Part shown: positions 1-64,000 of the stretch, piece after piece
Position numbering within the stretch: the first letter of the stretch is position 1
Layout: each line of letters opens with the position of its first letter
From: Staphylococcus sp. CAG:324
Lineage (GTDB): Bacteria > Bacillota_I > Bacilli_A > ML615J-28 > CAG-313
Assembly (NCBI GenBank): GCA_000433035.1
Contig: FR890814.1
Location: forward strand, 5,443 to 69,442
Direction of reading: 5' to 3'
Length of the DNA stretch: 64,000 bases
The notes under the pieces: generated by a model
Seen by the model: only the letters and a program-made list of their open reading frames with translations
The model's database searches: none
What the model was told of the DNA's origin: nothing
Translations under genes and position numbers: made by a program

Positions 1-347
1 TCTTCAGTTTCTTTATATTTAATCAATCGATGGGTTTTCCAATTTCCATCTATGTATACATAATCTCCTTCTTCAAAACCTTCCATATTATATGTTAATT
101 TATATGGAAATACAGATCCTTCTATATTTAATTTCCATCCTTTTGAATTTCCAATTGGTCTTTCTTCATAATCTGTTTTCTGATAATGACTATTATATAA
201 TAATGACACCATTATTTGGTAGTTTCCTCCACCTAATGCGAATAACGGATACTCATAAATCATTCTTCCCGTTTTAATATGAACATCAACTTTTCCTACA
301 CTATTATGATAACTTATTTCTGATTTATTAATTTTGCTATCATCCAT
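1..347 (-). CDS. Hypothetical protein, N-terminal fragment whose 3' end lies beyond the window start. It is Tyr/Asp/Gly-rich and possibly YD/RHS-like.
   Basis: Minus-strand ATG at 345-347, 3 nt downstream of the preceding stop. The frame stays open to position 1 (MDDSKINKSEISYHNSVGKVDVHIKTGRMIYEYPLFALGGGNYQ...). It is absent from the ORF track because no stop falls inside the window. Confidence 0.35.
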   Translation of the reverse strand, partial: MDDSKINKSEISYHNSVGKVDVHIKTGRMIYEYPLFALGGGNYQIMVSLLYNSHYQKTDYEERPIGNSKGWKLNIEGSVFPYKLTYNMEGFEEGDYVYIDGNWKTHRLIKYKETE

Positions 348-350
348 TTT

Positions 351-1730
351 CTACCACCCTAATTCTTTTAGGACTTTTTCAACTACTTCACTATCTTTTA
401 TTAGTTTCATTGTCGTTTCACTATTACATAATACTCTTCTATTTCCTCTACCACTGATGAAAATAACATCCCCCTCTTTAGAATCAACAATTGCTTCCCT
501 TATTGCTTGCTCTCTATCTTCTATTATCTTTGAAGAAACTTTATCTTCTAAATATCCTTTTAATTCCAAACAGATATCTAGCACTTTTTCTTTGCCATTG
601 TCGCTTTCTGTTAGATATACATCATCTACCTTTTCTTTTAATAACTCCATTGCATACTTTCTTGCTTTTTTACGACTAGCTATAAAATCCGTCGTTTTAA
701 ATCTTGGCTCCCAATTTTGATATCCGTAACCCATTGAACCGATTACAACTTTAATTTGATTGATTTCTTTCTTATCTTTTAGCTTTTGTAAACTTTCTAA
801 TACTTTTGGTAAATGACTATCTATCACTATCATTCTACCTTTTCTTTGATAAACTTCTGATCTTCCTGGTATTTTAATTTTTTGAATACATGTATTATAC
901 TCATTGATATCAAACATTCCCATTGCTTCTAAAACAGTGAGTGCTCCTACAATATTTAATGCATTATAATCCATCATCATTTCCGTTTTTAATGCATATG
1001 TTTTATTTTTAACTTTAACTTTCATTTGCAAGCCTGCTTTTGTACTTTCTAGTTCATATAATAGACTCGTTATATCTTCTTTATTTACTCCCTTTACTGT
1101 CGCAATATAATTGCTACTATAAACATACTTTTTACACTCATTTGCTTCTAACAATTCTTCTAAAAATTCTTTATCATAATCTTCAAAACCATAGATACAT
1201 AAGCTTTCTTTTTCCATTCCCTCAAAGAAGGATTTCTTTATTGCTTTGTACTCTTCTTTGCTATATTGATCTTCATTATGTAATGCATTGAAATTAGTTA
1301 ATACTCTAACATCAAATGGTATATCTTTTGTTAAGCCCTTTTCAATTGCGGTTTCATTAACCTCTAACACTAAGTATTCTGCTCCATATGCTTCTACTTC
1401 TTCAATGATTTCTAATACATCATCTTCACTATTAAATGTTATTTCGCATGCTTCATCTGGTCTAATAATGGTTGCAGGAGAATCTATTTTTGCACTACTA
1501 TATAATACACTTTTCTTTCCCAATCTTTTTAAATACTCATGTATTATATTAGCGACCGTTGTTTTTCCACTGCTACCTGTTATTCCGATAATTTTTATTT
1601 CTTCTTTTCTGTTTTTTTCTTTTGTTACTCCACATTTAAATTCTGCTTTTAATCTTTTTATTTTTCTTGCTTGTTTATTTCTTAGTTCTTTATTGTTTTC
1701 TAATTTTTCTCTTAATTTTGATAGTTTCAT
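351..1730 (-). CDS. Mur ligase family protein. It has the central ATP-binding domain and the C-terminal domain but no N-terminal Mur domain (MurT/CapB/FPGS-like architecture).
   Basis: P-loop GITGSSGKTT and DIPFDVRVLTNFN (Mur ligase central domain). The start was moved to the internal ATG (MKLSKL) preceded by AAAGGAG 8 nt upstream. The track start at 1793 would overlap the upstream gene by 47 nt. Confidence 0.55.
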   Translation of the reverse strand: MKLSKLREKLENNKELRNKQARKIKRLKAEFKCGVTKEKNRKEEIKIIGITGSSGKTTVANIIHEYLKRLGKKSVLYSSAKIDSPATIIRPDEACEITFNSEDDVLEIIEEVEAYGAEYLVLEVNETAIEKGLTKDIPFDVRVLTNFNALHNEDQYSKEEYKAIKKSFFEGMEKESLCIYGFEDYDKEFLEELLEANECKKYVYSSNYIATVKGVNKEDITSLLYELESTKAGLQMKVKVKNKTYALKTEMMMDYNALNIVGALTVLEAMGMFDINEYNTCIQKIKIPGRSEVYQRKGRMIVIDSHLPKVLESLQKLKDKKEINQIKVVIGSMGYGYQNWEPRFKTTDFIASRKKARKYAMELLKEKVDDVYLTESDNGKEKVLDICLELKGYLEDKVSSKIIEDREQAIREAIVDSKEGDVIFISGRGNRRVLCNSETTMKLIKDSEVVEKVLKELGW

Positions 1731-1746
1731 TTTTCTTTCTCCTTTG

Positions 1747-2826
1747 TTAGTCATCTGGGGTAATGGATGCATAATAATATTTGACACTTCCATTTAGACT
1801 TCCCAATTTTATTTCTCTATCACTAGACAAATAAATATGAACTGTAAATGTATATTCTACATAACTTGTTCCCATCATTGCGTTTAAATCCGTTGTTTCT
1901 TTTACTTCTACTTTTACTAAACTTGAATCATTTGCCTTTATCGATACTTCTATCGCACTGGAATAATTATTTTCTACTTCTATATATAATTTTTCACCAT
2001 TGCTTGATGCAATTGTTAACTCATCGGTTTTTAAACTACCTTTTTCTTGTGTCCAACTTACCGCATATGTTTTTGGTAAAAAACTTGTTGATATTACTTC
2101 TACTACAAAATTTTTGGTTGTTGTTACACTTTCATATGTAATTGTTGCTTCTAAGGTTGAATAGGCATCGCTCTCTCCATTATGTACATTGGCTGTATTT
2201 CCTGTAATTGTAATAGATGTTCCCGTTTTAACTACCCATGTAATACTCGAACCATTTGATCCTGCTGATGGTAAAGTAAAATCCGTAGTTACTTTTGTAT
2301 CAATTCTTAAATTATTGCTATCTTCTTCTACTCTTTCGCTTGGTGTCATTTCTCTTAATAAAACTGTTACATGAAAAACTTGTATTGCCTCAGCACTACC
2401 ATAACTCACTCGAGCTTTTAACAAAGGATTTTGTTCATATAACTTTCTATTAACCTTTGCTATATTTTCTTCTATCTCTATTCCTTCTCCTTCAACACTC
2501 CATACAATACTTGATCCATTGATACCTTTTGTTGGCAAAGGAAAATCTTGTGTAATTGCTTCCACATCCACTTCTAATTCTATTTTACTTGCGTCATATT
2601 CTACTCTTTCTTCATCACTCATACTTAAAATTTCTGTTACTTTACTTCTAATTATTAAATCTAAATTTGTTGCATTTATCTGCGTACCTTCTTCATAGAC
2701 TTCCCCTTCATCCCTTTTGACTTCTACTAATAGTACTTCTATTTCACCATTTTCGTTATACTCAATTTCTTCTACTTCTAATCTTCTTCGATTCGGAAAT
2801 TCTGTATTTCTATCTTTTATTTGCAT
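1747..2826 (-). CDS. Phage tail-fibre-like protein. The N-terminus carries an FPNRRRL...EGTQINATNLD motif, followed by two bacterial Ig-like (ABIg-type) repeats.
   Basis: Repeated DFPLPTKGINGSSIVWSVEG / DFTLPSAGSNGSSITWVVKTG motifs. The N-terminal motif is typical of prophage tail-fibre/XkdV-like proteins in Firmicutes. RBS AAGGAG lies 9 nt upstream. Confidence 0.45.
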   Translation of the reverse strand: MQIKDRNTEFPNRRRLEVEEIEYNENGEIEVLLVEVKRDEGEVYEEGTQINATNLDLIIRSKVTEILSMSDEERVEYDASKIELEVDVEAITQDFPLPTKGINGSSIVWSVEGEGIEIEENIAKVNRKLYEQNPLLKARVSYGSAEAIQVFHVTVLLREMTPSERVEEDSNNLRIDTKVTTDFTLPSAGSNGSSITWVVKTGTSITITGNTANVHNGESDAYSTLEATITYESVTTTKNFVVEVISTSFLPKTYAVSWTQEKGSLKTDELTIASSNGEKLYIEVENNYSSAIEVSIKANDSSLVKVEVKETTDLNAMMGTSYVEYTFTVHIYLSSDREIKLGSLNGSVKYYYASITPDD

Positions 2827-2830
2827 TTTC

Positions 2831-3112
2831 TTATTCTCCTTTATTTAATATTTGTTTTATAATTTGATTTGTTCCTGTGGCACTTTCTCCACTAGCAATT
2901 CCTACCACTATGGCTATCCATATATTTTCTGCTTTAAATATTATCTCTGGATTTGTTAGATATATCAATATTCCTAAAATTCCACCCACAATTGCCATCA
3001 CTATTGGTATCAATTTCTTTGCCTCTTTTTTCTTTCTAAATATTACTTTGTATATTTCTCCTATTATATAGCATAGCACTACTATAATTGGTATACTTGT
3101 AAATTCCACCAT
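2831..3112 (-). CDS. Phage holin, A118/Phage_holin_5-like, with three predicted TM segments.
   Basis: TM1, then a K-rich loop, then LIPIVMAIVGGILGIL, then IVVGIASGESATGTNQ. This parallels the Listeria A118 Hol layout (...WLPTVSILIGAILGAL...AGALAGAGGTGLFEQ). RBS AAAGGAG is present. Confidence 0.5.
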   Translation of the reverse strand: MVEFTSIPIIVVLCYIIGEIYKVIFRKKKEAKKLIPIVMAIVGGILGILIYLTNPEIIFKAENIWIAIVVGIASGESATGTNQIIKQILNKGE

Positions 3113-3273
3113 TTTTCTCCTTTCTGATATCTTGTGGTTAGCTACTCCTTTTGATATCCCTGATTTGTAAACAATTAATTAATCTTTACTCCTTCTATTA
3201 TACTTTTCTCTCTTTTCTTTTTTGGTACACTTTGTCCTAAATTTTTCTTTCAATAAAGGGCTTTTTTATTTAG

Positions 3274-3297
3274 TTTTAAGACATATTTGTCTTAAAA
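3274..3297. repeat. Perfect 10-bp inverted repeat TTTTAAGACA-tatt-TGTCTTAAAA in the holin upstream region.
   Basis: Read directly from the sequence. It lies between the ImmA-like gene's 3' end and the holin start. Confidence 0.5.
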
Positions 3298-3301
3298 TAT
3301 T

Positions 3302-3427
3302 AAAAATAGTATTTTTTGTTCATTAAATATATTATTTTTTAGGATACTTTTTCCTAATTTTTTTTAAAAAAATAAAAATAGTATTTTTAAAGTGTCCAAT
3401 TTTGGTGCTTACTTCAAAAATACTATT
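3302..3427. repeat. Two identical direct copies of the 15-mer AAAAATAGTATTTTT (3302-3316 and 3374-3388), plus an inverted partial copy AAAAATACTATT (3416-3427). Each 13-mer is a near-palindrome.
   Basis: Read directly from the sequence. This could be an operator array or simply an AT-rich coincidence. Confidence 0.35.
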
Positions 3428-3434
3428 GTATTTA

Positions 3435-5282
3435 TTATGGTAATCTGATTGATACATCTAATTCTTCTAATCTATTATTCCAAGATGGAAGGCCTTCATT
3501 ATAACATTCTTCAATTAAAAACATAATTATAAAATCTTCTTGTTTTCCTCTATTTCCTATTGTATATCCTGCCTTTTCCATTAATTTATATGTGATTCTT
3601 GGATGTAATTTTAATCCTCCACATATTGCAAGTAGTTTATTTAATTCTGGTATTCTTTTTCCTTTTCGATAATTCCAAATTGTCTTTTCATCTAAAAAAA
3701 CAAGTTCACCTATTATTTTATTAGATTTATATCCCAATTCTTGAATTAAAACATTTAAACATTCTCCAAATGATCCTATCATTTTATCTAAAATTTTACT
3801 TGCTTCGCTTATTTCTTCAAATGCTATATCTGTACATCCCGTAACTCCAATTATCCTACTATTTTGAATTGATTCCATATTCAATTCTAATTTTATATTT
3901 TGTTGGTTACTAGTGTTTTTACAAATATAATAGGAAGAGTATGCCATATTATTTAAATTACTTTGAAAAGTCCCAATTATATTAAAAGCTAGGCAACATT
4001 CATCAACATGTTCTCTTGCATAATCAGTTAAAACTATTTTACCTTTTTTAGATACTTGCACATATTCTTTATGGTTAATCGCAAAAAAGCCATCTGCATA
4101 TATCAGTTTTCTTTCTTTCATTAATGCATCTAACCATTTATTATTTATTCTAAACTGAATGGCTTCCTTAAAACTAATCATATAAGTTAAAGCCTCATCT
4201 TCATTCTGATAATTGAAATAGTATGCTGGCTTATATTCCTTATCAATATAGCAATTGATACCTATTATATTTTTAAAACCTAATTGAAGCAATCTAATTT
4301 TTACAGCTTTTTTAGTGACTTTAAAAAAATTTGCTAAATTAAGAATTGCCCTTTCATATATTTGAGAATTTTTTAAAGTTCCATCTTGGTTTTTAATTTT
4401 TTCAATTGTTGATAAAAATTTTTCAACTGTAACTTTTTTAGGCATTAAAATTCTAGGTGTTAACGCACTTGCTTGCCATTCTAACCACTCTATTTTGTTG
4501 GATATGGACAATGACTTAAATTCTATATCTTCCTTTTTAAATACTATTGGTTTATTTTCTTGATTCAATAGATATTGTAGTTCAAAAAAATTTTTATGAT
4601 ATTCCCAATGGACACATTCATGAATAATTGTATTATTCTGACTTTCAATTAACTTCATAAATTCTGTTTTGTTATTGATTACTATGGTTCCACTTGATAT
4701 AACTCTTTTTTCCTCATTATCCATAGTTTCTTCTGATTCAATAAAATAGGTTTTGCCAAAAATATCTTCATTTAATGGTTCATATATTATTTTTAAATTC
4801 ATTTTATTGGCAATGTCTAAAACAGGCAGAGCCATTGGTTTTTCTAAAGCTTGAGGGCAATATTTTTCTAAAAACTTTGTTGCATGATAATCAAGGGAAG
4901 AAACCGAAAAATAGGGAATTAAATTTTTTGATAAATTCTTCTCTGCCTTATATTGCTTTTTTACATACTCTTCACATTTTAATAAATTCAAATTTTTTAA
5001 ACCATGGTTCAGTTCTGCTTCATAGAGTAATCCTAACCAATATTCAATAATATTTTTGTTTTTTACTTCTATTAATAATTTTAGTGAAACATAAAATTTG
5101 ATTTGATTACATTTTTCGCCTTTTTCAAAAGTAATTTTCATTACTTTGAATTTCTTTAAATTCCAATTATCATCATTTATACATATTTTATTCTCATTTA
5201 TGTATTGAGTTATAATTTTTGTTAATTGTAAACCATACTTTTTTTCAAAATATTCTTTAAAATCCCTATATTTAGTATTCAC
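3435..5282 (-). CDS. Large ImmA/IrrE-family (peptidase M78) metallopeptidase-domain protein of 615 aa.
   Basis: HExxHxxxH motif (IHECVHWEYH) followed by EWQASALTPRILMP, which is the ImmA/IrrE signature. The C-terminal ~300 aa is of unknown function. The gene has a GTG start preceded by GGAGG. Confidence 0.5.
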   Translation of the reverse strand: MNTKYRDFKEYFEKKYGLQLTKIITQYINENKICINDDNWNLKKFKVMKITFEKGEKCNQIKFYVSLKLLIEVKNKNIIEYWLGLLYEAELNHGLKNLNLLKCEEYVKKQYKAEKNLSKNLIPYFSVSSLDYHATKFLEKYCPQALEKPMALPVLDIANKMNLKIIYEPLNEDIFGKTYFIESEETMDNEEKRVISSGTIVINNKTEFMKLIESQNNTIIHECVHWEYHKNFFELQYLLNQENKPIVFKKEDIEFKSLSISNKIEWLEWQASALTPRILMPKKVTVEKFLSTIEKIKNQDGTLKNSQIYERAILNLANFFKVTKKAVKIRLLQLGFKNIIGINCYIDKEYKPAYYFNYQNEDEALTYMISFKEAIQFRINNKWLDALMKERKLIYADGFFAINHKEYVQVSKKGKIVLTDYAREHVDECCLAFNIIGTFQSNLNNMAYSSYYICKNTSNQQNIKLELNMESIQNSRIIGVTGCTDIAFEEISEASKILDKMIGSFGECLNVLIQELGYKSNKIIGELVFLDEKTIWNYRKGKRIPELNKLLAICGGLKLHPRITYKLMEKAGYTIGNRGKQEDFIIMFLIEECYNEGLPSWNNRLEELDVSIRLP

Positions 5283-5428
5283 AATGCCCCGCCTCCATAT
5301 AATCTTTCAACATATTATATCAAATTATGACATTATTTTCCAATTATTTTATAAATATATTTTCTAAATATAAAAAAGGATTAATCAAAAATTAAATTTG
5401 CTTGATTAATTCCTTTTATATTCAAATA

Positions 5429-7165
5429 TTATTCACTAATCTTCTCTAATAATAATACTAAATTATACCCTGAATTTTCCTTATAAGTAATATCAATTTT
5501 ATCACCTACTTGTAAAAATCTAGCATCTAAACATAAGTTAACATCTACTTCAAAATAAACATTTTGATGCTCTTCAACCATAAATTGAATCTTATTACCC
5601 AAATCTCTAATTCTACTTACAGTAACAGTTTCTTTTTCTTCGTTACCTGAGGAAATAATACCTTTGTTAGCAAGCAATAATTCGTATTCTTGTTTAGCTG
5701 CCTCTAATGTATCACCCATTGCCACTAGCGTTCCATCTTCAACATTAATTAAAACTATCTTTTGTGATAGAACATCATTTTTTAAAACTACAAAATAAGT
5801 CGGAACCTTATGATATGTAATTAATATCGGCCAAGTTGAATCTAAATTTTGTGCTTTTACCCTCTCATCATTTTGTGCAATTTCTCTAGCACGCATTTCT
5901 GTAATACCAGGATTGCTATAACGAATACTTTCTTTCGTCTTTAAATTGATGGTAATAAACCCAATTGAAGTTTGATCATTAGAATTAGGTGATGTAATAC
6001 AAGATACATAATATGTATTGCCATCTTTGATAAAATAATTGTATCCATCGCTTAACTGAAAAACTTCCTTTTTGGCAAACAAAGTATTCCAAAAGCCATT
6101 TTTATATGTCAAAGCATTATCCGCTTGTTTGGCGACAACTGCTTCATCCACTGCCCTTTGAAGCCAATCCGGTTTATGATTATCATTTAAAGCATAATGC
6201 GTCATCTTTCCACTACGAGGATCAACAACTAATACTCCATTTGGCGTTTCACCTGAAAATACACCAATTTCTTTTTTTATCGTCGGAATAACCCAATAAG
6301 GATTGCCATCATTATCAATCTCAAAATATTTGTCATTATACATTAATGTTGGATAATTGGTTCTAATATGCCGATCTAAATCTTTACCAAAGATAGCTGA
6401 TGGCATATATTTTAAACCCTCTCCATCTGGATATGCAACAAGTTTTGCTTCTTGAGTTATCACATTTACTTCAATATATCCAATTGTTCCTTTATCACCA
6501 CGCGATAAGGCAACAAAAGGTGTGGCATATTCAAGGGGAGTAACTCTTATTAACTCTGTTTTGTCATTACGATTGACACTAATCAAAGTAAAATTATCAT
6601 AATCAATAGAATATTGAGATCCATATTCATCAAGACGAGCTTCTGCTAGACGAAAAGCTAAATCTTTATCAATACGAGGTAACAATACTTCTCCTGAATC
6701 ATAATCAAAAATCGTATTTAAATCCTCACTATTGCCCTGTTTTATTTCTAATTGATTAGCATAAGCCTTTGCGTTAAAAATTTTAAGACCTGTCAAATTA
6801 AACAAGATAATTATCCCCAAAAAAATACAAACAACAAGAAAAATACCTCTCATTATTAAATGGTTTGTTTGATATTTATCAGTTATATCTTTAAATACTT
6901 TCTCAAATTTGCCTGTTCTTTTATTAAAACGATAAGTTGTATATTTCGTATTTTTATCATTTTTTTGATATCTCTTTTTGATTATAGCATAAATAATTGC
7001 TACAGGAAATGCCAACACAAGCATCAAATAAAAATAAAAACTAATATCTCTAAAATTTAAAAAGGGCAACCAAAAATACCAAAATAAAAACAAGGATAAT
7101 AAATAAACGATATAAATGACAATGTAGTGTTTAGATAACCATTCACATTTTTTCTTTTCTTCCAT
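5429..7165 (-). CDS. Membrane protein with three N-terminal TM helices and a large C-terminal extracytoplasmic domain. Function unknown.
   Basis: The ORF is 578 aa. Hydrophobic segments are at residues ~15-35, ~40-62 and ~103-125. RBS AGGAG is present. Confidence 0.5.
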   Translation of the reverse strand: MEEKKKCEWLSKHYIVIYIVYLLSLFLFWYFWLPFLNFRDISFYFYLMLVLAFPVAIIYAIIKKRYQKNDKNTKYTTYRFNKRTGKFEKVFKDITDKYQTNHLIMRGIFLVVCIFLGIIILFNLTGLKIFNAKAYANQLEIKQGNSEDLNTIFDYDSGEVLLPRIDKDLAFRLAEARLDEYGSQYSIDYDNFTLISVNRNDKTELIRVTPLEYATPFVALSRGDKGTIGYIEVNVITQEAKLVAYPDGEGLKYMPSAIFGKDLDRHIRTNYPTLMYNDKYFEIDNDGNPYWVIPTIKKEIGVFSGETPNGVLVVDPRSGKMTHYALNDNHKPDWLQRAVDEAVVAKQADNALTYKNGFWNTLFAKKEVFQLSDGYNYFIKDGNTYYVSCITSPNSNDQTSIGFITINLKTKESIRYSNPGITEMRAREIAQNDERVKAQNLDSTWPILITYHKVPTYFVVLKNDVLSQKIVLINVEDGTLVAMGDTLEAAKQEYELLLANKGIISSGNEEKETVTVSRIRDLGNKIQFMVEEHQNVYFEVDVNLCLDARFLQVGDKIDITYKENSGYNLVLLLEKISE

Positions 7166-7174
7166 TTTTTTCTC

Positions 7175-7627
7175 CTATTCATAAATCACATTTTTTAAAT
7201 CTATTCTCATCTCACCAATCACATGATTTAAATATTTTTGAAAAGCCTTAGCTTCTTCTAAAAATTTTGTAAGATATTTTATTTTAATTTCTTCACTACA
7301 TGTATTCATTTCATTATATTTAAAATATCGGTGAACAAGTTGATTTCTTTTTGACAATATGCTTTCTAAATAATCCATATCATCACTTGGCAAAACATCA
7401 TATTTTCTGACAATTCCCATTAATTGACCAAAAGTCATATTTTCCATTTCCTCTGCTAATTTTTTAGTTTCTTCATCTATTTTTTGAAAATAAAGTGGAG
7501 AAACCTTCTTATATTTTGTAAAGACATTTAAAATTTTTGCAATTTTTGTTCCTTCAATTAAATAATGTTCTATATTTTGTACACTTTCAATTATCTTCCC
7601 TACTAAATAATATGTATCATTTTCCAT
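7175..7627 (-). CDS. Hypothetical protein of 150 aa.
   Basis: Intact ORF in an operon-like arrangement with the flanking minus-strand genes. Confidence 0.4.
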   Translation of the reverse strand: MENDTYYLVGKIIESVQNIEHYLIEGTKIAKILNVFTKYKKVSPLYFQKIDEETKKLAEEMENMTFGQLMGIVRKYDVLPSDDMDYLESILSKRNQLVHRYFKYNEMNTCSEEIKIKYLTKFLEEAKAFQKYLNHVIGEMRIDLKNVIYE

Positions 7628-7637
7628 AGTTTATTCC

Positions 7638-8363
7638 TTAATATAAATTTCTAATTCTATTTCTATATTTTTTATATAATACTTCATTATGTTCATCACC
7701 ACCTATCGTATTAGCGCTTTGGTAGATAGGTGCAATTATATGATTTTCATCATACAATCGAATAACTTCTAAAACTAAACTTTGTGCAATAAAGCTGCCT
7801 ATAATACTAGATACTGAACCAATTTTTGTACCTTGATATTCAAAAACACCATCTCCATATGGTACATGATTATCAATAACGATGTCTGCTAACTCATATA
7901 ATTTTTTGCCATTCATTGTTCTAGATTTACTTTTTTTAGATAGATCAACACTTGTAATTACAATGAGTGGATGATGATTTGCTTTAACAATTTCCGCCAT
8001 TTCCACTGGAACTGCATTAATACCTGAATTAGAAACAATGATAAACGGTTCTTTTTCTTTTTTGTTAATTGCATTGAAAATGATTGTAGCAAGACCCGTC
8101 ATCCTTTCTAATTGTGTACTTCTAATTGCACCTTCATGTTGCATTAAAAAAGGTTCTAAAATAGGATTGATACCAACTAGACCACCCGAACGATAAAATA
8201 ACTCTTCACAAAACATATGTGAATGTCCTGTTGCAAAAACATGTACTAGATTATTCTTTACTAATGAATCATACATTACTTTTGCCGCAAGTTCCATCTT
8301 ATTTTTTTCCTCAATACTAACTTTTGTTAAAATTTTATTTACTTCTTGTAAAAAACTATCCAT
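7638..8363 (-). CDS. SIS-domain protein (UPF0309-type sugar isomerase domain).
   Basis: HVFATGHSHM...VSNSGINAVPVE is typical of SIS-fold sugar phosphate isomerase-like proteins. Confidence 0.55.
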   Translation of the reverse strand: MDSFLQEVNKILTKVSIEEKNKMELAAKVMYDSLVKNNLVHVFATGHSHMFCEELFYRSGGLVGINPILEPFLMQHEGAIRSTQLERMTGLATIIFNAINKKEKEPFIIVSNSGINAVPVEMAEIVKANHHPLIVITSVDLSKKSKSRTMNGKKLYELADIVIDNHVPYGDGVFEYQGTKIGSVSSIIGSFIAQSLVLEVIRLYDENHIIAPIYQSANTIGGDEHNEVLYKKYRNRIRNLY

Positions 8364-8448
8364 TATATCACCAAATATATTTTATCACAATACTATTTTT
8401 TTTTCAAATAAAGATAGCGAATTTTGATGATATAATAAAAATATTGTA

Positions 8449-8598
8449 ATTTATTTGCAAATAAAAAGTTTTTTATTATAATGCTTGACTAGTAAAAGTT
8501 TTAAGAATTCCTCAAACTATGAAGGATATTTATTTTTAAATAATTTTACTTTGTAAGAAGGAGGGTACTAAGATAAAAGCTTGACCTTCTTTTTTTAT
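8449..8598 (+). promoter_or_regulatory. pyrP promoter (TTGCAA-16-TATAAT) and a ~140-nt leader. The leader contains an intrinsic-terminator-like hairpin AAGAAGG...CCTTCTT followed by TTTTTTT (8555-8598), immediately upstream of the RBS.
   Basis: Read directly from the sequence. No plus-strand gene lies upstream, so the terminator sits in the 5' UTR and may act as an attenuator. Confidence 0.4.
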
Positions 8599-8622
8599 AA
8601 CATAATACAACGGAGGAAAAAA

Positions 8623-10011
8623 ATGTCAGAAAACAAAAATTTAATTCTTGATGCAAATGATCGTCCAGAAATTGGTAAATGGTTTGCATTAAGTTTCCAA
8701 CACGTCTTTGCAATGTTTAGTGCCACGGTATTAGTACCTTTATTAACTGGTTTACCAATATCCACTGCTCTATTTGCCTCAGGAATTGGAACACTCATTT
8801 ACATCTTATGTACGAAATCAAAAGTACCAATTTATCTCGGATCTAGTTTTGCCTATATTTCATATATTCAGACTGCTAAATTAGCATCGGGAAATAATTT
8901 TGGCTCTGCTTTAACAGGTCTAGTTATTGTAGGTCTTGTTTATGTTGTTGTCGCTTTAATTATTAAAATTGTTGGAGTTAACTGGTTAAATAAATTATTA
9001 CCTCCTGTTGTTATTGGTCCTACTATTATTGTTATTGGTTTAGGTCTTGCCGCAAATGCTGTAAAAAATGCTGGATTTTATTTTGCGCCAACAACATGTG
9101 AAATTTGTGGTAATACACCAACAGTTTTATATGATTGGCGAATGATTGTCGTATCTATCATTACAATGTTTGTTATTGCTTTTATTTCAATTAAGGCAAA
9201 AGGCTTTTTAAAAGTGATTCCTTTTCTAGTTGGCATTGTCATTGGATTTGCAGTATCTATTTTAATTGGTTTTATCCCTAATAAAGATTGTGGACCATTA
9301 GTTGATTGGCAACCTCTAAAAGAAGTCATTACTCATCCTGCAAATTGGTTTAGATTGCCAGAATTTAAATTTCTTGGCTGGAAAAATGCTGATTTAGGCG
9401 CTGGAATATCAATGGTAAAAATTGATTTTTCAGCTGCAATTTCTGTTATTCCACTTGCTTTTGTGACAATCTGTGAACATATTGGTGATCACAAAGTTTT
9501 AGGTAGTATTACACAAAAAGATTATTTAACAGATCCAGGACTTCATCGTACTCTTCTTGGTGATGGAATTGCTACTGCGGTTGCAGGATGCATTGGTGGT
9601 CCCGCTAATACTTCTTATGGTGAAAATACATCAGTTGTAGGTATGACAAAAATTGGCTCTGTTTGGGTAACGGGGGGAGCCGCTGTAATTGCTATTTTAT
9701 TATCGTTTTGCAATATAATTACAACCTTGATTGCATCTATTCCTGCTGCAGTAATGGGGGGAGTATGTTTAATCCTTTATGGGTTCATTGCTTCAAATGG
9801 ATTAAAAACTCTGATTGATGCTAAAGTAGATATGTCTGATACCAGAAACTTAATTATTGTTTCTGTCATGTTGGTTATTGGTCTTGGTGCTGGTACTTTA
9901 AAGATAACAAATGATATCCAATTTTCAGGTATGGCACTTGCTACAATCTTTGGTATTGTATTAAATCTCACTTTACCAAAAGAATTTGCAAAAAATAAAG
10001 ATAAAAAGTGA
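8623..10011 (+). CDS. pyrP: Uracil permease (NCS2 family, UraA/PyrP-like).
   Basis: SFQHVFAMFSATVLVP, GIGTLIY and KVPIYLGSSFAYIS closely match E. coli UraA motifs. The start was moved to ATG 8623 (MSENK), which is preceded by GGAGG. Confidence 0.8.
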   Translation: MSENKNLILDANDRPEIGKWFALSFQHVFAMFSATVLVPLLTGLPISTALFASGIGTLIYILCTKSKVPIYLGSSFAYISYIQTAKLASGNNFGSALTGLVIVGLVYVVVALIIKIVGVNWLNKLLPPVVIGPTIIVIGLGLAANAVKNAGFYFAPTTCEICGNTPTVLYDWRMIVVSIITMFVIAFISIKAKGFLKVIPFLVGIVIGFAVSILIGFIPNKDCGPLVDWQPLKEVITHPANWFRLPEFKFLGWKNADLGAGISMVKIDFSAAISVIPLAFVTICEHIGDHKVLGSITQKDYLTDPGLHRTLLGDGIATAVAGCIGGPANTSYGENTSVVGMTKIGSVWVTGGAAVIAILLSFCNIITTLIASIPAAVMGGVCLILYGFIASNGLKTLIDAKVDMSDTRNLIIVSVMLVIGLGAGTLKITNDIQFSGMALATIFGIVLNLTLPKEFAKNKDKK

Positions 10012-10048
10012 AATAAAATTGAATAAAACAAAAGTAATTTGCATTCTA

Positions 10049-10084
10049 TCTTAAAATAGAATGCTTTTTTGTAAACGATTACTA
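10049..10084 (+). terminator. Rho-independent terminator of pyrP (GCATTCTAT-cttaaa-ATAGAATGC followed by TTTTTT).
   Basis: Perfect 9-bp stem followed by a T-run. Confidence 0.6.
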
Positions 10085-10153
10085 AATCATTTTACTTTCT
10101 CTAAAAAAATATTTAGGTTAGAATATTATTAATTAAGATATGAGGTATAATTT

Positions 10154-11386
10154 ATGAAAGGTTCTGTACTAATTGGACAATCAGGCGGTCCAACAGCTGT
10201 TATCAATGCTAGTTTACAAGGAATTATTGAAGAAGCCTTCAAAAATCCTCTTGTAACTAACGTTTATGGAGCTCTCAATGGCATTGATGGCATTTTAAAT
10301 CATCAAATTATTGATTTTAAATATGAAACAAAAGAAAATTTATCTTTACTTAAAACTACTCCTAGTTCTATTCTTGGTTCAGTTAGATTTAAATTAGAAG
10401 ATTATCAAAAAAATGATGAAATTTATAAAACTATCGTTTCTATTTTTACTAAATTGAATATTAAATATTTCTTTTATATTGGTGGAAATGATTCAATGGA
10501 TACTTGTTATAAAATTAGTCAGTATTTTAAAGCTATTCATTTTGAATGTATGGTAATTGGAGTGCCTAAAACCATTGATAATGACTTAGTTCATACTGAT
10601 CATACACCAGGATATGGTTCTAGTATTAAATATATTGCTACAACAATTGCCGAAATATACCAAGACATTGAATGCTATAAAAAAGGTAAGGTTACAATTG
10701 TTGAAATTATGGGACGTGATGCTGGATGGCTTACAGCAGGCACAAAACTTGCTTCATTATCCAATAATGGTCCTGATTTAATCTATTTGCCTGAAGTTCC
10801 ATTTGATATTGAAACCTTTTTAAAAAAGGTTAAACATATTTATGATAAAAAAGGCCATGCTTTAATTGCCATATCTGAGGGTATTAAAGACAAAGAGGGA
10901 AAATATATCTTAACATATCGTTTATTCAACAATAATGATGATTTTGGTCATCTACAATTAGGTGGAGTTGGACAAGTAATTGCGGAAACTATCAATAGAG
11001 AATTGAAACTTCCTATTAGAAGTATTGAATTAAATATTCCCCAAAGATGTGCATCTCACATTTCCTCACTTACCGATATTGAAGAAGCTTATAATTGTGG
11101 GAAAAAGGCTCTTCAATTTGCCACCTTAAACCATACTGGAAAAATGATTGCTATAAAACGTATTTCTCATAATCCTTATCAAATAACTTATGAAATGGTT
11201 GATTTAGCAAATGTTGCTAATTTTGTAAAAAAAGTTCCACAAAATTATATAACTAATGATGGATGTAACATTACAAAAGATTTTATCGAATATGCTTTAC
11301 CTTTAATTCAGAAAGAACCTTTAATCATTTATACAAATGGAATGCCAACTTTTGCTAAATTAAAGAAAAAAATAATTGATTTTTAA
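10154..11386 (+). CDS. 6-phosphofructokinase of the PPi-dependent/long (Pfp-like) clade.
   Basis: N-terminal GQSGGPTAVINAS and the MGRDAGWL motif. Confidence 0.7.
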   Translation: MKGSVLIGQSGGPTAVINASLQGIIEEAFKNPLVTNVYGALNGIDGILNHQIIDFKYETKENLSLLKTTPSSILGSVRFKLEDYQKNDEIYKTIVSIFTKLNIKYFFYIGGNDSMDTCYKISQYFKAIHFECMVIGVPKTIDNDLVHTDHTPGYGSSIKYIATTIAEIYQDIECYKKGKVTIVEIMGRDAGWLTAGTKLASLSNNGPDLIYLPEVPFDIETFLKKVKHIYDKKGHALIAISEGIKDKEGKYILTYRLFNNNDDFGHLQLGGVGQVIAETINRELKLPIRSIELNIPQRCASHISSLTDIEEAYNCGKKALQFATLNHTGKMIAIKRISHNPYQITYEMVDLANVANFVKKVPQNYITNDGCNITKDFIEYALPLIQKEPLIIYTNGMPTFAKLKKKIIDF

Positions 11387-11411
11387 AAGGTAGTATTATA
11401 AATACTACCTT

Positions 11412-13049
11412 TTATTTTTTATCGTCTTCTTCAATATTATTATTTTTTTCTTGACTATAGATTATGGCATGGTGAATAAATTCACTAAATAAAGCATGTG
11501 CTCGATTCGGTCTTGAACTAAATTCTGGATGAAATTGACAAGCAATAAACCATGGATGATTTTTAAGTTCAACTATTTCAACCAATCCAGTTTCAGGATT
11601 TATCCCACTTACAATCATGCCGGCATTTTGAATTCTATCCAAATATTTATTATTAAATTCATATCGATGGCGATGGCGCTCTTTAATGACAGTCTGCTTA
11701 TAAGCTTCAAATGCTTTTGTATTCTCTTTTAAAAGACAATCATATGCTCCTAGCCTTAAAGTTCCACCTAAATTAATTCCTGTATATTGATCAGGCAAAT
11801 AGTCAATGATGGGGTTAGTTGTGTTTTCACATAACTCTGTTGAATCAGCATCGCTTATTCCCAAAACATTTCTAGCAAACTCAATAGTTGCTAGTTGCAT
11901 ACCAAGACAAATACCTAAAAAAGGAATATTATTTTCTCTAGCAAATTTAATCGCTTGAATTTTACCATCAATTCCTCTAGGACCAAATCCTCCAGGTACT
12001 AAGATTCCATCACAGTCTTTCAAATAATTTTCAACATTATCTTCAGTTACATCATCTGCTAAAATCCAATTGATATTTATCTTTTTGCCATACCTATATC
12101 CTGCATGTTTTAATGCTTCATTGATAGATAAATAAGCATCCTGTAATTGAACATACTTACCAACAAGAGCAATATTTACTTCACCTGACAATTTTTTTAT
12201 TGTTCTAATTAAATTATTCCATTCTATCATATTTGGTGCTTCTGTTTCAAGTCTAAAAAAATCACATATATACTGATCAGCACCTTGATTATAAAGATTA
12301 TTAGCAACTTCATATAGTATCTTCACATCTTTTGAAACAACTACTGCTTTTTTATCCACATCACAAAAAGATGAAATTTTCTCTCTTAATTCATCATTAA
12401 TATCAACCTCTGATCTCAATACTAGCATATCAGGTTGAATACCAAGTGATCTAAGTTCTTTTACGCTATGTTGAGTAGGCTTCGTTTTTAACTCCGATGC
12501 TGCTTTAACAAAAGGAATTAAAGTAGTATGAACATAAAAAGTATTATTATATCCAACATCTCTTCTCCACTGTCTAATTGCCTCTAAAAATGGTAAAGAT
12601 TCAATATCACCAACAGTTCCTCCAATTTCAGTAATGATAACATCAGCCTTAGAGGTTGTAGCTGCCGATAAAAGTCTTGCTTTAATTTCATTGGTAATAT
12701 GAGGAATTACTTGAACGGTTTTACCAAGGTAATCTCCAGATCTTTCCTTATTAATAACTGCCTGATAAATTTTACCAGAAGTAACACAAGATTCCTTTGT
12801 CAAATCCTCATCAATAAATCTTTCATAATGTCCTAAATCTAAATCAGTTTCAGCCCCGTCAACTGTAACATATACTTCTCCATGTTGATAAGGACTCATT
12901 GTTCCTGGATCAATATTAATATATGGATCAAATTTTTGCATAAAAACTTTCAATCCACGATTTTTTAACAATCTTCCTAACGATGAGGCAACAATTCCCT
13001 TGCCAAGACTAGAAACTACTCCACCTGTTACAAATATATATTTTGCCAT
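11412..13049 (-). CDS. pyrG: CTP synthase.
   Basis: [20 protein letters not shown]-terminus and the glutamine amidotransferase GICLGMQ motif. The start was moved to the second ATG, which has a GGTGA RBS. Confidence 0.9.
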
Positions 13050-13166
13050 TATCTTCACCATTCCATTCTAAATTTTAATACTAAAAAAAGAAAAAACCCG
13101 ATACAACGGGAAGTGCGCTTTTTTAAGCGCCCTTAATATTATATAAAAAAAGAAATCATTTGTCAA
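13050..13166 (-). promoter_or_regulatory. pyrG promoter (TTGACA-17-TATAAT) and a reiterative-transcription-type leader. The transcript starts GGGCGC, has a 5' hairpin GCGCUU-aaaa-AAGCGC, and carries an intrinsic terminator CCCGUUGUAUCGGG followed by a U-run whose 5' flank is CUUCCC.
   Basis: Minus strand reads TTGACAAATGATTTCTTTTTTTATATAATATTAAGGGCGC...CACTTCCCGTTGTATCGGGTTTTTTCTTTTTTT. This is analogous to the B. subtilis pyrG GGGC leader (Meng, Turnbough & Switzer). Confidence 0.55.
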
Positions 13167-13251
13167 ATAAAATTTAACACATTTTGTCGAAAACGTTTTC
13201 TGATAATTTTTCTTTACTTTTTTTTTTTAATATATTATAATATTAGAGTAA

Positions 13252-13320
13252 AAGTCATATATTTCTGATAATATGGTTCAGAAGTCTCTACATTATCACC
13301 GTAAATGATAATACTATGGT
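13252..13320 (+). ncRNA. Purine riboswitch of the guanine class (C at the discriminator position).
   Basis: UCAUAUA...UCUGA-UAAUAUGGU-UCAGA...AGUCUCUACA...UUAUCA-CCGUAAA-UGAUAA...UAC-UAUGG matches the P1/P2/P3 layout of the xpt G-box. An upstream TATAAT lies at 13236-13241. Confidence 0.6.
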
Positions 13321-13394
13321 AACAATTGAATAATTGCTTAAAAACCGCTGTTATGGCTTTTTACAACAAAAAATTTTTAAGGAGGACTTCTTTA

Positions 13395-14912
13395 ATGGAA
13401 GACAAAAAACAAAAAAATGTTGGGAAGCTCGACAGCTTTTTTGGCGTTTCTAAAGCAGGCTCAACAATTAAAGTAGAAGTGTTAGCTGGTGTTGCAACAT
13501 TTCTTGCGATGGCTTACATCTTAACTGTTAATCCTAATTCTATGTTATGGGGTGGTACAGCAGATGTACGTTGGTCGTCAGTATTTATTGCTACTGCTCT
13601 TGGTGCTGTAATTGGTACTTTATTAATGGCCCTACTTGCTAAAATGCCTCTTGCTCAAGCATCTGGTATGGGATTAAATTCAATGGTTGGTTCTATTCTT
13701 GGTGGAGCATTTGGATTTACCTTCTCATTTGGTAACGCTATGTTACTAATTTTAATTAGTGGTATTATCTTCTTACTTCTTTCTGTAATACCAGCTGGAC
13801 GTGATAAAGAAACCAAAAAATTAATTACTTTAAGAGAATTGATTTTTATTGGTATGCCAAAACCTGTTCGTACCGCAATACCTGTTGGTATTGGTTTATT
13901 TATTGCCTTCATTGGTTTACAAAATTCTCATCTTGTTCAAAATAATGATTTTACTCTTTTACAATTTGTTGATTTTACGCAAGCAGGAGCATGGGCAAAA
14001 GGTGGCGATGCTAGAGCAGCAGTAGTAGCACTTTTTAGTTTTGTTGTCATTGCTGTTCTTTCACATTTTAAAGTCAAAGGTGCCGTTGTTTTTGGTATTC
14101 TTGCCGCAACTTTACTTGCATGGCCATTAGGAGTTACTAATATTGATTATCTTCTTGGTAAAACGGATGGCGTAACTTGGAAATTCTGGGAAAATTTTGC
14201 TAATTTCTTTTCATTTGATCCAAATAATGGTGGTATCTTCGGTGCTGCTTTTACAGAAGGTTTTAACTTTCCAAAAGATTCTTTGATGACATGTGTAATG
14301 TTAATTATTACTTTTGCAATGATTGATATGTTTGATACAATGGGTACAGTTGTTGGATGCTGTGCTAATGCTAATTTATTAGACGAAAATGGTGTTCCAA
14401 AAAATTATGATAAAATCATGCTATCAGATTCAGTTGCTACATGTACTGGTGCAATCTTAGGTACTTCAACGGTTACAACTTTTGTTGAATCTGGTGCTGG
14501 TGTTGCAGCAGGTGGAAAAACAGGTTTAACTGCTTTAGTTACTGCTATCTTATTCTTATTATCAATTTTCTTATTACCAGTATTTGCTTTTATTCCAAGT
14601 GCAGCAGCAGCAGGTGCTTTATTATATGTTGGTGTATTAATGATGTCTAATGTTAAAAATATTGATTTCTCATCACCTAAATCTGCCGTTCCTGCTTTTG
14701 TTACAATTGCAATGATGCCTTTTGCCTATTCAATTACTGATGGTATTGGTCTTGGTCTTATAACTTATGTTATTATTTCAATATTTACTTTCTTTATAGA
14801 TTTGATTAAATATGCTTGTCATAAAGGTGAAAAACCTAAATGGGATATTTCAGTTGTAGCTATTATAGTAACTGCGTTATTCTTAGTATATTTCTTAGTT
14901 CCAACTGTTTAA
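13395..14912 (+). CDS. pbuG: Guanine/hypoxanthine permease (NCS2/AzgA-PbuG family).
   Basis: VSKAGSTIKVEVLAGVATFLAMAYILTVNP is the AzgA/PbuG N-terminal signature. RBS GGAGG lies 9 nt upstream of the ATG at 13395. Confidence 0.75.
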   Translation: MEDKKQKNVGKLDSFFGVSKAGSTIKVEVLAGVATFLAMAYILTVNPNSMLWGGTADVRWSSVFIATALGAVIGTLLMALLAKMPLAQASGMGLNSMVGSILGGAFGFTFSFGNAMLLILISGIIFLLLSVIPAGRDKETKKLITLRELIFIGMPKPVRTAIPVGIGLFIAFIGLQNSHLVQNNDFTLLQFVDFTQAGAWAKGGDARAAVVALFSFVVIAVLSHFKVKGAVVFGILAATLLAWPLGVTNIDYLLGKTDGVTWKFWENFANFFSFDPNNGGIFGAAFTEGFNFPKDSLMTCVMLIITFAMIDMFDTMGTVVGCCANANLLDENGVPKNYDKIMLSDSVATCTGAILGTSTVTTFVESGAGVAAGGKTGLTALVTAILFLLSIFLLPVFAFIPSAAAAGALLYVGVLMMSNVKNIDFSSPKSAVPAFVTIAMMPFAYSITDGIGLGLITYVIISIFTFFIDLIKYACHKGEKPKWDISVVAIIVTALFLVYFLVPTV

Positions 14913-14924
14913 TTATGATTAAAG

Positions 14925-14962
14925 TTACTCATTAAATTTATGAGTAACTTTTTTTTGCAAAA
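14925..14962 (+). terminator. Terminator after pbuG (AAAGTTACTCAT-taaattt-ATGAGTAACTTT followed by TTTTTT).
   Basis: 12-bp perfect stem followed by a T-run. Confidence 0.6.
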
Positions 14963-15018
14963 AATCACTATCTATCGTTAAATTATGATAAAATACATAT
15001 AATATTAAGAGGTAATTT

Positions 15019-16383
15019 ATGATTGTTGCAAATGATAAACAATATTTATTTGAAAAAATGAAAGTTCCTAAAGCGGTGATGTATTTAGTCATTCCAACAA
15101 TAATTAGTCAGTTAATAACAATTATTTATAATTGGGCTGATATCTTTTTTGTTGGACAACTAAACGATACATTTCAAATGGCTGCTATTACTATTTGTTA
15201 CCCAGCTTTTATGATGACAACTGCCCTTTCTAATTTGCTTGGTATTGGTGGTGCAAGTGCCATATCTAGAGCTCTTGGCAATAATAATTATGATAAAATT
15301 AAAAAAATATCTACGATGAGTCTTTTATTATCAATTATTTTATCCATTTTATATTCTTTAATCGTATTCGCATTAAACAAACCACTTCTATATTTGTTAG
15401 GTGCTGACAATGATACCATTCATTTTGCTGAAGAATATTTATTTTGGGTAGTTATAATCGGTTCCTTACCATCTGTTGTAAATTATAGTCTTTCTCATTT
15501 AATTAGAGCAACAGGAAAATCTCAATCTGCAAGTATTGGTATTGCTATGGGAGGAATTATAAATATAATTTTAGATCCTCTCTTTATTTTTGTTTTTAAA
15601 TTAAATGTAACTGGTGCTGCAATTGCTACCTTCATCTCTAATTTGCTTGCTTGTATATACTTCATCGTTTATTTAATAATTACTAGAAAAACTTCCATTT
15701 TAAATTTCTCACTTAAAAATTTAAAATGGAAAGATAAAGTAATTTTTGATATTATATCTTCTGGTCTTTCAAGCTTTTTTCTATCTTTGATGGCTCTTTT
15801 TAGTAATGCTTCTATTAACAAATTAATGTCTAGTTATAGTGCCTCAGCAATTTCAGGGGTTAATATTGCTAAAAAAGTTGATCTTTGTATTATTGCCTTT
15901 GCTCAAGGTTTTGCCCAAGGTATCCTTCCACTTATTGGATATAATTTTGCGGCAAAAAATGATAAACGTATGAAGAAAATTATTCGCTTTAGTATGATTG
16001 TATCTATTACGTTTGCAGGAATATGTGTTATTCTATTTAGTATTTTTCCTAAACAAATTGTTTCCATTTTTATTAAGGATGAACAAACAGTTACATATGC
16101 TAGCAATTTTTTAAGAATTTTATGTATAAGTATGCCCCTTACTTCAATGATTTTTATTTTTAATACTATTTTTCAAGCAACAAAACAAACTATTCGTGCT
16201 TTAATGACGATTCTTCTTCGTAAAGGATTGATTGATATTCCTCTTATGATTTTACTAAATCATTATATCCCTATATATGGTATTGTAATTTCTCAACCGA
16301 TTGTTGATTGTTCTGCTTCTATCATTGCCATTATTTTATACATTACTTTTATTAAAAAACAAAAGATGCAAAATAATAACTAA
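15019..16383 (+). CDS. MATE family efflux transporter.
   Basis: 12-TM profile and a MATE N-terminal motif (PTIISQLITIIYNWADIFFVGQL). Confidence 0.7.
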   Translation: MIVANDKQYLFEKMKVPKAVMYLVIPTIISQLITIIYNWADIFFVGQLNDTFQMAAITICYPAFMMTTALSNLLGIGGASAISRALGNNNYDKIKKISTMSLLLSIILSILYSLIVFALNKPLLYLLGADNDTIHFAEEYLFWVVIIGSLPSVVNYSLSHLIRATGKSQSASIGIAMGGIINIILDPLFIFVFKLNVTGAAIATFISNLLACIYFIVYLIITRKTSILNFSLKNLKWKDKVIFDIISSGLSSFFLSLMALFSNASINKLMSSYSASAISGVNIAKKVDLCIIAFAQGFAQGILPLIGYNFAAKNDKRMKKIIRFSMIVSITFAGICVILFSIFPKQIVSIFIKDEQTVTYASNFLRILCISMPLTSMIFIFNTIFQATKQTIRALMTILLRKGLIDIPLMILLNHYIPIYGIVISQPIVDCSASIIAIILYITFIKKQKMQNNN

Positions 16384-16422
16384 CTGATAAGTATCAGTTT
16401 CAGTTTACTATTTTGCATCTTT

Positions 16423-17208
16423 TTATTTTCGCTTAGATTGAATTTTATAGGCAATATATCTTATTAATCTTCTTGGAGCAAATCTAGTTGCAAAAATCAT
16501 TAATCTATTATTAAAACCATATATAGCAACTACCTTATTCTGCATCATCTTCTTATATCCATATTTCGCAACTTTTTGAGGTGAAGCTGGTTTTAAATTT
16601 TTTAATAAATTGCTATCATTGGCACTTGCAACATCAAAAAAATTAGTTTTAGTCGTTCCAGGACAAAGAGCAGTAACTGTCACCTTTGCTGTTTTCAATT
16701 CTTTGCTTAAAGCCTCACTAAATGATAACACAAATGATTTAGTAGCATAATAGGTTGCCATTAGTGGTCCTGGAATAAATGATGCAATTGAAGCAACATT
16801 CATAATTTTGCCAAAACCATACGCTTTCATATCTTTAGCATATAAATAACATAAATCAATTAAACTAATAATATTAATATGAACCATGTTATGATTCTTA
16901 ATCATAGAACTATCTAAAAATTCACCATAATCGCCAAATCCAGCATTATTTATTAAATAATCCACTCGACAACCCAATTCTTTGGTCTTTTGATAAATTT
17001 CAGTAGCCACATTATGGATAGTCAAATCAGCTACAATTACTTCAATCTTAATATTATACTCTTTTGTTAAATTATCCTTTAACTTGATTAATACATCTTT
17101 ACTTCTAGCTACTAAAATTAAGTTATGATGATTTTTAGCAAATATTTTTGTTAGTTCAAGTCCAATACCTTTACTAGCACCAGTTATTAATGTATAACCT
17201 TCTTTCAT
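16423..17208 (-). CDS. SDR family oxidoreductase.
   Basis: TGASKGIG glycine-rich NAD(P)-binding motif and a YxxxK catalytic motif. Confidence 0.75.
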   Translation of the reverse strand: MKEGYTLITGASKGIGLELTKIFAKNHHNLILVARSKDVLIKLKDNLTKEYNIKIEVIVADLTIHNVATEIYQKTKELGCRVDYLINNAGFGDYGEFLDSSMIKNHNMVHINIISLIDLCYLYAKDMKAYGFGKIMNVASIASFIPGPLMATYYATKSFVLSFSEALSKELKTAKVTVTALCPGTTKTNFFDVASANDSNLLKNLKPASPQKVAKYGYKKMMQNKVVAIYGFNNRLMIFATRFAPRRLIRYIAYKIQSKRK

Positions 17209-17209
17209 T

Positions 17210-18226
17210 TTATGCTGGATCTACCTTTTTATAATTTGCAATATATACTTTTTCTATTGTTTTTTCCTCTTTTTCCCAATAATTATACGTATCTTTTCTC
17301 TTAAATATTGCATATTGTATTTGATTTCTTTCTTCAAAACCTAAAAATTCATAACCAGCAACTCTCATTGAATCAAATTTAGATGTTGGATGCTTTAAAA
17401 TTACGCCAGGTATATGATCTAAAGCATATTTTACTCTAAAGGATTGCCAGTGGTAGACAGTTTCAGATGTTAAATAAAATAATTTAGATGTATCTACCAA
17501 AGCAGCCCATGAAGAATGAAAAAATTCATCAGCATGATTGTAAGGATTAAGACATGTGCACCCTTCATCGTTACGCCACCAAGCAAAAAAAGTAATTAAA
17601 AAATTTAAGAAATCAATAAATTTGTTATTTTTAAAACAGTATCCAATAAAAGTACTTTCAGGTTGATTTTCAATTGTACCTTTTTCTTGTGGCGTTAAAT
17701 AATATTTATGAAAGGAAAATCCCATTGCATAGCAACTATCTTGATTATCTGCATACCAATCAGCATATGCATAAAAATCTTTTTTGTTAAAGATTTTATG
17801 ATTTTCTAAATCTTCTTTGCCATCATGATGTAAAATAAATTCATAAAACTCTCCATAAAAAGCTTCAAATAATTCTTTTTTACTATTCCAAAAATCAACA
17901 CCAATTTTATGACTATCAATTTCATATTTAAAAGGTTCTATTTCATAATCTACAGCTATACTTGATGTTGTATTTGCATGCATATGGGTCTTTACAACTT
18001 CACAGTGATAAGAATCATTTTGATAGTTTTCTAAATCTTCTTTATTATTAAAATACGTTTCTAAAATTATATCATATGATCTTGTTGAAGATAAAAAATC
18101 TACTCCTACCTTCAAATCTAATAACATAGGTACTCTTCCTTGCATGGAAAGCAAAATATCCTTTGTTTTCTTACGTAATTCTATGCTATCATTTTTTAAT
18201 TTAAAGCAAACAACATGTTTTATCAT
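17210..18226 (-). CDS. Dabb (stress-responsive A/B-barrel) domain fused to a ~230-aa domain of unknown function.
   Basis: N-terminal MIKHVVCFKLKND...LENYQNDSYHCEV is Dabb-like. The C-terminal region is unassigned. Confidence 0.4.
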   Translation of the reverse strand: MIKHVVCFKLKNDSIELRKKTKDILLSMQGRVPMLLDLKVGVDFLSSTRSYDIILETYFNNKEDLENYQNDSYHCEVVKTHMHANTTSSIAVDYEIEPFKYEIDSHKIGVDFWNSKKELFEAFYGEFYEFILHHDGKEDLENHKIFNKKDFYAYADWYADNQDSCYAMGFSFHKYYLTPQEKGTIENQPESTFIGYCFKNNKFIDFLNFLITFFAWWRNDEGCTCLNPYNHADEFFHSSWAALVDTSKLFYLTSETVYHWQSFRVKYALDHIPGVILKHPTSKFDSMRVAGYEFLGFEERNQIQYAIFKRKDTYNYWEKEEKTIEKVYIANYKKVDPA

Positions 18227-18261
18227 TTTTAAAATTCTCCTCCATTTTATTCATTTATTAT

Positions 18262-19041
18262 TTATCCTAAGGTTATGTCCAATACCATCATAAGGACAAA
18301 CCCAACTGCTACTCCTATTGTGGCAAGATTAGAATGTTGCCCATCTTGCGATTCTGGTATCAACTCTTCTACAATTACATAAATCATTGCTCCTGCAGCA
18401 AAAGCTAATAAATATGGTATAGTAGGACTTATAATTTGAGTTAAAAATATTGTAATTAAAGCTCCCATAATTTCAGCAAGTCCTGATAAAACACCATAAA
18501 AAAATGATTTCGTTTTGGATAAACCTTCTGTTTTTAAAGGCATCGAAATAATTGCTCCTTCTGGAAAATTTTGAATTGCAATTCCGATTGCAAGAACAAA
18601 AGCACTAGACATTGAAATTTCAACATTTCCCATATATGCACTAGCTAGAACAATTCCCACAGCCATACCTTCGGGAATATTATGTAGCGTTACCGCAAAC
18701 ATTAACATTGTTGTTTTTTTGAATTTAGATTTTACACCTTCTGGTTTATCACTTTTTAAATGTAAATGAGGAATAATACTATCTAACAATAATAGAAAAC
18801 CCATTCCTAGTAAAAAACCAAGAGCAGCAGGAAACCATGATAAATTGCTAAGTTGAGAGGATTGTTCAATTGCGGGAATCAATAATGACCAAATAGAAGC
18901 AGCCATCATCACACCTGAGGCAAATCCTAATAAAATCTTTTCTAATTTATTATTAATTTTATTCTTCATGAAGAAAACCATTGCTGCTCCAAGACATGTA
19001 CCAATAAATGGTATGAAAATACCAATTGATATTTCAAACAT
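18262..19041 (-). CDS. zupT: ZIP family zinc/metal transporter.
   Basis: HNIPEGMAVG and GLAEIMGAL ZIP signatures with an 8-TM profile. Confidence 0.8.
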   Translation of the reverse strand: MFEISIGIFIPFIGTCLGAAMVFFMKNKINNKLEKILLGFASGVMMAASIWSLLIPAIEQSSQLSNLSWFPAALGFLLGMGFLLLLDSIIPHLHLKSDKPEGVKSKFKKTTMLMFAVTLHNIPEGMAVGIVLASAYMGNVEISMSSAFVLAIGIAIQNFPEGAIISMPLKTEGLSKTKSFFYGVLSGLAEIMGALITIFLTQIISPTIPYLLAFAAGAMIYVIVEELIPESQDGQHSNLATIGVAVGFVLMMVLDITLG

Positions 19042-19165
19042 ACACTATTCTCCTCATATAATATAAATTGTATTTTTATTTTAAATATATTATACACTAT
19101 TATTTTTTGCTTTAAACTTTTTTTGCTCAAAGAAAAACTCTAGATGAAAGAATTTTATCTTTCTT

Positions 19166-19426
19166 CTAGAGTTTTTTTAGAATATTTTTTAATTTGTCAA
19201 CAACCTTATCAATTGTATTATCAAAAAGGTCAGCAACTTTATTAATTGTATTTTTTTGTGGTACTAATTCTTTAGCCTCATAATCATTATTAGGAGTCGT
19301 AATCTCTTGTTCAAACTGATTTTTTTCTTCTTCAAATATCTTATTTTGATTAAAACTATTATCACCTAATTTTAATCCTATTACAAAAAAGAAAAAGATT
19401 GCAATTATAATAATCAATTTCTTCAT
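19166..19426 (-). CDS. Small secreted protein of 86 aa.
   Basis: N-terminal signal/TM segment MKKLIIIIAIFFFFVIGL. A terminator hairpin lies downstream (AACTCTAGA...TCTAGAGTT). Confidence 0.35.
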   Translation of the reverse strand: MKKLIIIIAIFFFFVIGLKLGDNSFNQNKIFEEEKNQFEQEITTPNNDYEAKELVPQKNTINKVADLFDNTIDKVVDKLKNILKKL

Positions 19427-19435
19427 AAAAAACTC

Positions 19436-19705
19436 CTAATAATAATTCATAATTTTAATAACTGATGAAGGATCAGAAATATCATAAAAAAATAAATAAA
19501 AAATAGTATATTTATATATAACTTTTAAATGACTAACAATTGGTTTCTCTAATGATATTTGCGGATTAACATTGACAAAAAAACATTCTACTTCAGTTTC
19601 TTCATTAATACTCCTCAAATTTTCAAATCCTAATAAAATATTATTGATGAAAGAAAAAATAATCAACCCTGTAACAATAAGAACCTTATAATTAATATAA
19701 ATCAC
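19436..19705 (-). CDS. Small membrane protein of 89 aa.
   Basis: One predicted TM segment. The call is weak. Confidence 0.25.
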   Translation of the reverse strand: MIYINYKVLIVTGLIIFSFINNILLGFENLRSINEETEVECFFVNVNPQISLEKPIVSHLKVIYKYTIFYLFFYDISDPSSVIKIMNYY

Positions 19706-19715
19706 CCGTTATATT

Positions 19716-20774
19716 TTATTCTGATTGTCCATTATATAGACCACTATGAACTGCTAAATTAATTCCATTGGCAATGATTTTTGATAAATCTTCTACTTCA
19801 ACATCAATTTCTTTTGGTGTAACCATAAGATTATATCCTTGAGGAGTCAATACTTCTTCAATTAAGGTTCGCTGTTGTTCTTCTGTTAGTTTTCCAAAAG
19901 GTCCTAAAAATGCTTCTTTATGTGTATCACTCATATCCTCAACACTATTTAAATTTTCATAAACAAGCGTTGGTGATAATTTATTAGCATACGATGTTTT
20001 ATTTTCTGACTCTAAATAAAGATATTTTAAAGTCATTTGAATGGCATCAACAGTTATCGTTGTTGCATCCACAACCGTTGGAACACCAATTGCAATTACA
20101 GGAATTCCTAAAGTTTGAAGCGATAATTCTTTTCTTTTATTACCCACTCCCGAACCTGGCTTAATTCCCGTATCGGTTAATTGAATTGTTTTATTTATTC
20201 TTTTTATTGAGTTAGTTGCTAGTGCATCCACAACAATAACAAAATCAACATCAATTTTTTTGATCATTGATTCAATTATATCATATGTTTCAATTCCTGT
20301 TGTTCCCATAACACCCGGTGACATCGCAGAAACACAAGAAAAACCTTCTGATAAAGCATCAATTAAATATAGATGTCTTGTAACAATTGTATTATCTATA
20401 ACATATGGACCTATTGCATCTGGTGTTACATTGCTATTTCCAAGACCTACAACAAAAGCTTTTTTTCCAACTAAATGTAATTCTTCTAACATATCTTTCA
20501 ATACAGTTGCTAATGTATGTTCAATATCCTCTAATGTTTTAGTATCATGAATATTACAATTACTTAAATCAATTGTGTAATAATTTCCGGGTTGTTTTTG
20601 AAGTATAGTTGCTGCTTGATTGCCAACAATATTTTTGGTAACAGAAATATTTTTTATTTCAAACTCTTCATTTCCAAAATCCGGTAATTGTTTACCTTGA
20701 TACTTTTCATACTCATCTTTAGCAAGATCGGTTCTTCCGATAATAATTTTTTCATTTGTTTTTATTCCATTCAT
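19716..20774 (-). CDS. gpr: Germination protease (spore protease, peptidase A25).
   Basis: RTDLA, FVVGLGNSNVTPDAIGP and GIPVIAIGVPTVVDA motifs. Confidence 0.75.
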   Translation of the reverse strand: MNGIKTNEKIIIGRTDLAKDEYEKYQGKQLPDFGNEEFEIKNISVTKNIVGNQAATILQKQPGNYYTIDLSNCNIHDTKTLEDIEHTLATVLKDMLEELHLVGKKAFVVGLGNSNVTPDAIGPYVIDNTIVTRHLYLIDALSEGFSCVSAMSPGVMGTTGIETYDIIESMIKKIDVDFVIVVDALATNSIKRINKTIQLTDTGIKPGSGVGNKRKELSLQTLGIPVIAIGVPTVVDATTITVDAIQMTLKYLYLESENKTSYANKLSPTLVYENLNSVEDMSDTHKEAFLGPFGKLTEEQQRTLIEEVLTPQGYNLMVTPKEIDVEVEDLSKIIANGINLAVHSGLYNGQSE

Positions 20775-20902
20775 ATTTTCACCTCAAAATATTATTGGTA
20801 AATTTTTTAAAAAATATGCTTGTTGTCGAAAAGATTTTTGCCTTTTTACTTTATAATTTTGGAAAATTTTGTTATAATAACTATACTATAGGAGGAATTT
20901 TT

Positions 20903-21877
20903 ATGAAAGATGATGATTTAATATATCTATTTACTGGTACCTCTGAAATTTTTATTAAAAATCGAATGAATCGTATTATTCAAAGTTTTAAAAAAATGGA
21001 AACCACAATTATAAAATACGATATGGATATAACCCCCTTATCCCAAATAATTGAAGATGCAATCACAGTTCCTCTTTTAGAAGATTTAAAAATTATTATA
21101 ATTAAAAATCCCAAATTTTTAACTAAAGGACTAGATTCACCTAAAAGTGATGTAAAAAATTTTATTAAATATTTAAAAAAACCTATTGATTCCACAATTC
21201 TTATCATCGATGCTACAAATTGTGTTATTCATCAAACAAATGAAATTTATAAAACTTTAAGAAATGTAGCTAGAATTATTGATTATCCCGAACCAGAAGA
21301 AATCGAAATTAAAGGTTGGATTGTTAGAAGTTTTGATAGTAATAATATTGATATAAAAGATGATGCATTAAATCTTTTAATGGAATATATTGGTGATGAT
21401 CAATCAAGGCTATCTCAAGAAATTAATAAATTAACATCCTATATTGGTCGAGGTGGTACAATCTATAAAAAAGACATTAAATTGTTGGTTCCTAAAAATG
21501 TTAATAATGAAATCTATCATTTAATTAAAGCAATTATTAATCATGATTTAAATGAAACCTACCAAATATATAACAATCTATCCAATAATACCAAAGATCC
21601 TTTAATGATTATTTCTTTAATTTCAAATAAATTTAAAGAACTACTCTCTACATATCGATTATTAAAGTTTGGATATAGCCAAAGTGATATTGCTAAATTT
21701 TATAATATTTCTAATGGAAAAGCGTATTATCTTGTTCAAGAAGCAAAATCTTTTAATTTATCTGATTTAGAATATTACATTGATAAACTCTCAGAATTAG
21801 ATTATCAAATTAAAAGTGGAAAATTGGATAAAACAATTGGTCTTGAACTTTTGCTTTTAAAACTCCCAACTCAATAA
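20903..21877 (+). CDS. holA: DNA polymerase III delta subunit.
   Basis: Size and the N-terminal LIYLFTG...NRMNRI pattern. It sits in the conserved comEC-rpsT-holA-gpr neighbourhood. The start was moved to ATG 20903 after GGAGG. Confidence 0.65.
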   Translation: MKDDDLIYLFTGTSEIFIKNRMNRIIQSFKKMETTIIKYDMDITPLSQIIEDAITVPLLEDLKIIIIKNPKFLTKGLDSPKSDVKNFIKYLKKPIDSTILIIDATNCVIHQTNEIYKTLRNVARIIDYPEPEEIEIKGWIVRSFDSNNIDIKDDALNLLMEYIGDDQSRLSQEINKLTSYIGRGGTIYKKDIKLLVPKNVNNEIYHLIKAIINHDLNETYQIYNNLSNNTKDPLMIISLISNKFKELLSTYRLLKFGYSQSDIAKFYNISNGKAYYLVQEAKSFNLSDLEYYIDKLSELDYQIKSGKLDKTIGLELLLLKLPTQ

Positions 21878-21884
21878 AAGAAAA

Positions 21885-21927
21885 AAGAAACTAACTTATG
21901 TTTTTTAAAACATATTTTAGTTTCTTT
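21885..21927. terminator. Bidirectional terminator between the convergent holA and rpsT genes (AAAGAAACTAA...TTAGTTTCTTT).
   Basis: 11-bp perfect inverted repeat with T-runs on both sides. Confidence 0.55.
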
Positions 21928-21940
21928 ATTTTTTGTCGTT

Positions 21941-22204
21941 TTAGGCCATTTGATTCAAGGCTTTAGCTAAACGAGATTTTTGGTGTGCAGCATAATTTTT
22001 ATGATGAATGCCTTTTGAAACAGCTTTATCAATTTTTTTGCAAGCAAAATTAAACGCTTCTTGCGCTTTAACTTTGTCACCTGTTGCTACTGCAACATCA
22101 AATGATTTGATTGCAGTTTTAAGTGAAGAAGAAAATGAATTATTTAGTAGTCTTCTCTTATTATTAGTAATATCTCGTTTCTTTTGTTGCTTAATGTTTG
22201 CCAT
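21941..22204 (-). CDS. rpsT: 30S ribosomal protein S20.
   Basis: MANIKQQKKRDITNNKRRLLN. The start was moved to the ATG after GGAGGTG. Confidence 0.85.
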   Translation of the reverse strand: MANIKQQKKRDITNNKRRLLNNSFSSSLKTAIKSFDVAVATGDKVKAQEAFNFACKKIDKAVSKGIHHKNYAAHQKSRLAKALNQMA

Positions 22205-22284
22205 TAGTTTCACCTCCGAGGATAATTCATTGCTAATTATAACATAAAATTAAAAAAAGGTAAAGTAAAATATTCTTTTTCTTT

Positions 22285-24489
22285 TTACCAACTATTTATG
22301 ATATTATATTTTGATAATAATTTATTTTTTCTGATACAAATCGTTTTGCTATAACTTGTTATATATAATTTCGTCTGAATATTGTAAACTGTATTGGAAT
22401 GAGGAAAAGAAAATTGATTCAAATACCCATTCATACAAATAGCAATTTTATTTGGATTAGATATATCAAAGCCAATTTTATTTAAAAAAGAAAGAGAACT
22501 CGATGTATTAGAACCATGATGAGCAATTTTTAAAATGTCTACATCATCTTTGGTTAATTCTATTTTTTCTTCAACAACTTTTGTTATATCCCCTGTAAAA
22601 AGATATTTTTTACCAAATAAATTTGCTAATATGACTAAACTATTATTATTAGAATTTTGATAATCTTTTGTTGGCGATAACACTTTTAATTCTATATCTC
22701 TTAAAGTAATTTTATCATTTGCTTTTAACCCTGCATTTGAAATAGATGCAGGTATTTTATTTTTTGTTTGAGTATCATATCTATTATAATAGACACTTTT
22801 TACATTAAAATGATCTATAATGGAAGAAAGCATACCATTATGATCACTATCACTATGAGTAATGATAATTAAATCTAATCTTTTAATTCCCTGTTTTTTT
22901 AAAAATAATATAATATCATCATAACCAAATTCTCCTGTATCAATTAAAATATTGGCTTGATTGTGACTACTTCTAATTAAGGTTGCCTCACCCTTAGGTA
23001 AATCAATAAAATAAACCTCATTATTATAATTAAAAAAACTAATATTATTCCAATATAATAATATTAATAATAAAGCTATACCTCTTCTATAAATTTTTCT
23101 TTTTAATTCTAAATTTTTTAGTATAAAATAAATTATGAAATAATAAACAAAAATAACTATTATATTTACTGAGGGAAAAGTAATTGTAAATATTTTTATA
23201 TTAGCAAAAAAGTGAGTGAAAGTTTCAAAAAATAAATATACATAATTAAAAATACATTCTAGTAAAGGAAAAATTGCTACTAAAAAAGCCATTGGTAAAA
23301 TGATATAAGTAATAAAAGGTATATATAAGATATTATAAAAAATTGAAAGAAAATTAATATCAGGATTAATATTAGTAATGATGGGAAGTGTCACAAGCAA
23401 TGAAAGAATACTTATTTTTAATGATGTTATAAAAAATTGATATTTACTAGATGTTGTTAAAAGATGACTTGATATAATAATAATAAATGATGTTATATAT
23501 GATAAAATAAAACTATATTGATAAATATAAAAAGGATTAATGAATAAAACCATAATCATATTGATACAAATCATATCAATACTTGATAATTGATAATTCA
23601 ATACTTTATTGATTAACCTTAAAATATAACTAATAATAACTCTTAATACTGAAATTAATAATCCAGTCACAAAAAAGTATATAAATAAAATTATTATTGT
23701 AAAGATATAAATCTTATATTCTTTTAAATGAACTTTTTTAAGAATAAATTTTATACACATTGCAAGAATATTAATATGTAAACCTGAAATTACAAAAAGA
23801 TGGCTAATACCAATATTACTAATATCTTGTTGTAATGATTCATCTAAATCATTTTTATTTCCAATTGTTAATGCTTTTATCATTGCGGCTGATTTTGTTT
23901 TTAAAACCTTATCAAAATAGTGATTCATTGCTTCATTCATCTGATAGATAGAAAAACCTTTTTTAATATATTCCATTTTTTCAATATTTAAGATGCCAAT
24001 AATGTTTTGATATGTTAGATAATGATGATAGTTGAATCCACCTTGATAATGGGCAGTACTTCCTTTTGATAATTCACCTTTTAGATGATATATCCCACCA
24101 CATTGCAAATACGTATCGCTATAGGTAATGACTTTTTCTAATCCAACTTTAAATATTACTTGATAAGATGTATTCGTTTTCTTTATTTTAATTACTTTTC
24201 CAATTTTATCAAAATCTTGTTGAAAATTTTTCTTTTGTAGATATAATCTTGTAAAAAAATTTATAAATATAAAAGCAAGAATAATAACAAGAATGATCGA
24301 TAATTTTAAAGATTTTTTACACAAATATCCAAAATAAAGAATTAAAAATAATATTAAAAAAATATTTATTTTATGGTATAAGACAAAAAGAATAACAATT
24401 AAAAAAACGATTATACAATAATTATTTTTTAAAAGATTAAATAGTGATGTATACTTTAATTTCCTCAAATAATGCATTGCCAATTCCAC
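22285..24489 (-). CDS. comEC: DNA internalization competence protein ComEC/Rec2.
   Basis: Polytopic N-terminus plus a C-terminal metallo-beta-lactamase motif IITHSDSDHNG. It overlaps comEA by ~50 nt, so the true start may be internal. Confidence 0.8.
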   Translation of the reverse strand: MELAMHYLRKLKYTSLFNLLKNNYCIIVFLIVILFVLYHKINIFLILFLILYFGYLCKKSLKLSIILVIILAFIFINFFTRLYLQKKNFQQDFDKIGKVIKIKKTNTSYQVIFKVGLEKVITYSDTYLQCGGIYHLKGELSKGSTAHYQGGFNYHHYLTYQNIIGILNIEKMEYIKKGFSIYQMNEAMNHYFDKVLKTKSAAMIKALTIGNKNDLDESLQQDISNIGISHLFVISGLHINILAMCIKFILKKVHLKEYKIYIFTIIILFIYFFVTGLLISVLRVIISYILRLINKVLNYQLSSIDMICINMIMVLFINPFYIYQYSFILSYITSFIIIISSHLLTTSSKYQFFITSLKISILSLLVTLPIITNINPDINFLSIFYNILYIPFITYIILPMAFLVAIFPLLECIFNYVYLFFETFTHFFANIKIFTITFPSVNIIVIFVYYFIIYFILKNLELKRKIYRRGIALLLILLYWNNISFFNYNNEVYFIDLPKGEATLIRSSHNQANILIDTGEFGYDDIILFLKKQGIKRLDLIIITHSDSDHNGMLSSIIDHFNVKSVYYNRYDTQTKNKIPASISNAGLKANDKITLRDIELKVLSPTKDYQNSNNNSLVILANLFGKKYLFTGDITKVVEEKIELTKDDVDILKIAHHGSNTSSSLSFLNKIGFDISNPNKIAICMNGYLNQFSFPHSNTVYNIQTKLYITSYSKTICIRKNKLLSKYNIINSW

Positions 24490-24976
24490 TTACCTTTTTT
24501 AACTCATCAATATTTAAAAAGAATCCATTATTATTGCGATATTCAATAATTGCAGTAGCTTTTGTAATTCCAATTTTAGGAATCATCATTAATTGATCTA
24601 TAGTACAAGTATTGATGTTGATTGGTTCTTGTTCTAAATTATCAATTGTATTAGAAGGAATAACAATTTTAATATTTTCATTGATAATACTAACCAAATT
24701 AATATTATCTAAATTGGCATTTATTGTAACTCCCCCAGCTAATTCAATTACATCATTGACTAAAGAACCAACTTCTATTTTATATATACCAGGATATATC
24801 ACCTCGCCTCTAATATCTACCATACAATATTCTTGCTGATTGGTATTGAAAGAGGCACTAGAATCAGAACTTAACTCGGGGGAGTTATTACAAGCGTTCA
24901 AAAACAATATAATAGAAATTATACCAATAAATAAAAGTTTTCTAATCTTATATAGCATATGTAATGCCTCCTTCAC
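24437..24976 (-). CDS. comEA: Competence protein ComEA (helix-hairpin-helix DNA receptor).
   Basis: C-terminal tandem HhH (IDQLMMIPKIGITKATAIIEYR...ELKKVSGIGNALFEEI). Confidence 0.8.
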   Translation of the reverse strand: MKEALHMLYKIRKLLFIGIISIILFLNACNNSPELSSDSSASFNTNQQEYCMVDIRGEVIYPGIYKIEVGSLVNDVIELAGGVTINANLDNINLVSIINENIKIVIPSNTIDNLEQEPININTCTIDQLMMIPKIGITKATAIIEYRNNNGFFLNIDELKKVSGIGNALFEEIKVYITI

Positions 24977-25016
24977 TTATATAAATACGAACGTAATATT
25001 CAAAATTACGTTAAAA

Positions 25017-25061
25017 AACCTATATTTTAATAAATAAAATAATTTTATTAAAATATAGGTT
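25017..25061 (-). terminator. Terminator of the cadA-like ATPase gene. An 18-bp perfect inverted repeat AACCTATATTTTAATAAA / TTTATTAAAATATAGGTT is followed on the minus strand by a T-run.
   Basis: Read directly from the sequence. Confidence 0.5.
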
Positions 25062-25070
25062 TTACTCATA

Positions 25071-27008
25071 TTATGTATTTGCATTTACAACTTTTATATT
25101 TTTATATAACTTATACTTTGTATTCACTCTCATTGCATTTAAAATTGCAAGAATAGATACACCTACATCACCAAATACAGCAAACCACATATTTGTAATG
25201 CCTAAAGCAGATAAGACTAAAATCAGCACTTTTATAATGATGGAAAAGATAATATTTTGAAAAACAATAATCATTGTTTTTTTAGCAATCGTTTTTGCTA
25301 CCGAAATACCACGCAAATCATCTTTCATCAAAACAATATCTGAAGCCTCAATAGCTGCATCACTACCTACTGCTCCCATCGCAATACCAATATCTGATCT
25401 CATCAAAACAGGTGCATCATTAATACCATCACCAACAAAGCATAATACTTCCTTATCTTTTTTACTATTCAATAATTCTTCTACTTCTTCTACTTTATTT
25501 TGAGGAAGAAGGGATGCTTTGTAACCTGTTAAACCTACCTCTGTGGCAACTTTTTGAGCAATTTCATCATTATCACCTGTAAGCATAATGGTTTTACAAT
25601 TCATTTTATTTAATTCACTAATGACATCCTTTGTTTCTTCTTTTATTTCATCTTCTATCAAAATTGAACCAATAAATTCATCGTTTTTAGCAACATAAAT
25701 AATTGTTCCTAAAGCTTTTTCTTTTGTAAAATCAATGCCCTTTTCTATCATTAACTTTTCATTACCACAAAAAATAACTTGATTCCCTTTTTTTGCCATA
25801 ATTCCTTGACCTGCAATATTTGTCAAAATGTAGTCATTTTCCAAATCTTGATGATAAGCATTCATAATTGATTTTGCAATTGGGTGATTAGAATTTTGTT
25901 CTGCAATTGCTGCTAAAGATAAAATTTCTTCTTTTCTTTCTATTGGAGTTATTTTTGTAACTACAAAATTTCCTTTAGTTAAAGTACCTGTTTTATCAAA
26001 AACAAAAATATTTGCTTGATTTAATTTTTCTAGATAATTAGAACCCTTTATTAAAATGCCATATCGGGAAGAAGCGCCGATACCCGCAAAAAATGAAAGA
26101 GGAATGGAAATTACTAAAGCACAAGGACAAGAAACAACTAAAAAGCTTAATGCACGATACACCCAAACCGACCATTCTTTAGTAATAACACTAGGAAGAA
26201 TCGCAAGGGCTAAAGCAATACATACCACTATGGGTGTATAATATTTTGCGAATTTAGTAATAAAATTCTCAGCTTTAGATTTTTGACTACTAGCATTTTC
26301 AACAAGATCTAATATTTTAGAAACGGTTGAATCATAAAATTCTTTACGAACCTCCACTTCAATCTGTGATGTTAAATTCACACATCCGCTAATTACATCA
26401 TCATTGACATGAACATCTCTTGGCAATGATTCACCTGTTAATGCTTTCGTATCTAAAGTAGAAGATCCCTTCAAAATAACACCATCTAAAGGAATTTTTT
26501 CACCTGGATTGATTACAATAATATCTTTAACCTTTACACAAGTAGGATCAACTTTCTCTATAATTTGATCTTTTTTTAAATTAGCATAATCTGGGCGAAT
26601 ATCCATTAGAGCAGAAATAGACTTTCTTGATTTTCTAGTTGCATAATTTTGGAAAAATTCACCTACTTGATAAAATAACAAAACTGCACAAGCCTCATCA
26701 AAACCCTCAATCGCTTTTCCAGTACTTCCTAGATAAATGGCTAGCGAAAAAGCACCAAGCGTTGCAATACACATTAAAAAATTTTCATCAAAAATTTGAC
26801 CATGTAAAATATTACGAAATGCTCTTAGTAAGACATCATAGCCTATTATTATATACACTACTAAATACAAAACAAATGGCAAAAGCCAACCAAATTGACC
26901 TGAAACAAGCGTTCCTAAATTTATAGTTTTATCAATGATTAAAATAATACTAAACATTGATAAAGCAATAAGGATACGAATGAAGTTTTTCTTTTCCTTT
27001 TTACTCAT
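25071..27008 (-). CDS. cadA: Heavy-metal (Cd2+/Zn2+-type, P1B) translocating P-type ATPase without an N-terminal HMA domain.
   Basis: CPC motif (VVSCPCALVISIPL), DKTGTLT and GDGINDAP. Confidence 0.85.
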   Translation of the reverse strand: MSKKEKKNFIRILIALSMFSIILIIDKTINLGTLVSGQFGWLLPFVLYLVVYIIIGYDVLLRAFRNILHGQIFDENFLMCIATLGAFSLAIYLGSTGKAIEGFDEACAVLLFYQVGEFFQNYATRKSRKSISALMDIRPDYANLKKDQIIEKVDPTCVKVKDIIVINPGEKIPLDGVILKGSSTLDTKALTGESLPRDVHVNDDVISGCVNLTSQIEVEVRKEFYDSTVSKILDLVENASSQKSKAENFITKFAKYYTPIVVCIALALAILPSVITKEWSVWVYRALSFLVVSCPCALVISIPLSFFAGIGASSRYGILIKGSNYLEKLNQANIFVFDKTGTLTKGNFVVTKITPIERKEEILSLAAIAEQNSNHPIAKSIMNAYHQDLENDYILTNIAGQGIMAKKGNQVIFCGNEKLMIEKGIDFTKEKALGTIIYVAKNDEFIGSILIEDEIKEETKDVISELNKMNCKTIMLTGDNDEIAQKVATEVGLTGYKASLLPQNKVEEVEELLNSKKDKEVLCFVGDGINDAPVLMRSDIGIAMGAVGSDAAIEASDIVLMKDDLRGISVAKTIAKKTMIIVFQNIIFSIIIKVLILVLSALGITNMWFAVFGDVGVSILAILNAMRVNTKYKLYKNIKVVNANT

Positions 27009-27033
27009 AAGTTATACTTCCCAATTATATGTT

Positions 27034-27252
27034 TTATAAAATGATTGTACAATCAGGCTCAACTCTTTTACAAGTTTTAATAACTTCCCTCATAATTTCA
27101 TCTGCCTTAGTCTCATCTAATTCAATTGTCATCTTTTGTGTTATGAAACTAATATGAATTGAAGAAACTCCTTCAATTTTCGCAACAGCTCTTTCCATTT
27201 TGGCCGCACAATTAGCACAATCCAAATCTTCTAATTTATACACTTTTTTCAT
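27034..27252 (-). CDS. Stand-alone heavy-metal-associated (HMA) domain protein with a DCANCA metal-binding motif.
   Basis: The LEDLDCANCAAKMERAV ferredoxin-like HMA fold has CANC replacing GMxCxxC. The start was moved to MKKVYKL, which follows GAGAGGA. Confidence 0.7.
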   Translation of the reverse strand: MKKVYKLEDLDCANCAAKMERAVAKIEGVSSIHISFITQKMTIELDETKADEIMREVIKTCKRVEPDCTIIL

Positions 27253-27263
27253 TTCAATTCCTC

Positions 27264-27629
27264 TCATTCTGTGACGTGTTCAATCGCCATTTTATAAATT
27301 TTTAACACATGATCATCATCAAGTGAATAAAAAACTTCTTTACCAACTTTTCTAGATTTAATTAATCTCGCTAGTCTTAAAACCTTTAATTGATGAGATA
27401 TAGCTGATTTCGTCATCTCTAATAGTTTAGCAATATCACAAACACAAAGTTCATCTTCAACTAAAACGGATAATATCTTTGTTCTTGTTTCATCCCCTAA
27501 AACTTTAAAAAGTTCTGTAACGAAAAATAGATTTTCCTCACTAGGCATTAAATTTTTAGCGTGTTCAATTTTATCATCATGCGTATAATTATTTTTACAA
27601 TCTAATAATTGTTCACTCATCATATGCAC
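27264..27629 (-). CDS. cadC: ArsR/SmtB family metal-sensing repressor (CadC-like).
   Basis: ELCVCD alpha3 metal site, N-terminal Cys, and the SHQLKVLRLARLI recognition helix. Confidence 0.8.
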   Translation of the reverse strand: MHMMSEQLLDCKNNYTHDDKIEHAKNLMPSEENLFFVTELFKVLGDETRTKILSVLVEDELCVCDIAKLLEMTKSAISHQLKVLRLARLIKSRKVGKEVFYSLDDDHVLKIYKMAIEHVTE

Positions 27630-27642
27630 TTCCTTTTCTGTT

Positions 27643-27668
27643 AACAGTTGAATAGTTATTCAACCGTT
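27643..27668. promoter_or_regulatory. 12-2-12 inverted repeat AACAGTTGAATA-gt-TATTCAACCGTT immediately upstream of cadC. This is a candidate CadC/ArsR operator.
   Basis: Read directly from the sequence. The architecture matches SmtB/CadC-family operators. Confidence 0.4.
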
Positions 27669-27734
27669 AGTATTATAATATATTATATGCAAAATGTCAA
27701 TTAAAATGATACAAATAATATGAATAAAAAATAA

Positions 27735-27772
27735 AAATCAAATAGAAGGATTTTTTACCTTCTATTTGATTT
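27735..27772 (-). terminator. rplS terminator (AAATCAAATAGAAGG-loop-CCTTCTATTTGATTT).
   Basis: 15-bp perfect stem followed by a U-run on the minus strand. Confidence 0.6.
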
Positions 27773-27784
27773 TTTATACTTAAA

Positions 27785-28135
27785 CTATCTACGCTCTTTA
27801 ATACGAGCAGCTTTTGCAGATAACGAACGAATGTAACTAAGTTTAGCACGACGAACTTTACCAAGACGTACAACTTCAATTTTAGCAATCATTGGTGAAT
27901 GAAGTGGAAAAATCTTTTCAACTCCAACACCAGAAGACATCTTGCGTACAGTAAATGTAGCGCTAATTCCTTCTTTACCATGACGATAAATAACAAGACC
28001 CTCAAAAACTTGGATTCTTTCTTTTTCGCCTTCTTTGATTCTTACGTGTACTTTAACAGTGTCACCAGCGCGGAACTCAGGAATATCAGTTTTCATATAA
28101 CTTTTTGTAACCGCATTCAGTAATTGTTGACTCAT
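27785..28135 (-). CDS. rplS: 50S ribosomal protein L19.
   Basis: [46 protein letters not shown]. Confidence 0.9.
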
Positions 28136-28292
28136 AATTCACTCTCCTTATCATCCAAAATTCATTCGTATACAACTTATTACTATTTATAGTATACCAG
28201 CGGAATATTGTGCTTTGATATAATCGTAAGTACTATACCATTTCGTATTATACCATATTTTTACTTATTTATCAAGTAATAAGATTTCTATT

Positions 28293-29051
28293 CTATAGTT
28301 CCTTTTTTGTATAAATAACTTGATGATGTGTAATATCTTTCATATGATGATCAAACATTTTAGCAATCGCATCTTTTTTATACTCTAACGTATACGAATT
28401 CAGATAAATCACATCATAGTCTTTTTCCAAAGCCCAATTAATCTCAGACCATGGCGTTGAAAAATAATCTTCATTGATTTCATTATCCCAATTATCTAAA
28501 TAAGTATACATAAGTAAAAAGCGATACAAGGTTTTTTTATTATCAATTCTTCCCCATTTTTCCTCAAATTCATTAAATTGCCATTCTGGAACCATTTTCT
28601 TAATGCGATCTCTTGTTGGCGCATCAATAGGTTCGGCTCCTTTAATTGGTGCTTTCATATCACGAATCACAATGGTTGTAAATTTTTTCATTTCATTAAA
28701 AATAGTTTCATAATATTCTTGACTAATTTCATGCCATACACTACTAAAAATAATTAAACTTTTTTTAGGCGTATGCTTTAATAAAGTTAAAACCTCATCC
28801 CATTTAGAAGTAAAAGTAATTTCTGGAGAAATATTTTTTGCTATCATAATGATTTCTTCATTAATATCAAAACCAACAAGTTTGGTAATATTTTTATCCG
28901 TTACTGACTCAATTCTTCTAAGTAGTCTACCATTTGCACAACCAAATTCAACTACTAAAGAATACTCATTCATATCAATATGTCTTAAAAAGAATAATTT
29001 ATCTTCCATTCCTTTTTCTAATTTTTTAATATAACCATTTAAATTTTTCAT
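28293..29051 (-). CDS. Class I SAM-dependent methyltransferase.
   Basis: Motif I VVEFGCANG. Confidence 0.45.
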   Translation of the reverse strand: MKNLNGYIKKLEKGMEDKLFFLRHIDMNEYSLVVEFGCANGRLLRRIESVTDKNITKLVGFDINEEIIMIAKNISPEITFTSKWDEVLTLLKHTPKKSLIIFSSVWHEISQEYYETIFNEMKKFTTIVIRDMKAPIKGAEPIDAPTRDRIKKMVPEWQFNEFEEKWGRIDNKKTLYRFLLMYTYLDNWDNEINEDYFSTPWSEINWALEKDYDVIYLNSYTLEYKKDAIAKMFDHHMKDITHHQVIYTKKEL

Positions 29052-29204
29052 ATATTCTATCTCCTTTCAATACTATTATACCATATTTAGAAAAACTTGT
29101 AAATATGAAAAGTTTTCATAAAAACATTTTCATTTATATTTATTCTTTTTATACACTTTTTATTAAAATTATGATATAATAAATGAATATAAGGAGAATA
29201 GAAT

Positions 29205-30062
29205 ATGCTAGACATTGGTGAAATTGGAAAATTTATTGTAAAAAGAGAAACGGATATTAGTTACACTTTGAGTCCTGATGATATTGATTTAACAAATTAT
29301 GTTTTTTTGCATTTCAATCAGGCAACAAGAAAACTAAACATTGGTGAGAAAATTGAAGCCTTTTTATATTATGATCAAAAGAAAAGGCTATGTGCAACAA
29401 TGGAGAAACCACTAATTACAACTAAGCAATCAGGGTTTGTTGAAGTGGTAAATATTTGTGATGGAGGAGTTTTTGTCAATATTGGAATTGCTAAAGATAT
29501 TTTACTTTCAAATGATTATTTACCTAATAATAAACTAGCATGGCCACAACTTTCTGAAAAATTACCTTGTATTCTTAAAGCAAAAAAAGACCAATTGGTT
29601 GCAAAAATTATAAACAAAGAGGATTTAAAAAATTTAAAAATAGAACCTCTTTCTATTGGGACTAAAGTAGTCGCAACTGTTTGTAGACTTTTAAGTGATG
29701 GCATTGGTCTTTATACAAATGATTTTCAGTATATATATGTACATAAAAGTATGATGCGAAAAAAATATCATTTAGGAGAAATCGTTGAAGTGACTATTAT
29801 TAATATCAATAAAGAGGGAAATGCCAATGGCAGTTTTATTCAACAAAAAGAATTCGCTAGATTGGATGATTCTAAGCTCATTTTAAATTATTTAAAAACG
29901 ATGGGAGGAATTGTTCATCTTGGCAATGCTTCTTCTCCAGAAGAAATTAAAAAATTTTTTCCAATGAGCAAAAGTGCCTTTAAAAGAGCAGTTGGAGCTC
30001 TTTATAAAGATAAAATAATAGTAGTTGATGATGATTCAATAAAATTAATAAATAATAAATAA
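29205..30062 (+). CDS. cvfB: CvfB/YitL family S1-like RNA-binding protein.
   Basis: Tandem S1-like repeats plus a C-terminal winged-helix region. The size (285 aa) fits. Confidence 0.6.
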   Translation: MLDIGEIGKFIVKRETDISYTLSPDDIDLTNYVFLHFNQATRKLNIGEKIEAFLYYDQKKRLCATMEKPLITTKQSGFVEVVNICDGGVFVNIGIAKDILLSNDYLPNNKLAWPQLSEKLPCILKAKKDQLVAKIINKEDLKNLKIEPLSIGTKVVATVCRLLSDGIGLYTNDFQYIYVHKSMMRKKYHLGEIVEVTIININKEGNANGSFIQQKEFARLDDSKLILNYLKTMGGIVHLGNASSPEEIKKFFPMSKSAFKRAVGALYKDKIIVVDDDSIKLINNK

Positions 30063-30131
30063 AATTATAAAAGCAGATAGATGATTTACAAATTCAATCT
30101 ATCCGTTTTTATTTATTTTATACACTCTATT

Positions 30132-30584
30132 TTAGCATCCACAATCATCTTTTCCCGTAACAACTTCAAAATCGTTTTGATTTTCCTTTTCTAATCTTTG
30201 ATATCCTCCAAGATAAATGATAACCTTTTTATATTTTGCTTTTTTTAAAGCTTGTTGTAATTGTTGCACCCAACTGCCATCCTCATCTATAATAAAAATT
30301 GTTTTATCTTTTGAGTACATACTCTCTATTCTATAGATAAATTCATCCATATTGCCTTTTTCTATATCATAATTTATAAATCCACGAAAATGGCCTTTCG
30401 CAAAAGCATTATCTAAATCTCTTACATCAACCAAACAATAATTCTTTTTATTAGAATCAATATATTTATATATCTCATCTATAAAAGAGCGCTCTTCTCC
30501 TATTTGATAGACAGTTGTTTTTTGACAACTAGAAATCACTAAAAGCATCATTACAATTACAAAAATTAGATTAATTTTTTTCAT
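30132..30584 (-). CDS. Rhodanese-like domain lipoprotein, probably inactive (the catalytic Cys is replaced).
   Basis: Lipobox-like signal (LLVISSCQ). The rhodanese N-terminal motif is CLVDVRDLDNAFAKGHFRGFIN. Confidence 0.45.
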   Translation of the reverse strand: MKKINLIFVIVMMLLVISSCQKTTVYQIGEERSFIDEIYKYIDSNKKNYCLVDVRDLDNAFAKGHFRGFINYDIEKGNMDEFIYRIESMYSKDKTIFIIDEDGSWVQQLQQALKKAKYKKVIIYLGGYQRLEKENQNDFEVVTGKDDCGC

Positions 30585-31302
30585 TTTTAATCTCCTCTAA
30601 CATTTTTATATCTTGTTGGGACAAAGTATATTTTTCAAGTAGATCTGGTCTTTGTTTATAAGTTTTTTTCAATGCTTGATATCTTTTCCACTTTTCAATA
30701 TTAGCATGGTGACCGGATAAAAGAATTTCCGGTACTTTTTTATTATCATAAATTGCAGGCCTTGTATATTGAGGATATTCTAATAATCCCATAGTAAATG
30801 ATTCACCACTTGTAGACTCATCACTAATTACACCAGGAATTAAACGTGAAATAGCATCAACAAGTGCACATGCAGGAATTTCACCACCAGTTAAGACATA
30901 ATCACCAATTGATATTTCTTCATCAACATATTCTAAAATTCTTGCGTCAATTCCTTCATAATGACCACAAATAATAATAAAGTGATTATATTTACGAAGA
31001 GTTTCCACTTTTTTTTGATTCAGTAACACTCCACTAGGTGAGGTTAAAATTTTATACGCATTTTCAAAATCAGCGATATCTTTCATTGCTAAATGAATGG
31101 GTTCAACACTGATAAGCATTCCTGCTCCTCCACCATAAGCATAGTCGTCTACAGTTAAATGTTTATGAGTTGAATAATTACGAAAATTTATAATATTGAT
31201 CTCAATTATTTGTTTTTCAATTGCTCTTTTAAGAATTGAACTAGAAACAATTCCTTCAATCATTTCAGGAAAAAGAGTTAAAATATCAAATTTTACTGAC
31301 AT
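30571..31302 (-). CDS. trmD: tRNA (guanine37-N1)-methyltransferase.
   Basis: FDILTLFPEM...GGGAGM...ICGHYEGIDARI. Confidence 0.9.
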   Translation of the reverse strand: MSVKFDILTLFPEMIEGIVSSSILKRAIEKQIIEINIINFRNYSTHKHLTVDDYAYGGGAGMLISVEPIHLAMKDIADFENAYKILTSPSGVLLNQKKVETLRKYNHFIIICGHYEGIDARILEYVDEEISIGDYVLTGGEIPACALVDAISRLIPGVISDESTSGESFTMGLLEYPQYTRPAIYDNKKVPEILLSGHHANIEKWKRYQALKKTYKQRPDLLEKYTLSQQDIKMLEEIKNEKN

Positions 31303-31799
31303 AAATCGATTACCTTCACAATAATTTTATCTTCTAAAATGTGTATAATATATTCATCTACAAAAGGAATTAACATTTTATCTGCTTTCGTTTTTATTTC
31401 TAAAATATATCCTTGTGGCACTTCAATCAAATCCCAAACTTCACCTAAATTATTGTCATTTTCATCAACCACTTTTAATCCAATCAAATCATCTAAATAA
31501 TACTCATCCGAATTTAATGTTGGAAAATCCTCATATTTAGCATAAATATCACAACCAATATAATGAGAAACTAAATTAATATCGTTTAAGTTATCAATTT
31601 GAATTAAAATCGTTTTTTTATGAATTCTCATTGAAGTAACGACTGCCTCTTTTGCTATTTTTTTACTTTTCAGATAAATATGGGCTCCTATTCTAAAACG
31701 ATAATCTATAAAATCACTTTCAGAATAAATTTTTAATTCCCCTTTTATTCCAAAAACACCAATGATTTTTCCAATATTGATTAATTTATCGCTTTGCAT
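31293..31799 (-). CDS. rimM: 16S rRNA processing protein RimM.
   Basis: Size, the IGKIIGVFGIKGELKI motif, and its position upstream of trmD. Confidence 0.8.
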   Translation of the reverse strand: MQSDKLINIGKIIGVFGIKGELKIYSESDFIDYRFRIGAHIYLKSKKIAKEAVVTSMRIHKKTILIQIDNLNDINLVSHYIGCDIYAKYEDFPTLNSDEYYLDDLIGLKVVDENDNNLGEVWDLIEVPQGYILEIKTKADKMLIPFVDEYIIHILEDKIIVKVIDLCQ

Positions 31800-34215
31800 T
31801 TGTTTGTTCCTCTTTCAAATCTTTTTTATTGTGATATAATCTCATAATTAATAGTGAATTTAAAATTGCTAAAAGAGAAATTCCAACATCAGAAAAAATA
31901 GCAATGCCTAGTGGTAGTTCCATCTTTTCACCATCTTTCGTAACAAAAAATCCTAATAGAATAGCAAGAATCATCACAATAAATTTAACTGTTAAACTTA
32001 AAATGATATTTTGAATTACTTTTCTTCTTGTATATTTTGCAATTTTAAATGCCTCATTAATCTTTAACAAATTATCCCCCATTATTACCATATCAGCAAT
32101 CGCAATGGTAGCATCACTTCCTGTATTCCCCATTGCAATTCCAATATCTGCACTAGCAATAACAGGGGCATCATTGATACCATCGCCTATAAAAATAGTT
32201 TTCCCCACTGATTGTTTTTTAATTTCTTCTAAAATTTCTACTTTTTGATGAGGTAATAATTCTGCATGATATCCATCAACGTCAATTTGCTTGGCCACAC
32301 TGCTAGCAATTGCTACTGAATCCCCCGTTAACATAAAACACTTCTTTCCATATTTGTGCAAATATTTAATCGTTGTAAGGGCTTCTTCTTTAATAACATC
32401 CCCAATTTCAACATATCCTTGATAAATTTTATTCTTTACAATATGAACAACTAAATTACAACTTTCAATTTGAGGTAATTCAATTTTATTCGCATTCATT
32501 AATTTATCATTTCCTATTAAAATTTTGTTGCCATTGATAGTAGCCTTCGCTCCTCCTGTAATATCTTGAAAATCTGTAATAATCTCTGGAAAAATCTTAT
32601 CCCGACCAAAATTATCAACAATTGAAATTCCGATTGGGTGATTAGAATAATATTCCGCATGAATCAATATATTCAATAATCTTTCTTCTGTCACTTCTTC
32701 CACCATTGGAACAACCTTGACAACATTAAAAACGCCTTTTGTAATCGTTCCCGTTTTATCAAAAACAACATTTTCTACCTTATTTAAAGTTTCAATATAA
32801 TTGCTACCTTTAACAAGAATTCCCCTTCTACTACAAGTTCCAATTGAAGAAAAGTAACAAAGAGGAATAGATATAACAAGAGCACAAGGGCATGATATTA
32901 CTAAAAATTCCATTGCAGTATAGATCCAATGTCTAAAATTACTAGTATCAAAGATACTACCTAGAACAGATATCATCAATGCTAAAAATACCACAATAGG
33001 CGTATAATATTTCGCAAAACGTGTAATCATCGTTTCAGCTTTCCCTTTACTGCTCGTAGCATTTTCCACCAAATCCATAATTTTAGAAATCATTGAATCA
33101 CCATATGGTTTAGTAACTTGAATTTCAATAATTTTTCCCATATTAACACTACCACTTAAAATTTCACTACCTATATCAACACTTCTTAACATACTTTCAC
33201 CTGTTAAATTTTTAGTATCAATATTCGTTTTACCATTAAACACTTTTCCATCAGTTGGAATAATTTCACCCTTATTTACAATAACAATATCACCAGGCAT
33301 CAAGGTTTCTACATCTACTTCAGTTATTTCAGTATCTAATTTTAATTTTGCCGTTTTCACATCAAAGTCTAATAAATCTTTGATAGAACGTCTAGAATGA
33401 TTGATGGCTTTATTTTGTAGAAATTCACCAATCTGATATAAAGCAACAACCATTACAGCTTCACTTGCGTGGGATGTACAAAAAGCTCCGATACTTGCAA
33501 CACTCATTAAAAAAGTTTCATCTAATAAATGACCTTTAAATAAATTTTTAAAAAATCTTGTTAAAACGGGATATCCAATTAAAAGATAAGGAACAATGTA
33601 GCAATAAAAAGGAATAACAAAAAAAGCACTAATGATACACATAATAACAAAAATTGTTATACCTGTTGAAAAAGTAATGACGGTTTTCTTAGAAAGTTTT
33701 TTTTCATCTTCAAAGCGCTGAAGTTTATTCATCTTACTATCAACAACAATAATTCGATCATCTACATGATGGGCAATTCGATTTACATTTACAAATAAAT
33801 TATCAATAACATTTTTGCTATACGTTTCAATTATAAATCTACCTGTTGAAAAATCAACAATAATTTGTTCATAATCTAACGATTTTTTCGCAATGGTTTC
33901 AATCCTTGCGGCACAATGAGCACAATCCAAATTCTTTAAATATAGAACTTTCCGATATTTTTCTTTATTATCAATTCTAATCATCATTGCCTTTTTTTCA
34001 TATTCATGAATAGCTTTTAAAATTAGTTCTTCAATTTTAAATAATTCTTGCTCAGTTAATTCTAAAGTTGAATCATATTCAATATGTATTACATTTTTAC
34101 TATTTTCAATAGAAACTGATTTAATCGGTTCAATCTTTTTGATTTCATTGCATATTCTTTTAAAATTTTTATTACTGGTAACTTTTAAAAGTTGATAATT
34201 CTTAACTTGAATCAT
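31786..34215 (-). CDS. Heavy-metal P1B-type ATPase with an N-terminal HMA domain (LDCAHCAARIE) and a CPC motif.
   Basis: VISCPCALVISIPL, DKTGTITKG and GDGINDAP. Its 3' end overlaps the rimM start by 14 nt. Confidence 0.85.
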   Translation of the reverse strand: MIQVKNYQLLKVTSNKNFKRICNEIKKIEPIKSVSIENSKNVIHIEYDSTLELTEQELFKIEELILKAIHEYEKKAMMIRIDNKEKYRKVLYLKNLDCAHCAARIETIAKKSLDYEQIIVDFSTGRFIIETYSKNVIDNLFVNVNRIAHHVDDRIIVVDSKMNKLQRFEDEKKLSKKTVITFSTGITIFVIMCIISAFFVIPFYCYIVPYLLIGYPVLTRFFKNLFKGHLLDETFLMSVASIGAFCTSHASEAVMVVALYQIGEFLQNKAINHSRRSIKDLLDFDVKTAKLKLDTEITEVDVETLMPGDIVIVNKGEIIPTDGKVFNGKTNIDTKNLTGESMLRSVDIGSEILSGSVNMGKIIEIQVTKPYGDSMISKIMDLVENATSSKGKAETMITRFAKYYTPIVVFLALMISVLGSIFDTSNFRHWIYTAMEFLVISCPCALVISIPLCYFSSIGTCSRRGILVKGSNYIETLNKVENVVFDKTGTITKGVFNVVKVVPMVEEVTEERLLNILIHAEYYSNHPIGISIVDNFGRDKIFPEIITDFQDITGGAKATINGNKILIGNDKLMNANKIELPQIESCNLVVHIVKNKIYQGYVEIGDVIKEEALTTIKYLHKYGKKCFMLTGDSVAIASSVAKQIDVDGYHAELLPHQKVEILEEIKKQSVGKTIFIGDGINDAPVIASADIGIAMGNTGSDATIAIADMVIMGDNLLKINEAFKIAKYTRRKVIQNIILSLTVKFIVMILAILLGFFVTKDGEKMELPLGIAIFSDVGISLLAILNSLLIMRLYHNKKDLKEEQTNAKR

Positions 34216-34505
34216 TTGATCACCCCACTATTGAGCGTTTGTTCTAAAAAAGATTTAATTTTATCATCCTTTAAGCGATAAAATATTTGTTTACCATATC
34301 TACTAGCCTCCACTATCCTAGCATCTTTTAATAACCTTAAATGATGTGAAGCAAGAGGTTGACTTATGTTTAAATGACTAGCTAATTGATTGACACTACT
34401 TTCTTGTGTTAATAAATATATAACGATTTCTAATCGAACGATATCTCCTAATAAATTAAGAGTTGTAGCTAAATTTTTTATTGAATTTATATTTATAGAT
34501 TCCAT
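34212..34505 (-). CDS. ArsR/SmtB family HTH regulator containing no cysteine.
   Basis: LASHHLRLLKDARIV recognition helix. There is no ELCVCD-type or alpha5 His-rich site. It overlaps the ATPase start (ATGA). Confidence 0.65.
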   Translation of the reverse strand: MESININSIKNLATTLNLLGDIVRLEIVIYLLTQESSVNQLASHLNISQPLASHHLRLLKDARIVEASRYGKQIFYRLKDDKIKSFLEQTLNSGVIK

Positions 34506-34646
34506 ATTTTTTAACCTCTATATATAAATATATGTTTATACGTTTATATATTATACCAATATATTTTTTTATTACAATTATTAGGCTTAAGAAAAAGACA
34601 TTTTATAAGAATCAAATCATTATAAAATGCCTTTTTTATATCTATC

Positions 34647-34910
34647 TTAATCCTCTTTTGCATCAAACTCTATTTCCAGACTTTGCTTTTGGCGAATAGC
34701 TGCCGCATGAGCTATCGTTCTAATTGCGCTTGCAACCCGACCCTTTTTCCCTATAACTCTTCCCAAATCATCTTGATGAACTAAAGCTTTCACTAAAACT
34801 TTTTCTCCTTCTACAAAACTAGTTGTACACACTTCATCAGGATGAGTTACAAGGGGCTTGATTAATTGGGCAACTAAGCTTTCATAATTCAATTCAGCCA
34901 TTCTTATCAC
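34647..34910 (-). CDS. KH-domain RNA-binding protein (YlqC-like).
   Basis: GRVIGKKGRVASAIRTI is a KH GxxG loop. It sits in the conserved position downstream of rpsP. Confidence 0.75.
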   Translation of the reverse strand: MIRMAELNYESLVAQLIKPLVTHPDEVCTTSFVEGEKVLVKALVHQDDLGRVIGKKGRVASAIRTIAHAAAIRQKQSLEIEFDAKED

Positions 34911-35183
34911 CTATTCAGCTTTGGCTTTTTCTTCTAAGAATTTAACAATTAATCCTTCTTTTGTAAGTAGTGATTTAACAGTATCCGTTGGTTTTGCACC
35001 TGCCTTTAACCATTTCATTACTTTTTCAGTATCGAATTTGATAGTAGCAGGATTAGTTAGTGGATTGTATGTTCCTACAACCTCAATATAACGCCCATCA
35101 CGAGGATTGCGAGAATCGGTTGCTACAATACGATAAAAAGGATTCTTTTTTGATCCATATCTTTGAGATCTTAATCTTACCAT
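34911..35183 (-). CDS. rpsP: 30S ribosomal protein S16.
   Basis: [34 protein letters not shown]. The start was moved to the ATG after AGGAGG. Confidence 0.9.
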
Positions 35184-35214
35184 AAATTTGTACCTCCTAT
35201 ATTTAATACAAAAG

Positions 35215-35264
35215 TAGTATAACATATTTTAAAGCAAGTGTCAAGTATTTTAACTTGACACTTG
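35215..35264 (-). promoter_or_regulatory. rpsP promoter TTGACA-18-TATACT. The -35 element lies inside one arm of a 12-bp perfect inverted repeat (CAAGTGTCAAGT / ACTTGACACTTG), which also serves as the terminator of the upstream gene.
   Basis: Read directly from the sequence. Confidence 0.45.
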
Positions 35265-35501
35265 TTAACTATTGAAATATTTAATCATACCATTAATAAA
35301 ATCAATTTGTTTTTTTAAATTTGCAATTTTATCACTTGATGTCATCTTTAAATTGGTTTTCACTTCTTTTTCAAAATCATTTATCGTTAAAGGGTCTTGA
35401 TTCAAATAAATATACCATTTAGGATTATATCTCAAATAATTGGTATAAATTTCACTTGAATAAATTTTATCCAAAACACTTTTTACCATTAATCCCACCA
35501 A
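35265..35501 (-). CDS. Hypothetical protein of 78 aa.
   Basis: Intact ORF. Its start overlaps the upstream gene's end by 13 nt. Confidence 0.35.
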   Translation of the reverse strand: MVGLMVKSVLDKIYSSEIYTNYLRYNPKWYIYLNQDPLTINDFEKEVKTNLKMTSSDKIANLKKQIDFINGMIKYFNS

Positions 35502-35857
35502 CTATTGTAATTATTATTATAAATTCCTGTTGGTTTACCTCCAAAACTTTGCGTAATCTGTAGTACTTTTTGAATCGTATTTAATGTTTTACTGATTGAA
35601 TCTGGATCAATCTTTTTTACATAATTAATTACGTTTTTAATGCTTGTTTGGGATAATAAATCTTCAATCGTATTGGCATTCGTTTTTGTTGTTTTATTTG
35701 CAACTGTTTGGTACTTCTGCCACATTGGATCCCCTTCGCCTAAAATTACCCAATTTTCATATACTTTTTGCCACGTATATGTACCATTTAAAACATCATC
35801 TTTGACGCCCGGATATCTTGCAACAAAATCTCTGAATTCATCCATTCTGCTTGCCAT
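35489..35857 (-). CDS. Hypothetical protein of 122 aa.
   Basis: Intact ORF. Confidence 0.35.
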   Translation of the reverse strand: MASRMDEFRDFVARYPGVKDDVLNGTYTWQKVYENWVILGEGDPMWQKYQTVANKTTKTNANTIEDLLSQTSIKNVINYVKKIDPDSISKTLNTIQKVLQITQSFGGKPTGIYNNNYNSWWD

Positions 35858-35949
35858 TTTAAATTCCTCCCTACTTTAATTTATTAATATGATAAATTTT
35901 TTGTGACAAAAGTTTGAAAAAAACATAGAATACAAGTGAAAGGAGAAAT

Positions 35950-36207
35950 ATGATGTTTCAATTTTTAAAAAAGAGCGGACAAAGAAATAATAACTATACT
36001 CCATCTTATCCTAGTCCCTACCAAAGTCAGCCATATCAACAGCCTAACTATATGCAACCAAATACCAATCAATATGATTTAAATATGATTCATACAGAAA
36101 TCAATGAACTCAAAAGAGAAATTAATGATTTATATCAACGCATAAATCGACTTGAAAGCTTTTTAGGAGTACGAGATAATAATCAACCTAATTCAAATTT
36201 TTCATAA
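35950..36207 (+). CDS. Q/N/P/Y-rich small protein with a C-terminal coiled coil. It could be a spore-coat-like low-complexity protein.
   Basis: YPSPYQSQPYQQPNYMQPNTNQ followed by INELKREINDLYQRINRLESF. Confidence 0.35.
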   Translation: MMFQFLKKSGQRNNNYTPSYPSPYQSQPYQQPNYMQPNTNQYDLNMIHTEINELKREINDLYQRINRLESFLGVRDNNQPNSNFS

Positions 36208-36499
36208 GATGATAAATTGATATTCCCGTTTTATCATAAAAATTTTTATTGTATCGTTTTTCTAATGCTATACTATTCACTGTCATTCGATATTCTATGT
36301 AGGACGTTTTTAGTGTCTCAAAACTAATTTTATGCTTTACATACTTTTCTACATTATTATAAAAATTAATAATTTTAATCATTTCTTCTGTTGTAAACAT
36401 ATCATAGTCGATATTATAACTATCATTATTTTCTTTTACATTATCCACAATGTTATTAGCGTTTACTTTTATATGTTTTCTACTTTTCATATTCTTCAC
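36188..36499 (-). CDS. Hypothetical protein of 103 aa.
   Basis: Intact ORF. It converges on the preceding gene. Confidence 0.3.
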   Translation of the reverse strand: MKNMKSRKHIKVNANNIVDNVKENNDSYNIDYDMFTTEEMIKIINFYNNVEKYVKHKISFETLKTSYIEYRMTVNSIALEKRYNKNFYDKTGISIYHLMKNLN

Positions 36500-36610
36500 C
36501 CCATTTATTATAACACAAAAATTGCCATTTAGGCAAAAGAATTAACACTACAAAAATTTATGCATACTATAAAGTAGAAACGAGACTGTTTCAAAAAAAG
36601 GAGGGAAACT

Positions 36611-36753
36611 ATGTATCAACCTAACTATGGTTATAATTGTTGCGCACAAACTAATCCTTGTTGTGGCACAGGCAACACATTTGGTGGTTATGGCTACGCT
36701 TTAATCCTTGTGTTATTCATTTTATTAGTAATTATTGGTACTGCACGTTGGTA
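36611..36753 (+). CDS. YjcZ-family small sporulation protein of 47 aa.
   Basis: MYQPNYGYNCCAQTNPCCGTGNTFGGYGYALILVLFILLVIIGTARW. The GYALILVLFILLVIIG hydrophobic tail is typical of YjcZ. The gene has a strong RBS AAGGAGG. It is missing from the ORF track because it is under 60 aa. Confidence 0.6.
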
Positions 36754-36801
36754 ATTTAAACCAAACTCTCAAAAAGGTTCTAGGAGGAACCTTTTTTGAT
36801 T
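36720..36801. repeat. Left copy of an 82-bp direct repeat, comprising the last 34 nt of the yjcZ-like CDS plus its bidirectional terminator (AAAAAGGTTC-taggag-GAACCTTTTT).
   Basis: It matches 45378-45459 at 81 of 82 positions. Confidence 0.8.
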
Positions 36802-38537
36802 TATATTTTATCACTAATCTTTTTTAACATATTGTTAAAAGTAGAATTTTTTCGTTCTCTTAATTGTTTTATAGTTCCATACTCAATAATTTTACCATCA
36901 TTCATTACAATTACTTTGTCACAATTTAAAATATTATAAATACGATGAGAAGTAATCAACATTATTTTATCATTCATTTTATATAATTTACTTAATATAT
37001 CTTTTTCATTTGTTACATCTAGTGCTGAGGTGATTTCATCTAATAAAAATAATTTAGCATTTTTGTATATTGCATTTGCAATATTAATACGTTGAATTTC
37101 ACCACCTGATAAATTATCCTCATAATTTGAAATTTTTGTTTTATCTTTTTCTGGCAAACTTTCAATTAAATTATTTAATTTAGCCTCTTCTATACTTTTT
37201 TGATAATTTTTTTCATCAAATTCAAGTGGATAAATAATATTATCCCTTATACTAACATTAAATAATTTTAAATCTTGTTGTACATATGCAATATTATTTC
37301 TCAAAGAAAATAAACTAATTTTATTTAAATCTATATTATTAATAAGAATTTGTCCTTCATTAGGAATTATGATTCTAGTTATTAAATCAAAAAGTGTTGT
37401 TTTCCCTCCTCCAGACATTCCTACTATACCTAATTTTTCTCCTTTTTCAACTTTAAAATTTAATTTTTTTACTTCGAACAATCCATCACCATATTTAAAA
37501 CTTACATCAATAAATTCAATACTATAGATATCGTCTATATTAATACCATCATATATATTTGTTTCTGGTTCTATGCTATAAATTTCATCCAGCTTTTCCA
37601 TAGAATTTTTTATAATTTTTGAAGAAATATTTACATTTAATAGCACTCTAAAAGAGCTATAAATTTTAGGTATTATTGTTAAAAAAGATATTAATATACC
37701 AGTTGTTATAGTACTAAAATCTTTTATAATATACCATATTCCAATAAAAATTATTACAATATACATTATATTTATTATTAAATCTCCCATTATAAATCTA
37801 TTTAAGCTATGAGTAATTGAAGTCTTTTTTTTATGCTTATAAAGGCTATCAAGCCATAAATTAAATTTTTCATTTTCCTTTTGGTGGCCATTTGTTATTT
37901 TAATTTTTTTTATTCTTTTGCATGAAGTCAAAATTAATTCTTGACCACTTTCTAAAATCTCAATATATTCTTTATCATTTTTTTTACTAATCTTGGAAAT
38001 AAATTTAGCTAAAAAATAAAATAGAGGAAATAAAGCAAAAATAATTATTGCAAATTTTTTATCAATTTTAATCATTGTTATAACAACAATTAATAAAAAT
38101 ATACTTTCAGAAAAAAAGCCAACAATATCATTTACAAAATAAACTTCTCCAATCTTCCCTGTTTCTCTAGTTATTCTTGACATAACCTGAGAATCACTAT
38201 ATTTATTTATTTTTAAATATTTTGCATTTAATACACACTCAAAAGCAGTCCTTCTCAATGATGAAGTAATATAATTACCAAGCTTAGTTGATAAAAATGT
38301 TTTAAAAATATCTAATAATAATAACGATAATGATATACTAATCATTTTAATTATTATTATTATTAACAAATTTACATCTTTATTAGGAACTACTTTATCT
38401 ATGATATCTACTATTATTAATGAATTCTTTAATTTTAAATAGGAAATTGCTATCATTAAAATTATTAATATTATTATTATAAATATTTGTTTTTTTGTAC
38501 AATTTACAAGTATTTTATGTGTATTAATTGTTTTCAT
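36801..38537 (-). CDS. ABC transporter with fused permease and ATPase domains (lasso peptide D-type exporter; RiPP export and immunity).
   Basis: N-terminal 6-TM domain. Walker A GMSGGGKTT, signature LSGGE and Walker B LLDEITSALD. Its stop codon abuts the direct repeat. Confidence 0.75.
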   Translation of the reverse strand: MKTINTHKILVNCTKKQIFIIIILIILMIAISYLKLKNSLIIVDIIDKVVPNKDVNLLIIIIIKMISISLSLLLLDIFKTFLSTKLGNYITSSLRRTAFECVLNAKYLKINKYSDSQVMSRITRETGKIGEVYFVNDIVGFFSESIFLLIVVITMIKIDKKFAIIIFALFPLFYFLAKFISKISKKNDKEYIEILESGQELILTSCKRIKKIKITNGHQKENEKFNLWLDSLYKHKKKTSITHSLNRFIMGDLIINIMYIVIIFIGIWYIIKDFSTITTGILISFLTIIPKIYSSFRVLLNVNISSKIIKNSMEKLDEIYSIEPETNIYDGINIDDIYSIEFIDVSFKYGDGLFEVKKLNFKVEKGEKLGIVGMSGGGKTTLFDLITRIIIPNEGQILINNIDLNKISLFSLRNNIAYVQQDLKLFNVSIRDNIIYPLEFDEKNYQKSIEEAKLNNLIESLPEKDKTKISNYEDNLSGGEIQRINIANAIYKNAKLFLLDEITSALDVTNEKDILSKLYKMNDKIMLITSHRIYNILNCDKVIVMNDGKIIEYGTIKQLRERKNSTFNNMLKKISDKI

Positions 38538-39852
38538 TTGTATACCTCTTGTTAAAAATAGTATATTTTAGATTATAATCTATATCATTTTTTTTATAAT
38601 TTATATTTAAATTACTATTATTTAATTTCTCTATCATATAAAACTTTAATATTTTAAAAACAAGTTGGCACCAATTATAATTAAAATCATTAGTATTATC
38701 ATATATTGCTTTACAACCACCTCCACAATGATAAAATGCAAAACATTTATTACAATTTTTTAATTTATCATTATTATTTTTTACTATATTATTAACATTA
38801 TTATTATCTATTTCTATAGTTTTATTTATCTCCCCTATTTTATATAAATTATTTTTTGAATTTTTATCAAATTGAATGCAAGATGTTAAAAATCCATTTG
38901 GATGACAATATATTGTATTTAACGAAGTTCCTTTACAATATCCATTTAATCTCAATTCTTCACCTATAAAAGATTTAGCTCTTTCTTTTAGTACTTTTCT
39001 AGCATCTTTATATATATTTAAATATTCATCATTACTAATAGTATTTATAAAATTATTTCCATCAATAGTAGGAACATATCTTGTAAACTGAACTGATGAT
39101 AATTTTGGAACATTATTTAAAAAAAATTTAGCAATTTTTTCACCAAATCCAATTGATTTATTGGTTAATACTGTATTAAAACTAACTTTGCAATTATTTT
39201 CAGAAATGTATCTAGCATTTTTAATTACTATCATTGTAATGTCCTTACCAGATATACTCTGCCTAGTAAAACCATTTATTTCTGAAGGTCCATCAATTGA
39301 AAAACATACTTCATTAAAATTTTCACTTAACCATTTAGCTTGATTTATACTAAAAAAACCATTTGTTATTATTCTTTTCAAACAAAGAGTATTATTTTCT
39401 TTGCATTTTTTTATTGCATATTGAATAAATCTTTTTAATAATGAAAAATTATATGTTGGCTCACCACCGCCATGAAAAGTTAAGTCAATCCATGGAGTTT
39501 TTTTATTAATAATTTTAGCATTATTTATTAATATATTTACTATTTTTTTATATTTATTAAAACTTAGAAAACTATTATTACAATTAGTGCCAGAAGATGA
39601 ATAACAATATTTACACTTTAACATACATTTGTTACTTATAATTATTGTAGCAGAATTCCCATAATATTTATTCCCTATTATCAATCTAGTTTTGCTATTA
39701 AATTTATTAATTGTTCTACAACCTAAATACTTAAAAACTATATTATTTATATCTTCTATATCCAAATCATTTGCTTCTATTACTAAATCATATTTTGGAA
39801 CATAATAAAATTTTTCCAATTTAAATACATTTAACACATTTTTTTCCTCCAT
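38524..39852 (-). CDS. Radical SAM enzyme with a C-terminal SPASM domain (RiPP maturase).
   Basis: CMLKCKYC is a Cx3Cx2C motif. The C-terminal Cys cluster is CKGTSLNTIYCHPNGFLTSC...CNKCFAFYHCGGGCKAIY. The ~70-aa N-terminal extension may be an RRE. Confidence 0.75.
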   Translation of the reverse strand: MEEKNVLNVFKLEKFYYVPKYDLVIEANDLDIEDINNIVFKYLGCRTINKFNSKTRLIIGNKYYGNSATIIISNKCMLKCKYCYSSSGTNCNNSFLSFNKYKKIVNILINNAKIINKKTPWIDLTFHGGGEPTYNFSLLKRFIQYAIKKCKENNTLCLKRIITNGFFSINQAKWLSENFNEVCFSIDGPSEINGFTRQSISGKDITMIVIKNARYISENNCKVSFNTVLTNKSIGFGEKIAKFFLNNVPKLSSVQFTRYVPTIDGNNFINTISNDEYLNIYKDARKVLKERAKSFIGEELRLNGYCKGTSLNTIYCHPNGFLTSCIQFDKNSKNNLYKIGEINKTIEIDNNNVNNIVKNNNDKLKNCNKCFAFYHCGGGCKAIYDNTNDFNYNWCQLVFKILKFYMIEKLNNSNLNINYKKNDIDYNLKYTIFNKRYTNENN

Positions 39853-39865
39853 TTAAAACTATAAG

Positions 39866-39884
39866 GGAGGATTAATACCTCCCA
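39866..39884 (-). promoter_or_regulatory. GC-rich intercistronic stem-loop GGGAGG-uauuaau-CCUCCC between the precursor and rSAM genes.
   Basis: 6-bp G/C stem in otherwise ~20 % GC DNA. Only a weak U-tract follows, suggesting a partial terminator or processing/stability element of the kind common after RiPP precursor genes. Confidence 0.4.
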
Positions 39885-39902
39885 CTTTGATAAACGTATT
39901 AA

Positions 39903-40016
39903 TTAAGCACATTTATCATAACCATAACCATCATCATTATCTTTTCCAGTTGAACCAGTTAATTCAAACATATCACCTAAAATAATATATGATGGCTTTT
40001 CATAATTATTATTCAT
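39903..40016 (-). CDS. Lasso peptide precursor of 37 aa: MNNNYEKPSYIILGDMFELTG | STGKDNDDGYGYDKCA.
   Basis: RBS AAAGGAGGTG lies 7 nt upstream. The leader matches YxxPxLx3Gx5Tx (Y5, P8, G14, T20; only L is replaced by Y), with the penultimate leader residue Thr. The core begins with Ser, has Asp at positions 7 and 8 for isopeptide formation, and has bulky Tyr in the tail. This is the only sizeable intergenic gap in the operon. Confidence 0.6.
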   Translation of the reverse strand: MNNNYEKPSYIILGDMFELTGSTGKDNDDGYGYDKCA

Positions 40017-40031
40017 TATTGACACCTCCTT

Positions 40032-41468
40032 TCAGACTTTTAATACGGGAAACCTTGATATTTCAATAAATTGCTTTTTTATTATATTAGAATCAGTAAT
40101 AACTATTTCATCTATTTCTACCCATGAATGAAATTCGAATAAATTAGTAATATGATACGAAGATTTACCAATTACGACTTGAGATGGAATTCCAATAGTA
40201 ATTAGTGCTGTACACAAAGATATTGATCTTTCTAAGCATAGCATACCTTCATTATTTTCTTTACCAATCTTACGTAAAATCGGAATAATTTTACTAACAT
40301 AATTACAAAAATCAATACTAGAATAGTTTAAAGTGTTTTGTTCAATTAAATATTTATTTTTATGAAACAAAGTATTTATTAGTTTTATAGCATAAGAAAC
40401 CCCTTTTTTATGAATTAATGAAATAGATTTTATATAATTTCTAGTCATATGTTCAAAATCCGTAGAATTTATTTCAAAAGAATTTTTGACCAATTCTTCG
40501 TTATACAAAAGAGTCATTAATTTATCATAACAAAATGTTTCATTTATATCCATATATAATTGGTTAACATTACATACATTTGGATAATTAACTATATATT
40601 TATCAACATTATTAGCTAAATTAATTAACAAATTTATTTTCTTGTTTAAAAATGGACTCAATATATTTGTTTGATAATTTAAAATATTTTTTATAAAATT
40701 ATAATTATTCAATAATTCTATTTGATATATATTATTTTTTTTAGTTCCTAAAATTATAACTTTACTTAATTTTATAGTATTTTGATATTGTATATTTTGG
40801 AAATAATATTTTTTACTTTTTGTTAATAAAACACTATCAAAATCTATTGGTTGCTTATCTAAACTTTTTTTTATTCCAATACCAACATTAATTCCTTGAC
40901 AATTCAATTGTTTATCTATTATACAAAAAACATCATCACTCAAAATTTCATAATTATATTTATTATTTAATTCTATAGATATTGATGTCTTACCATACCC
41001 AGACTTTCCCAACAACGCTACTCCTTCATTTGTTGTTTTATTAACCAATAATGCTCCATGAAAAATTATTTTGTTATTTTCTAAAAACGCAATGGATAAT
41101 GGATCTAAAAAATACTGAAAAAACATATTTCTTTTATTATATATTTTTTTTATATAGAAAATAAACTTTTTTTTCAAAAATAACCATTTTGCATAACTTC
41201 CATCTTTATAAAAAATATTATATTCTTGATTGTTTTTATCATAAATAAAACTACCAATTAATAATTCATATTTAATTCCTTTCTTATGAATTTTGGGTAT
41301 ATAATTATTATCAAAATTATATTCAAATATGTAACTTTCCTTATTTGCTATATGATTATTTTTACAATTTGAACCTAAAATATTGAATATAAAATTTGTA
41401 TTTTCTAAATCATTCGTTTTTATTTCAAAATTTTCACCAAATACATTAAATTTTAGTATATCATTCAT
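40032..41468 (-). CDS. Fusion protein with an N-terminal HPr-kinase-like (HprK C-terminal domain) kinase and a C-terminal lasso B2 transglutaminase-like leader peptidase.
   Basis: The kinase part reads FHGALLV...GVALLGKSGYGKTSISIEL...ILSDDVFCI, which follows the HprK P-loop pattern HG.lv..G.G.L..G.SG.GKSE.aLEL....L..DD. The peptidase part reads EGMLCLERSISLCTALITIGIPSQVVIGKSS...FEFHSWVEIDEIVITD, giving a Cys-His-Asp triad as in McjB-type B2. Confidence 0.6.
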   Translation of the reverse strand: MNDILKFNVFGENFEIKTNDLENTNFIFNILGSNCKNNHIANKESYIFEYNFDNNYIPKIHKKGIKYELLIGSFIYDKNNQEYNIFYKDGSYAKWLFLKKKFIFYIKKIYNKRNMFFQYFLDPLSIAFLENNKIIFHGALLVNKTTNEGVALLGKSGYGKTSISIELNNKYNYEILSDDVFCIIDKQLNCQGINVGIGIKKSLDKQPIDFDSVLLTKSKKYYFQNIQYQNTIKLSKVIILGTKKNNIYQIELLNNYNFIKNILNYQTNILSPFLNKKINLLINLANNVDKYIVNYPNVCNVNQLYMDINETFCYDKLMTLLYNEELVKNSFEINSTDFEHMTRNYIKSISLIHKKGVSYAIKLINTLFHKNKYLIEQNTLNYSSIDFCNYVSKIIPILRKIGKENNEGMLCLERSISLCTALITIGIPSQVVIGKSSYHITNLFEFHSWVEIDEIVITDSNIIKKQFIEISRFPVLKV

Positions 41469-41721
41469 TTATCAATATTCCAATACTTATCATACTATTA
41501 ACAAATTCGTTGTAATCTTTTTCAATTATACTTGTATCTATATTATATTTTTCTTTCATAAATTGAATAATTTCAAACGAAGTTTTTCCCTTTTTTATTA
41601 AATCTAAAATACAATAACTTGTATAATTTATAGAAATAAATTGTCCATTATTTAAATTAGTAATAATTGCTTCTTCATCTATTAAAGTAATATCAACATT
41701 TTTAGATATATTTAATTTCAT
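41461..41721 (-). CDS. Lasso B1 protein (PqqD-like RiPP recognition element).
   Basis: At 86 aa it fits a PqqD-family fold (TSFEIIQFMKEKYNIDTSIIEKDYNEFVNSMISIGIL). It overlaps both neighbouring genes. Confidence 0.65.
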   Translation of the reverse strand: MKLNISKNVDITLIDEEAIITNLNNGQFISINYTSYCILDLIKKGKTSFEIIQFMKEKYNIDTSIIEKDYNEFVNSMISIGILINE

Positions 41722-43258
41722 AATTTTCCTCCATCTTTTTTAACCAATTAAAAACCAATATTGTATCTATTATTAAAAATTTATATTTTATTATTTCATT
41801 TTTATTATTTAATATTTTATCTATAACTTTAAAATCAAAGAAACAAGAAAAATTACTTTTCTTAATTTGATTTATTTTATAAATTATTTTATCAATTGAA
41901 TTAAATAATAATTTTTCACTTAAAACTCCATAACAACTTTTTGAATTTCTTGAAATTATAGAAAAAGGTATATTTTCTTTAAAAGCAAATTTTAAAATAG
42001 GTTTAGCAATGATTTTTCCACCATAAGGTAATGCTTTATAAATTTTAGGAATACTATTTGAGAAAGATATTAAATCTTTATCTATATATGGATTTATATC
42101 TATTACATTATATTTATTAGCTAAATATAATCTCATTGCTTCTCTTTGTAATAAAACCGCATATAGTCTTTGATTATTTGACTTAACATTTTCACATTTA
42201 ATAAATGTTTTTTTTCCTTCTATTTGTTCATTTATAACATATGGAACATCTATAAATTCTACAATTCCATTTAAATGATTTAAATACGATTTTTTAAAAA
42301 AACTACTAACATTTATAAATATTTTATCGTCATTAAATCTTTGTAAATATCCTCCAAAAATTCCATCACCATTTAATCCACTTAAAATATACTTTATATT
42401 TTTTTCTTTCATAAATTGGTAGGTTTTATCCCACCAATAAATACTTGTATGAATAAATGGATATATAATATTTTCATTTAATAATAAATATTCATCTATA
42501 TTATTAATTTTATCAGACATATCAATAAATATTAATTGAATATTATATCTTTTACAAAACTCTACTGCAAAATTACTTTCATCCACTTGATAATATTTAT
42601 TTGATGTCCAATGTATACAAATAAAGTCTTTCTTTAATAAATATAAACAATAAGCAATTACAATAGAATCTATTCCACCACTCATTGAAACACAAATTTT
42701 ACTATTTATTCCTTTTGTTCTTTTTTCTACTGACTTAATAACCAATTTTTTTGCTTCTTTTACGTAATCATTAAAAGTATATAAATTATATTTTATATCC
42801 TTTTCAATACAATTTTGATAAAGTATCTTTAATTTATTATTATCTATTGATACTAAAGTTCCATAATCTATTAATTTTATATTATTAAAAGGAAAAAAAT
42901 AATTTCTTTGTATAATTCCTAATATAGCTTGTTTATCAATTTCAATTATTTCTTTTTTTAAATATAAATTATAGTAATCATCTGTTACTAACAGCATATT
43001 ATTTATATTTTTATAATATAATATGACATTTGATGTATTGGATATATATATATAATCTAAACCTCTATAATTAAAAATTAAAATACAGTCTCCATCAATT
43101 TCTTGAAATTTAATACCATTATCTATAAATAAAAGAATTTTTTCAATAATATTTTTAATATCATCAAATATTCTTCCTAATACAATTATTTTGATTAAAT
43201 TATTATGAACTTTAATCTGATATTCTTCCTTATATGTTTTAGTAATTATAATTTTCAT
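41702..43258 (-). CDS. Lasso cyclase C (asparagine synthetase B-like, ATP-dependent macrolactam synthetase).
   Basis: PP-loop SMSGGIDS. Size and neighbourhood fit. Confidence 0.65.
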   Translation of the reverse strand: MKIIITKTYKEEYQIKVHNNLIKIIVLGRIFDDIKNIIEKILLFIDNGIKFQEIDGDCILIFNYRGLDYIYISNTSNVILYYKNINNMLLVTDDYYNLYLKKEIIEIDKQAILGIIQRNYFFPFNNIKLIDYGTLVSIDNNKLKILYQNCIEKDIKYNLYTFNDYVKEAKKLVIKSVEKRTKGINSKICVSMSGGIDSIVIAYCLYLLKKDFICIHWTSNKYYQVDESNFAVEFCKRYNIQLIFIDMSDKINNIDEYLLLNENIIYPFIHTSIYWWDKTYQFMKEKNIKYILSGLNGDGIFGGYLQRFNDDKIFINVSSFFKKSYLNHLNGIVEFIDVPYVINEQIEGKKTFIKCENVKSNNQRLYAVLLQREAMRLYLANKYNVIDINPYIDKDLISFSNSIPKIYKALPYGGKIIAKPILKFAFKENIPFSIISRNSKSCYGVLSEKLLFNSIDKIIYKINQIKKSNFSCFFDFKVIDKILNNKNEIIKYKFLIIDTILVFNWLKKMEENYEIKYI

Positions 43259-43274
43259 AATTAATACCTACATT

Positions 43275-44759
43275 TTATTTTATCAATAATGGTTTTCTAT
43301 AATATGGCTGTATACAAAAACATTTAAAAATAGAATTATTTTTTAATTTATACAAATACATATTAAATCCAATATTTCTATTTATATCTAAATAATGAGG
43401 AAATTTATTTAAATCAATTATTAAAGTTGTTTCTACTAATCCATTCTTAATTTTAACTATTTCATCAATATACCCATAATAAAATTCCTTTTCTTTTTCA
43501 TAATCATATAAAGAATTAAATGTTGGTGCATAAAATAAACTTTTTATTATATTATTATTTATCATACGTAAAGTTATAGGTATATATGGATCTATAAATT
43601 CACCAGTTTTTCTATATCCAAATATATTTAAATGAATTACCATATTTTCTTCCATTCTAGGTTTTATTTGTATATATAAAAGATTATCTTTTTTTATGTA
43701 TTTAAAATCAGTTATTATATTGTTGTAAAATACTAAATGATGAGGTAATACCTTATTTCTTTTTGTAAAATTAAAATAACCTAAATAATATTTTTCAAAA
43801 TATTTAATTAATTCTAAATTATTAAAAAATCTATCAAATATAGCCAAATTATCTAATAAATCATCATTATCTTTAATTTTATTTTTTAATAACTTTTTAC
43901 ATTTCAATAAAATAGTTTTATCATTAAAAATATAACTTAACTCTAAAAATATTTTGGATACCATTTTTAATGAAACATTATTATAACGTAAAATAAAAAT
44001 TATTTCATGATAGTCAAAATAAATAAAATATTTTTTTATGTACAAATATAAATCAATTGCATATTGTAAATTTATTTTTTTTTGATTTCTTAAAAACTCT
44101 ATATTTCTTGTAAACTCTAAATAATATATAATTAAACAACAAAATGTTTCATTTAAATTAAATGTTTTTACATTATTAGATAATATTTCTATTTGATTAA
44201 TTGTTTTTATTAGAGGTTTATACAAATGAAATTTTGTTTTTAATTCAATAGTAATAACTTGTTTTTTATATATTACTAATATCTTTTTTTCTCCACAAAT
44301 TTCAATTGTTTTATTCCTTATATCTTTAAATTTTTTAAATTTATTTCTAACTAAATCTACAAACTTTTCCTCTTCATCATTACTAATAATAATATCTATA
44401 TCATCAAACTGTCTTATATTATGTAAATCATATATTAATTTTTCTAAAATTATTCCTTTATAAAGGATATAATTTATATGGTTTTCTTCAAGTAGCTTTA
44501 TTAATTCAATAAATACTTCATTATATATATTTTTTTTTACTAATAAATATTTTTTTATACTATGAATTTTATTTGCAATATTTAAAAATTTTTTAATATT
44601 TAATAATTTAGAATAAAACCTTAAAAATATTTTTTGATTATATAATAATCTTAGCACTTCCTGACAATCAATGTCTGCAAAATAATCATTTTCTAGATTT
44701 TCATTCCTTATTAAACTTACTATAAATTTTTCTTCTTTTTTTATAATTTTTTCCTCCAT
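43275..44759 (-). CDS. Putative nucleotidyltransferase (NTP_transf_5-like) of the kind found in Firmicute kinase-associated lasso clusters.
   Basis: YKGIILEKLIYDLHNIRQFDDIDIIIS is a GS/hG...D.D-type nucleotidyltransferase motif. Confidence 0.45.
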   Translation of the reverse strand: MEEKIIKKEEKFIVSLIRNENLENDYFADIDCQEVLRLLYNQKIFLRFYSKLLNIKKFLNIANKIHSIKKYLLVKKNIYNEVFIELIKLLEENHINYILYKGIILEKLIYDLHNIRQFDDIDIIISNDEEEKFVDLVRNKFKKFKDIRNKTIEICGEKKILVIYKKQVITIELKTKFHLYKPLIKTINQIEILSNNVKTFNLNETFCCLIIYYLEFTRNIEFLRNQKKINLQYAIDLYLYIKKYFIYFDYHEIIFILRYNNVSLKMVSKIFLELSYIFNDKTILLKCKKLLKNKIKDNDDLLDNLAIFDRFFNNLELIKYFEKYYLGYFNFTKRNKVLPHHLVFYNNIITDFKYIKKDNLLYIQIKPRMEENMVIHLNIFGYRKTGEFIDPYIPITLRMINNNIIKSLFYAPTFNSLYDYEKEKEFYYGYIDEIVKIKNGLVETTLIIDLNKFPHYLDINRNIGFNMYLYKLKNNSIFKCFCIQPYYRKPLLIK

Positions 44760-44782
44760 TAAAATATTTTAAATATAAAATT

Positions 44783-45259
44783 TTATAATAAAAATTCACA
44801 TAATGTTTGATTATTATAATCCCCATAATAATAATCTATCAATTCTAAAGATTTTCCATTTATTTTAAATAACTCTAAATTAATATTTTTTTGTGAAATA
44901 TTTTTAAAAAATTCTATATCTTTTTTTACTATTTTTTGAATTTCTAATTGTTTTATATATGAATTTATAGTAAACTCACTTAAACTTTTAGACAAATTTA
45001 AACTTTCAATTTCATAACAATATTCCATTGAATCATAATTTATTGGCATACTATTGGTAACAAATATATTATTATTATCATTTCTAATTATTATTGGGTA
45101 ATTGCAATTATAATTATCTATAAAATTAATAAATAAAATATAATTAATAAAAGTGATTTGGTTATCAAAAAAGCAATTGATTATTAATTTTTCATTTTTT
45201 AAAATAATTTGTATTTTAATATCTCTTACTTTAGTATTAATAATTTTTTTAGATTCCAT
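44783..45259 (-). CDS. Hypothetical protein of 158 aa, the first gene of the island operon.
   Basis: Intact ORF with a GGAGG RBS. Confidence 0.35.
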   Translation of the reverse strand: MESKKIINTKVRDIKIQIILKNEKLIINCFFDNQITFINYILFINFIDNYNCNYPIIIRNDNNNIFVTNSMPINYDSMEYCYEIESLNLSKSLSEFTINSYIKQLEIQKIVKKDIEFFKNISQKNINLELFKINGKSLELIDYYYGDYNNQTLCEFLL

Positions 45260-45302
45260 AAATACTTAACCTCCATTATATATTTAAATAATTTTCGATT
45301 TT

Positions 45303-45345
45303 ATTATACATTTTTTTGTGTGTATATTTTGTCAATATTTGTAAA
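45303..45345 (-). promoter_or_regulatory. Island operon promoter with an extended -10 TGTATAAT and an upstream TTGACA at non-canonical spacing.
   Basis: Minus strand reads TTGACAAAATATACACACAAAAAAATGTATAATAAAATCG. Confidence 0.4.
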
Positions 45346-45377
45346 AAAAATTAAATAAATAATATTTATATATTATT

Positions 45378-45459
45378 TTTTATTAGTAATTATTGGTACT
45401 GCACGTTGGTAATTTAAACCAAACTCTCAAAAAGGTTCTAGAAGGAACCTTTTTTGATT
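45378..45459. repeat. Right copy of the 82-bp direct repeat. It is an orphan duplicate of the yjcZ 3' end plus terminator and carries one G-to-A difference in the terminator loop.
   Basis: It aligns to 36720-36801. Confidence 0.8.
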
Positions 45460-46127
45460 GAATAATCATTAATAAACTTGTTTTCATTCATTACTAAAAA
45501 AAATATTGATTATTTATAACTTATCAACCATAAAAGTACATCATAGAATACATGTAAATGATAAAAATTTCAAAACATATCAACATTACCAAATAGCCAA
45601 AAGATTGTTCAAGGCAGAAACTATTGAAATATTGAAAGAAGCAAATAAAGAACCATATAAAAATTATTCTCCCTCTTCAACCAGTCTAATTCTAATGCCT
45701 ATTGTTGGCAAAACTGCTCACTATTCTTTCTACCTCAAACAAATACATACATAAAAACTACAATCGGTCAAACTATTACTCAAATATTGACTAAAATGAA
45801 CAATAATGAATTGCTCTTCATCATCTAGTATCATTACAAGTATGGAATAAAAATAGACCTCTTCACAATTGATAAATTACATATGATTTTCTAATGGTTC
45901 TTTAGTAAAATTTAAAATAAATATTATTCTATTCTTCACAATACATGAAGCATTTCAATGTCATTATTTATAATAATACTAGTGCAACTACTATAGATGA
46001 TAAGATAGAATTAGAATACGATATGAAACATAAATTTGGTTAATCAAAAATTTTTTAAAAACTAAGTCTAATTTATTTCTTTTATTCTCTTTTTTTAGTA
46101 TAATAAATTCAAAGAGGTAACAAAATT

Positions 46128-46706
46128 ATGATTTTAATGAAAGATATTATTAAAGAAGGAAATCCTATCCTTCGTCAAAAATGCCTTGATGTAGAACTTC
46201 CTTTAAAAGAGGCCGATGAAAAAATAATTCAAACTATGATTGAGTATTTGATAAACTCTCAAGATGATGAACTTGCTAAAAAATACAATTTAAGACCTGG
46301 CGTAGGTCTTGCGGCACCCCAAATTGGAATAAATAAAAACATGTTGGTTATTTTAGCCTATGATGAAGATGGTAACTTTCATTTTTACCCAATGATTAAT
46401 CCAAAACTTTTAAGTTACTCTGAAGAAAAAACTTATTTAGAAGGTGGTGAAGGATGTCTTTCGGTTGATCGCGAGGTCAATGGATATGTGCATAGAGCTA
46501 AACGAGTCACTGTCGAAACAAATTTATATAATCACGGAAACCTTGTTCACACAAGGTTACGACTTAAAAACTATATCTCAGTTGTTTTTCAACATGAATA
46601 CGATCATTTAAACGGCATCTTATTTGTAGATCGTATTAATCACCAAAATCCTTTTGAAATTTTGCCTAATTCAACTGCAGTCAAATTTAAAAATGATGAT
46701 GAATAG
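46128..46706 (+). CDS. def: Peptide deformylase.
   Basis: GVGLAAPQIG, EGCLSV and QHEYDHLNG motifs. Confidence 0.85.
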   Translation: MILMKDIIKEGNPILRQKCLDVELPLKEADEKIIQTMIEYLINSQDDELAKKYNLRPGVGLAAPQIGINKNMLVILAYDEDGNFHFYPMINPKLLSYSEEKTYLEGGEGCLSVDREVNGYVHRAKRVTVETNLYNHGNLVHTRLRLKNYISVVFQHEYDHLNGILFVDRINHQNPFEILPNSTAVKFKNDDE

Positions 46707-46787
46707 TTTTTTATCCATCAATTGAAACTATCTTTTTACGAATAAAATACTACTAATTGGTTCGTCAATTAGTAGTATTTTTTATCA

Positions 46788-47141
46788 TTATTTAAATATC
46801 TCTTTTATCAAATCAAAATTTTGAAAAAAATTAAGGATAAGACCGATTAAAAAACTTGTTAGATTTAAAATAAATGATATTTTTATAGCTTTTTTAAAAC
46901 TTTTAAAATATATCAGATAAAAGCAACCTTCAATCAAAACAATTAAACTTTCTAAAACAATACATATTGTTGCATAAAACAAATATGTCTGAAAAGGATA
47001 ATTGAGCAAAAAATAATTAAGGGCAAGATTGGTTACCGTATTTATTATAATAGAGAATACATATATTCGATAATTTTTATATCCTAAAATGAATAACATC
47101 CCATTTTCAATTATTAAAGTCAAAATTAATGCTTTTATCAT
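46788..47141 (-). CDS. Small polytopic membrane protein of 117 aa.
   Basis: Three to four hydrophobic helices. It overlaps the upstream MFS gene (ATGA). Confidence 0.4.
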   Translation of the reverse strand: MIKALILTLIIENGMLFILGYKNYRIYVFSIIINTVTNLALNYFLLNYPFQTYLFYATICIVLESLIVLIEGCFYLIYFKSFKKAIKISFILNLTSFLIGLILNFFQNFDLIKEIFK

Positions 47142-48178
47142 ACACTTTTTTCAACTTTCCGATTTACATATAAAATGATAAAAAGGGTTAAAACAATTGA
47201 AACACACAAAAGCAAAAGATAAGGAAGATTAAGATATACATACAACTCCCCAATTAAATAACCTATAAATAAAACTGAAGCTAAAAGTCCAAAACTAAAT
47301 CCCTCATAATATTGAAACATTTTATTCGACAAAAATAAAGTAAGTGGCATTGTTGTGTTGAATAAAAGTGTGGAAAAAAGATAAATATATAAATTACTTC
47401 TAAAGAAAAAATATCCTATCAAAGATAGAGGAAGTGTAAGCATCACAGTCCATCTAATACCAATGAAATCAGCTAGGATTCCCCCGAAAGCTTTACCTAA
47501 ACTAGCAAAAAGAGCAATTACGATTAGCACATCAGGTGTTGACTCAAACAATGGGGTTGTTGTCTTTCCCATTATCGCTCTAATTGTTACCGCAAGTATT
47601 AATAGCATAATACATTTCATCTTTTTTTTGTCTGATATTTTAAAAGATGGTTTTGGTTCAACTATTATTATTTCATCTTTTAGAAAGTGGCAAATACTAC
47701 CTAAAATAAGAGTTAAAACAACAAATATTTTCAATACAATACTTTTATATAAATAGGTTCCTAGTGCAAGCCCACAAGCACCAAGTGAGACAAAAAGACC
47801 TAAATAAGCAAGTTTATCACAAGAAAGATAGATACTATATTTGCCACCTACAATGTGAAACATAGCGTTGCCAATTCCAATCAAAAATAAACTCAAATAT
47901 CTAGATAAAGGAAAGGCAGAACCAACAACCAACATAATTAAAGAAATAGTTAAAACAATGTTTTCGTTTCCTATTTTATCCATTATATAACCAAATAGTG
48001 GTTGCGATAAAAAAGCCAAAGTATTATAACCAATAAAAACAATAATAATAATCGTATTAGATTCAGTAATATAGAGTCTATTAAAGATAGTATATGCACA
48101 TATTCCATCAACTAATAAATGAAGAAAAGAAAGTAACCAAACTTTTACTTTTAATGATGTGTTTATTTTCATTTTCAA
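47138..48178 (-). CDS. MFS transporter.
   Basis: The profile has roughly 10 to 12 TM segments. Confidence 0.6.
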   Translation of the reverse strand: MKMKINTSLKVKVWLLSFLHLLVDGICAYTIFNRLYITESNTIIIIVFIGYNTLAFLSQPLFGYIMDKIGNENIVLTISLIMLVVGSAFPLSRYLSLFLIGIGNAMFHIVGGKYSIYLSCDKLAYLGLFVSLGACGLALGTYLYKSIVLKIFVVLTLILGSICHFLKDEIIIVEPKPSFKISDKKKMKCIMLLILAVTIRAIMGKTTTPLFESTPDVLIVIALFASLGKAFGGILADFIGIRWTVMLTLPLSLIGYFFFRSNLYIYLFSTLLFNTTMPLTLFLSNKMFQYYEGFSFGLLASVLFIGYLIGELYVYLNLPYLLLLCVSIVLTLFIILYVNRKVEKSV

Positions 48179-48852
48179 ATACTTTGATAGTAAGCATAAA
48201 GAATCATACTTCTACTTTTTTCAATTTTACTTTTTATATCCAGTTTTATATCCTCATTTAGACCATCTTTTTGATAATCCTCATATTGAACCCTTTCTTT
48301 AGAATAACCAATAAATTGATATCCAGTAAGTTCTTTCGGAGCATTTATTGAATTTTCATAAGTTTCAAAAAGCGTTGTTACATATTCTTCCCTTTCACCA
48401 ATATTACCATCTTGAATTGTAATCACCTCAATTTTAACTCTAGCAAGTTCTGATGTTTGTAAAAAGGTATCCAATTTCTCATTTTCAATAAAAAGTGGAT
48501 AATATTTGATTGAAGTATAAGACGTACCTTCAATTTTTTCATTGAGGGTTAAAAAAGTTTTGTCTATTTCTAATGCCAAAATGTCATCAATGGTTTCAAA
48601 TGAATGATTAGTTGCAATCCATCCTAAAAAAGTATACCCCTCTAAAAACATTTCATCATATTGTGAATAATAATAATTAGAATATCTAGATAATTCTTCT
48701 TCTTCTTTTAAACGAAATGCAAGACCATCATACTGATAGATTTGAATATTATTATAAATTGGCCTACAACTCATCACATCTAGATAAGTAAAAGCCATTA
48801 AAAACATCATAAAAAAACCCTTAACTAATGTTTTCATTTTATCTCCTTTCAT
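48175..48852 (-). CDS. Secreted protein with Listeria-Bacteroides (Flg_new) type repeats.
   Basis: Signal peptide and repeated GYTFLGW / GYQFIGY motifs. Confidence 0.45.
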   Translation of the reverse strand: MKGDKMKTLVKGFFMMFLMAFTYLDVMSCRPIYNNIQIYQYDGLAFRLKEEEELSRYSNYYYSQYDEMFLEGYTFLGWIATNHSFETIDDILALEIDKTFLTLNEKIEGTSYTSIKYYPLFIENEKLDTFLQTSELARVKIEVITIQDGNIGEREEYVTTLFETYENSINAPKELTGYQFIGYSKERVQYEDYQKDGLNEDIKLDIKSKIEKSRSMILYAYYQSI

Positions 48853-48908
48853 ATCTTTTCATTTATACTTCAATTATAACAAACTTAAATTTATTTTACA
48901 ATAAAAAG

Positions 48909-49661
48909 TTATAAATTTATTTCTAAAACAACAGGAGCATGATCACTACCTAAAATATGCGTCATAATATCAGACTCTTTGATATGCTCTTGCAATTGAT
49001 TAGAAACAATAAAATAATCTATACGCCAACCTATATTTTTTTCTCTTGCCAAAAAACGATAACTCCACCATGAATATATTACCTTTTGAGGATATAGATA
49101 CCTAAAAGTATCTGTAAAGCCACTTGACAAAAGTAAACTAAACTTATCTCGTTCTTCCCTAGAAAAACCAGGATGAAACTGATTTTGTTGAGGATTGGCA
49201 AGATCGATATCCTCATGAGCAACATTTAAATCGCCACAAAGAATAACTTCTTTTTTTTGTTTCAGTTTTACCAAATATTCTCTTAAATCATCTTCAAATT
49301 CCATCCGATATGAAAGCCTTTGTAATCCTTCTTTACTATTTGGCGAATAAACTGTAACAAAATAAAAATGATCATACTCTAGGGTAATTACTCTTCCTTC
49401 ATCATTATGTTTATCTAACCCTAAACCATATGTAACATTGAGAGGTTTTTCCTTAGTATAAATTAAGGTTCCACTATAACCTTTTCTAATTGCACTATTT
49501 AAATAATAATAATAACCATTTTTTTGTAAATCTGCTTGACCATCTTGCATTTTGGTTTCTTGAATAGCAAAAATATCAGCATCCATTTGATCAAAAAATG
49601 TATGAAAACCTTTGTTCATACAAGCTCTAAGACCATTCACATTCCAACTAACAAATTTCAT
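48909..49661 (-). CDS. xth: Exodeoxyribonuclease III.
   Basis: MKFVSWNVNGLRA...LQETK...GDLNVAHEDIDL...SDHAPV. Confidence 0.85.
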   Translation of the reverse strand: MKFVSWNVNGLRACMNKGFHTFFDQMDADIFAIQETKMQDGQADLQKNGYYYYLNSAIRKGYSGTLIYTKEKPLNVTYGLGLDKHNDEGRVITLEYDHFYFVTVYSPNSKEGLQRLSYRMEFEDDLREYLVKLKQKKEVILCGDLNVAHEDIDLANPQQNQFHPGFSREERDKFSLLLSSGFTDTFRYLYPQKVIYSWWSYRFLAREKNIGWRIDYFIVSNQLQEHIKESDIMTHILGSDHAPVVLEINL

Positions 49662-49672
49662 TTTTTCCCCTT

Positions 49673-50461
49673 CTATAATAAATTTAACTTCTTTACTGCC
49701 TTGTATAAACCATCATTAGATATATCATCAGTAACCATTGTTGCACTCCTTTTAGCAAGCCTACTACCATTGCCCATCGCAACACTAGTTCCTACCGCTT
49801 GAAACATCAAGGCATCATTATCCCCATCGCCAAAAGCATACATATTTTTCTTTTGATATCCCATCATATTAGCAATTCTATGAATTCCACTAGCTTTGGA
49901 TAAACCACTTGGTAAAACATCAGCCCCATAATTACCCCAATCAATGAAATCTAAAGTTGTAAATTTTTTACGATATGCATCAATGATATCATTACTTGCA
50001 AAAATCCAAATTTGTAAAACTTCTTTTGATGTATCAAATGGTTGATGATTCAAGTTTCTAACTCGAGCTTGGATATAATTTGTAAAATTATGATAACTTT
50101 CCTCATTAAAAAAGTTAATCACAATCTCATCTTTTAGAATAAGCCCTAGTGAAATATTCTGTTCACTTGCACGTTGTAAAAAAACTTTGATGATTTCTTT
50201 ATCTATTCCCTCACCATAGTATATATCATTATGCATATATATTTCTTGACCATTCGTTAAATTCATCCCTTTAAAATATTTTTCATATGGTTTAAGCGTA
50301 CCAAGAGTAACATAAGATCTTCCTGATGATAAATATAAATCATAATTTTGTCTTTTTCTTAATTCTTCTAACATATATTTTGTTGATGGCAAAATTGATT
50401 TCGTTTTACTGTCAAATAAAGTTCCATCAATATCAAAAAATAGGGCAATTTGTTGATTCAT
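49673..50461 (-). CDS. Cof-type HAD-IIB phosphatase.
   Basis: FFDIDGTL...FGDGDNDALM. Confidence 0.75.
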   Translation of the reverse strand: MNQQIALFFDIDGTLFDSKTKSILPSTKYMLEELRKRQNYDLYLSSGRSYVTLGTLKPYEKYFKGMNLTNGQEIYMHNDIYYGEGIDKEIIKVFLQRASEQNISLGLILKDEIVINFFNEESYHNFTNYIQARVRNLNHQPFDTSKEVLQIWIFASNDIIDAYRKKFTTLDFIDWGNYGADVLPSGLSKASGIHRIANMMGYQKKNMYAFGDGDNDALMFQAVGTSVAMGNGSRLAKRSATMVTDDISNDGLYKAVKKLNLL

Positions 50462-50592
50462 ATATAAACCTCAATATTTTCTTTGTTTTAAATTATAGCA
50501 TAAAAGATCCTGAATTTCAACAAGTTGACTTTTAGTTAAAAATGGTGTATAATAATTTGATATTATAAAAATTTTATGAAAGGATTAAATTT

Positions 50593-52293
50593 GTGAAAAA
50601 TAATACAACTTTACAAAAAGGTAAAAAACCCAACAATGATATTAAACTTTACTCTCTTGGTGGCCTTGGCGTAGTTGGAATGAATATGTATATTGTCGAG
50701 TGTAATGATGAAATTATCATTATGGACGCTGGAATTTTGTTTGCAGACGACGACGTCCATGGCGTTAGTTATATCATTCCTGACTTTACATATTTAAAAC
50801 AAAATCAGAAAAAGATTGTCGGCCTTTTTATTACCCATGGTCATGAAGATCATATAGGTGCCATTCCCTTTTTATTGAAACAAGTAGAAATTCCAACTAT
50901 CTATGCAAGTGGCATCGCAATTGGTATTATAAAGAATAAAATGTTAGAATTCAGTAATATTAATTATAATTTAAAAGAGTATACTGAAAACTCAATTTAT
51001 AAATATAAAAATTTTGAAGTTTCTTTTTTTCGCACCAACCACAGCATTCCTGATTCTTTTGGAATTGCCATTAAAACACGTCTTGGCTATATTGTAAATA
51101 CTGGCGATTTTAAATTTGACTTTATGCCAATAGGTGAAAAATCAAATTATTATAAAATAACTTCTCTTGGCAAGGAGGGTGTACTTTGTTTAATGGCTGA
51201 TAGTACCAATGCAGATATCTCTCAATTTTCTTCAAGTGAAAAAAAAGTTGGTATTACTCTAATGAATCTCTTTTCCCAAATTGAAGGAAGAATTATTGTT
51301 GCAGCTTTTGCCTCAAATGTTTACCGAGTTCAACAAATCATAGAAGCCTCTATTGCTTCAGGTAGAAAAGTCGTTGTTTTCGGTCATAGTATGGAAAAAA
51401 CGATTGAAATCGCTAGTAAACTAAAATATATTACCTATCCTAAAGGTTGGGTTTTAAATTCAAGAGAATTAAAAAAGCAAAATACCGATTTTGTTACAAT
51501 CCTTTGTACAGGTTCTCAAGGAGAGCCGATGGCCGCCTTGTCACGAATTGCGAATGGAACCCATAAACAAATTAAATTATTACCAAATGACACTGTCATT
51601 TATTCTAGTAAAGCGATTCCTGGTAATGAATTATTCATCAATCGAAATATAAATAAACTAGTCCATGCTGGCGCCCATGTTATTCAAAATAGTCCTCTAA
51701 CCGATACGCACACAACAGGCCATGCTTCACAAAATGAAATTAGAATGATGCTTTCCTTTATGCAACCAAAATATTTTATGCCTGTTCATGGTGAATATTT
51801 AATGTTAAAAGAACATGCTAAAATTGCTAGTGAAACTGGTGTGAAAAAAGAAAACTGTTTTGTTCTCGATACTGGTGATGTTCTTGCTTTCAATGATAAA
51901 GGAGCAAAAGTTTTTAAGAAAAAAATTCCTGCATCAGAAGTATACATTGATGCTTCCTTAAGCGATGTAGATAGCAATATCTTGAAAGAAAGAAAACATA
52001 TGGCAGATGAAGGACTTTTGGCAATCACTTTTACTATTACCAAACATAAACGTTTAATCGGTAGTGTAGTCGTTAAATCTAGTGGCTTTGCGGACTTCGA
52101 GTCATCTAAATCACTAGAAAATAGTATTCGTCAAAAAACACTTGATCTTTTTACTAATGGACTAAAAGAACACAAAAATATAAATATAAAAGCTCTTGAA
52201 AAACAAATTATAGTAGGACTGAATCAATTTATTTATCAAAAAATTGAACGAAGACCTTTGATTGTACCTATTATTAATGTTATTAATAATTAA
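50593..52293 (+). CDS. rnj: Ribonuclease J.
   Basis: Beta-lactamase/beta-CASP HGHEDHIG motif. The size (566 aa) fits. Confidence 0.85.
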   Translation: MKNNTTLQKGKKPNNDIKLYSLGGLGVVGMNMYIVECNDEIIIMDAGILFADDDVHGVSYIIPDFTYLKQNQKKIVGLFITHGHEDHIGAIPFLLKQVEIPTIYASGIAIGIIKNKMLEFSNINYNLKEYTENSIYKYKNFEVSFFRTNHSIPDSFGIAIKTRLGYIVNTGDFKFDFMPIGEKSNYYKITSLGKEGVLCLMADSTNADISQFSSSEKKVGITLMNLFSQIEGRIIVAAFASNVYRVQQIIEASIASGRKVVVFGHSMEKTIEIASKLKYITYPKGWVLNSRELKKQNTDFVTILCTGSQGEPMAALSRIANGTHKQIKLLPNDTVIYSSKAIPGNELFINRNINKLVHAGAHVIQNSPLTDTHTTGHASQNEIRMMLSFMQPKYFMPVHGEYLMLKEHAKIASETGVKKENCFVLDTGDVLAFNDKGAKVFKKKIPASEVYIDASLSDVDSNILKERKHMADEGLLAITFTITKHKRLIGSVVVKSSGFADFESSKSLENSIRQKTLDLFTNGLKEHKNINIKALEKQIIVGLNQFIYQKIERRPLIVPIINVINN

Positions 52294-52367
52294 GAATTAA
52301 AAAATAAAATGATTACAATAAAACCAATTTACTTAAGAATGAAAGTTGGCTTAATTGTAATCATTTT

Positions 52368-53234
52368 TTATTCAATATTATTATTTAATTCCTCTTGAAA
52401 AAGATGAAAAACATCTGATGTAACAATAGAATCATTTAAAGCATTGTGATCTTGTTCAGTTTTAGCTTTTGTATTAAATAATTGATAAGCATTAAACAAT
52501 CCTATATCCGTTTTGATTCCATAATAATTTTTAATAATTTGCATCAAATTGACAAATTTTTTCCTATCTGCAAGCGGTTTTAAATGATGAAGTTGATAAA
52601 AGGCATCAAGCATTATAATATCATTGCGACCCCATACATAAATTGTTGGTTGATATAATGATAAAATATTTTTTAATTTATTATAAAATTGATAACATGA
52701 AGGAGCATTTCTAATCGACTCCTCGGTTGTTTTTAAAAATTCAGCTGTTCTTGAATTGATACCAATTTGATGTTTAGGTTTTATCATTCCCCAATCTGTT
52801 GAAATGGCATTACCCTCGCTATCTTCTAGATAAAATCCATATTGAATAATTTCCGAAACAAAACCACCACCATGATTATATCCATGGGGAGGCATTGTAA
52901 ACTCTAAATCTAAAAACATTCGATATCCATCTCGATTAAGAATTTTCTTTACACCTTGCTTAATTGTTGAAAGATCATAATAAATAATCGTCTTTCTTGG
53001 AAGATGCCTCATCATTTTAACAAAACTAATCACTTCATAAACTTTATATCCACTTTGTTCAATTCTTTCATCTTTGCAAGTGAAGTGAACGACTAGTCCT
53101 TCACTTATATATGGTTTAAATTTTTTATATTGACTTCTTGATAAATAAAACATTTGTACTTTATGATTTAAAAGAATCTCAAAAATTCTTGTATCGTCGC
53201 TAAAGCCTCTAATAGTGCCATATACCAGTCGCAT
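52368..53234 (-). CDS. DEDDh 3'-5' exonuclease (DnaQ/KapD-like) with an N-terminal extra domain.
   Basis: FLDLEFT (Exo I) and HNALNDS (Exo III H-x4-D). Confidence 0.55.
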   Translation of the reverse strand: MRLVYGTIRGFSDDTRIFEILLNHKVQMFYLSRSQYKKFKPYISEGLVVHFTCKDERIEQSGYKVYEVISFVKMMRHLPRKTIIYYDLSTIKQGVKKILNRDGYRMFLDLEFTMPPHGYNHGGGFVSEIIQYGFYLEDSEGNAISTDWGMIKPKHQIGINSRTAEFLKTTEESIRNAPSCYQFYNKLKNILSLYQPTIYVWGRNDIIMLDAFYQLHHLKPLADRKKFVNLMQIIKNYYGIKTDIGLFNAYQLFNTKAKTEQDHNALNDSIVTSDVFHLFQEELNNNIE

Positions 53235-53256
53235 ACTTTCACTCCTTTCGACAAAA

Positions 53257-53466
53257 TCATAATGTTATTTCATGCATTTTTATTAGTTCTAATATTGCTT
53301 GGCTTCTTCCCTTAACCCCTAATTTTTGAATTACATTTGATATATGATTACGAACAGTCTTACTACTAATATTCAATTTTGTGGCAATCTCTTCAGTATC
53401 ATTGTTTTGTATTAATAGTTCAAAAATTTGTCTTTCTCTGATTGTTAAAAACCTCTTTATCGGCAT
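53257..53466 (-). CDS. LuxR/GerE-family small transcriptional regulator (GerE-like).
   Basis: 69 aa that is entirely a HTH_LuxR domain (LTIRERQIFELL...SSKTVRNHISNVIQKLGV). Confidence 0.6.
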   Translation of the reverse strand: MPIKRFLTIRERQIFELLIQNNDTEEIATKLNISSKTVRNHISNVIQKLGVKGRSQAILELIKMHEITL

Positions 53467-53508
53467 TTTCTTCCCACACTTTCATTGGTATATTATGCTT
53501 AAAATTAA

Positions 53509-55323
53509 TTAGAGGTTACTTGATTGATTTAATTTTTCTAAAAGGTTTTTTGCAACATCATTGGGAAGTCCCAGTGACTTTAATTTATCAATTGAAGCAT
53601 TCTTTATATCCGCAATTGTTTCAAAATAAGTTAATAAAATTGCTTTGCGTTTTTTACCAATTCCCTCCACTTCATCTAATACTGAATTGAAAGTTGCTTT
53701 ATTGTGTGTTTTTTGAAAAAAGGTTATGGCAAAACGATGTACTTCATCTTGCATAGATTCTAGTAATAAAAATAAATCACTTTTCTTATCAATAGCAAGT
53801 TCTTCATATTTTGTCGTCATTATCGCTCTTGTTCTATGTCTGTCATCTTTTAAAAGACCAATCAAATTGATTTCATCTTCAATATGCAGTTTTTTCAAAA
53901 TAGTATAAGCTGCCTTAATTTGTGTTCTACCACCATCTACAATAATCAAGGATGGTAATTTTTCTTTTTCTAAAAGAAGTCTACGATATCTTCTTTCAAT
54001 CACTTCCATCATTGTATGATAGTCATCTGGCCCTTTTACCGTTTTCACCTTATATTTACGATACTCTTTAGGTACAGGTTTACCATCAACATATTTAACC
54101 ATTGCACTTACGGCACTAGCCCCTTGAATATTAGAATTATCAAATAATTCTATTGTTTTGGGATATGCAATATTTAATCTTTTGGCAAGTTCTTGTAAGG
54201 GAATCATAGTTTTAGATATTTCAATTAGACGTAATTTTTTTAAATTATCAATGTTGTTTTTGGCATTTTCCATCACATTTTCTAATAACTGCTTTTTAAT
54301 TCCTTTAACAGGTGTTGTCATTTTAATGTTTAATAATTCTTCAATGATTTCCATTCCCTCAAGATATGGTACAATAATTTCTTTGGGATGAATATTTGAA
54401 CCACTATCATAAAACTGATAAATATAGGATAAAACTGCATCATCAACATTTTCTATTAAATCAAAAATTTCACCATTACGCTCAATAATTTTTCCAAGAC
54501 GCATATGGAGAACTTGAATGGATATCATCCCATCTTTTTGAAAATAACCAAAAATATCTCTAGGAATATTATCATTTAATTCCATTGTTTGTTTTTGTAC
54601 CACAGTATCAATTGATGTTAATAAATCCCGATATTCAATTGCTTCTTCATAGCGCATTTGCGTCGATGCCTCAATCATCAATTGATTTATTCTTTGGACA
54701 AGTTCTGTATTATTACCATTTAAAAAACGTACAATACTTTTGATATTTTCATCATAGTCACTTCTTTGAATATCATTTTCACAGGGAGCAAGACATTGAC
54801 CTAAATGAGCATATAAACATTTCTTTTTCGGAATATGATTACATTTTCTAAACGGATAAACTTTATTTAAAATCTCAACAATGTCCTTACAAGCCTTTGC
54901 ATTTGGATAGGGACCAAAAACATATTGATTTTTTCTTCTGAATTCTTTTTTTATATCTCTTGTATATAAAATACGAGGATTTTCTTCTTTAGTTAAAACA
55001 ATATAAGGATAAGTTTTATCATCCATTAATAAAATATTATATTTAGGACGATTTTTTTTAATGAAGTTAGATTCTAATAAAAATGCTTCTAATTCAGAAT
55101 GAGTAATAATATATTCAAAATCAACCACATCTTGAAGCATTCTTGTTGTTTTGGCATCATGACTTCCAGTAAAATAACTTTTTAAGCGATTTTGTAATAT
55201 TTTAGCCTTACCAACATATATAATTTCTCCCTCTTGATTATACATTTGATAACAACCAGGTTTTTTGGGTACAAGTGATAATTTTGTTTTAATTCTTCCT
55301 AAAATTTCTTCGTTTTGCGACAT
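53509..55323 (-). CDS. uvrC: Excinuclease ABC subunit C.
   Basis: GIY-YIG (GCYQMYNQEGEIIYVGKAK) and a C-terminal HhH. Confidence 0.9.
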   Translation of the reverse strand: MSQNEEILGRIKTKLSLVPKKPGCYQMYNQEGEIIYVGKAKILQNRLKSYFTGSHDAKTTRMLQDVVDFEYIITHSELEAFLLESNFIKKNRPKYNILLMDDKTYPYIVLTKEENPRILYTRDIKKEFRRKNQYVFGPYPNAKACKDIVEILNKVYPFRKCNHIPKKKCLYAHLGQCLAPCENDIQRSDYDENIKSIVRFLNGNNTELVQRINQLMIEASTQMRYEEAIEYRDLLTSIDTVVQKQTMELNDNIPRDIFGYFQKDGMISIQVLHMRLGKIIERNGEIFDLIENVDDAVLSYIYQFYDSGSNIHPKEIIVPYLEGMEIIEELLNIKMTTPVKGIKKQLLENVMENAKNNIDNLKKLRLIEISKTMIPLQELAKRLNIAYPKTIELFDNSNIQGASAVSAMVKYVDGKPVPKEYRKYKVKTVKGPDDYHTMMEVIERRYRRLLLEKEKLPSLIIVDGGRTQIKAAYTILKKLHIEDEINLIGLLKDDRHRTRAIMTTKYEELAIDKKSDLFLLLESMQDEVHRFAITFFQKTHNKATFNSVLDEVEGIGKKRKAILLTYFETIADIKNASIDKLKSLGLPNDVAKNLLEKLNQSSNL

Positions 55324-55366
55324 ATATCACCTATATTAAGTACTTCCCCTTGTAAAGGGGAAGTAT

Positions 55367-55705
55367 TTATTTTTTTAAATTTTCTAAAATTTCATTAATA
55401 TGGTTCCCATAAGCTAAAGATTCATCATATTTAAACCGCAGTTCAGGTGTTTTTCTTAAATCAATTCGTTTAGCAAGTATGCTTCTTAGATATCCTTTAG
55501 ATTTCTCTAAATCTTCTTTTGTTGACTCAATTTCTCCTAAATTTCCTAAAACGGTGTAATAAACCGTTGCGATGGATAAATCATTAGTTAATGAAACCTT
55601 GGTAATTGAAACATATTTCAATTTATTATTATTCGTACTATCAAAAAGAATATTTGCAAGTTCTCTTTCAATAATCTTTTCTACTCTTTCAATTCGGTAT
55701 GCCAT
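55367..55705 (-). CDS. rbfA: Ribosome-binding factor A.
   Basis: Sequence and its position after infB. Confidence 0.85.
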   Translation of the reverse strand: MAYRIERVEKIIERELANILFDSTNNNKLKYVSITKVSLTNDLSIATVYYTVLGNLGEIESTKEDLEKSKGYLRSILAKRIDLRKTPELRFKYDESLAYGNHINEILENLKK

Positions 55706-55708
55706 TCA

Positions 55709-58165
55709 TTACTCTCTTTCTGCTTCTTCCATAACGAAGCACTCAATAATATCTCCCACTTTAATATCGTTATAATTTTCAATTGTAATACCGCATTCAT
55801 ACCCTGCTTTCACTTCTTTAACATCATCTTTAAAGCGACGAAGGCCAGCCATTTTGCCAGTATAAATTACAATACTATCACGAATCAAACGAACACCACC
55901 ATTCCTAAAGATAGTTCCGCTCGTTACATAACTGCCGGCAATTGTTCCAATTCTGCTAACCTTAAATAGTTCTCTAACTTCTGCTTGACCAGTAATCTTT
56001 TCTTCAAATACAGGATCAAGAAGTCCTTTAACCGCTCTTTCAATATCCTCTTGAAGTTTATAAATAATATTATATAATCGAATCTCAACTCCTTGCTCTT
56101 TGGCAAAATCACTAATTTGTGAAGTTGGACGAACATTAAATCCCACAATAATAGCCTTAGAAGCAACCGCTAAAATAATGTCATTATTTGTAATACCACC
56201 AACCCGAGCTCCAATTATATTGATATTCGTTCCCTCAATATTTATTTTTTCAAGTAATCCTTTAATAGCTTCAATAGAACCTTGAACATCACATTTAATG
56301 ATTAAATTAAGGGTTTTATCAGCATTTTCATTCTTAAATAAATCTGTTAAAGATGCTGCCTTACCGACACCTTTTTCTTCATTGAATTTATTTTGAGCTC
56401 GAACTTCTGCTATTTCCCTTGCTTTTCTTTCATCATTTAAAACCATGAACTTTTCTCCTGCAAAAGGCACTTCTACAAGACCTGTTACTGATACTGGTTT
56501 AGATGGCCCTGCACTTAAAACCGATCTTCCAAGTTCATCTTCCATTGAGCGAACTTTACCATAAGTTGTACCCACAACAATGATATCACCAACTTTAATC
56601 GTTCCATTTTGAACAAGAAGTGTAGCAATTGGACCTCTTCCCTTATCAAGTCGTGCTTCAATTACAGTTCCGATACCAAGACGATTAGGATTAGCCTTAT
56701 ATTCCTTTAAATCACTTACAAGAATAATCATTTCTAATAATTCATCCACACCTTTACCAGTTAAAGCAGAAATATTAACAAAAATGGTATCACCACCCCA
56801 ATCTTCACTAACAAGGTTATATTCCGTCAATTCGGTTTTAACTCGGTCAGGATTAGCTCCCGGTTTATCCATTTTATTTATTGCAACAATAATTGGTACG
56901 CCTGCTGCTTGAGCATGTTCAATTGCTTCTTTTGTTTGTGGCATCACGCCATCATCTGATGCAACTACAAGAACAACAATATCGGTAATTTGCGCTCCTC
57001 TTGCCCTCATTTCAGTAAATGCGGCATGTCCTGGTGTATCAATAAAAGTTATTGTTTTATTATTTTTAACAACTTGATACGCTCCAATATGTTGCGTAAT
57101 ACCTCCTGCTTCTCCTGTTACAACATGACTAGAACGAATAGTATCTAAAAGCGTTGTTTTTCCATGATCAACATGTCCCATAATTGTAACGATTGCTGGA
57201 CGACTAGATAAATCTTCTGCTTTATCTTCTACTTCTAATTCATCAAAGCGTGTCATATCTGTAATTTTTTTATCTTTCAATTCAAAATCATACTCAATAG
57301 CAATCAGTTCTATTGTATCACGATCTAACGCTTGGGTAGCACTAGCCATAATTCCCATTGATACAAACAATTTTTTAACAAGCTCCGTAACACTAACACC
57401 CAGTCCATTAGCAACTTCCATAACACTCATACCACTTTCAAAATATAAAACATGATCTTCTAACTTATCATTACTAGGCATATTGCTTGTACGTTTTTCT
57501 TTTTTGGCATTATTATTTTTATTTTTATTGCTATTTTTTTTGCGCTGCTTGATATCTGTAATATTTTCTGATGAGCCTGCTTTTTTGACTCTAGCACTTC
57601 TGGTTTCTCGTGTTAAATTATACTCATCTTCTTCTAAATAGTCACCATATTTTTCTAATATTTTTTCATCAACCCGAGGAACAATAATCTCTTCAACATA
57701 TTTTGGTCTTGGTTGGGATTTTATATTTGTTTTAGGTTGTTGTTTACTATTGCCACTATTATTGTTATTACTATTACTATTGTTATTATTATGTGAATTA
57801 TTATTTGTTTGTATTACAGAATTTTTTTGATTTTCCCTCTTTTCAGATGATTTTAAAGAATTGGAAACAGGTTTAGAGTTATTTGGTATAGAACTCTTTG
57901 ATGGTTTTTGATTAGAAAAAGATTTTGATTTTAATTCATCTTCTTGTTTATTTGAACCAATTCTAACAGCTGGTCTATTTAATGATTTGGGTTTATTTGA
58001 TTTAAAAGGATAAGAAACTCCATACATTTTTGCAAGTTTTTTCTCCAAATCTTTAGAAACCTCATATTCTTCAGTTATTTTTTCAGTAAAAATAACATTA
58101 GATAATTTGTTAATGAGTTCAACCGTGGTTGTCTTTAAATTTTCTGCAAGTTCTTTAACTTTCAT
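55709..58165 (-). CDS. infB: Translation initiation factor IF-2.
   Basis: [13 protein letters not shown]-domain. The N-terminus has a low-complexity N/S/K-rich linker. Confidence 0.95.
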
Positions 58166-58473
58166 TAAAAGTCACCTCTTTCTATTTCCTTTTTTAAAGC
58201 CTTAGCAAATCCTAAATCAGAAATTCCAATTATCTTAATAACTTCTATGCCAAGAGCTTTTGAAAGTTCCTCTGTAGAATATTTATTTATGATAGGTACT
58301 TGATAAAAATAAGCTTTTTTATCAATTTTATCATATGTAGCATCAGATGCATCAGTTGCTACAAAAATTAATTTTATTTGTTTGGTTGGTAAAACCTTAA
58401 TAACTGAATCAGTCCCAAGAATCACTTTACCAGCCCTTCTTGCTAATCCAAGTAAATTTAATACTTTATTCAA
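58165..58473 (-). CDS. ylxQ: L7Ae-family RNA-binding protein (YlxQ).
   Basis: Conserved nusA-infB operon position. The size is 102 aa. Confidence 0.75.
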
Positions 58474-58475
58474 AT

Positions 58476-58760
58476 TTATTTTCCCTCATTTAATAACTCT
58501 AATAATTCATCAAAAATATAATCTGGTATTTCTATTTCTAAATGATGATGAAGAATTTGTTTTCTTTTAGCAAGCATAATGGCACTTTTTTTCTTACTAA
58601 GATATGCACCATGTCCTCTTACTTTACCCGTTAAATCAATAACAACTTCATTCTCAGGTGTTCTAACAATCCTAAACATTTCCATTTTAGGATGTTGTTC
58701 ATTCGTTGCCACACATTTGCGAAGTGGCACTTTTCTTACTTTTAAACTACCACTCATCAT
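58476..58760 (-). CDS. ylxR: YlxR (DUF448) RNA-binding protein.
   Basis: RKCVATNE...GRGAYL-type motif and operon position. Confidence 0.75.
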   Translation of the reverse strand: MMSGSLKVRKVPLRKCVATNEQHPKMEMFRIVRTPENEVVIDLTGKVRGHGAYLSKKKSAIMLAKRKQILHHHLEIEIPDYIFDELLELLNEGK

Positions 58761-58766
58761 TCACCT

Positions 58767-59849
58767 CTAATATCCATAAACGTTAGGTGTAAAACTAATA
58801 CCATCACGATATGCCGTTGTTTCATCTTTGATATCAATTTTCCAACCAGTTGTTAAAGAAGCAAGTCGAACATTTTGACCACCTTTACCAATAGCAAGCG
58901 AAAATTGCTCATCTGGTACAATTACAGTCGATTTTCTTGTTGTTTCATCAGTTAAAACCGAAATAACTTTTGCGGGAGTCAAAGCCTCAGCAATCAAAAT
59001 TATAGGATTGTCACTCCAATTAAAGATATCAATTCTTTCACCTGATAAAGCTTCATTAATCTGTTTTACTCTTGAGCCTTGAAGACCGACACAAGAACCT
59101 TTTGCATCAACATTAGGATTATTACTTTTAACCGCAATTTTAGTACGACTACCTGGTTCTCTTGCAATTGCCATTACTTCAATTACTCCGCTTGCAACCT
59201 CTGGTATATACATTTCAAATAAACGTTTGATTAAATCACGATTAGATCTCGAAACAAAAACCTTAGGACCTTTTCCAGTTTCTTCTACTTTTGTAATACA
59301 TACTTTCATTACAGTACCTACTTCACATCTTTCACCTGGTAAAATTTCATCTAAAGGCATAAATGTTACAACATCTAATCCAATATTTAATCCAATTACA
59401 CTATCTGTTTTTTTAATGACAGTACCACTAACAACTTCTCCTTCACGATCTTTAAAATATTCATAAGCCCGTTTACCACCTAATTCTTTTAATCCTTGAA
59501 TAAAAATTTGTTTAAATCGCGTTGCACCTTTTCTACCAATTTGAGAAAATTTGACTTCACGTCTAAATTCACTGCCAACTCTTACTCTAGCTCGAATTTC
59601 TTTAGCATCATCAAGCGTTATTTGACCTTCGGGACCTTCGGGATTGATTTCATCTACAACATGAAAAGTTTCAAAAATACGAATATTTTTTTGTTCATCA
59701 TTAAATTCAACTTCAATTTCACCTTTACATCCTTCTAACTGACATGCCTTAATTAAAGCAGTTCTTACTGCTACTAATACATCAGAAATTTCTATATGTC
59801 TTTCGGCTGCGATTGTTTCTAATTGTTCATAAAAGCCTTTACTAATCAT
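58767..59849 (-). CDS. nusA: Transcription termination/antitermination factor NusA.
   Basis: S1 and tandem KH domains, and position. Confidence 0.9.
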   Translation of the reverse strand: MISKGFYEQLETIAAERHIEISDVLVAVRTALIKACQLEGCKGEIEVEFNDEQKNIRIFETFHVVDEINPEGPEGQITLDDAKEIRARVRVGSEFRREVKFSQIGRKGATRFKQIFIQGLKELGGKRAYEYFKDREGEVVSGTVIKKTDSVIGLNIGLDVVTFMPLDEILPGERCEVGTVMKVCITKVEETGKGPKVFVSRSNRDLIKRLFEMYIPEVASGVIEVMAIAREPGSRTKIAVKSNNPNVDAKGSCVGLQGSRVKQINEALSGERIDIFNWSDNPIILIAEALTPAKVISVLTDETTRKSTVIVPDEQFSLAIGKGGQNVRLASLTTGWKIDIKDETTAYRDGISFTPNVYGY

Positions 59850-59852
59850 TTT

Positions 59853-60341
59853 TTATTCATTCCTCCTAAAATCTACGGCTAGTCTTATTTTAGCAACAGC
59901 TGCTCTTGGGATAACGACAAGTCTTTGTCTTTGATTCAAAAAAATTTCCAATTTAAATTCTTCCGCATTTGCTTCTCTTAAATAACCACTTATCTCTTTT
60001 AAATTATATGCATTTTCCATTTTTTGATAAGTTTTCAGATAAACAAATTGATTTATTGCTTTTTGAATATCTTTTTCTGTCAATAATTCTCTTTCAATCC
60101 CTAATGATGTAACTTCTAAATAGTATCCATCAGGAATCAAATCATTAACTTCATCTAGAATTTCAGCATTAATTGAAGCGACTTCATCAATATCTAAACT
60201 AAACGTTTCGAGATCATCAATCACAATACTAATAATATTGGTTCCAAATTCTTTACGCACTTTCACATCAATTAATTCTTTTTGGTGTTTATCTACAATA
60301 TTTGACGCTGATTCTTTTATTTTTAATAAATATTCACTCAT
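59853..60341 (-). CDS. rimP: Ribosome maturation factor RimP.
   Basis: Operon position and size. Confidence 0.8.
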   Translation of the reverse strand: MSEYLLKIKESASNIVDKHQKELIDVKVRKEFGTNIISIVIDDLETFSLDIDEVASINAEILDEVNDLIPDGYYLEVTSLGIERELLTEKDIQKAINQFVYLKTYQKMENAYNLKEISGYLREANAEEFKLEIFLNQRQRLVVIPRAAVAKIRLAVDFRRNE

Positions 60342-60451
60342 TATAATCCCTCCATTAAAAATGGTGAGCTCTCATTTAGCTCACCTTGTTGAACAATATT
60401 TGCTTAAATATATTGTATCACAGATTTTTATTTAAGTCAAGATATTCAATT

Positions 60452-63061
60452 CTAATTATTATGCTTTTTATATCCAAATGCTTTAGCAATTTCCATTACT
60501 ATTACAATCATAAACGATAATCCTAAACATATTAGTAAATCTTTTAACTGAAGAGCAACTAAGCCAAAGACATTCGTATTTAAACCTGGAGTATAAATAA
60601 CAACCAATTGTAAAATAAAACCAATTACAAAAGCAAAATTCAACGATTTATTATTAAAAATGTTTTGTTTAAAAATAGATTTTTCACTTTTAATATTATA
60701 CGAATGAAATAATTGTAAACTAGATAAAGTGAAAAAAGCCATCGTTTGACCAACGATATGATCTTGTTTAGAACCAATTAAATAAGCAACTAAAGTTAAT
60801 ACACCAATTAAAATACCTTCTAAGGCAATCTCATATCCCAATTTATTAGCAAAAAATCCTTCGGTTTTTGGTCTTGGCATTTTATCCATCTCATCATTGG
60901 AAGCTTTTTCCATTCCAAGACCAAAAGCTGGTAAAGAATCGGTTATTAAATTAATCCATAAAAGATGAATAGGAGAAAGTGGTACTCCTAAATTAAGACC
61001 AAAAAGAGCAATGAAAGAAGCAAGGAAAATTGTTAGGACTTCTCCAATGTTACTCGATAAAAGATATTTTACACATTTTTTAACATTATTGTAAATACCT
61101 CTTCCCTCTTTAACTGCTTCTACAATAGTAGTAAAATTATCATCGGCTAAAATCATATCTGCAGCTTCTTTAGAAACATCCGTACCTGTAATTCCCATTG
61201 CACAACCAATATCGGCCTTTTTTAGAGCTGGCGAATCATTGACACCATCTCCGGTCATTGAAACTACTTTCCCTTTTTTTTGCCACATTTCAACAATTCT
61301 TACTTTATCCTCAGGGGATACTCTCGCATAAACAGCATAATCTTCAATCTGATTACCTAATTCTTCATCAGACATTTTTTGCAATTCCTCTGATGAAATG
61401 GCTCTATATCCATCTTTTAGAATATTTAGTTCCTTTGCGATTGCCGAAGCAGTTGTAATATGGTCGCCTGTAATCATGATGGTTCTAATTCCTGCCTTAC
61501 TAGCAACCTCTATTGCCTCTTTAACTTCTGGTCTAGCCGGATCAATCATACCCACTAAACCAAGAAAAGTTAAATTCTCTTCTAAGTTTTCATTACATTC
61601 GGGTTTATTTGCATGAGCCTTGATTCCTAAGCCTAAAACCCTTAATGCCCGCGATGCCATATTCGTATTTGCATTTAAAATTTCTTGTTTTTCCTTATCA
61701 CTTAATAATGCATGATGTAATATAATATCCGGTGCTCCTTTAGTAATACTAAGATAATGATTATTCACCTTTACTACAACTGTCATCATTTTTCTAATTG
61801 AATCAAAGGGTAAATCTGCTACTCTTTCTATTTTATCAATTGGTCTGCCATATAAATTATTGAATTCAATTAAAGCTGTCTCAGTAGGATCACCTATGCG
61901 TTTTTCTACACCATCTACATTAGTGATTTGAGCATCACAACAAAGAGCAAAGTAAGTGATTAATTCTTTATCATCTTCAGTTAAATTTTTAAGTTTTTTA
62001 TTTGTATGATGATATAATTCTTGAACGGTCATTTTATTTTGCGTTAACGTTCCTGTCTTATCACAACATATAATAGATGTGGATCCAAGAGTTTCTACCG
62101 CAGGTAATTTCTTAACAATTGCATTCTTTTTAGCCATATTGCCAACACCAATGGCAAGAATAATTGTCACAACCGTTGCAAGTCCCTCAGGAATAGCGGC
62201 AACTGCTAAAGCAATGGCTGTTTTAAAAGCATCTAGTAAATATGTATCTGATGTTCCTTTCGTTGTTAACATTTCTAAAAAGAAAACGACAACACATATA
62301 ATAATAGACATGATCCCAATCACTTTACCAACTTGTGATAATTTTCGTTGCAAAGGGGTAGTCTGATTGTCATCTCCAATTAGCATTCCTGCAATTTTAC
62401 CGATTTCTGTTTTCATTCCAACTTCTGTTACAACTGCTTTGGCTTTTCCGTTTGTTACAAAGGTTGAGGAAAATAACATATTTTTACGATTACCTAAAGC
62501 AATTTCTTTATCCTCTATTCCATCAATGACATCAGAAATTTTTTCTACCGTTACTGATTCACCAGTTAATGCTGATTCATCCACTCTTAAATGAGAACAT
62601 TCAATAATTCTTGCATCAGCAGGAATAAAATCCCCTGCTTCAACCATAATAATATCTCCCACAACTAAGTGAATCGTTTCAATTGGAATCACTTTTCCAT
62701 CTCTTAAAACTTTACACATTGGAGATGACATTTTTTTTAATGCCTCTAAACTTTTTTCAGCTTTGTTTTCTTGAATGATTCCAAGAATTGCATTAATAAT
62801 TATAACAATAAAAATTATTAAACTTTCAACCCATTCACGAGGATCAATAATAAGTGATACGACTGCTGCTACCATTAAAATAATAATCAAAACATCTTTA
62901 AATTCTAAAAAGAATTTAATTAACATACTTTGTTTTTTCTTTTCAGTTAATTCATTTTTGCCATTCTTATCTAATCTATTCTGTGCCTCATTACTAGTAA
63001 GTCCCTTATCAAGATTAGTATTTAATTTTTTTTCTACCTCATTAATTTTAAATTTATACAT
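60452..63061 (-). CDS. P2-type cation-transporting ATPase (Ca2+/Mn2+ efflux type).
   Basis: ICCDKTGTLT, PEGL (AIPEGLATVV), TGDGVNDSPALKKADIG and a 10-TM profile. Confidence 0.85.
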   Translation of the reverse strand: MYKFKINEVEKKLNTNLDKGLTSNEAQNRLDKNGKNELTEKKKQSMLIKFFLEFKDVLIIILMVAAVVSLIIDPREWVESLIIFIVIIINAILGIIQENKAEKSLEALKKMSSPMCKVLRDGKVIPIETIHLVVGDIIMVEAGDFIPADARIIECSHLRVDESALTGESVTVEKISDVIDGIEDKEIALGNRKNMLFSSTFVTNGKAKAVVTEVGMKTEIGKIAGMLIGDDNQTTPLQRKLSQVGKVIGIMSIIICVVVFFLEMLTTKGTSDTYLLDAFKTAIALAVAAIPEGLATVVTIILAIGVGNMAKKNAIVKKLPAVETLGSTSIICCDKTGTLTQNKMTVQELYHHTNKKLKNLTEDDKELITYFALCCDAQITNVDGVEKRIGDPTETALIEFNNLYGRPIDKIERVADLPFDSIRKMMTVVVKVNNHYLSITKGAPDIILHHALLSDKEKQEILNANTNMASRALRVLGLGIKAHANKPECNENLEENLTFLGLVGMIDPARPEVKEAIEVASKAGIRTIMITGDHITTASAIAKELNILKDGYRAISSEELQKMSDEELGNQIEDYAVYARVSPEDKVRIVEMWQKKGKVVSMTGDGVNDSPALKKADIGCAMGITGTDVSKEAADMILADDNFTTIVEAVKEGRGIYNNVKKCVKYLLSSNIGEVLTIFLASFIALFGLNLGVPLSPIHLLWINLITDSLPAFGLGMEKASNDEMDKMPRPKTEGFFANKLGYEIALEGILIGVLTLVAYLIGSKQDHIVGQTMAFFTLSSLQLFHSYNIKSEKSIFKQNIFNNKSLNFAFVIGFILQLVVIYTPGLNTNVFGLVALQLKDLLICLGLSFMIVIVMEIAKAFGYKKHNN

Positions 63062-63075
63062 TTTTCCTCCTTGCT

Positions 63076-63245
63076 ATAAAAAAAGACCCCTAACCGTTTT
63101 CGGCTAAAGGTCTTGCAATCATAAAATGATTAATGATAATTATATCCGAATAGCATATTTTACTATTGGTTTGACGAATATAATCTATAACACTATTAGT
63201 GTTATATTGCTACTCCCCTTTAAGGAATTTCTTTTATACAGACCA
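63076..63245 (-). ncRNA. yybP-ykoY (Mn2+) riboswitch leader of the P-type ATPase, with an intrinsic terminator.
   Basis: The minus strand carries the hallmark AAAGGGGAGUAGC. The 5' end GGUCU duplicates the terminator's 3' arm (AGACC...GGGUCU followed by U7), so P1.1 formation would sequester AGACC (antitermination). The terminator ends 10 nt before the RBS. Confidence 0.6.
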
Positions 63246-63273
63246 TTATAATTCAAACGATTTAGTTTGTCAA
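63245..63273 (-). promoter_or_regulatory. Consensus sigma-A promoter TTGACA-17-TATAAT driving the riboswitch and ATPase.
   Basis: Minus strand reads TTGACAAACTAAATCGTTTGAATTATAATGGTC. Confidence 0.6.
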
Positions 63274-63378
63274 GAAAATGATTTTATATATTTACAAAAA
63301 TAGTATATGCAAAATAGTTTTTTTATATTCTATTTATTATATATAATATTTTAATAAACAAATTTTTCCGATTTTTTG

Positions 63379-64000
63379 TCAATTTAAATCCTTATTAGAT
63401 GGATTATCAATTAATTTTCCCTTTTTAGTAAATCTTGATCCATGACAAGGACAATCCCAAGTTTGTTCTTCATCGTTCCAAACCAAAGCACAACCAAGAT
63501 GAGGACATCTTTTGGTTCTAAAATTTAATAAATTTTTTAAATAACTACCCAGATTAATAAATAATTGTTTTTTAAAAATATTACGATTGGGACGATATAA
63601 TTTTTGATATACATTCCTTCTATTCATTACTAAATCTCTTAATATCAAAGCACTAATCATAGACTGAGTCATCCCCCATAAATTGAAACCTGTTGCCACA
63701 TATAAGATTTCTGAGAAATTGCTATATTTACCGATATAGGGTATATCATCAAGCGTTATACAATCTTGGTTAGCCCACATATATTCAATTTTCGCATTTG
63801 GATAATAATTATTCACAAAAGAAATCAAATTCTCATAGTGATATCCACCATTTGCTGTCTTATGATCATTACCACCAATGAGTAAATATTCTTTATACTT
63901 TCTAAAATAGAACCCCGTTGTTTCTAAATTCGTATAAGTACCACCTATATCTTCATCATTTTTAATAGCAATAACATAGGAACGATTTTGAAACATTTTT
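63379..64000 (-). CDS. FAD-dependent oxidoreductase with a C-terminal Rieske [2Fe-2S] domain. This is a C-terminal fragment; the N-terminus lies beyond the window.
   Basis: CPHLGCALVWNDEEQTWDCPCHGSRF is a CxH...CxxH Rieske motif. Confidence 0.6.
   Translation of the reverse strand, partial: KMFQNRSYVIAIKNDEDIGGTYTNLETTGFYFRKYKEYLLIGGNDHKTANGGYHYENLISFVNNYYPNAKIEYMWANQDCITLDDIPYIGKYSNFSEILYVATGFNLWGMTQSMISALILRDLVMNRRNVYQKLYRPNRNIFKKQLFINLGSYLKNLLNFRTKRCPHLGCALVWNDEEQTWDCPCHGSRFTKKGKLIDNPSNKDLN

What the first reader, a model, noticed from the sequence alone, without database searches (positions are those of the whole stretch)
40032..41468. HprK-like kinase domain fused in-frame to the lasso B2 leader peptidase
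The N-terminal ~300 aa carry the HPr kinase C-terminal-domain P-loop (GKSGYGKTS, then ELNN...LSDD). The last ~130 aa carry the transglutaminase-core Cys/His/Asp triad of lasso leader peptidases.

A single polypeptide coupling precursor phosphorylation to leader removal has not, to my knowledge, been characterised. The precursor has no C-terminal Ser, so the phospho-acceptor must differ from paeninodin-type systems.
Basis: partly seen in the sequence, partly recalled or inferred. Interest (0 to 1): 0.7.

Follow-up and report, generated by a model that had tools for sequence, protein, structure and literature searches.

The report
Lasso kinase fused to leader peptidase
In a lasso-peptide gene cluster of a common human-gut bacterium, two genes that relatives keep separate, a peptide kinase and the leader-cutting protease, have merged end to end into one real 478-residue protein; this is a new arrangement of known parts rather than a new kind of enzyme.

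Summary

The fusion is not a sequencing artefact. The identical protein is indexed in 1528 blocks of public assemblies. It appears unique: an exhaustive HMMER scan of 1.84 billion representatives returned only stand-alone kinases (272-338 aa) and proteins matching only the B2 part, mostly ~130-200 aa. Six syntenic lineages keep K and B2 as separate adjacent genes, spaced -14 to +34 nt. In one of them a single in-frame stop separates the two.

The lack of a C-terminal Ser is real, but it has precedent: BsfK and LppK phosphorylate Ser3 of the core, and B1 serves both K and B2. The only conserved hydroxyl residue in the core is Ser1, next to the cleavage site. I infer it is the acceptor; this is untested.

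Verdict: a new domain architecture of known components, of moderate interest. The cluster's conserved radical-SAM maturase, paired with a C-terminal DxCA motif, may be the more novel feature.

The parts
40032..41468 (-). K-B2 fusion gene, 478 aa plus stop. Its start codon overlaps the stop of B1 (ATGAATGA).
   Evidence: The identical protein is found on 788 contigs and in 1528 collection blocks.
40539..41468 (-). Kinase (K) domain, aa 1-310, with the PEPCK/HprK-like P-loop fold. Catalytic residues: H137 (41058-41060), P-loop G154-S162 (40983-41009), K160, D178-D179 (40932-40937).
40035..40523 (-). B2 leader-peptidase domain, aa 316-478. Triad: C411 (40236-40238), H447 (40128-40130), D459 (40092-40094).
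41461..41721 (-). B1, a discrete PqqD-type RiPP recognition element of 86 aa.
   Evidence: Pfam PqqD, E 2.4e-10.
41702..43258 (-). Lasso cyclase C, an asparagine-synthase homologue of 518 aa.
   Evidence: Pfam Asn_synthase, E 1.3e-16. NCBIfam lasso cyclase model hit, below its cutoff.
43275..44759 (-). N, an NTP_transf_5 nucleotidyltransferase of 494 aa. It is present in all nine K-linked lineages examined.
   Evidence: Pfam PF14907, E 1.4e-11. Gene tables.
39903..40016 (-). Precursor peptide A, 37 aa. The leader has Y(-17)xxP(-14) and T(-2). The predicted core is STGKDNDDGYGYDKCA.
   Evidence: RBS AGGAGG. The gene caller finds 37 aa in L011. Alignment of ten related precursors.
39865..39883 (-). 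Terminator-like hairpin (GGGAGG-tattaat-CCTCCC followed by a T-run) directly after the precursor gene.
38524..39852 (-). Radical SAM/SPASM peptide maturase of 442 aa.
   Evidence: Pfam Radical_SAM. Best NCBIfam hits are PapB and SCIFF thioether maturases plus the SPASM domain. Orthologues occur in six lineages.
36801..38537 (-). D, an ABC exporter of 578 aa.
   Evidence: Pfam ABC_membrane and ABC_tran.
44783..45259 (-). First ORF of the low-GC island, 158 aa, with no family match and unknown role.
   Evidence: No tblastn match in the related loci.

Best explanation
The gene encodes a genuine bifunctional lasso-peptide maturation enzyme. It arose when two adjacent genes, K (lasso-precursor kinase) and B2 (leader peptidase), merged end to end with no linker and no loss of either domain.

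It sits in a cluster ordered N, C, B1, K-B2, A, rSAM, D, inside a low-GC island of a human-gut member of the Bacilli (NCBI name 'Staphylococcus sp. CAG:324').

Proposed mechanism:
1. B1 binds the Y(-17)xxP(-14) leader of the precursor. (Inferred from the motif and from known systems.)
2. The K domain, a PEPCK/HprK-fold P-loop kinase with the catalytic H137, K160, D178 and D179, transfers phosphate from NTP to a hydroxyl group of the still-linear precursor. (Inferred.) The most likely acceptor is core Ser1, the only hydroxyl residue conserved across all K-linked precursors and the residue immediately after the scissile bond. (Inferred, weaker.)
3. The B2 domain (C411, H447, D459) cleaves after Gly(-1), guided by Thr(-2). 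(Inferred.)
4. C closes the Ser1-to-Asp7/8 macrolactam. The rSAM enzyme modifies the C-terminal Cys. N may decorate the phosphate. D exports the product. (All inferred.)

The fusion fixes a 1:1 K:B2 ratio on the shared B1-precursor complex. It may equally be a near-neutral loss of a stop codon.
For: Real gene. The identical 478-aa product appears on 788 contigs and in 1528 collection blocks, including contigs of 0.2-1 Mb, and under four NCBI accessions.

Both halves are complete. Target aa 3-305 aligns with residues 6-308 of a 319-aa stand-alone K protein. Target aa 320-476 aligns with residues 6-161 of a 164-aa stand-alone B2 protein.

Synteny. K lies immediately upstream of B2 as a separate gene in L001 (14-nt overlap), L007-9 (4-nt overlap), L017 (3-nt gap), L010 (+20), L021 (+27) and L020 (+34). 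In L021 the two are in the same frame, separated by a single stop codon.

B2 domain. Pfam Transglut_core3 is above its cutoff. Cys and His are invariant in the alignment.

Shared RRE. BsfB1 stimulates both BsfK and BsfB2 (PMC10368454).

Acceptor. All nine K-linked precursors read (E/D)LTG|S, with an aromatic residue at -17 and Pro at -14. No other hydroxyl residue is conserved in the core.

No internal start. There is no Shine-Dalgarno sequence ahead of the in-frame Met306 or Met318, whereas the neighbouring genes have strong ones.
Against: No biochemical data exist for this protein or for its subfamily.

Pfam Hpr_kinase_C (18.8 vs 33.3 bits) and NCBIfam lasso_biosyn_B2 (27.2 vs 33 bits) are both below their curated cutoffs. 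The target alone scores only 8-18 bits against fragments of characterised lasso kinases.

The Walker A motif has Thr161 where most relatives have Ser.

Conservation of Ser1 could reflect cyclase or peptidase specificity rather than kinase specificity. Characterised non-C-terminal lasso kinases act on Ser3, not Ser1.

The fused form is confined to one nearly clonal population, so there is no evidence that selection favours the fusion itself.

The full-length AlphaFold model is poor for aa 188-328, so it says nothing about how the two domains pack.
Confidence: 0.72

Rival explanations
1. The fusion is a sequencing or assembly artefact: a spurious frameshift or a lost stop codon joined two separate genes.
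For: Relatives have separate, often overlapping K and B2 genes. The region is 19% GC and rich in homopolymers, which makes it prone to indel errors.
Against: The exact 478-aa product is indexed in 1528 blocks of independent assemblies (ENA, Logan, JGI, NCBI), including 316 blocks with contigs of 0.2-1 Mb. Several single-substitution variants are also 478 aa. Both domains stay aligned to their homologues right up to the junction.
Confidence: 0.02
2. The K domain is catalytically inactive, or does not act as a peptide kinase. It would serve as a scaffold or nucleotide-binding module that helps assemble the B1/B2/C complex.
For: In another lineage the same domain is fused to the cyclase C (a 749-aa protein), and that locus has no B1 gene. 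This suggests a structural role within the synthetase. Pfam Hpr_kinase_C is below its cutoff. The precursor lacks the C-terminal Ser used in paeninodin-type systems.
Against: Every residue shown by mutagenesis to be needed in lasso kinases (His, the Walker A Gly and Lys, Ser/Thr, Asp-Asp) is invariant or conservatively kept across 33 homologues as low as 19% identical to the target (PMC10368454). Degenerate scaffolds normally lose such residues. An NTP_transf_5 gene, which in pseudomycoidin acts on the phospho-Ser, accompanies K in all nine lineages examined.
Confidence: 0.1
3. The kinase is active, but its acceptor is not Ser1. Candidates are Thr2, Tyr10 or Tyr12 of the core, a leader residue, or repeated transfer onto an existing phosphate (polyphosphorylation).
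For: BsfK and LppK are strictly specific for position 3 (PMC10368454, PMC13381572). ThcoK and SyanK polyphosphorylate (PMC9266682). The window core has Thr2, Tyr10 and Tyr12.
Against: Positions 2, 3, 10 and 12 do not keep a hydroxyl residue across the family: T/N/G/H/S/C at position 2, Gly at position 3, Y/F/W at positions 10 and 12. Only Ser1 and the leader Thr(-2) are conserved.
Confidence: 0.25
4. The fusion is a selectively neutral accident (loss of one stop codon between translationally coupled genes) with no mechanistic coupling of the two activities.
For: Only one nearly clonal lineage carries it. In L021 a single stop codon is all that separates in-frame K and B2. Artificial B1-B2 fusion or splitting does not change lasso yield in other systems (PMC5067487).
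Against: Nothing argues directly against it. It is compatible with the best explanation in every respect except the claim of a functional benefit. The K domain has fused independently to C in another lineage, which hints that physical association of K with the core enzymes is tolerated or favoured.
Confidence: 0.4

Closest known systems
BsfK / BsfB1 / BsfB2 of Bradymonas sediminis (PMC10368454)
   Same: A lasso cluster with K, N, a discrete B1, B2, C and D. The kinase carries the same H...GxxGxGK[ST]...DD motif. The precursor has no C-terminal Ser. Phosphorylation occurs near the N-terminus of the core, on the linear precursor. B1 stimulates both the kinase and the peptidase.
   Different: K and B2 are separate proteins. 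The acceptor is Ser3 and the leader has Ile(-2). There is no radical SAM gene. The organism is a proteobacterium. Sequence identity to the window kinase is low: the BsfK fragment scores 38.8 bits against the family profile and 8 bits against the target alone.
Paeninodin and pseudomycoidin kinases PadeK, ThcoK and PsmK, and the nucleotidyltransferase PsmN (PMC9266682, PMC8498205, PMC6993621)
   Same: Bacillota lasso clusters with an HprK-like kinase, an NTP_transf_5 enzyme, split B1/B2 and an ABC exporter. The His-Lys-Asp-Asp catalytic motif is shared. The family profile scores 45-53 bits on their active-site fragments.
   Different: They phosphorylate the C-terminal Ser, which is absent here. 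Their gene order is C A K B1 B2 D, not C B1 K B2 A. K is a stand-alone protein. The fusions reported there join the nucleotidyltransferase to B2, not the kinase.
Stand-alone K and B2 genes of syntenic metagenomic clusters (L001, L007-L010, L017, L020, L021)
   Same: These are orthologous clusters: C, B1, K, B2, A, with or without rSAM, plus D and N. The precursor family is the same, ELTG|SxGx(D/N)xDDG-Ar-G-Ar. K is 26-39% identical to the target by HMMER (up to 43% over a shorter tblastn segment), and B2 is up to 38% identical.
   Different: K and B2 are two genes, spaced from -14 to +34 nt. None is fused.
HPr kinase/phosphorylase (HprK/P) and PEP carboxykinase
   Different: The target is below the Pfam and TIGRFAM thresholds. 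It has no HprK/P N-terminal domain. Its genomic context is RiPP maturation, not carbon catabolite control. Over its whole 310 residues it resembles PEPCK more than HprK/P.
Cyanobactin DolG, a macrocyclase/protease with an embedded kinase domain (PMC12639078)
   Same: One polypeptide combines a RiPP-processing protease with a peptide kinase. This is the characterised precedent for the general idea.
   Different: The families are unrelated: a PKc-like kinase inside a subtilisin-like protease. That kinase acts late, on the cyclic product.

Membership tests
Lasso B2 leader peptidase (Pfam PF13471 Transglut_core3; NCBIfam NF033537) | Score above the curated family threshold. | tested here: inconclusive
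   Pfam PF13471 scores 31.2 bits against a cutoff of 26, so it is met. The domain alone scores 33.7 bits. NCBIfam NF033537 scores 27.2 bits against a cutoff of 33, so it is not met.
Lasso B2 leader peptidase | Cys-His-Asp catalytic triad. | tested here: met
   C411 and H447 align with columns that are invariant across 40 B2 sequences. D459 aligns with the majority Asp of the consensus ...FHAWVExxGxPIND.
Lasso B2 leader peptidase | Encoded together with a discrete PqqD-type B1, an Asn-synthase-like cyclase, and a precursor that has Thr(-2) and a YxxP leader. | tested here: met
Lasso B2 leader peptidase | Transglutaminase-like cysteine-protease fold. | tested here: inconclusive
Lasso-precursor kinases (PadeK, ThcoK, PsmK, BsfK) | The His...GxxGxGK[ST]...Asp-Asp motif, shown to be essential by mutagenesis. 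| tested here: met
   The target has H137, G154, G157, G159, K160, T161, D178 and D179. Apart from position 161 (Thr here, Ser in at least 90% of the others) and the nearly invariant G154 and G157, these are invariant in 33 homologues (PMC10368454, PMC9266682).
Lasso-precursor kinases | Detectable sequence homology to characterised members. | tested here: met
   The profile of the target's family scores 39-54 bits on 60-75-aa fragments of PapoK, PsmK, PadeK, ThcoK and BsfK. The target alone scores only 8-18 bits. Only partial sequences, read by machine from a supplementary figure, were available.
Lasso-precursor kinases | Phosphorylates the linear precursor peptide. | not testable with these tools
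   This needs an in vivo or in vitro assay with mass spectrometry.
Paeninodin-type subclass of lasso kinases | A C-terminal Ser of the precursor as the acceptor. | tested here: not met
   The precursor ends ...DKCA. All nine related K-linked precursors also lack a C-terminal Ser.
HPr kinase/phosphorylase (PF07475, TIGR00679) | Score above the curated threshold. | tested here: not met
   PF07475 scores 18.8 bits against 33.3. TIGR00679 scores 16.6 bits against 240.
HPr kinase/phosphorylase | The C-terminal catalytic-domain fold. | tested here: met
HPr kinase/phosphorylase | The HprK/P N-terminal domain, and HPr as the substrate. | tested here: not met
   Alignments to full-length HprK/P cover only its C-terminal domain. 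Residues 1-110 of the target align with PEPCK instead. The genomic context is a RiPP cluster.

The most novel reading that the evidence does not exclude
In this clade the kinase would be a core subunit of the lasso synthetase, not an optional tailoring enzyme. It is fused to B2 here and to the cyclase C in another lineage that has no B1 gene. It would phosphorylate Ser1, the residue whose amine forms the macrolactam, right at the cleavage site. The products would then be an undescribed class of lasso peptide from abundant human-gut Bacilli: phosphorylated at Ser1 (possibly extended further by the nucleotidyltransferase) and stapled by a radical-SAM-installed thioether from the conserved C-terminal Cys.
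Probability: 0.25. Interest if true: 0.65.

Novelty: new variant of a known kind. Interest (0 to 1): 0.38.

Why it matters
Both domains and their cooperation through B1 are already known, so the fusion by itself mainly adds a new architecture to the list of lasso B2 fusions.

Its practical value is as a naturally tethered K-B2 enzyme. It could make a poorly soluble lasso kinase/peptidase pair easier to express. It also offers a way to test whether phosphorylation and leader removal are ordered or coupled.

The wider cluster family matters more. It is common in human-gut metagenomes. It combines lasso machinery with a kinase, a nucleotidyltransferase and a radical SAM/SPASM maturase. Its precursors are conserved (ELTG|SxGxDNDDG-Ar-G-Ar-DxCA). 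I found no report of a radical-SAM-tailored lasso peptide in the searchable literature.

Tried and rejected
- Word-indexed homologue searches returned almost nothing: 1, 10 and 18 hits. In the first two, the AT-rich, low-complexity query words probably flooded the 8000-candidate limit. These searches could not provide a census of domain architectures.
- A scan of one genome per GTDB species with the target protein found no relative. The species-representative genomes evidently lack this island or this species, so I could not name the organism beyond the NCBI label.
- The single sequence gave no hit against PDB sequences. The family profile against PDB was dominated by generic Walker A hits, with HprK/P at only E 5e-4 to 0.02. 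The fold search was needed to settle the question.
- The full-length AlphaFold model is unreliable for aa 188-328, because the mixed two-family alignment was messy. I did not use it for inter-domain geometry.
- Foldseek against PDB on that model was saturated by PEPCK entries.
- The AFDB50 library was not available.
- Zhu et al. 2016 (JBC) and Tietz et al. 2017 could not be read. A K-B2 fusion mentioned only in those papers would have been missed.
- I rejected internal translation initiation of a separate B2: there is no Shine-Dalgarno sequence before Met306 or Met318.
- I rejected core numbering that starts at Gly. The aromatic(-17) and Pro(-14) register fits all ten precursors only if the core starts at Ser, and in L015 only a start at Ser places an Asp within ring range (Asp9).

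Full report
**The ORF and its cluster.** Window 41468-40032 on the minus strand is one uninterrupted ORF of 478 aa. It lies in a run of minus-strand genes:
- a 158-aa ORF with no family match
- an NTP_transf_5 nucleotidyltransferase (N, 494 aa)
- an asparagine-synthase-like lasso cyclase (C, 518 aa)
- a PqqD-type recognition element (B1, 86 aa)
- the target
- a small precursor gene (A)
- a radical SAM/SPASM maturase (442 aa)
- an ABC exporter (D, 578 aa)

The block from about 36.8 to 45.3 kb has 18-20% GC, against 27-30% in the flanks. The stop of B1 overlaps the target's start (ATGAATGA). The precursor has a strong AGGAGG site in front of an ATG at 40016. This gives the 37-aa peptide MNNNYEKPSYIILGDMFELTGSTGKDNDDGYGYDKCA. 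An independent gene caller finds the same 37 aa on another contig.

GKSGYGKTS is at aa 154-162 and LSDD at aa 176-179. CLERS starts at 411, FHSWVE at 446 and ITDSN at 457. Pfam places Hpr_kinase_C at aa 134-265 (18.8 bits, below the 33.3-bit cutoff). It places Transglut_core3 at aa 410-467 (31.2 bits, above the 26-bit cutoff). NCBIfam lasso_biosyn_B2 scores 27.2 bits, below its cutoff of 33.

**Not an artefact.** The identical 478-aa sequence is the representative of a 58-member cluster seen on 788 contigs. It has four NCBI accessions, named 'Staphylococcus sp. CAG:324' and 'Bacilli bacterium'. The encoding-contig index lists it in 1528 blocks, 316 of which hold contigs of 0.2-1 Mb. The gene neighbourhood is the same in each. 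Other full-length members differ by single substitutions only. The fusion is therefore a real allele of one nearly clonal, widespread gut lineage.

**N-terminal domain.** HMMER against 1.84 billion representative proteins returned 113 hits. About 45 are stand-alone proteins of 272-338 aa that cover query aa ~3-310.
- In an alignment of 33 of them, R113, D122, H137, S156, G159, K160, D178, D179, G196, G198, K220 and Y222 are invariant.
- AlphaFold on that alignment gives pLDDT 90.3 and pTM 0.88.
- The invariant residues match the motif H148-G163-G166-G168-K169-S170-D186-D187 of BsfK. Mutagenesis there showed that His, the first Gly, Lys, Ser and both Asp matter (PMC10368454). They also match the His-Lys-Asp-Asp motif of PadeK and ThcoK (PMC9266682).
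- I rebuilt about 95-aa fragments of eleven lasso kinases from the supplementary alignment of PMC10368454. The family profile scores 39-54 bits on PapoK, PsmK, PadeK, ThcoK and BsfK. It scores 17-23 bits on true HprK/P over the same region.

The domain therefore belongs with lasso-precursor kinases rather than with HprK/P proper. The target alone is very divergent, scoring 8-18 bits on those fragments.

**Is the fusion unique, and how did it arise?** No hit covers both halves, apart from fragments of the target itself.

In related clusters K and B2 are separate, and K always lies directly upstream of B2:

| Locus | K-to-B2 spacing |
|---|---|
| L001/L002 (K 39% identical) | 14-nt overlap |
| L007-L009 (order C-B1-K-B2-A-rSAM-D) | 4-nt overlap |
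| L017 | 3-nt gap |
| L010 | 20-nt gap |
| L021 | 27-nt gap |
| L020 | 34-nt gap |

In L021 the two genes share a reading frame and are separated by one stop codon. A single substitution there would create a fusion.

In the target the K alignment runs to aa 305-310 and the B2 alignment begins at aa 316-320. The join is therefore end to end, with no added linker and no truncation. Neither in-frame Met306 nor Met318 has a Shine-Dalgarno sequence.

A different fusion exists in L003-L006. There the cyclase C carries the K domain at its C-terminus, in a 749-aa protein. Its aa 498-749 align with target aa 58-308 at 32% identity. No PqqD gene is present on those contigs.

**The acceptor question.** Ten related precursors align as [aromatic](-17)-x-x-P(-14)...(E/D)-[L/V]-T(-2)-G(-1) | core. 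This register is the canonical lasso leader motif, so it fixes the cleavage site after Gly.
- All nine K-linked precursors start the core with Ser. No other hydroxyl position is conserved.
- None ends in Ser.
- The core is S-x-G-x-(D/N)-(N/H)-D-D-G-Ar-G-Ar in seven lineages. This fits a ring from Ser1 to Asp7 or Asp8.
- One related locus, L018, has Glu in place of Ser. Its contig is too short to tell whether K is absent.

Phosphorylation away from the C-terminus has precedent. BsfK acts on Ser3 of a precursor that ends in Asp, and BsfB1 accelerates both the kinase and the peptidase (PMC10368454). LppK also acts on Ser3 (PMC13381572). I infer that Ser1 is the acceptor here. Conservation of Ser1 could equally reflect the specificity of B2 or C.

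**Comparison with what is known.** Known B2 fusions join it to nucleotidyltransferases (PMC8498205) or to ABC transporters (PMC7533575). A kinase domain embedded in a RiPP protease has been characterised in cyanobactin DolG, which belongs to unrelated families (PMC12639078). I found no description of a K-B2 fusion in the library. However, Zhu et al. 2016 and Tietz et al. 2017 could not be read.

**Other observations.**
- An orthologous rSAM/SPASM maturase is present in six lineages. All six have precursors ending D-x-C-A(R). The three K-linked lineages without the maturase lack that ending.
- An NTP_transf_5 gene accompanies K in all nine lineages.
- A terminator-like hairpin follows the precursor gene.

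**Verdict.** It overstates the novelty of the mechanism. This is a new domain architecture of known lasso components, probably produced by loss of a stop codon between translationally coupled genes. It has modest intrinsic interest. The surrounding kinase, nucleotidyltransferase and radical-SAM lasso family is the more promising lead.

Noticed in passing
window 38524-39852 (-); also L003, L007, L010, L017, L021: A radical SAM/SPASM maturase (best NCBIfam hits are the PapB and SCIFF thioether maturases) lies next to the precursor gene. It co-occurs in 6 of 6 cases with precursors ending D-x-C-A(R). The three K-linked clusters without it (L020, L013, L015) lack that ending. This suggests a thioether or other radical cross-link from the C-terminal Cys of a lasso peptide. 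I found no paper on rSAM-tailored lasso peptides.
   Followed up: partly
L003:5735-7984 (the same gene in L004-L006): A 749-aa protein fuses the lasso cyclase C to the same kinase domain. Its aa 498-749 align with target aa 58-308 at 32% identity. No PqqD/B1 gene is present on these contigs. How the leader is recognised there is unexplained.
   Followed up: partly
window 39865-39883 (-): A terminator-like hairpin (GGGAGG-tattaat-CCTCCC followed by a T-run) lies directly after the precursor gene and before the rSAM gene. This could raise the amount of precursor transcript relative to enzyme transcripts.
   Followed up: no
window ~36800-45300: The whole cluster has 18-20% GC, against 27-30% in the flanks. 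It sits between a peptide deformylase gene (46128-46706) and the YlbD/YlbE, rpsP and KH-domain genes. A scan of GTDB species-representative genomes found no copy of the fusion gene. The cluster is therefore probably a strain-variable island.
   Followed up: partly
window 44783-45259 (-): A 158-aa ORF at the head of the cluster has no Pfam or NCBIfam match and no tblastn match in any of the related loci. Its role (immunity, regulation or something else) is unknown.
   Followed up: partly
L018:151-309: A related precursor (…EEVTG|EGGKNNDDGYRW…) has Glu where all K-linked clusters have Ser1, in a cluster ordered A-B2-C-B1. This could be a phosphomimetic substitution in a kinase-less relative. The contig is too short to show whether K is absent.
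   Followed up: no
L013:2089-2835: Four identical tandem precursor genes (core SGEIIVKGTPGSNFFGIFDYEYGPL) lie in an IS-ridden K-linked lasso cluster. The core has no Asp or Glu at positions 7-9, so the usual macrolactam ring cannot form as expected.
   Followed up: no
L007:4548-5723 and L021:2579-2860, 11414-12898: Some relatives of the cluster also carry a carrier-protein gene (PP-binding). L021 additionally carries an AMP-binding enzyme next to the nucleotidyltransferase. This hints at further acyl-type tailoring that is absent from the window.
   Followed up: no

What the first reader, a model, noticed from the sequence alone, without database searches (positions are those of the whole stretch)
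43275..45259. Nucleotidyltransferase-like protein and a 158-aa orphan open the lasso operon
The 494-aa protein has an hG...DIDII nucleotidyltransferase motif. The 158-aa protein has no recognisable domain. Both sit upstream of C within the same promoter-driven operon.

Their role is unknown. Candidates are adenylylation or nucleotidylation of the peptide, or a regulatory function. They add to the cluster's novelty.
Basis: inference. Interest (0 to 1): 0.5.

Follow-up and report, generated by a model that had tools for sequence, protein, structure and literature searches.

The report
Known-type lasso tailoring enzyme plus orphan
The first two genes of this gut-bacterium lasso-peptide operon are an unusually long member of the "uncharacterised nucleotidyltransferase" family that already accompanies peptide kinases in such clusters, and a small real protein whose only known relative sits in a similar cluster, so the finding is genuine but largely explained by known biology.

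Summary
Both ORFs are real, at the stated coordinates. They are the first two genes of a tightly packed eight-gene operon: orphan, NTase, C, B1, kinase-B2 fusion, precursor, rSAM/SPASM, ABC exporter.

**The 494-aa protein.** It belongs to Pfam PF14907 (NTP_transf_5), with G102, D120-x-D122 and E172 intact. This is the family of LppN, and by the papers' description of PsmN. These NTP transferases travel with HprK-like peptide kinases in Bacillota lasso and LPP clusters. An HprK-like domain is present here, fused to B2. The most likely role is decoration of a kinase-installed phosphate on the peptide. PsmN adds hexose in this way.

It differs from the usual family members in four ways:
- It is about 100 aa longer, and only residues 5-213 align with ordinary members.
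- It lies upstream of C rather than between B2 and D.
- The precursor ends in Ala, not Ser.
- Its two long-form relatives sit in rSAM + kinase + ABC clusters that lack lasso enzymes.

**The 158-aa protein.** It has one distant homologue among 1.84 billion representatives (36% identity, same length). That homologue sits in one of those rSAM/kinase/NTase clusters. The orphan is therefore a genuine accessory protein of unknown role.

**The cluster as a whole.** It is an 8.66-kb presence/absence island bounded by 89-bp direct repeats.

Verdict: a new variant of a known kind, of moderate-to-low interest.

The parts
44783..45259 (-). 158-aa orphan, first gene of the operon. Predicted cytoplasmic and mostly beta-strand. 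Member of a two-member protein family.
43275..44759 (-). 494-aa long-form NTP_transf_5 (PF14907) protein, second gene of the operon.
   Evidence: NCBI names the identical protein 'nucleotidyltransferase family protein' (MFR1524758.1, CDC70368.1). Full-length homologues are P0002 (33-37% identity, 498 aa) and the L063 protein (25% identity, 486 aa).
43995..44675 (-). NTase domain (residues 29-255) of the 494-aa protein.
44394..44402 (-). Predicted metal-binding D120-I-D122 of the NTase. This is the counterpart of PsmN D134/D136.
   Evidence: Invariant in all three long forms, together with G102 and E172. It lies within RQFDDIDI, which is shared with ordinary family members. The PsmN D134A/D136A mutant is inactive (PMC6993621).
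43275..43712 (-). C-terminal extension (residues about 350-494) of the long form, predicted all-beta. It contains the conserved motif GYRKTGEF.
45303..45310 (-). Extended -10-like element TGTATAAT upstream of the orphan. Candidate operon promoter.
   Evidence: Read from the sequence. Promoter-like sites are not enriched in this AT-rich DNA, so this is inference only.
40032..41468 (-). 478-aa fusion of an HprK-like kinase domain (P-loop GKSGYGKTS and SDD) with the lasso leader peptidase B2. Predicted partner that makes the NTase's substrate.
   Evidence: Hpr_kinase_C at residues 134-265 (E 1.2e-3, below the cut-off). Transglut_core3 at 410-467 (31.2 bits, cut-off 26). NF033537 lasso B2 and TIGR00679 hits. 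The P-loop region aligns with the L001 312-aa kinase-like protein.
39903..40016 (-). Precursor peptide, 37 aa: MNNNYEKPSYIILGDMFELTGSTGKDNDDGYGYDKCA. Predicted core: STGKDNDDGYGYDKCA.
   Evidence: AAGGAGG lies 8 nt upstream of the ATG at 40016, and the listed GTG is part of the RBS. The exact 37-aa protein is on more than 1000 contigs. A YxxP motif is present with Thr at -2. The C-terminal ...CA is conserved in the full-length variants of its 90%-identity cluster.
41702..43258 (-). Lasso cyclase C (Asn synthase-like).
   Evidence: PF00733 61.6 bits; NF033535 hit.
41461..41721 (-). B1 / PqqD-type RiPP recognition element.
   Evidence: PF05402 41 bits; lasso PqqD NCBIfam hits.
38524..39852 (-). 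Radical SAM/SPASM maturase (PapB/SCIFF-like).
   Evidence: PF04055; TIGR04085 SPASM above its cut-off; best NCBIfam match NF047865 PapB.
36801..38537 (-). MsbA-like ABC exporter, last gene of the operon.
   Evidence: ABC_membrane + ABC_tran; best NCBIfam match TIGR02203 MsbA.
36713..36801 (.). Left copy of the 89-bp direct repeat bounding the island. It comprises the 3' end of a yjcZ-like gene plus its terminator hairpin.
   Evidence: Terminator at 36771-36796. YjcZ_2 Pfam hit on the 47-aa gene.
45373..45461 (.). Right copy of the direct repeat, just upstream of the operon promoter region.
   Evidence: The empty-site strains L064, L066 and L071 carry a single copy.

Best explanation
**The 494-aa protein.** It is a catalytically competent Pol-beta-type nucleotidyltransferase-fold enzyme of Pfam family PF14907. 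This is the family of LppN. By the papers' description it is also the family of PsmN. Both are the 'NTP transferases' that accompany HprK-like peptide kinases, a discrete RRE and an MsbA-like exporter in Bacillota lasso and linear-polyphosphorylated-peptide clusters.

**Proposed pathway.**
1. The B1 RRE binds the YxxP leader.
2. The HprK-like domain fused to B2 phosphorylates a hydroxyl of the precursor. Because the peptide ends in Ala, the target is probably Ser1 or Thr2 of the core rather than a C-terminal Ser.
3. The NTase then uses a nucleotide-activated donor to add a group to that phosphate. PsmN adds hexose. A nucleotidyl group is the alternative.
4. B2 and C form the lasso, the rSAM/SPASM enzyme adds a cross-link, and the ABC pump exports the product.

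**The 158-aa protein.** It is a real, non-catalytic-looking beta-rich accessory protein. It co-occurs with this kinase / long NTase / rSAM / exporter module in its only two known occurrences. It most likely helps one of these enzymes, or protects the producer.

**Shown versus inferred.**
- Shown: gene content, family membership, intact motifs, co-occurrence, and membership of one mobile unit.
- Inferred: the order of steps, the acceptor residue, the group transferred, and the role of the orphan.
For: **Family and active site.**
- PF14907 is matched above its cut-off.
- G102, D120xD122 and E172 are invariant in all three long forms.
- RQFDDIDI is shared with ordinary family members; hhalign gives 97.8% probability.
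- The NTase fold is recovered even from a poor model. One of the hits, ANT(2'') entry 4xje, was also reported for PsmN (PMC6993621).

**Link to LppN and PsmN.**
- LppN-type 'putative NTP transferase' equals NTP_transf_5 in Popov 2026 Supplementary Data 2: 140 copies around 126 SpI genes.
- PsmN needs PsmK-made phosphate and adds 162 or 324 Da.

**Conserved neighbours.**
- An HprK-like domain with an intact P-loop and SDD lies in the same operon.
- Every long-form NTase locus also has an HprK-like protein, an rSAM, an ABC exporter and a small precursor: L001 and L063.
- A cyanobacterial short-form NTase also neighbours an HprK-like gene (L009).

**The orphan.**
- Its only distant homologue lies in L063, together with a long NTase.
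- The orphan and the NTase are gained or lost together with the lasso genes as one 8.66-kb island.
Against: - The precursor has no C-terminal Ser, the acceptor used by PadeK and PsmK. The full-length variants end in ...CA. The acceptor here is therefore a guess.
- The HprK-like match is below Pfam's cut-off (18.8 against 33.3 bits). Kinase activity is inferred from motifs.
- No PF14907 enzyme has been reconstituted in vitro. Deleting lppN changed nothing in B. subtilis. PsmN could act indirectly.
- Residues 214-494 do not align with ordinary family members. The long forms might therefore do something different.
- L001 has a long NTase but no orphan, so the orphan is not an obligate NTase partner.
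- Both AF2 models are low-confidence, with pLDDT of 50 and 56.
Confidence: 0.6

Rival explanations
1. The NTase directly nucleotidylates (AMP- or UMP-ylates) the peptide on a Ser, Thr or Tyr hydroxyl or on the phosphate, rather than adding a sugar.
Against: The only product data for the family show +162 and +324 Da dependent on prior phosphorylation. No nucleotidylated species was reported.
Confidence: 0.2
2. The long-form NTase and the orphan belong functionally to the rSAM/kinase/exporter module and not to lasso chemistry. The window cluster would then be a hybrid in which this module was joined to C/B1/B2. The orphan would serve the rSAM/SPASM enzyme, for example as a peptide-presenting or scaffolding partner.
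For: Neither of the other two long-form NTase loci has a cyclase or B2, but both have rSAMs. The orphan occurs only in the two loci whose rSAM/SPASM proteins resemble each other (E 6e-6). It is absent from L001, which has different rSAMs.
Against: There are only three loci, so the co-occurrence statistics are weak. The orphan shows no similarity to RRE/PqqD or to any other cluster protein by hhalign. In the window it sits next to the NTase, whereas in L063 it lies 330 nt after an unrelated 447-aa gene.
Confidence: 0.25
3. The orphan is a self-protection (immunity) protein that binds the mature peptide in the producer.
For: It is small, cytoplasmic, beta-rich and has no catalytic motifs. It lies at an end of the operon in both loci. 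In L063 a 330-nt gap precedes it, which could hold its own promoter.
Against: Lasso clusters normally rely on the ABC exporter for immunity, and one is present here. The two precursors are unrelated in their core sequence, yet the orphans are 36% identical.
Confidence: 0.15
4. One or both ORFs are not functional genes: a chance ORF, or a decaying remnant carried along with the island.
For: No dN/dS can be computed, because the orphan and the NTase are 100% identical in five independent metagenome contigs.
Against: The chance probability is about 6e-9 for 158 codons and about 1e-26 for 494 codons. RBSs are present. Full-length divergent homologues of the same length exist in related clusters. 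The catalytic residues are intact.
Confidence: 0.02

Closest known systems
PsmN, the NTP transferase of the pseudomycoidin lasso cluster, Bacillus pseudomycoides DSM 12442 (Zyubko et al. 2019, PMC6993621)
   Same: - It is an 'uncharacterised nucleotidyltransferase' family protein encoded in a Bacillota lasso cluster alongside an HprK-like kinase, split B1/B2, C and an ABC exporter.
- The DxD pair sits at a similar position (D134/D136 against D120/D122).
   Different: - PsmN lies between B2 and D. Here the gene lies upstream of C.
- The PsmA core ends in the phospho-acceptor Ser. Here the core ends in Ala.
- The protein here carries about 280 C-terminal residues that do not align with ordinary family members.
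- The kinase here is fused to B2.
- An rSAM/SPASM enzyme and the 158-aa protein are extra here.
- A direct alignment with PsmN was not possible.
LppN of the linear polyphosphorylated peptide (LPP) clusters, Paenibacillus alginolyticus DSM5050 (Popov et al. 2026, PMC13381572)
   Same: - Same Pfam family, NTP_transf_5.
- Same conserved neighbours: a discrete PqqD RRE, an HprK-like kinase and an MsbA-like exporter.
- The precursor leader carries a YxxP motif.
- LppK phosphorylates a Ser near the N-terminus of the core (Ser3), which is the kind of acceptor available here (Ser1/Thr2).
   Different: - LPP clusters are defined by an SpI-type leader peptidase and lack a cyclase. The window has C and B2 and no SpI.
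- The closest homologue's cluster (L001) does have an S24/S26 domain, fused to an rSAM.
- rSAM genes do not appear in the stored part of their co-occurrence table.
- LppN showed no activity in their host.
PadeK / PsmK HprK-like lasso peptide kinases
   Same: The predicted upstream partner has the same P-loop and acidic pair: GKSGYGKTS ... SDD, compared with PsmK D158/D159.
   Different: - Here it is the N-terminal domain of a 478-aa fusion with B2, not a separate protein.
- Its Pfam score is sub-threshold.
- Its substrate lacks the C-terminal Ser.
Antibiotic nucleotidyltransferases LnuA and ANT(2'')-Ia (PDB 4wh5, 4xje)
   Different: - No sequence similarity is detectable.
- They are small single-domain resistance enzymes acting on small molecules.
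- They are not embedded in RiPP operons.

Membership tests
Pfam PF14907 NTP_transf_5 (uncharacterised nucleotidyltransferase) | Profile HMM score above the curated gathering threshold | tested here: met
   44.9 bits against 31.2, residues 29-255. The L063 long form scores 61.3 bits. P0002 carries a precomputed PF14907 annotation.
Pfam PF14907 NTP_transf_5 (uncharacterised nucleotidyltransferase) | Pol-beta-type active-site pattern: hG, then DxD, then a third carboxylate on a later strand | tested here: met
   G102, D120, D122 and E172 are invariant in the three long forms. The RQFDDIDI block is shared with four ordinary members.
Pfam PF14907 NTP_transf_5 (uncharacterised nucleotidyltransferase) | Nucleotidyltransferase fold | tested here: inconclusive
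Pfam PF14907 NTP_transf_5 (uncharacterised nucleotidyltransferase) | Overall architecture of ordinary members (about 390-400 aa, alignable beyond the NTase core) | tested here: not met
   Ordinary members retrieved are 391-403 aa. Only residues 5-213 of the long forms align with them. The long form has been seen in just three protein clusters.
PsmN/LppN-type tailoring NTP transferases of paeninodin-like lasso and LPP clusters | Same protein family as the characterised examples | tested here: met
   LppN-type genes are labelled NTP_transf_5 in Popov 2026 Supplementary Data 2. PsmN is described as an uncharacterised NTP transferase. The PsmN sequence itself was not compared.
PsmN/LppN-type tailoring NTP transferases of paeninodin-like lasso and LPP clusters | Encoded together with an HprK-like peptide kinase, a discrete RRE and an MsbA-like exporter | tested here: met
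   Hpr_kinase_C/TIGR00679 hits with an intact P-loop and SDD in the 478-aa protein; PqqD; best ABC match TIGR02203 MsbA. The same set occurs in L001 and L063, except that L063 has no discrete PqqD.
PsmN/LppN-type tailoring NTP transferases of paeninodin-like lasso and LPP clusters | Precursor offers the known phospho-acceptor (a C-terminal Ser in paeninodin and pseudomycoidin) | tested here: not met
   The core ends ...DKCA in the window and in the full-length variants of its 90%-identity cluster. The L001 and L063 candidate precursors do end in Ser. An LPP-like N-proximal Ser/Thr is available (Ser1, Thr2).
PsmN/LppN-type tailoring NTP transferases of paeninodin-like lasso and LPP clusters | Typical gene position between B2 and D, or fusion to B2 | tested here: not met
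   Here it is the second gene, upstream of C. The typical position is described in PMC8498205.
PsmN/LppN-type tailoring NTP transferases of paeninodin-like lasso and LPP clusters | Kinase-dependent addition of hexose to the peptide phosphate | not testable with these tools
   This needs expression and mass spectrometry.
Paeninodin-like (Bacillota) lasso peptide cluster | Asn-synthase-like cyclase C, split B1 (PqqD) and B2 (transglutaminase core), ABC exporter, and a precursor with YxxP and Thr at -2 | tested here: met
   for the enzymes. for the precursor: Y at -17, P at -14, T at -2, and Asp at core positions 7 and 8 available for ring closure.
LPP (linear polyphosphorylated peptide) clusters | SpI (S24/S26-type) leader peptidase and absence of a cyclase | tested here: not met
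   No S24/S26 hit in any window protein, and C is present. In L001 the feature is met: there is a Peptidase_S24 domain (24.4 bits, cut-off 23.3) fused to an rSAM, and no cyclase.
Any described family, for the 158-aa protein | Significant match to a curated profile or to a solved structure | tested here: not met

The most novel reading that the evidence does not exclude
The long-form NTP_transf_5 enzyme and the 158-aa protein together form a previously undescribed two-component tailoring step. The small protein would be the 'missing partner' that Popov et al. suspected LppN-type enzymes need. The step would install a phosphate-linked sugar or nucleotide on a non-C-terminal residue of an rSAM-cross-linked lasso peptide. 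The peptide is made by a widespread human-gut bacterium, so the product would be a new structural class: a lasso combined with an rSAM cross-link and a phosphoglycosyl or nucleotidyl group.
Probability: 0.12. Interest if true: 0.65.

Novelty: new variant of a known kind. Interest (0 to 1): 0.35.

Why it matters
**An open chemical question.** PF14907 enzymes are common in Bacillota RiPP clusters, yet their chemistry is still unresolved. PsmN has only genetic evidence. LppN was silent in a heterologous host.

**Why this locus is useful.**
- It is compact, self-contained and naturally mobile: eight genes in 8.66 kb.
- It comes from a prevalent gut organism. The identical NTase is on 558 contigs and the precursor on more than 1000.
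- It pairs a long-form NTase with a kinase domain, an rSAM enzyme and a co-occurring small protein. That makes it a tidy system for asking what these NTases do and whether they need a partner.

**Consequence for genome mining.** Taken alone, the NTase should be read as an expected accessory, not as a sign of a new pathway.

Tried and rejected
**Word-indexed homology searches.** With the 494-aa protein, and with the two-sequence profile, these returned only the protein's own cluster and P0002. The 8000-candidate limit was filled by low-complexity AT-rich proteins.

**Public collection scans.**
- The GTDB genome scan found no copy of the long form, only four distant N-terminal-domain relatives.
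- The first JGI metagenome scan found nothing.
- A scan for the C-terminal motif GYRKTGEF gave 53 loci, none a true relative by tblastn.
- tblastn against plasmids found nothing.

**Structure.**
- Both AF2 models are low-confidence.
- The AFDB Foldseek library was unavailable.
- PDB sequence hits for the orphan are AT-rich-organism proteins at E >= 0.028, which I judged compositional.

**Ideas tested and rejected for the orphan.** By phmmer and hhalign it is not a diverged RRE, kinase N-domain, NTase C-domain, cyclase N-domain, B2 region or rSAM N-terminal region. All comparisons gave probability below 1.3%. The L063 447-aa protein is not a hidden NTase paralogue.

**Selection analysis.** dN/dS across strains was impossible, because there are no differences in five contigs.

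**Assembly artefacts.** The alternative C-termini in P0006 and P0007 are contig-end artefacts. L004 diverges from the window 134 nt before its end.

**Literature.** Zhu et al. 2016 (PMC4919450) is not held.
Full report
**1. Observation**

The region holds two minus-strand ORFs exactly as described: 44783-45259 (158 aa) and 43275-44759 (494 aa). They open a tightly packed eight-gene minus-strand array:

| Gene | Coordinates | Notes |
|---|---|---|
| Orphan | 45259-44783 | 158 aa |
| NTase | 44759-43275 | 494 aa |
| Lasso cyclase C | 43258-41702 | Asn_synthase |
| B1 | 41721-41461 | PqqD |
| HprK-like domain + B2 | 41468-40032 | 478-aa fusion with a transglutaminase core |
| Precursor | 40016-39903 | 37 aa |
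| rSAM/SPASM | 39852-38524 | PapB/SCIFF-like |
| ABC exporter | 38537-36801 | MsbA-like |

- Gaps between genes are at most 23 nt, or the genes overlap.
- The only terminator-like hairpin inside the array follows the precursor gene, at 39883-39865.
- Upstream of the orphan are a GGAGG and an extended -10-like TGTATAAT. Promoter-like hexamers are not enriched in DNA this AT-rich, so the promoter is an inference.
- The island is 18-20% GC, against 28-30% in the flanks.
- On this strand P(stop) is 0.11 per codon. A 158-codon open frame has p of about 6e-9 per start.

**2. The 494-aa protein**

*Family membership*
- Residues 29-255 match Pfam PF14907 NTP_transf_5 above the gathering threshold: 44.9 against 31.2 bits. 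NCBI already names the identical sequence 'nucleotidyltransferase family protein'.
D120-I-D122. With E172, these residues are invariant in the three long-form proteins I could assemble.
- The block RQFDDIDI is shared with ordinary 391-403-aa family members. A profile-profile comparison gives 97.8% probability, but only over residues 5-213.

*Structure*
- The AF2 model is poor, with pLDDT 50.
- The last 140 or so residues are predicted all-beta and resemble Ig/CBM-like sandwiches. This is low-confidence.

*Rarity of the long form*
- The word-indexed searches of 5.8 billion proteins returned one other protein, P0002: 498 aa, 33-37% identity over the full length.
- A third long form (486 aa, 25% identity) turned up through the orphan.

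**3. Context of the relatives**

| Locus | Content | Evidence |
|---|---|---|
| L001 (holds P0002) | 37-aa precursor ending ...CYS; PqqD; rSAM/SPASM with a fused S24/S26 peptidase domain; a second rSAM; 312-aa HprK-like protein; ABC exporter; long NTase. No cyclase, no B2. | |
| L063 | Long NTase; 52-aa Cys-rich precursor ending ...CGCS; ABC exporter; rSAM/SPASM; 294-aa P-loop protein with the HprK-like G-x-SG-x-GKS ... SDD pattern; 447-aa unknown; the orphan's homologue. No cyclase. | |
| L009 (cyanobacterial) | A short-form NTase that also neighbours an HprK-like gene. | |

The constant companions of the NTase are therefore a peptide kinase, an exporter and a small precursor, not the lasso enzymes.

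**4. Literature**

- HprK-like kinases and 'uncharacterised NTP transferases' are described as typical secondary-modification enzymes of paeninodin-like lasso clusters. The NTase usually lies between B2 and D, and is sometimes fused to B2 (PMC8498205). It was seen in about 30% of the rumen genomes analysed (PMC7533575).
- In pseudomycoidin, PsmK (poly)phosphorylates the C-terminal Ser. PsmN is required for one or two hexoses on that phosphate, and D134A/D136A abolishes this. The authors leave open whether PsmN is itself the glycosyl-transferring enzyme (PMC6993621; PMC9266682).
- Popov et al. [quoted passage not shown] Only about one-third of these clusters are linked to lasso enzymes.
  - LppK phosphorylates Ser3 of the core.
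  - Deleting lppN had no effect in their host, and they suspect a missing partner (PMC13381572).
  - Their supplementary table labels the NTP transferase as NTP_transf_5.

The window protein is thus a member of a known accessory family, and L001 looks like an LPP-type cluster with rSAMs added.

**5. How it most likely works**

1. The RRE binds the YxxP leader: Y at -17, P at -14, T at -2, giving the core STGKDNDDGYGYDKCA.
2. The kinase domain fused to B2, which has an intact P-loop and SDD, phosphorylates a hydroxyl.
3. The NTase decorates the phosphate from a nucleotide-activated donor.
4. B2 and C make the lasso, the rSAM enzyme cross-links it, and the pump exports it.

The main discrepancy is the acceptor. 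The precursor ends in Ala, and this is conserved across the full-length variants of its 90%-identity cluster, with the exact sequence on more than 1000 contigs. The kinase must therefore use another residue, plausibly Ser1 or Thr2, as in LPPs. Alternatively, the chemistry differs. The acceptor, the group transferred and the order of steps are all inferences.

**6. The 158-aa protein**

- No curated family or solved structure matches it.
- An exhaustive phmmer against 1.84 billion representatives found only two things beyond its own cluster: a 46-aa fragment from the same species, and P0083. P0083 is 158 aa, 36% identical and matches at E 3.8e-10.
- Motifs shared with P0083 are P-[IV]-[IL]-IRN, PINYD-M-Y--EIE, NIN-E-F-IN and YG-Y-NQ-LCE. 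P0083 lies in L063.
- It resembles no other protein of the three clusters.
- It is predicted to be mostly beta-strand. By reading the sequence, I see no hydrophobic stretch long enough to span a membrane.

It is a real accessory protein of this module. Partner of the NTase or kinase, helper of the rSAM enzyme, and immunity protein all remain open. Its absence from L001 argues against an obligate NTase subunit.

**7. One mobile unit**

- Strains of the same species exist with and without the cluster.
- In L064, L066 and L071 the yjcZ-like gene is followed directly by the def intergenic region.
- In L065 and L067-L070 the eight genes are inserted.
- The junctions are an 89-bp direct repeat, at 36713-36801 and 45373-45461. 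It consists of the 3' end of yjcZ plus its terminator, and it is present once in empty sites.

The orphan and the NTase are therefore gained and lost together with the lasso genes.

**8. Verdict**

The NTase is an expected accessory with a known precedent and a kinase partner in the same operon.
- What is new:
  - the long form and its unaligned C-terminal 280 residues
  - the gene position upstream of C
  - the kinase-B2 fusion
  - a precursor with no C-terminal Ser
  - the association with an rSAM enzyme
  - a two-member orphan family

The organism is the human-gut MAG species 'Staphylococcus sp. CAG:324'. Identical housekeeping proteins from the window (for example UvrC) are also deposited under 'Bacilli bacterium' and 'Acholeplasmatales bacterium' MAGs. 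I rate it a new variant of a known kind, with interest 0.35.

Noticed in passing
window 36713-36801 and 45373-45461 (island 36802-45372): The whole eight-gene cluster is an 8.66-kb presence/absence island bounded by an 89-bp direct repeat, made of the 3' end of a yjcZ-like gene plus its terminator. Metagenome contigs of the same species show both filled sites (L065, L067-L070) and empty sites (L064, L066, L071) that carry a single repeat copy. No integrase or transposase lies inside the island. Its GC is 18-20% against 28-30% in the flanks.
   Followed up: yes
window 40032-41468 (-): The HprK-like kinase domain (P-loop GKSGYGKTS, SDD) is fused N-terminally to the lasso leader peptidase B2. The literature I read mentions NTase-B2 fusions and separate kinases, but not this fusion.
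   Followed up: partly
window 38524-39852 (-) and 39903-40016 (-): A PapB/SCIFF-like rSAM/SPASM maturase sits inside a lasso operon. The 16-aa predicted core (STGKDNDDGYGYDKCA) has one Cys and five Asp. This suggests a thioether-type cross-link on a lasso peptide. My literature search found no described rSAM-cross-linked lasso peptide.
   Followed up: partly
window 39865-40030 (-): The precursor starts at ATG 40016 (37 aa), not at the GTG 40025 listed by the ORF finder. That GTG is part of the AAGGAGGTG ribosome-binding site. A GC-rich hairpin (39883-39865) directly follows the precursor gene and may act as an attenuator that sets the precursor-to-enzyme ratio.
   Followed up: partly
window 44745-44759 and 39838-39852 (-): Both the NTase and the rSAM ORFs begin with ATGGAGGAAAAA, so the ATG is embedded in a GGAGG. 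For the rSAM gene, public annotations use a start 5 codons downstream (437-aa members of its cluster). The NTase may likewise start at Ile5 or Ile6, which matches the N-terminus of P0002.
   Followed up: partly
L001 1042-2379: The closest NTase homologue's cluster encodes an rSAM/SPASM protein with a C-terminal S24/S26 signal-peptidase-like domain (24.4 bits, above the cut-off). It also encodes a second rSAM, PqqD, an HprK-like protein, an ABC exporter and the NTase. It looks like an LPP-type cluster in which the leader peptidase is fused to an rSAM enzyme.
   Followed up: partly
L063 294-2097 and 11751-13455: The cluster holding the orphan's homologue is flanked on each side by paralogous gene pairs. 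One member of each pair is a 383- or 371-aa protein (E 1.8e-59 to each other, no Pfam hit). The other is a secreted-looking 162- or 146-aa protein. The 162-aa one contains four repeats of IIRDDDNDEGT[LI]ICSIG. Their function is unknown.
   Followed up: no
L004 7633-7766; proteins P0006, P0007: Some metagenome contigs break or turn chimeric inside the 3' end of the orphan gene, giving proteins with unrelated C-termini. I judged these to be assembly artefacts, not alleles.
   Followed up: partly

What the first reader, a model, noticed from the sequence alone, without database searches (positions are those of the whole stretch)
63076..63273. Mn2+-type (yybP-ykoY) riboswitch with a clear terminator/antiterminator design upstream of the P2-type ATPase
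Behind a consensus promoter, the leader contains the family hallmark GGGGAGUAG.

The first five transcribed nucleotides (GGUCU) are identical to the 3' arm of the downstream terminator (AGACC-UUUAGCCGAAAACGGUUAG-GGGUCU followed by U7). The ligand-stabilised P1.1 helix (5' GGUCU with AGACC) would therefore block terminator formation. This is the known ON-switch logic of this class.

It implies the 869-aa ATPase is a Mn2+ (or Mn2+/Ca2+) exporter rather than a dedicated Ca2+ pump.
Basis: partly seen in the sequence, partly recalled or inferred. Interest (0 to 1): 0.55.

Follow-up and report, generated by a model that had tools for sequence, protein, structure and literature searches.

The report
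Manganese riboswitch before a cation pump
This is an ordinary member of the well-known manganese-sensing (yybP-ykoY) riboswitch family. It sits in front of a calcium/manganese-type P-type ATPase in an uncultured gut Mollicutes genome.

Summary
On the minus strand, 63273..63061 holds a perfect sigma-70 promoter, a 125-nt aptamer (63226..63102), an intrinsic terminator (63114..63083 plus U7), an RBS and the start of an 869-aa P-type ATPase.

Rfam's RF00080 does not reach its gathering score here (15.7 vs 45 bits). The same model also fails on the validated E. coli mntP riboswitch (41.6 bits). So that miss is a false negative.

Covariance models built from leaders of ATPase homologues, without the window, hit 63226..63102 at 58.1 bits (E about 1e-11). 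All 35 pairs are canonical and it is the only hit in 64 kb.

L1 (GGGGAGUAG / AAGA), L3 (UCAAACC, with the Mn-contacting adenine) and helices P1.1, P1.2, P2, P3.1, P3.2 and P4 are all present.

GGTCT abuts the -10 box, is AGTCG in the 94%-identical relative, and is absent from the family. The real P1.1 is UUAAAGG/CCUUUAG. Its 3' strand, plus the conserved AAGA, forms the terminator's 5' arm. This is the classic ON switch.

A Mn2+ role for the pump is plausible but unproven. Verdict: a new member of a known kind, of low interest.

The parts
63268..63273 (-). -35 hexamer TTGACA
   Evidence: 12/12 promoter match. Conserved in L001.
63245..63250 (-). -10 hexamer TATAAT, 17-nt spacer
   Evidence: Conserved in L001.
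63240..63244 (-). It is most likely promoter discriminator DNA and not part of the RNA.
   Evidence: It abuts the -10 hexamer. It reads AGTCG in L001. It is absent from 48 of 50 family members.
63237..63239 (-). Predicted transcription start, 6-8 nt after the -10 hexamer. The conserved block GTATAAAAG begins here.
   Evidence: Inference from promoter geometry. Conservation with L001 resumes at 63239. Not mapped experimentally.
63102..63226 (-). yybP-ykoY aptamer (four-way junction); full-length match to the custom covariance models
   Evidence: R1: 43.8 bits, E 1.1e-7. R2: 58.1 bits, E 7.6e-12, with no non-canonical pair. Only hit in the window. RF00080: 15.7 bits, E 0.034, below threshold.
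63217..63223 (-). P1.1 5' strand, UUAAAGG
   Evidence: alignment; coordinates. Same AAAGG as L. lactis A3-G7 (PMC9190785).
63211..63216 (-). L1 5' side, GGAGUA (part of the hallmark GGGGAGUAG, 63218..63210)
   Evidence: GGGAGUA is invariant across all 43 homologous leaders in A5; the next base is G in 39 and A in 4.
63208..63210 (-). P1.2 5' strand, GCA
   Evidence: Covaries in the family: GC/GC changes to GU/AC (helix 2).
63186..63206 (-). P2 hairpin, UAUAACAC-UAAUA-GUGUUAUA
   Evidence: The differences from L001 are confined to the loop.
63139..63184 (-). P3 arm: P3.1 (AUUAUAUUCG / CGGAUAUAAU), L3 and the P3.2 hairpin
   Evidence: Family covariation in helices 4 and 5.
63168..63174 (-). L3 loop, UCAAACC. 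C63173 and A63172 correspond to the metal-contacting C40 and A41 of L. lactis.
   Evidence: Metal-site nucleotides from PMC9190785 and PMC6649816. Seven nucleotides, as in L. lactis U39-C45.
63118..63137 (-). P4 hairpin, AUCAU-UAAUCAUUUU-AUGAU
   Evidence: The differences from L001 are in the loop.
63115..63117 (-). P1.2 3' strand, UGC
63111..63114 (-). L1 3' side, AAGA (the invariant AGA). Also the first bases of the terminator's 5' arm.
   Evidence: Invariant AGA described in PMC6649816.
63104..63110 (-). P1.1 3' strand, CCUUUAG. The switch segment, shared with the terminator's 5' arm.
63083..63114 (-). Intrinsic terminator hairpin: 14-bp stem, AAAA loop, about -19 kcal/mol
63078..63084 (-). 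U7 tract of the terminator
63066..63072 (-). Ribosome-binding site AAGGAGG. Not sequestered by the terminator.
60452..63061 (-). 869-aa P-type (type II) cation ATPase, the regulated gene
   Evidence: Nearest solved structure is LMCA1, E 8e-206.
60363..60385 (-). Terminator-like hairpin after the ATPase and before rimP. Suggests a monocistronic unit.
   Evidence: Consensus scan only.

Best explanation
The leader at 63239..63062 (minus strand) is a canonical four-way-junction yybP-ykoY riboswitch that works as a transcriptional ON switch for the downstream P-type ATPase.

Shown by sequence analysis:
- The aptamer (63226..63102) has both conserved halves of loop L1 (GGGGAGUAG / AAGA).
- Loop L3 is UCAAACC and carries the equivalents of the metal-contacting C40 and A41.
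- Helices P1.1, P1.2, P2, P3.1, P3.2 and P4 are present in the family order.
- The 5' arm of the terminator (63114..63101) consists of the L1 3' nucleotides AAGA, the P1.1 3' strand CCUUUAG and three further bases.
- So the P1.1/L1 structure and the terminator are mutually exclusive.

Inferred from the L. lactis and S. pneumoniae systems:
- With Mn2+ bound between L1 and L3, the two helical legs dock and P1.1 (UUAAAGG/CCUUUAG) is stabilised.
- The terminator then cannot nucleate, and RNA polymerase reads through into the ATPase gene.
- Without Mn2+, the 3' strand of P1.1 is captured by the stronger terminator stem (about -19 kcal/mol) and transcription stops at the U7 tract.
- The RBS lies outside all these structures, so control is purely transcriptional.
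- The pump is then induced under Mn2+ excess and most likely exports Mn2+, possibly Ca2+ as well.
For: Covariance models:
- R1 was built only from six spirochaete and clostridial ATPase leaders, with a hand-drawn six-helix structure. It finds the window element end to end (43.8 bits, E 1.1e-7 in 1.4 Mb searched). It also finds the validated E. coli mntP riboswitch (32.7 bits).
- R2 was built from 43 sequences, excluding the window and L001. It gives 58.1 bits, E 7.6e-12, with all 35 pairs canonical. This is the only hit in the 64-kb window.

Family structure and context:
- In the alignment used for R2, 94.2% of cells are paired, against 35-47% when partners are slid. 33 of 35 pairs show double changes.
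- 51 of 80 ATPase-homologue loci carry the element just upstream of the gene.
- 46 of 50 distinct expression platforms are terminators whose 5' arm starts at the conserved AGAC.

This locus:
- Promoter and terminator are found by the consensus scan.
- Unconstrained folding gives P2, P3, P4 and the terminator, with z = -6.3.
- The nine differences from L001 between the -10 hexamer and the start codon fall in hairpin loops, the discriminator or unpaired leader, never in a stem.

Literature:
- P1.1 = A3-G7/C96-U100 and the MB site = G9, U39, C40, A41, U44, C45 in L. lactis (PMC9190785).
- The same riboswitch class activates the P-type ATPases YoaB and MgtA (PMC6649816, PMC8632737).
Against: - Rfam RF00080 does not reach its gathering score (no hit; 15.7 vs 45 bits). 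This is weakened by the failed positive control (E. coli mntP at 41.6 bits).
- No experiment was done: ligand, transcription start and read-through are all inferred.
- My covariation counts come from an alignment fitted to the model, which leans towards the structure.
- The S. pneumoniae aptamer binds Ca2+ more tightly than Mn2+ in vitro, although Mn2+ activates it best (PMC6649816). Ligand identity therefore cannot be read from the fold alone.
- The window's pump belongs to the ATPase clade in which only 8 of 33 members have the riboswitch.
Confidence: 0.88

Rival explanations
1. The transcript starts with GGUCU (63244-63240). This pentamer pairs with AGACC (63113-63109) as the ligand-stabilised P1.1 and so competes with the identical GGUCU of the terminator's 3' arm.
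For: The pentamer is really present twice. A GGUCU/AGACC duplex is about as stable in isolation (-5.4 kcal/mol) as the canonical P1.1 (-4.9 kcal/mol).
Against: - GGTCT directly abuts the -10 hexamer, so it is probably not transcribed (promoter geometry; inference).
- It reads AGTCG in L001, which would leave 3 of 5 pairs, while AGACC and the terminator are identical.
- Only 2 of 50 family members have any such upstream copy.
- AGA is the invariant 3' side of L1, and CC pairs with the GG that precedes L1 in every family member (PMC9190785, PMC11087558). Pairing AGACC elsewhere would destroy the metal-binding core.
Confidence: 0.03
2. A yybP-ykoY-fold aptamer whose physiological signal is Ca2+, or Ca2+ and Mn2+ together, matched to a genuine Ca2+ pump.
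For: - The regulated protein is most similar to the Ca2+ pump LMCA1. The only transporter-specific NCBIfam model whose cut-off it passes is a Ca2+-ATPase model (TIGR01517).
- Its ion-site residues include the SERCA-like M5 Glu and M6 Asn/Thr/Asp.
- The S. pneumoniae mgtA aptamer binds Ca2+ with higher affinity than Mn2+ in vitro (PMC6649816).
Against: - In S. pneumoniae, Mn2+, not Ca2+, activates read-through efficiently in vitro and in vivo (PMC6649816).
- The L1/L3 metal-site nucleotides here match those of Mn2+-sensing members, including the soft-ligand A41 N7 equivalent (PMC9190785).
- No Ca2+-specific member of the class is known (my knowledge).
Confidence: 0.07
3. No riboswitch. The leader merely contains a chance GGGGAGUAG and a constitutive attenuator or terminator.
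For: No RF00080 hit at the gathering score. The AT-rich sequence folds into hairpins easily.
Against: - Independent covariance models give E about 1e-7 to 1e-11, with all helices and both conserved loops in register.
- The Rfam positive control fails.
- The same architecture recurs upstream of 51 homologous pumps.
Confidence: 0.02

Closest known systems
Lactococcus lactis yoaB yybP-ykoY riboswitch (crystal structure 4Y1I)
   Same: - Four-way junction with P2 and P4.
- Identical P1.1 core, AAAGG/CCUUU.
- L1 is GGGGAGUAG / AAGA.
- L3 is 7 nt and begins UCAA, with the A41 equivalent.
- A transcriptional ON switch in which the 3' half of P1.1 is also the terminator's 5' arm.
- Controls a P-type ATPase (PMC9190785, PMC11087558, PMC8632737).
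   Different: - Much more AT-rich (29% GC).
- Longer P2 and P3.1 stems.
- L3 is UCAAACC rather than UCAAUUC. The L. lactis L3 sequence is my recollection, consistent with the published numbering.
- Host is an uncultured gut Mollicutes-type bacterium.
- No experimental data.
Streptococcus pneumoniae mgtA (caxP) Mn2+ riboswitch
   Same: Same family and the same gene class (PII-type ATPase). Terminator-based activation by Mn2+ (PMC6649816).
   Different: - The pneumococcal aptamer is a three-way junction, with P4 replaced by UNAAA.
- Its platform reaches the RBS.
- Here all four helices are present and the RBS is free.
Escherichia coli mntP riboswitch
   Same: Four-way-junction yybP-ykoY aptamer. 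Recognised by model R1, which was built without any E. coli sequence and also recognises the window element. It also scores 57.3 bits with R2, of which it is a training sequence.
   Different: mntP is a translational switch controlling an MntP-family exporter (PMC12153347). The window element is a terminator-based switch controlling a P-type ATPase.
Listeria monocytogenes LMCA1 (Ca2+-ATPase, PDB 6ZHF/9EUQ), for the protein
   Same: Best solved-structure match (689 bits, E 8e-206). Shares the PEGL motif in M4 and the N..D motif in M6.
   Different: - LMCA1 has Ala at the SERCA E771 position, Asn at T799 and Arg at E908.
- The window protein has Glu, Thr and Gln at those positions.
- This places it in a different clade of the 80 homologues.

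Membership tests
yybP-ykoY (Mn2+) riboswitch, Rfam RF00080 | Score at or above the Rfam gathering threshold (45 bits) | tested here: not met
   No hit at gathering. 15.7 bits, E 0.034, in a 551-nt search. The control shows the model is insensitive: validated E. coli mntP scores 41.6 bits, and none of 17 homologous leaders is reported at gathering. The model consensus as printed has no P1 pairs and no AAGAC 3' motif.
yybP-ykoY (Mn2+) riboswitch | Conserved L1 5' strand, GGGGAGUAG | tested here: met
   63218..63210. GGGAGUA is invariant in all 43 homologous leaders; the following base is G in 39 and A in 4.
yybP-ykoY (Mn2+) riboswitch | Invariant AGA on the 3' side of L1, immediately before the P1.1 3' strand | tested here: met
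   AAGA at 63114..63111, followed by CCUUUAG. Feature as described in PMC6649816.
yybP-ykoY (Mn2+) riboswitch | L3 internal loop with the invariant metal-contacting C and A (L. lactis C40/A41) | tested here: met
   UCAAACC at 63174..63168, with C63173 and A63172. Definition from PMC9190785 and PMC6649816.
yybP-ykoY (Mn2+) riboswitch | Two coaxial legs joined by a 3- or 4-way junction (P1.1/P1.2/P2 and P3.1/P3.2/P4), with helices supported by covariation | tested here: met
   All six helices form with canonical pairs in the window. Family covariation: 33 of 35 pairs with double changes, and 94% paired against 35-47% when slid. That alignment was fitted to the model. Tertiary docking itself is not testable here.
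yybP-ykoY (Mn2+) riboswitch | C-G receptor pair at the L3-proximal end of P3.1, for the cross-helix A-minor contact | tested here: met
   C63176-G63147 is present. The equivalent column pair is C-G in 42 of 43 relatives (columns 75/126). The contact itself is not testable.
yybP-ykoY (Mn2+) riboswitch | P1.1 switch helix whose 3' half pairs alternatively in the expression platform | tested here: met
   The terminator's 5' arm (63114..63101) contains the P1.1 3' strand (63110..63104). The same design is seen in 46 of 50 relatives. Principle from PMC11087558 and PMC12153347.
yybP-ykoY (Mn2+) riboswitch | Homology to validated members by an independent covariance model | tested here: met
   R1 and R2 hit the window (43.8 and 58.1 bits). 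R1, built without E. coli sequence, also hits E. coli mntP at 32.7 bits; mntP scores 57.3 bits with R2, of which it is a training sequence.
yybP-ykoY (Mn2+) riboswitch | Located upstream of a Mn2+-homeostasis gene class (MntP, TerC, P-type ATPase and others) | tested here: met
   The P-type ATPase starts 41 nt after the aptamer's end. Precedents are YoaB and MgtA (PMC8632737).
yybP-ykoY (Mn2+) riboswitch | Selective Mn2+ binding and Mn2+-dependent gene activation | not testable with these tools
   Needs ITC or in-line probing, termination assays, or reporters.
P-type ATPase, type II (Ca2+/Mn2+-type) | DKTGT phosphorylation motif, PEGL in M4, GDGxND hinge, N- and C-terminal cation-ATPase domains | tested here: met
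   CDKTGTLT, IPEGL and TGDGVND are all in the translation. Pfam E1-E2_ATPase, Cation_ATPase_N, Cation_ATPase_C and Hydrolase are all above their cut-offs.
P-type ATPase, specific NCBIfam equivalogs | Score above the curated cut-off | tested here: inconclusive
   Above the cut-off only for PMCA-type TIGR01517 (527.9 vs 507.05) and the generic TIGR01494. Below it for PMR1-type (663.5 vs 798.3) and SERCA-type (634.5 vs 703.4). Ion specificity cannot be assigned.

The most novel reading that the evidence does not exclude
Among the 80 nearest homologues the pumps split into two clades by ion-site residues.
- One clade is LMCA1-like: Ala or Gly at the SERCA E771 position and Arg at E908. It is almost always riboswitch-controlled (44 of 47).
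- The other has Glu and Gln at those positions and is rarely riboswitch-controlled (8 of 33). The window's pump lies in this second clade.

The most novel reading not excluded is that the Mn2+ riboswitch was recruited separately onto a mechanistically different pump. That pump may have two ion sites or be Ca2+-preferring. The element would then couple Mn2+ stress to Ca2+ (or mixed-cation) efflux, or the Glu/Gln clade would be a distinct, unrecognised kind of Mn2+ pump.
Probability: 0.12. Interest if true: 0.4.

Novelty: new member of a known kind. Interest (0 to 1): 0.15.

Why it matters
For annotation, it assigns a regulatory RNA and a likely inducing signal (excess Mn2+) to a pump that would otherwise be labelled a calcium ATPase, in an uncultured gut Mollicutes lineage.

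It also gives a practical warning. The Rfam RF00080 model used here misses this element. It also misses about 50 clear homologous leaders and scores the textbook E. coli mntP riboswitch below threshold. Scans that rely on the gathering score will therefore under-call Mn2+ riboswitches, especially the ATPase-linked ones in low-GC Bacillota.

Biologically it adds nothing new to the known mechanism.

Tried and rejected
- **Rfam at gathering score on the window.** Only a purine riboswitch was found.
- **Rfam at gathering score on 17 related loci.** No RF00080 hit.
- **Rfam in permissive mode.** It gave the E. coli control at 41.6 bits and none of the seven ATPase leaders. I therefore rejected Rfam as the arbiter.
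- **MAFFT plus RNAalifold on 15 and 18 leaders.** This predicted no structure, because the variable P2, P3.2 and P4 lengths misalign. I replaced it with a hand-annotated six-sequence seed and Infernal realignment.
- **The 5' hairpin AUUCCUU/GGGGAGU.** It appears in the unconstrained fold. I considered it as an OFF-state sequestor of L1 and rejected it as unsupported, because L001 carries a mismatch in it.
- **The primary papers.** I tried to read Price 2015 and Dambach 2015; neither is held. I used later open papers that restate their findings.
Considered and rejected.

Full report
**What is in the sequence**

The feature lies on the minus strand. Reading 5' to 3', it contains:
- a perfect sigma-70-type promoter, TTGACA (63273-63268), a 17-nt spacer and TATAAT (63250-63245), scoring 12/12;
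- the pentamer GGTCT (63244-63240), directly after the -10 hexamer;
- an A-rich stretch;
- GGGGAGTAG (63218-63210);
- three hairpins;
- TTGCAAGACCTTTAG (63118-63104);
- a 14-bp hairpin, AAGACCTTTAGCCG-AAAA-CGGTTAGGGGTCTT (63114-63083), running into seven T;
- AAGGAGG (63072-63066);
- the ATG (63061) of an 869-aa ORF that ends at 60452.

The terminator scan found one site where shuffles give 0.1. The ORF is a type II P-type ATPase:
- Pfam E1-E2_ATPase, Cation_ATPase_N, Cation_ATPase_C and Hydrolase all match.
- The best NCBIfam models are all Ca2+-ATPase types.
- The nearest solved structure is the Listeria Ca2+ pump LMCA1, at 689 bits.

**The Rfam test and why it does not decide**

- At the gathering score, the window gives only a purine riboswitch at 13235-13336.
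- In a permissive 551-nt search, RF00080 appears at 63230..63066 with 15.7 bits, against a gathering score of 45 (E 0.034).
- Only the 5' half (L1, P2, P3) is convincingly aligned. The model consensus as printed has no P1 pairs and no AAGAC motif.

I then ran controls.
- Seventeen loci encoding homologous pumps have leaders that visibly carry GGGAGUAG...AAGAC plus a terminator. They gave no RF00080 hit at gathering.
- The experimentally validated E. coli mntP riboswitch scored 41.6 bits, also below threshold. Seven ATPase leaders searched with it were not listed even at E <= 10.

The Rfam miss is therefore a sensitivity problem of that model, not evidence against the element.

**An independent membership test**

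The ATPase protein retrieved 80 loci from species-representative genomes. L001, an 'uncultured Mollicutes bacterium UMGS116', is 94% identical. All the others are 42-49% identical.

I hand-annotated a six-helix structure (P1.1, P1.2, P2, P3.1, P3.2, P4) on six spirochaete and clostridial leaders and built model R1.
- R1 finds the window element end to end at 63226..63102, at 43.8 bits and E 1.1e-7 over 0.71 Mb searched on both strands.
- It also finds E. coli mntP at 32.7 bits.

I realigned 43 hits, excluding the window and L001, and obtained model R2.
- R2 scores the window at 58.1 bits, E 7.6e-12.
- No non-canonical pair is flagged in any of the 35 modelled pairs.
- This is the only hit in the whole 64-kb window.

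On the 43-sequence alignment:
- 94.2% of cells form standard pairs, against 35-47% when the 3' partners are slid;
- 33 of 35 pairs show changes on both sides.

One caveat applies: the alignment was fitted to the model, which favours the structure. R2 also recovers elements in L006, L045 and L077, which were not used to build it.

**Anatomy in the window**

| Element | Sequence | Coordinates |
|---|---|---|
| P1.1 | UUAAAGG with CCUUUAG | 63223-63217 with 63110-63104 |
| L1 5' side | GGAGUA | 63216-63211 |
| L1 3' side | AAGA | 63114-63111 |
| P1.2 | GCA with UGC | 63210-63208 with 63117-63115 |
| P2 | UAUAACAC-UAAUA-GUGUUAUA | 63206-63186 |
| P3.1 | AUUAUAUUCG with CGGAUAUAAU | within 63184-63139 |
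| L3 | UCAAACC | 63174-63168 |
| P3.2 | AAUAG with CUAUU | within 63184-63139 |
| P4 | AUCAU with AUGAU | 63137-63118 |

Comparison with the L. lactis crystal structure:
- There, P1.1 is A3-G7/C96-U100, and the Mn2+ site is formed by G9 (L1) and U39, C40, A41, U44 and C45 (L3) (PMC9190785).
- The window has the same AAAGG/CCUUU core.
- It has a 7-nt L3 beginning UCAA, so C63173 and A63172 are the C40 and A41 equivalents.
- The C-G pair next to L3, which receives the L1 adenosine (PMC6649816, PMC12153347), is present as C63176-G63147.
- The window has both P2 and P4, so it is a four-way junction like L. lactis and mntP. It is not a three-way variant like S. pneumoniae mgtA (no P4) or E. coli alx (no P2).

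The terminator's 5' arm (63114-63101) is made of three parts: the L1 3' bases AAGA, the whole P1.1 3' strand CCUUUAG, and CCG. The docked aptamer and the terminator therefore exclude each other directly, with no separate antiterminator.

This is the published mechanism. Mn2+ stabilises the P1.1 'switch helix', whose 3' segment otherwise partitions into the terminator. P1.1 mutations also hit the terminator stem (PMC11087558; PMC12153347).

Folding supports this picture.
- Unconstrained folding of the full leader gives P2, P3, P4 and the terminator (-52.5 kcal/mol, z = -6.3).
- The terminator alone is about -19 kcal/mol.
- Forcing P1.1 and P1.2 costs about 14 kcal/mol (-38.4 against -52.5 kcal/mol). 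That difference is what ligand-dependent tertiary docking and kinetics must overcome.
- Of 50 distinct platforms in relatives, 46 are terminators whose 5' arm starts at the conserved AGAC.

Four observations speak against this.
1. GGTCT touches the -10 hexamer. Transcription normally begins 6-8 nt downstream of that hexamer, here G63239 to A63237 (established promoter geometry; inference).
2. In L001 the pentamer is AGTCG, while the rest of the leader is 95% identical and AGACC and the terminator are unchanged. Conservation resumes at exactly 63239.
3. Only 2 of 50 family members, one being the window, have an upstream copy of the complement of AGAC(C/U).
4. AGA is the invariant L1 3' strand, and CC forms the two nucleating G-C pairs of the real P1.1. 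Pairing them elsewhere would dismantle the metal-binding core.

The terminal GGUCU of the terminator is simply the complement of the conserved AGACC, and it recurs across the family for that reason. The ON-switch logic is right. The helix assignment is not.

**The pump**

The literature supports the link. The same riboswitch class controls the P-type ATPases YoaB (L. lactis) and MgtA (S. pneumoniae). MgtA is induced by Mn2+ and protects against Mn2+ toxicity, and it was first described as a Ca2+ exporter (PMC6649816, PMC8632737).

The link is also common here: 51 of the 80 homologue loci carry the element. Counting the window as well, 52 of the 80 pump sequences in the alignment have it.

Aligning the 80 pumps, and mapping SERCA ion-site positions through the LMCA1 and SPCA1 alignments, shows the following.
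- The M4 Glu, M5 Asn, and M6 Asn and Asp are invariant in the 80 aligned pumps (one further, truncated sequence has gaps there). The M6 Thr is Ser in one riboswitch-less homologue.
- Two positions split the set into two clades.
  - Glu at E771 and Gln at E908: 33 proteins, of which 8 have the riboswitch.
  - Ala or Gly at E771 and Arg at E908, as in LMCA1: 47 proteins, of which 44 have the riboswitch.
- Fisher's exact test gives p = 8e-11, not corrected for phylogeny.

The window's pump is of the Glu/Gln kind. In a neighbour-joining tree it sits with L001 next to an Erysipelothrix pump that also has the riboswitch.

Two consequences follow.
- Riboswitch control in this clade is patchy but recurrent within Bacillota.
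- The almost always riboswitch-linked clade contains a biochemically proven Ca2+ pump.

**Verdict**

This is a bona fide, conventional yybP-ykoY Mn2+ riboswitch with a terminator-based ON platform, in front of a type II P-type ATPase. It is a new member of a known kind, in an uncultured low-GC gut bacterium. The mechanism is that of L. lactis yoaB. Nothing about it would surprise a specialist.

Two side results have some practical value: the failure of the Rfam model on this subclass, and the clade-specific association between the riboswitch and the pumps' ion-site residues.

Noticed in passing
window 13235-13336 (+): A purine riboswitch aptamer (RF00167, 76.8 bits, E 6e-12). It lies directly upstream of, and overlaps the annotated start of, a 528-aa membrane ORF at 13326-14912 that looks like a nucleobase permease. 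This appears to be an ordinary arrangement.
   Followed up: partly
L081 962-1058 (E. coli K-12 mntP leader) and loci L001-L080: The Rfam 15 RF00080 model scores the validated E. coli mntP riboswitch at 41.6 bits, below its own gathering score of 45. It reports none of the roughly 50 ATPase-linked Mn2+ riboswitches that the custom models R1 and R2 find easily. Its printed consensus lacks the P1 pairs and the 3' AAGAC motif.
   Followed up: yes
ATPase ORFs of the window (60452-63061) and L001-L080: The pumps form two clades defined by the residues at the SERCA E771 and E908 positions. Glu/Gln: riboswitch in 8 of 33. Ala or Gly/Arg, LMCA1-like: riboswitch in 44 of 47. Fisher p = 8e-11, not corrected for phylogeny. 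The window's pump is Glu/Gln.
   Followed up: partly
Alignment A5 (leaders of L019, L023, L027, L033, L053-L055, L059-L061, L064, L068, L070 and others): About half of the ATPase-linked aptamers (21-23 of 43), mostly from Lachnospiraceae-type genomes, lack P2 entirely. That makes them three-way junctions of the P2-less kind. PMC12153347 describes this architecture for E. coli alx and states that alx-like riboswitches are exclusive to Enterobacterales.
   Followed up: no
L057 2215-2300: A c-di-GMP-I riboswitch (81.8 bits) lies about 430 nt upstream of that locus's Mn2+ riboswitch (2730-2847) and its ATPase. I did not examine whether the two RNAs control the same transcript.
   Followed up: no
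window 63228-63212 (-): In the unconstrained (terminator-state) fold, AUUCCUU pairs with GGGGAGU. This would sequester the L1 5' strand in the OFF state. L001 has a U-to-G change that breaks one pair, so it may be fortuitous.
   Followed up: partly
window 60363-60440 (-): Between the ATPase stop (60452) and rimP (start 60341) lie a promoter-like site (60440-60412, 10/12 with TG) and a terminator-like hairpin (60385-60363). The order, promoter then terminator then rimP, is odd and was not examined. The genes downstream form the usual rimP-nusA-ylxR-L7Ae-infB cluster.
   Followed up: no
window 63379-63996 (-): The upstream ORF combines the C-terminal part of a FAD-dependent oxidoreductase (DAO) with a Rieske [2Fe-2S] domain. 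Its N-terminus probably lies beyond the window end. No terminator was detected between it and the riboswitch promoter.
   Followed up: no
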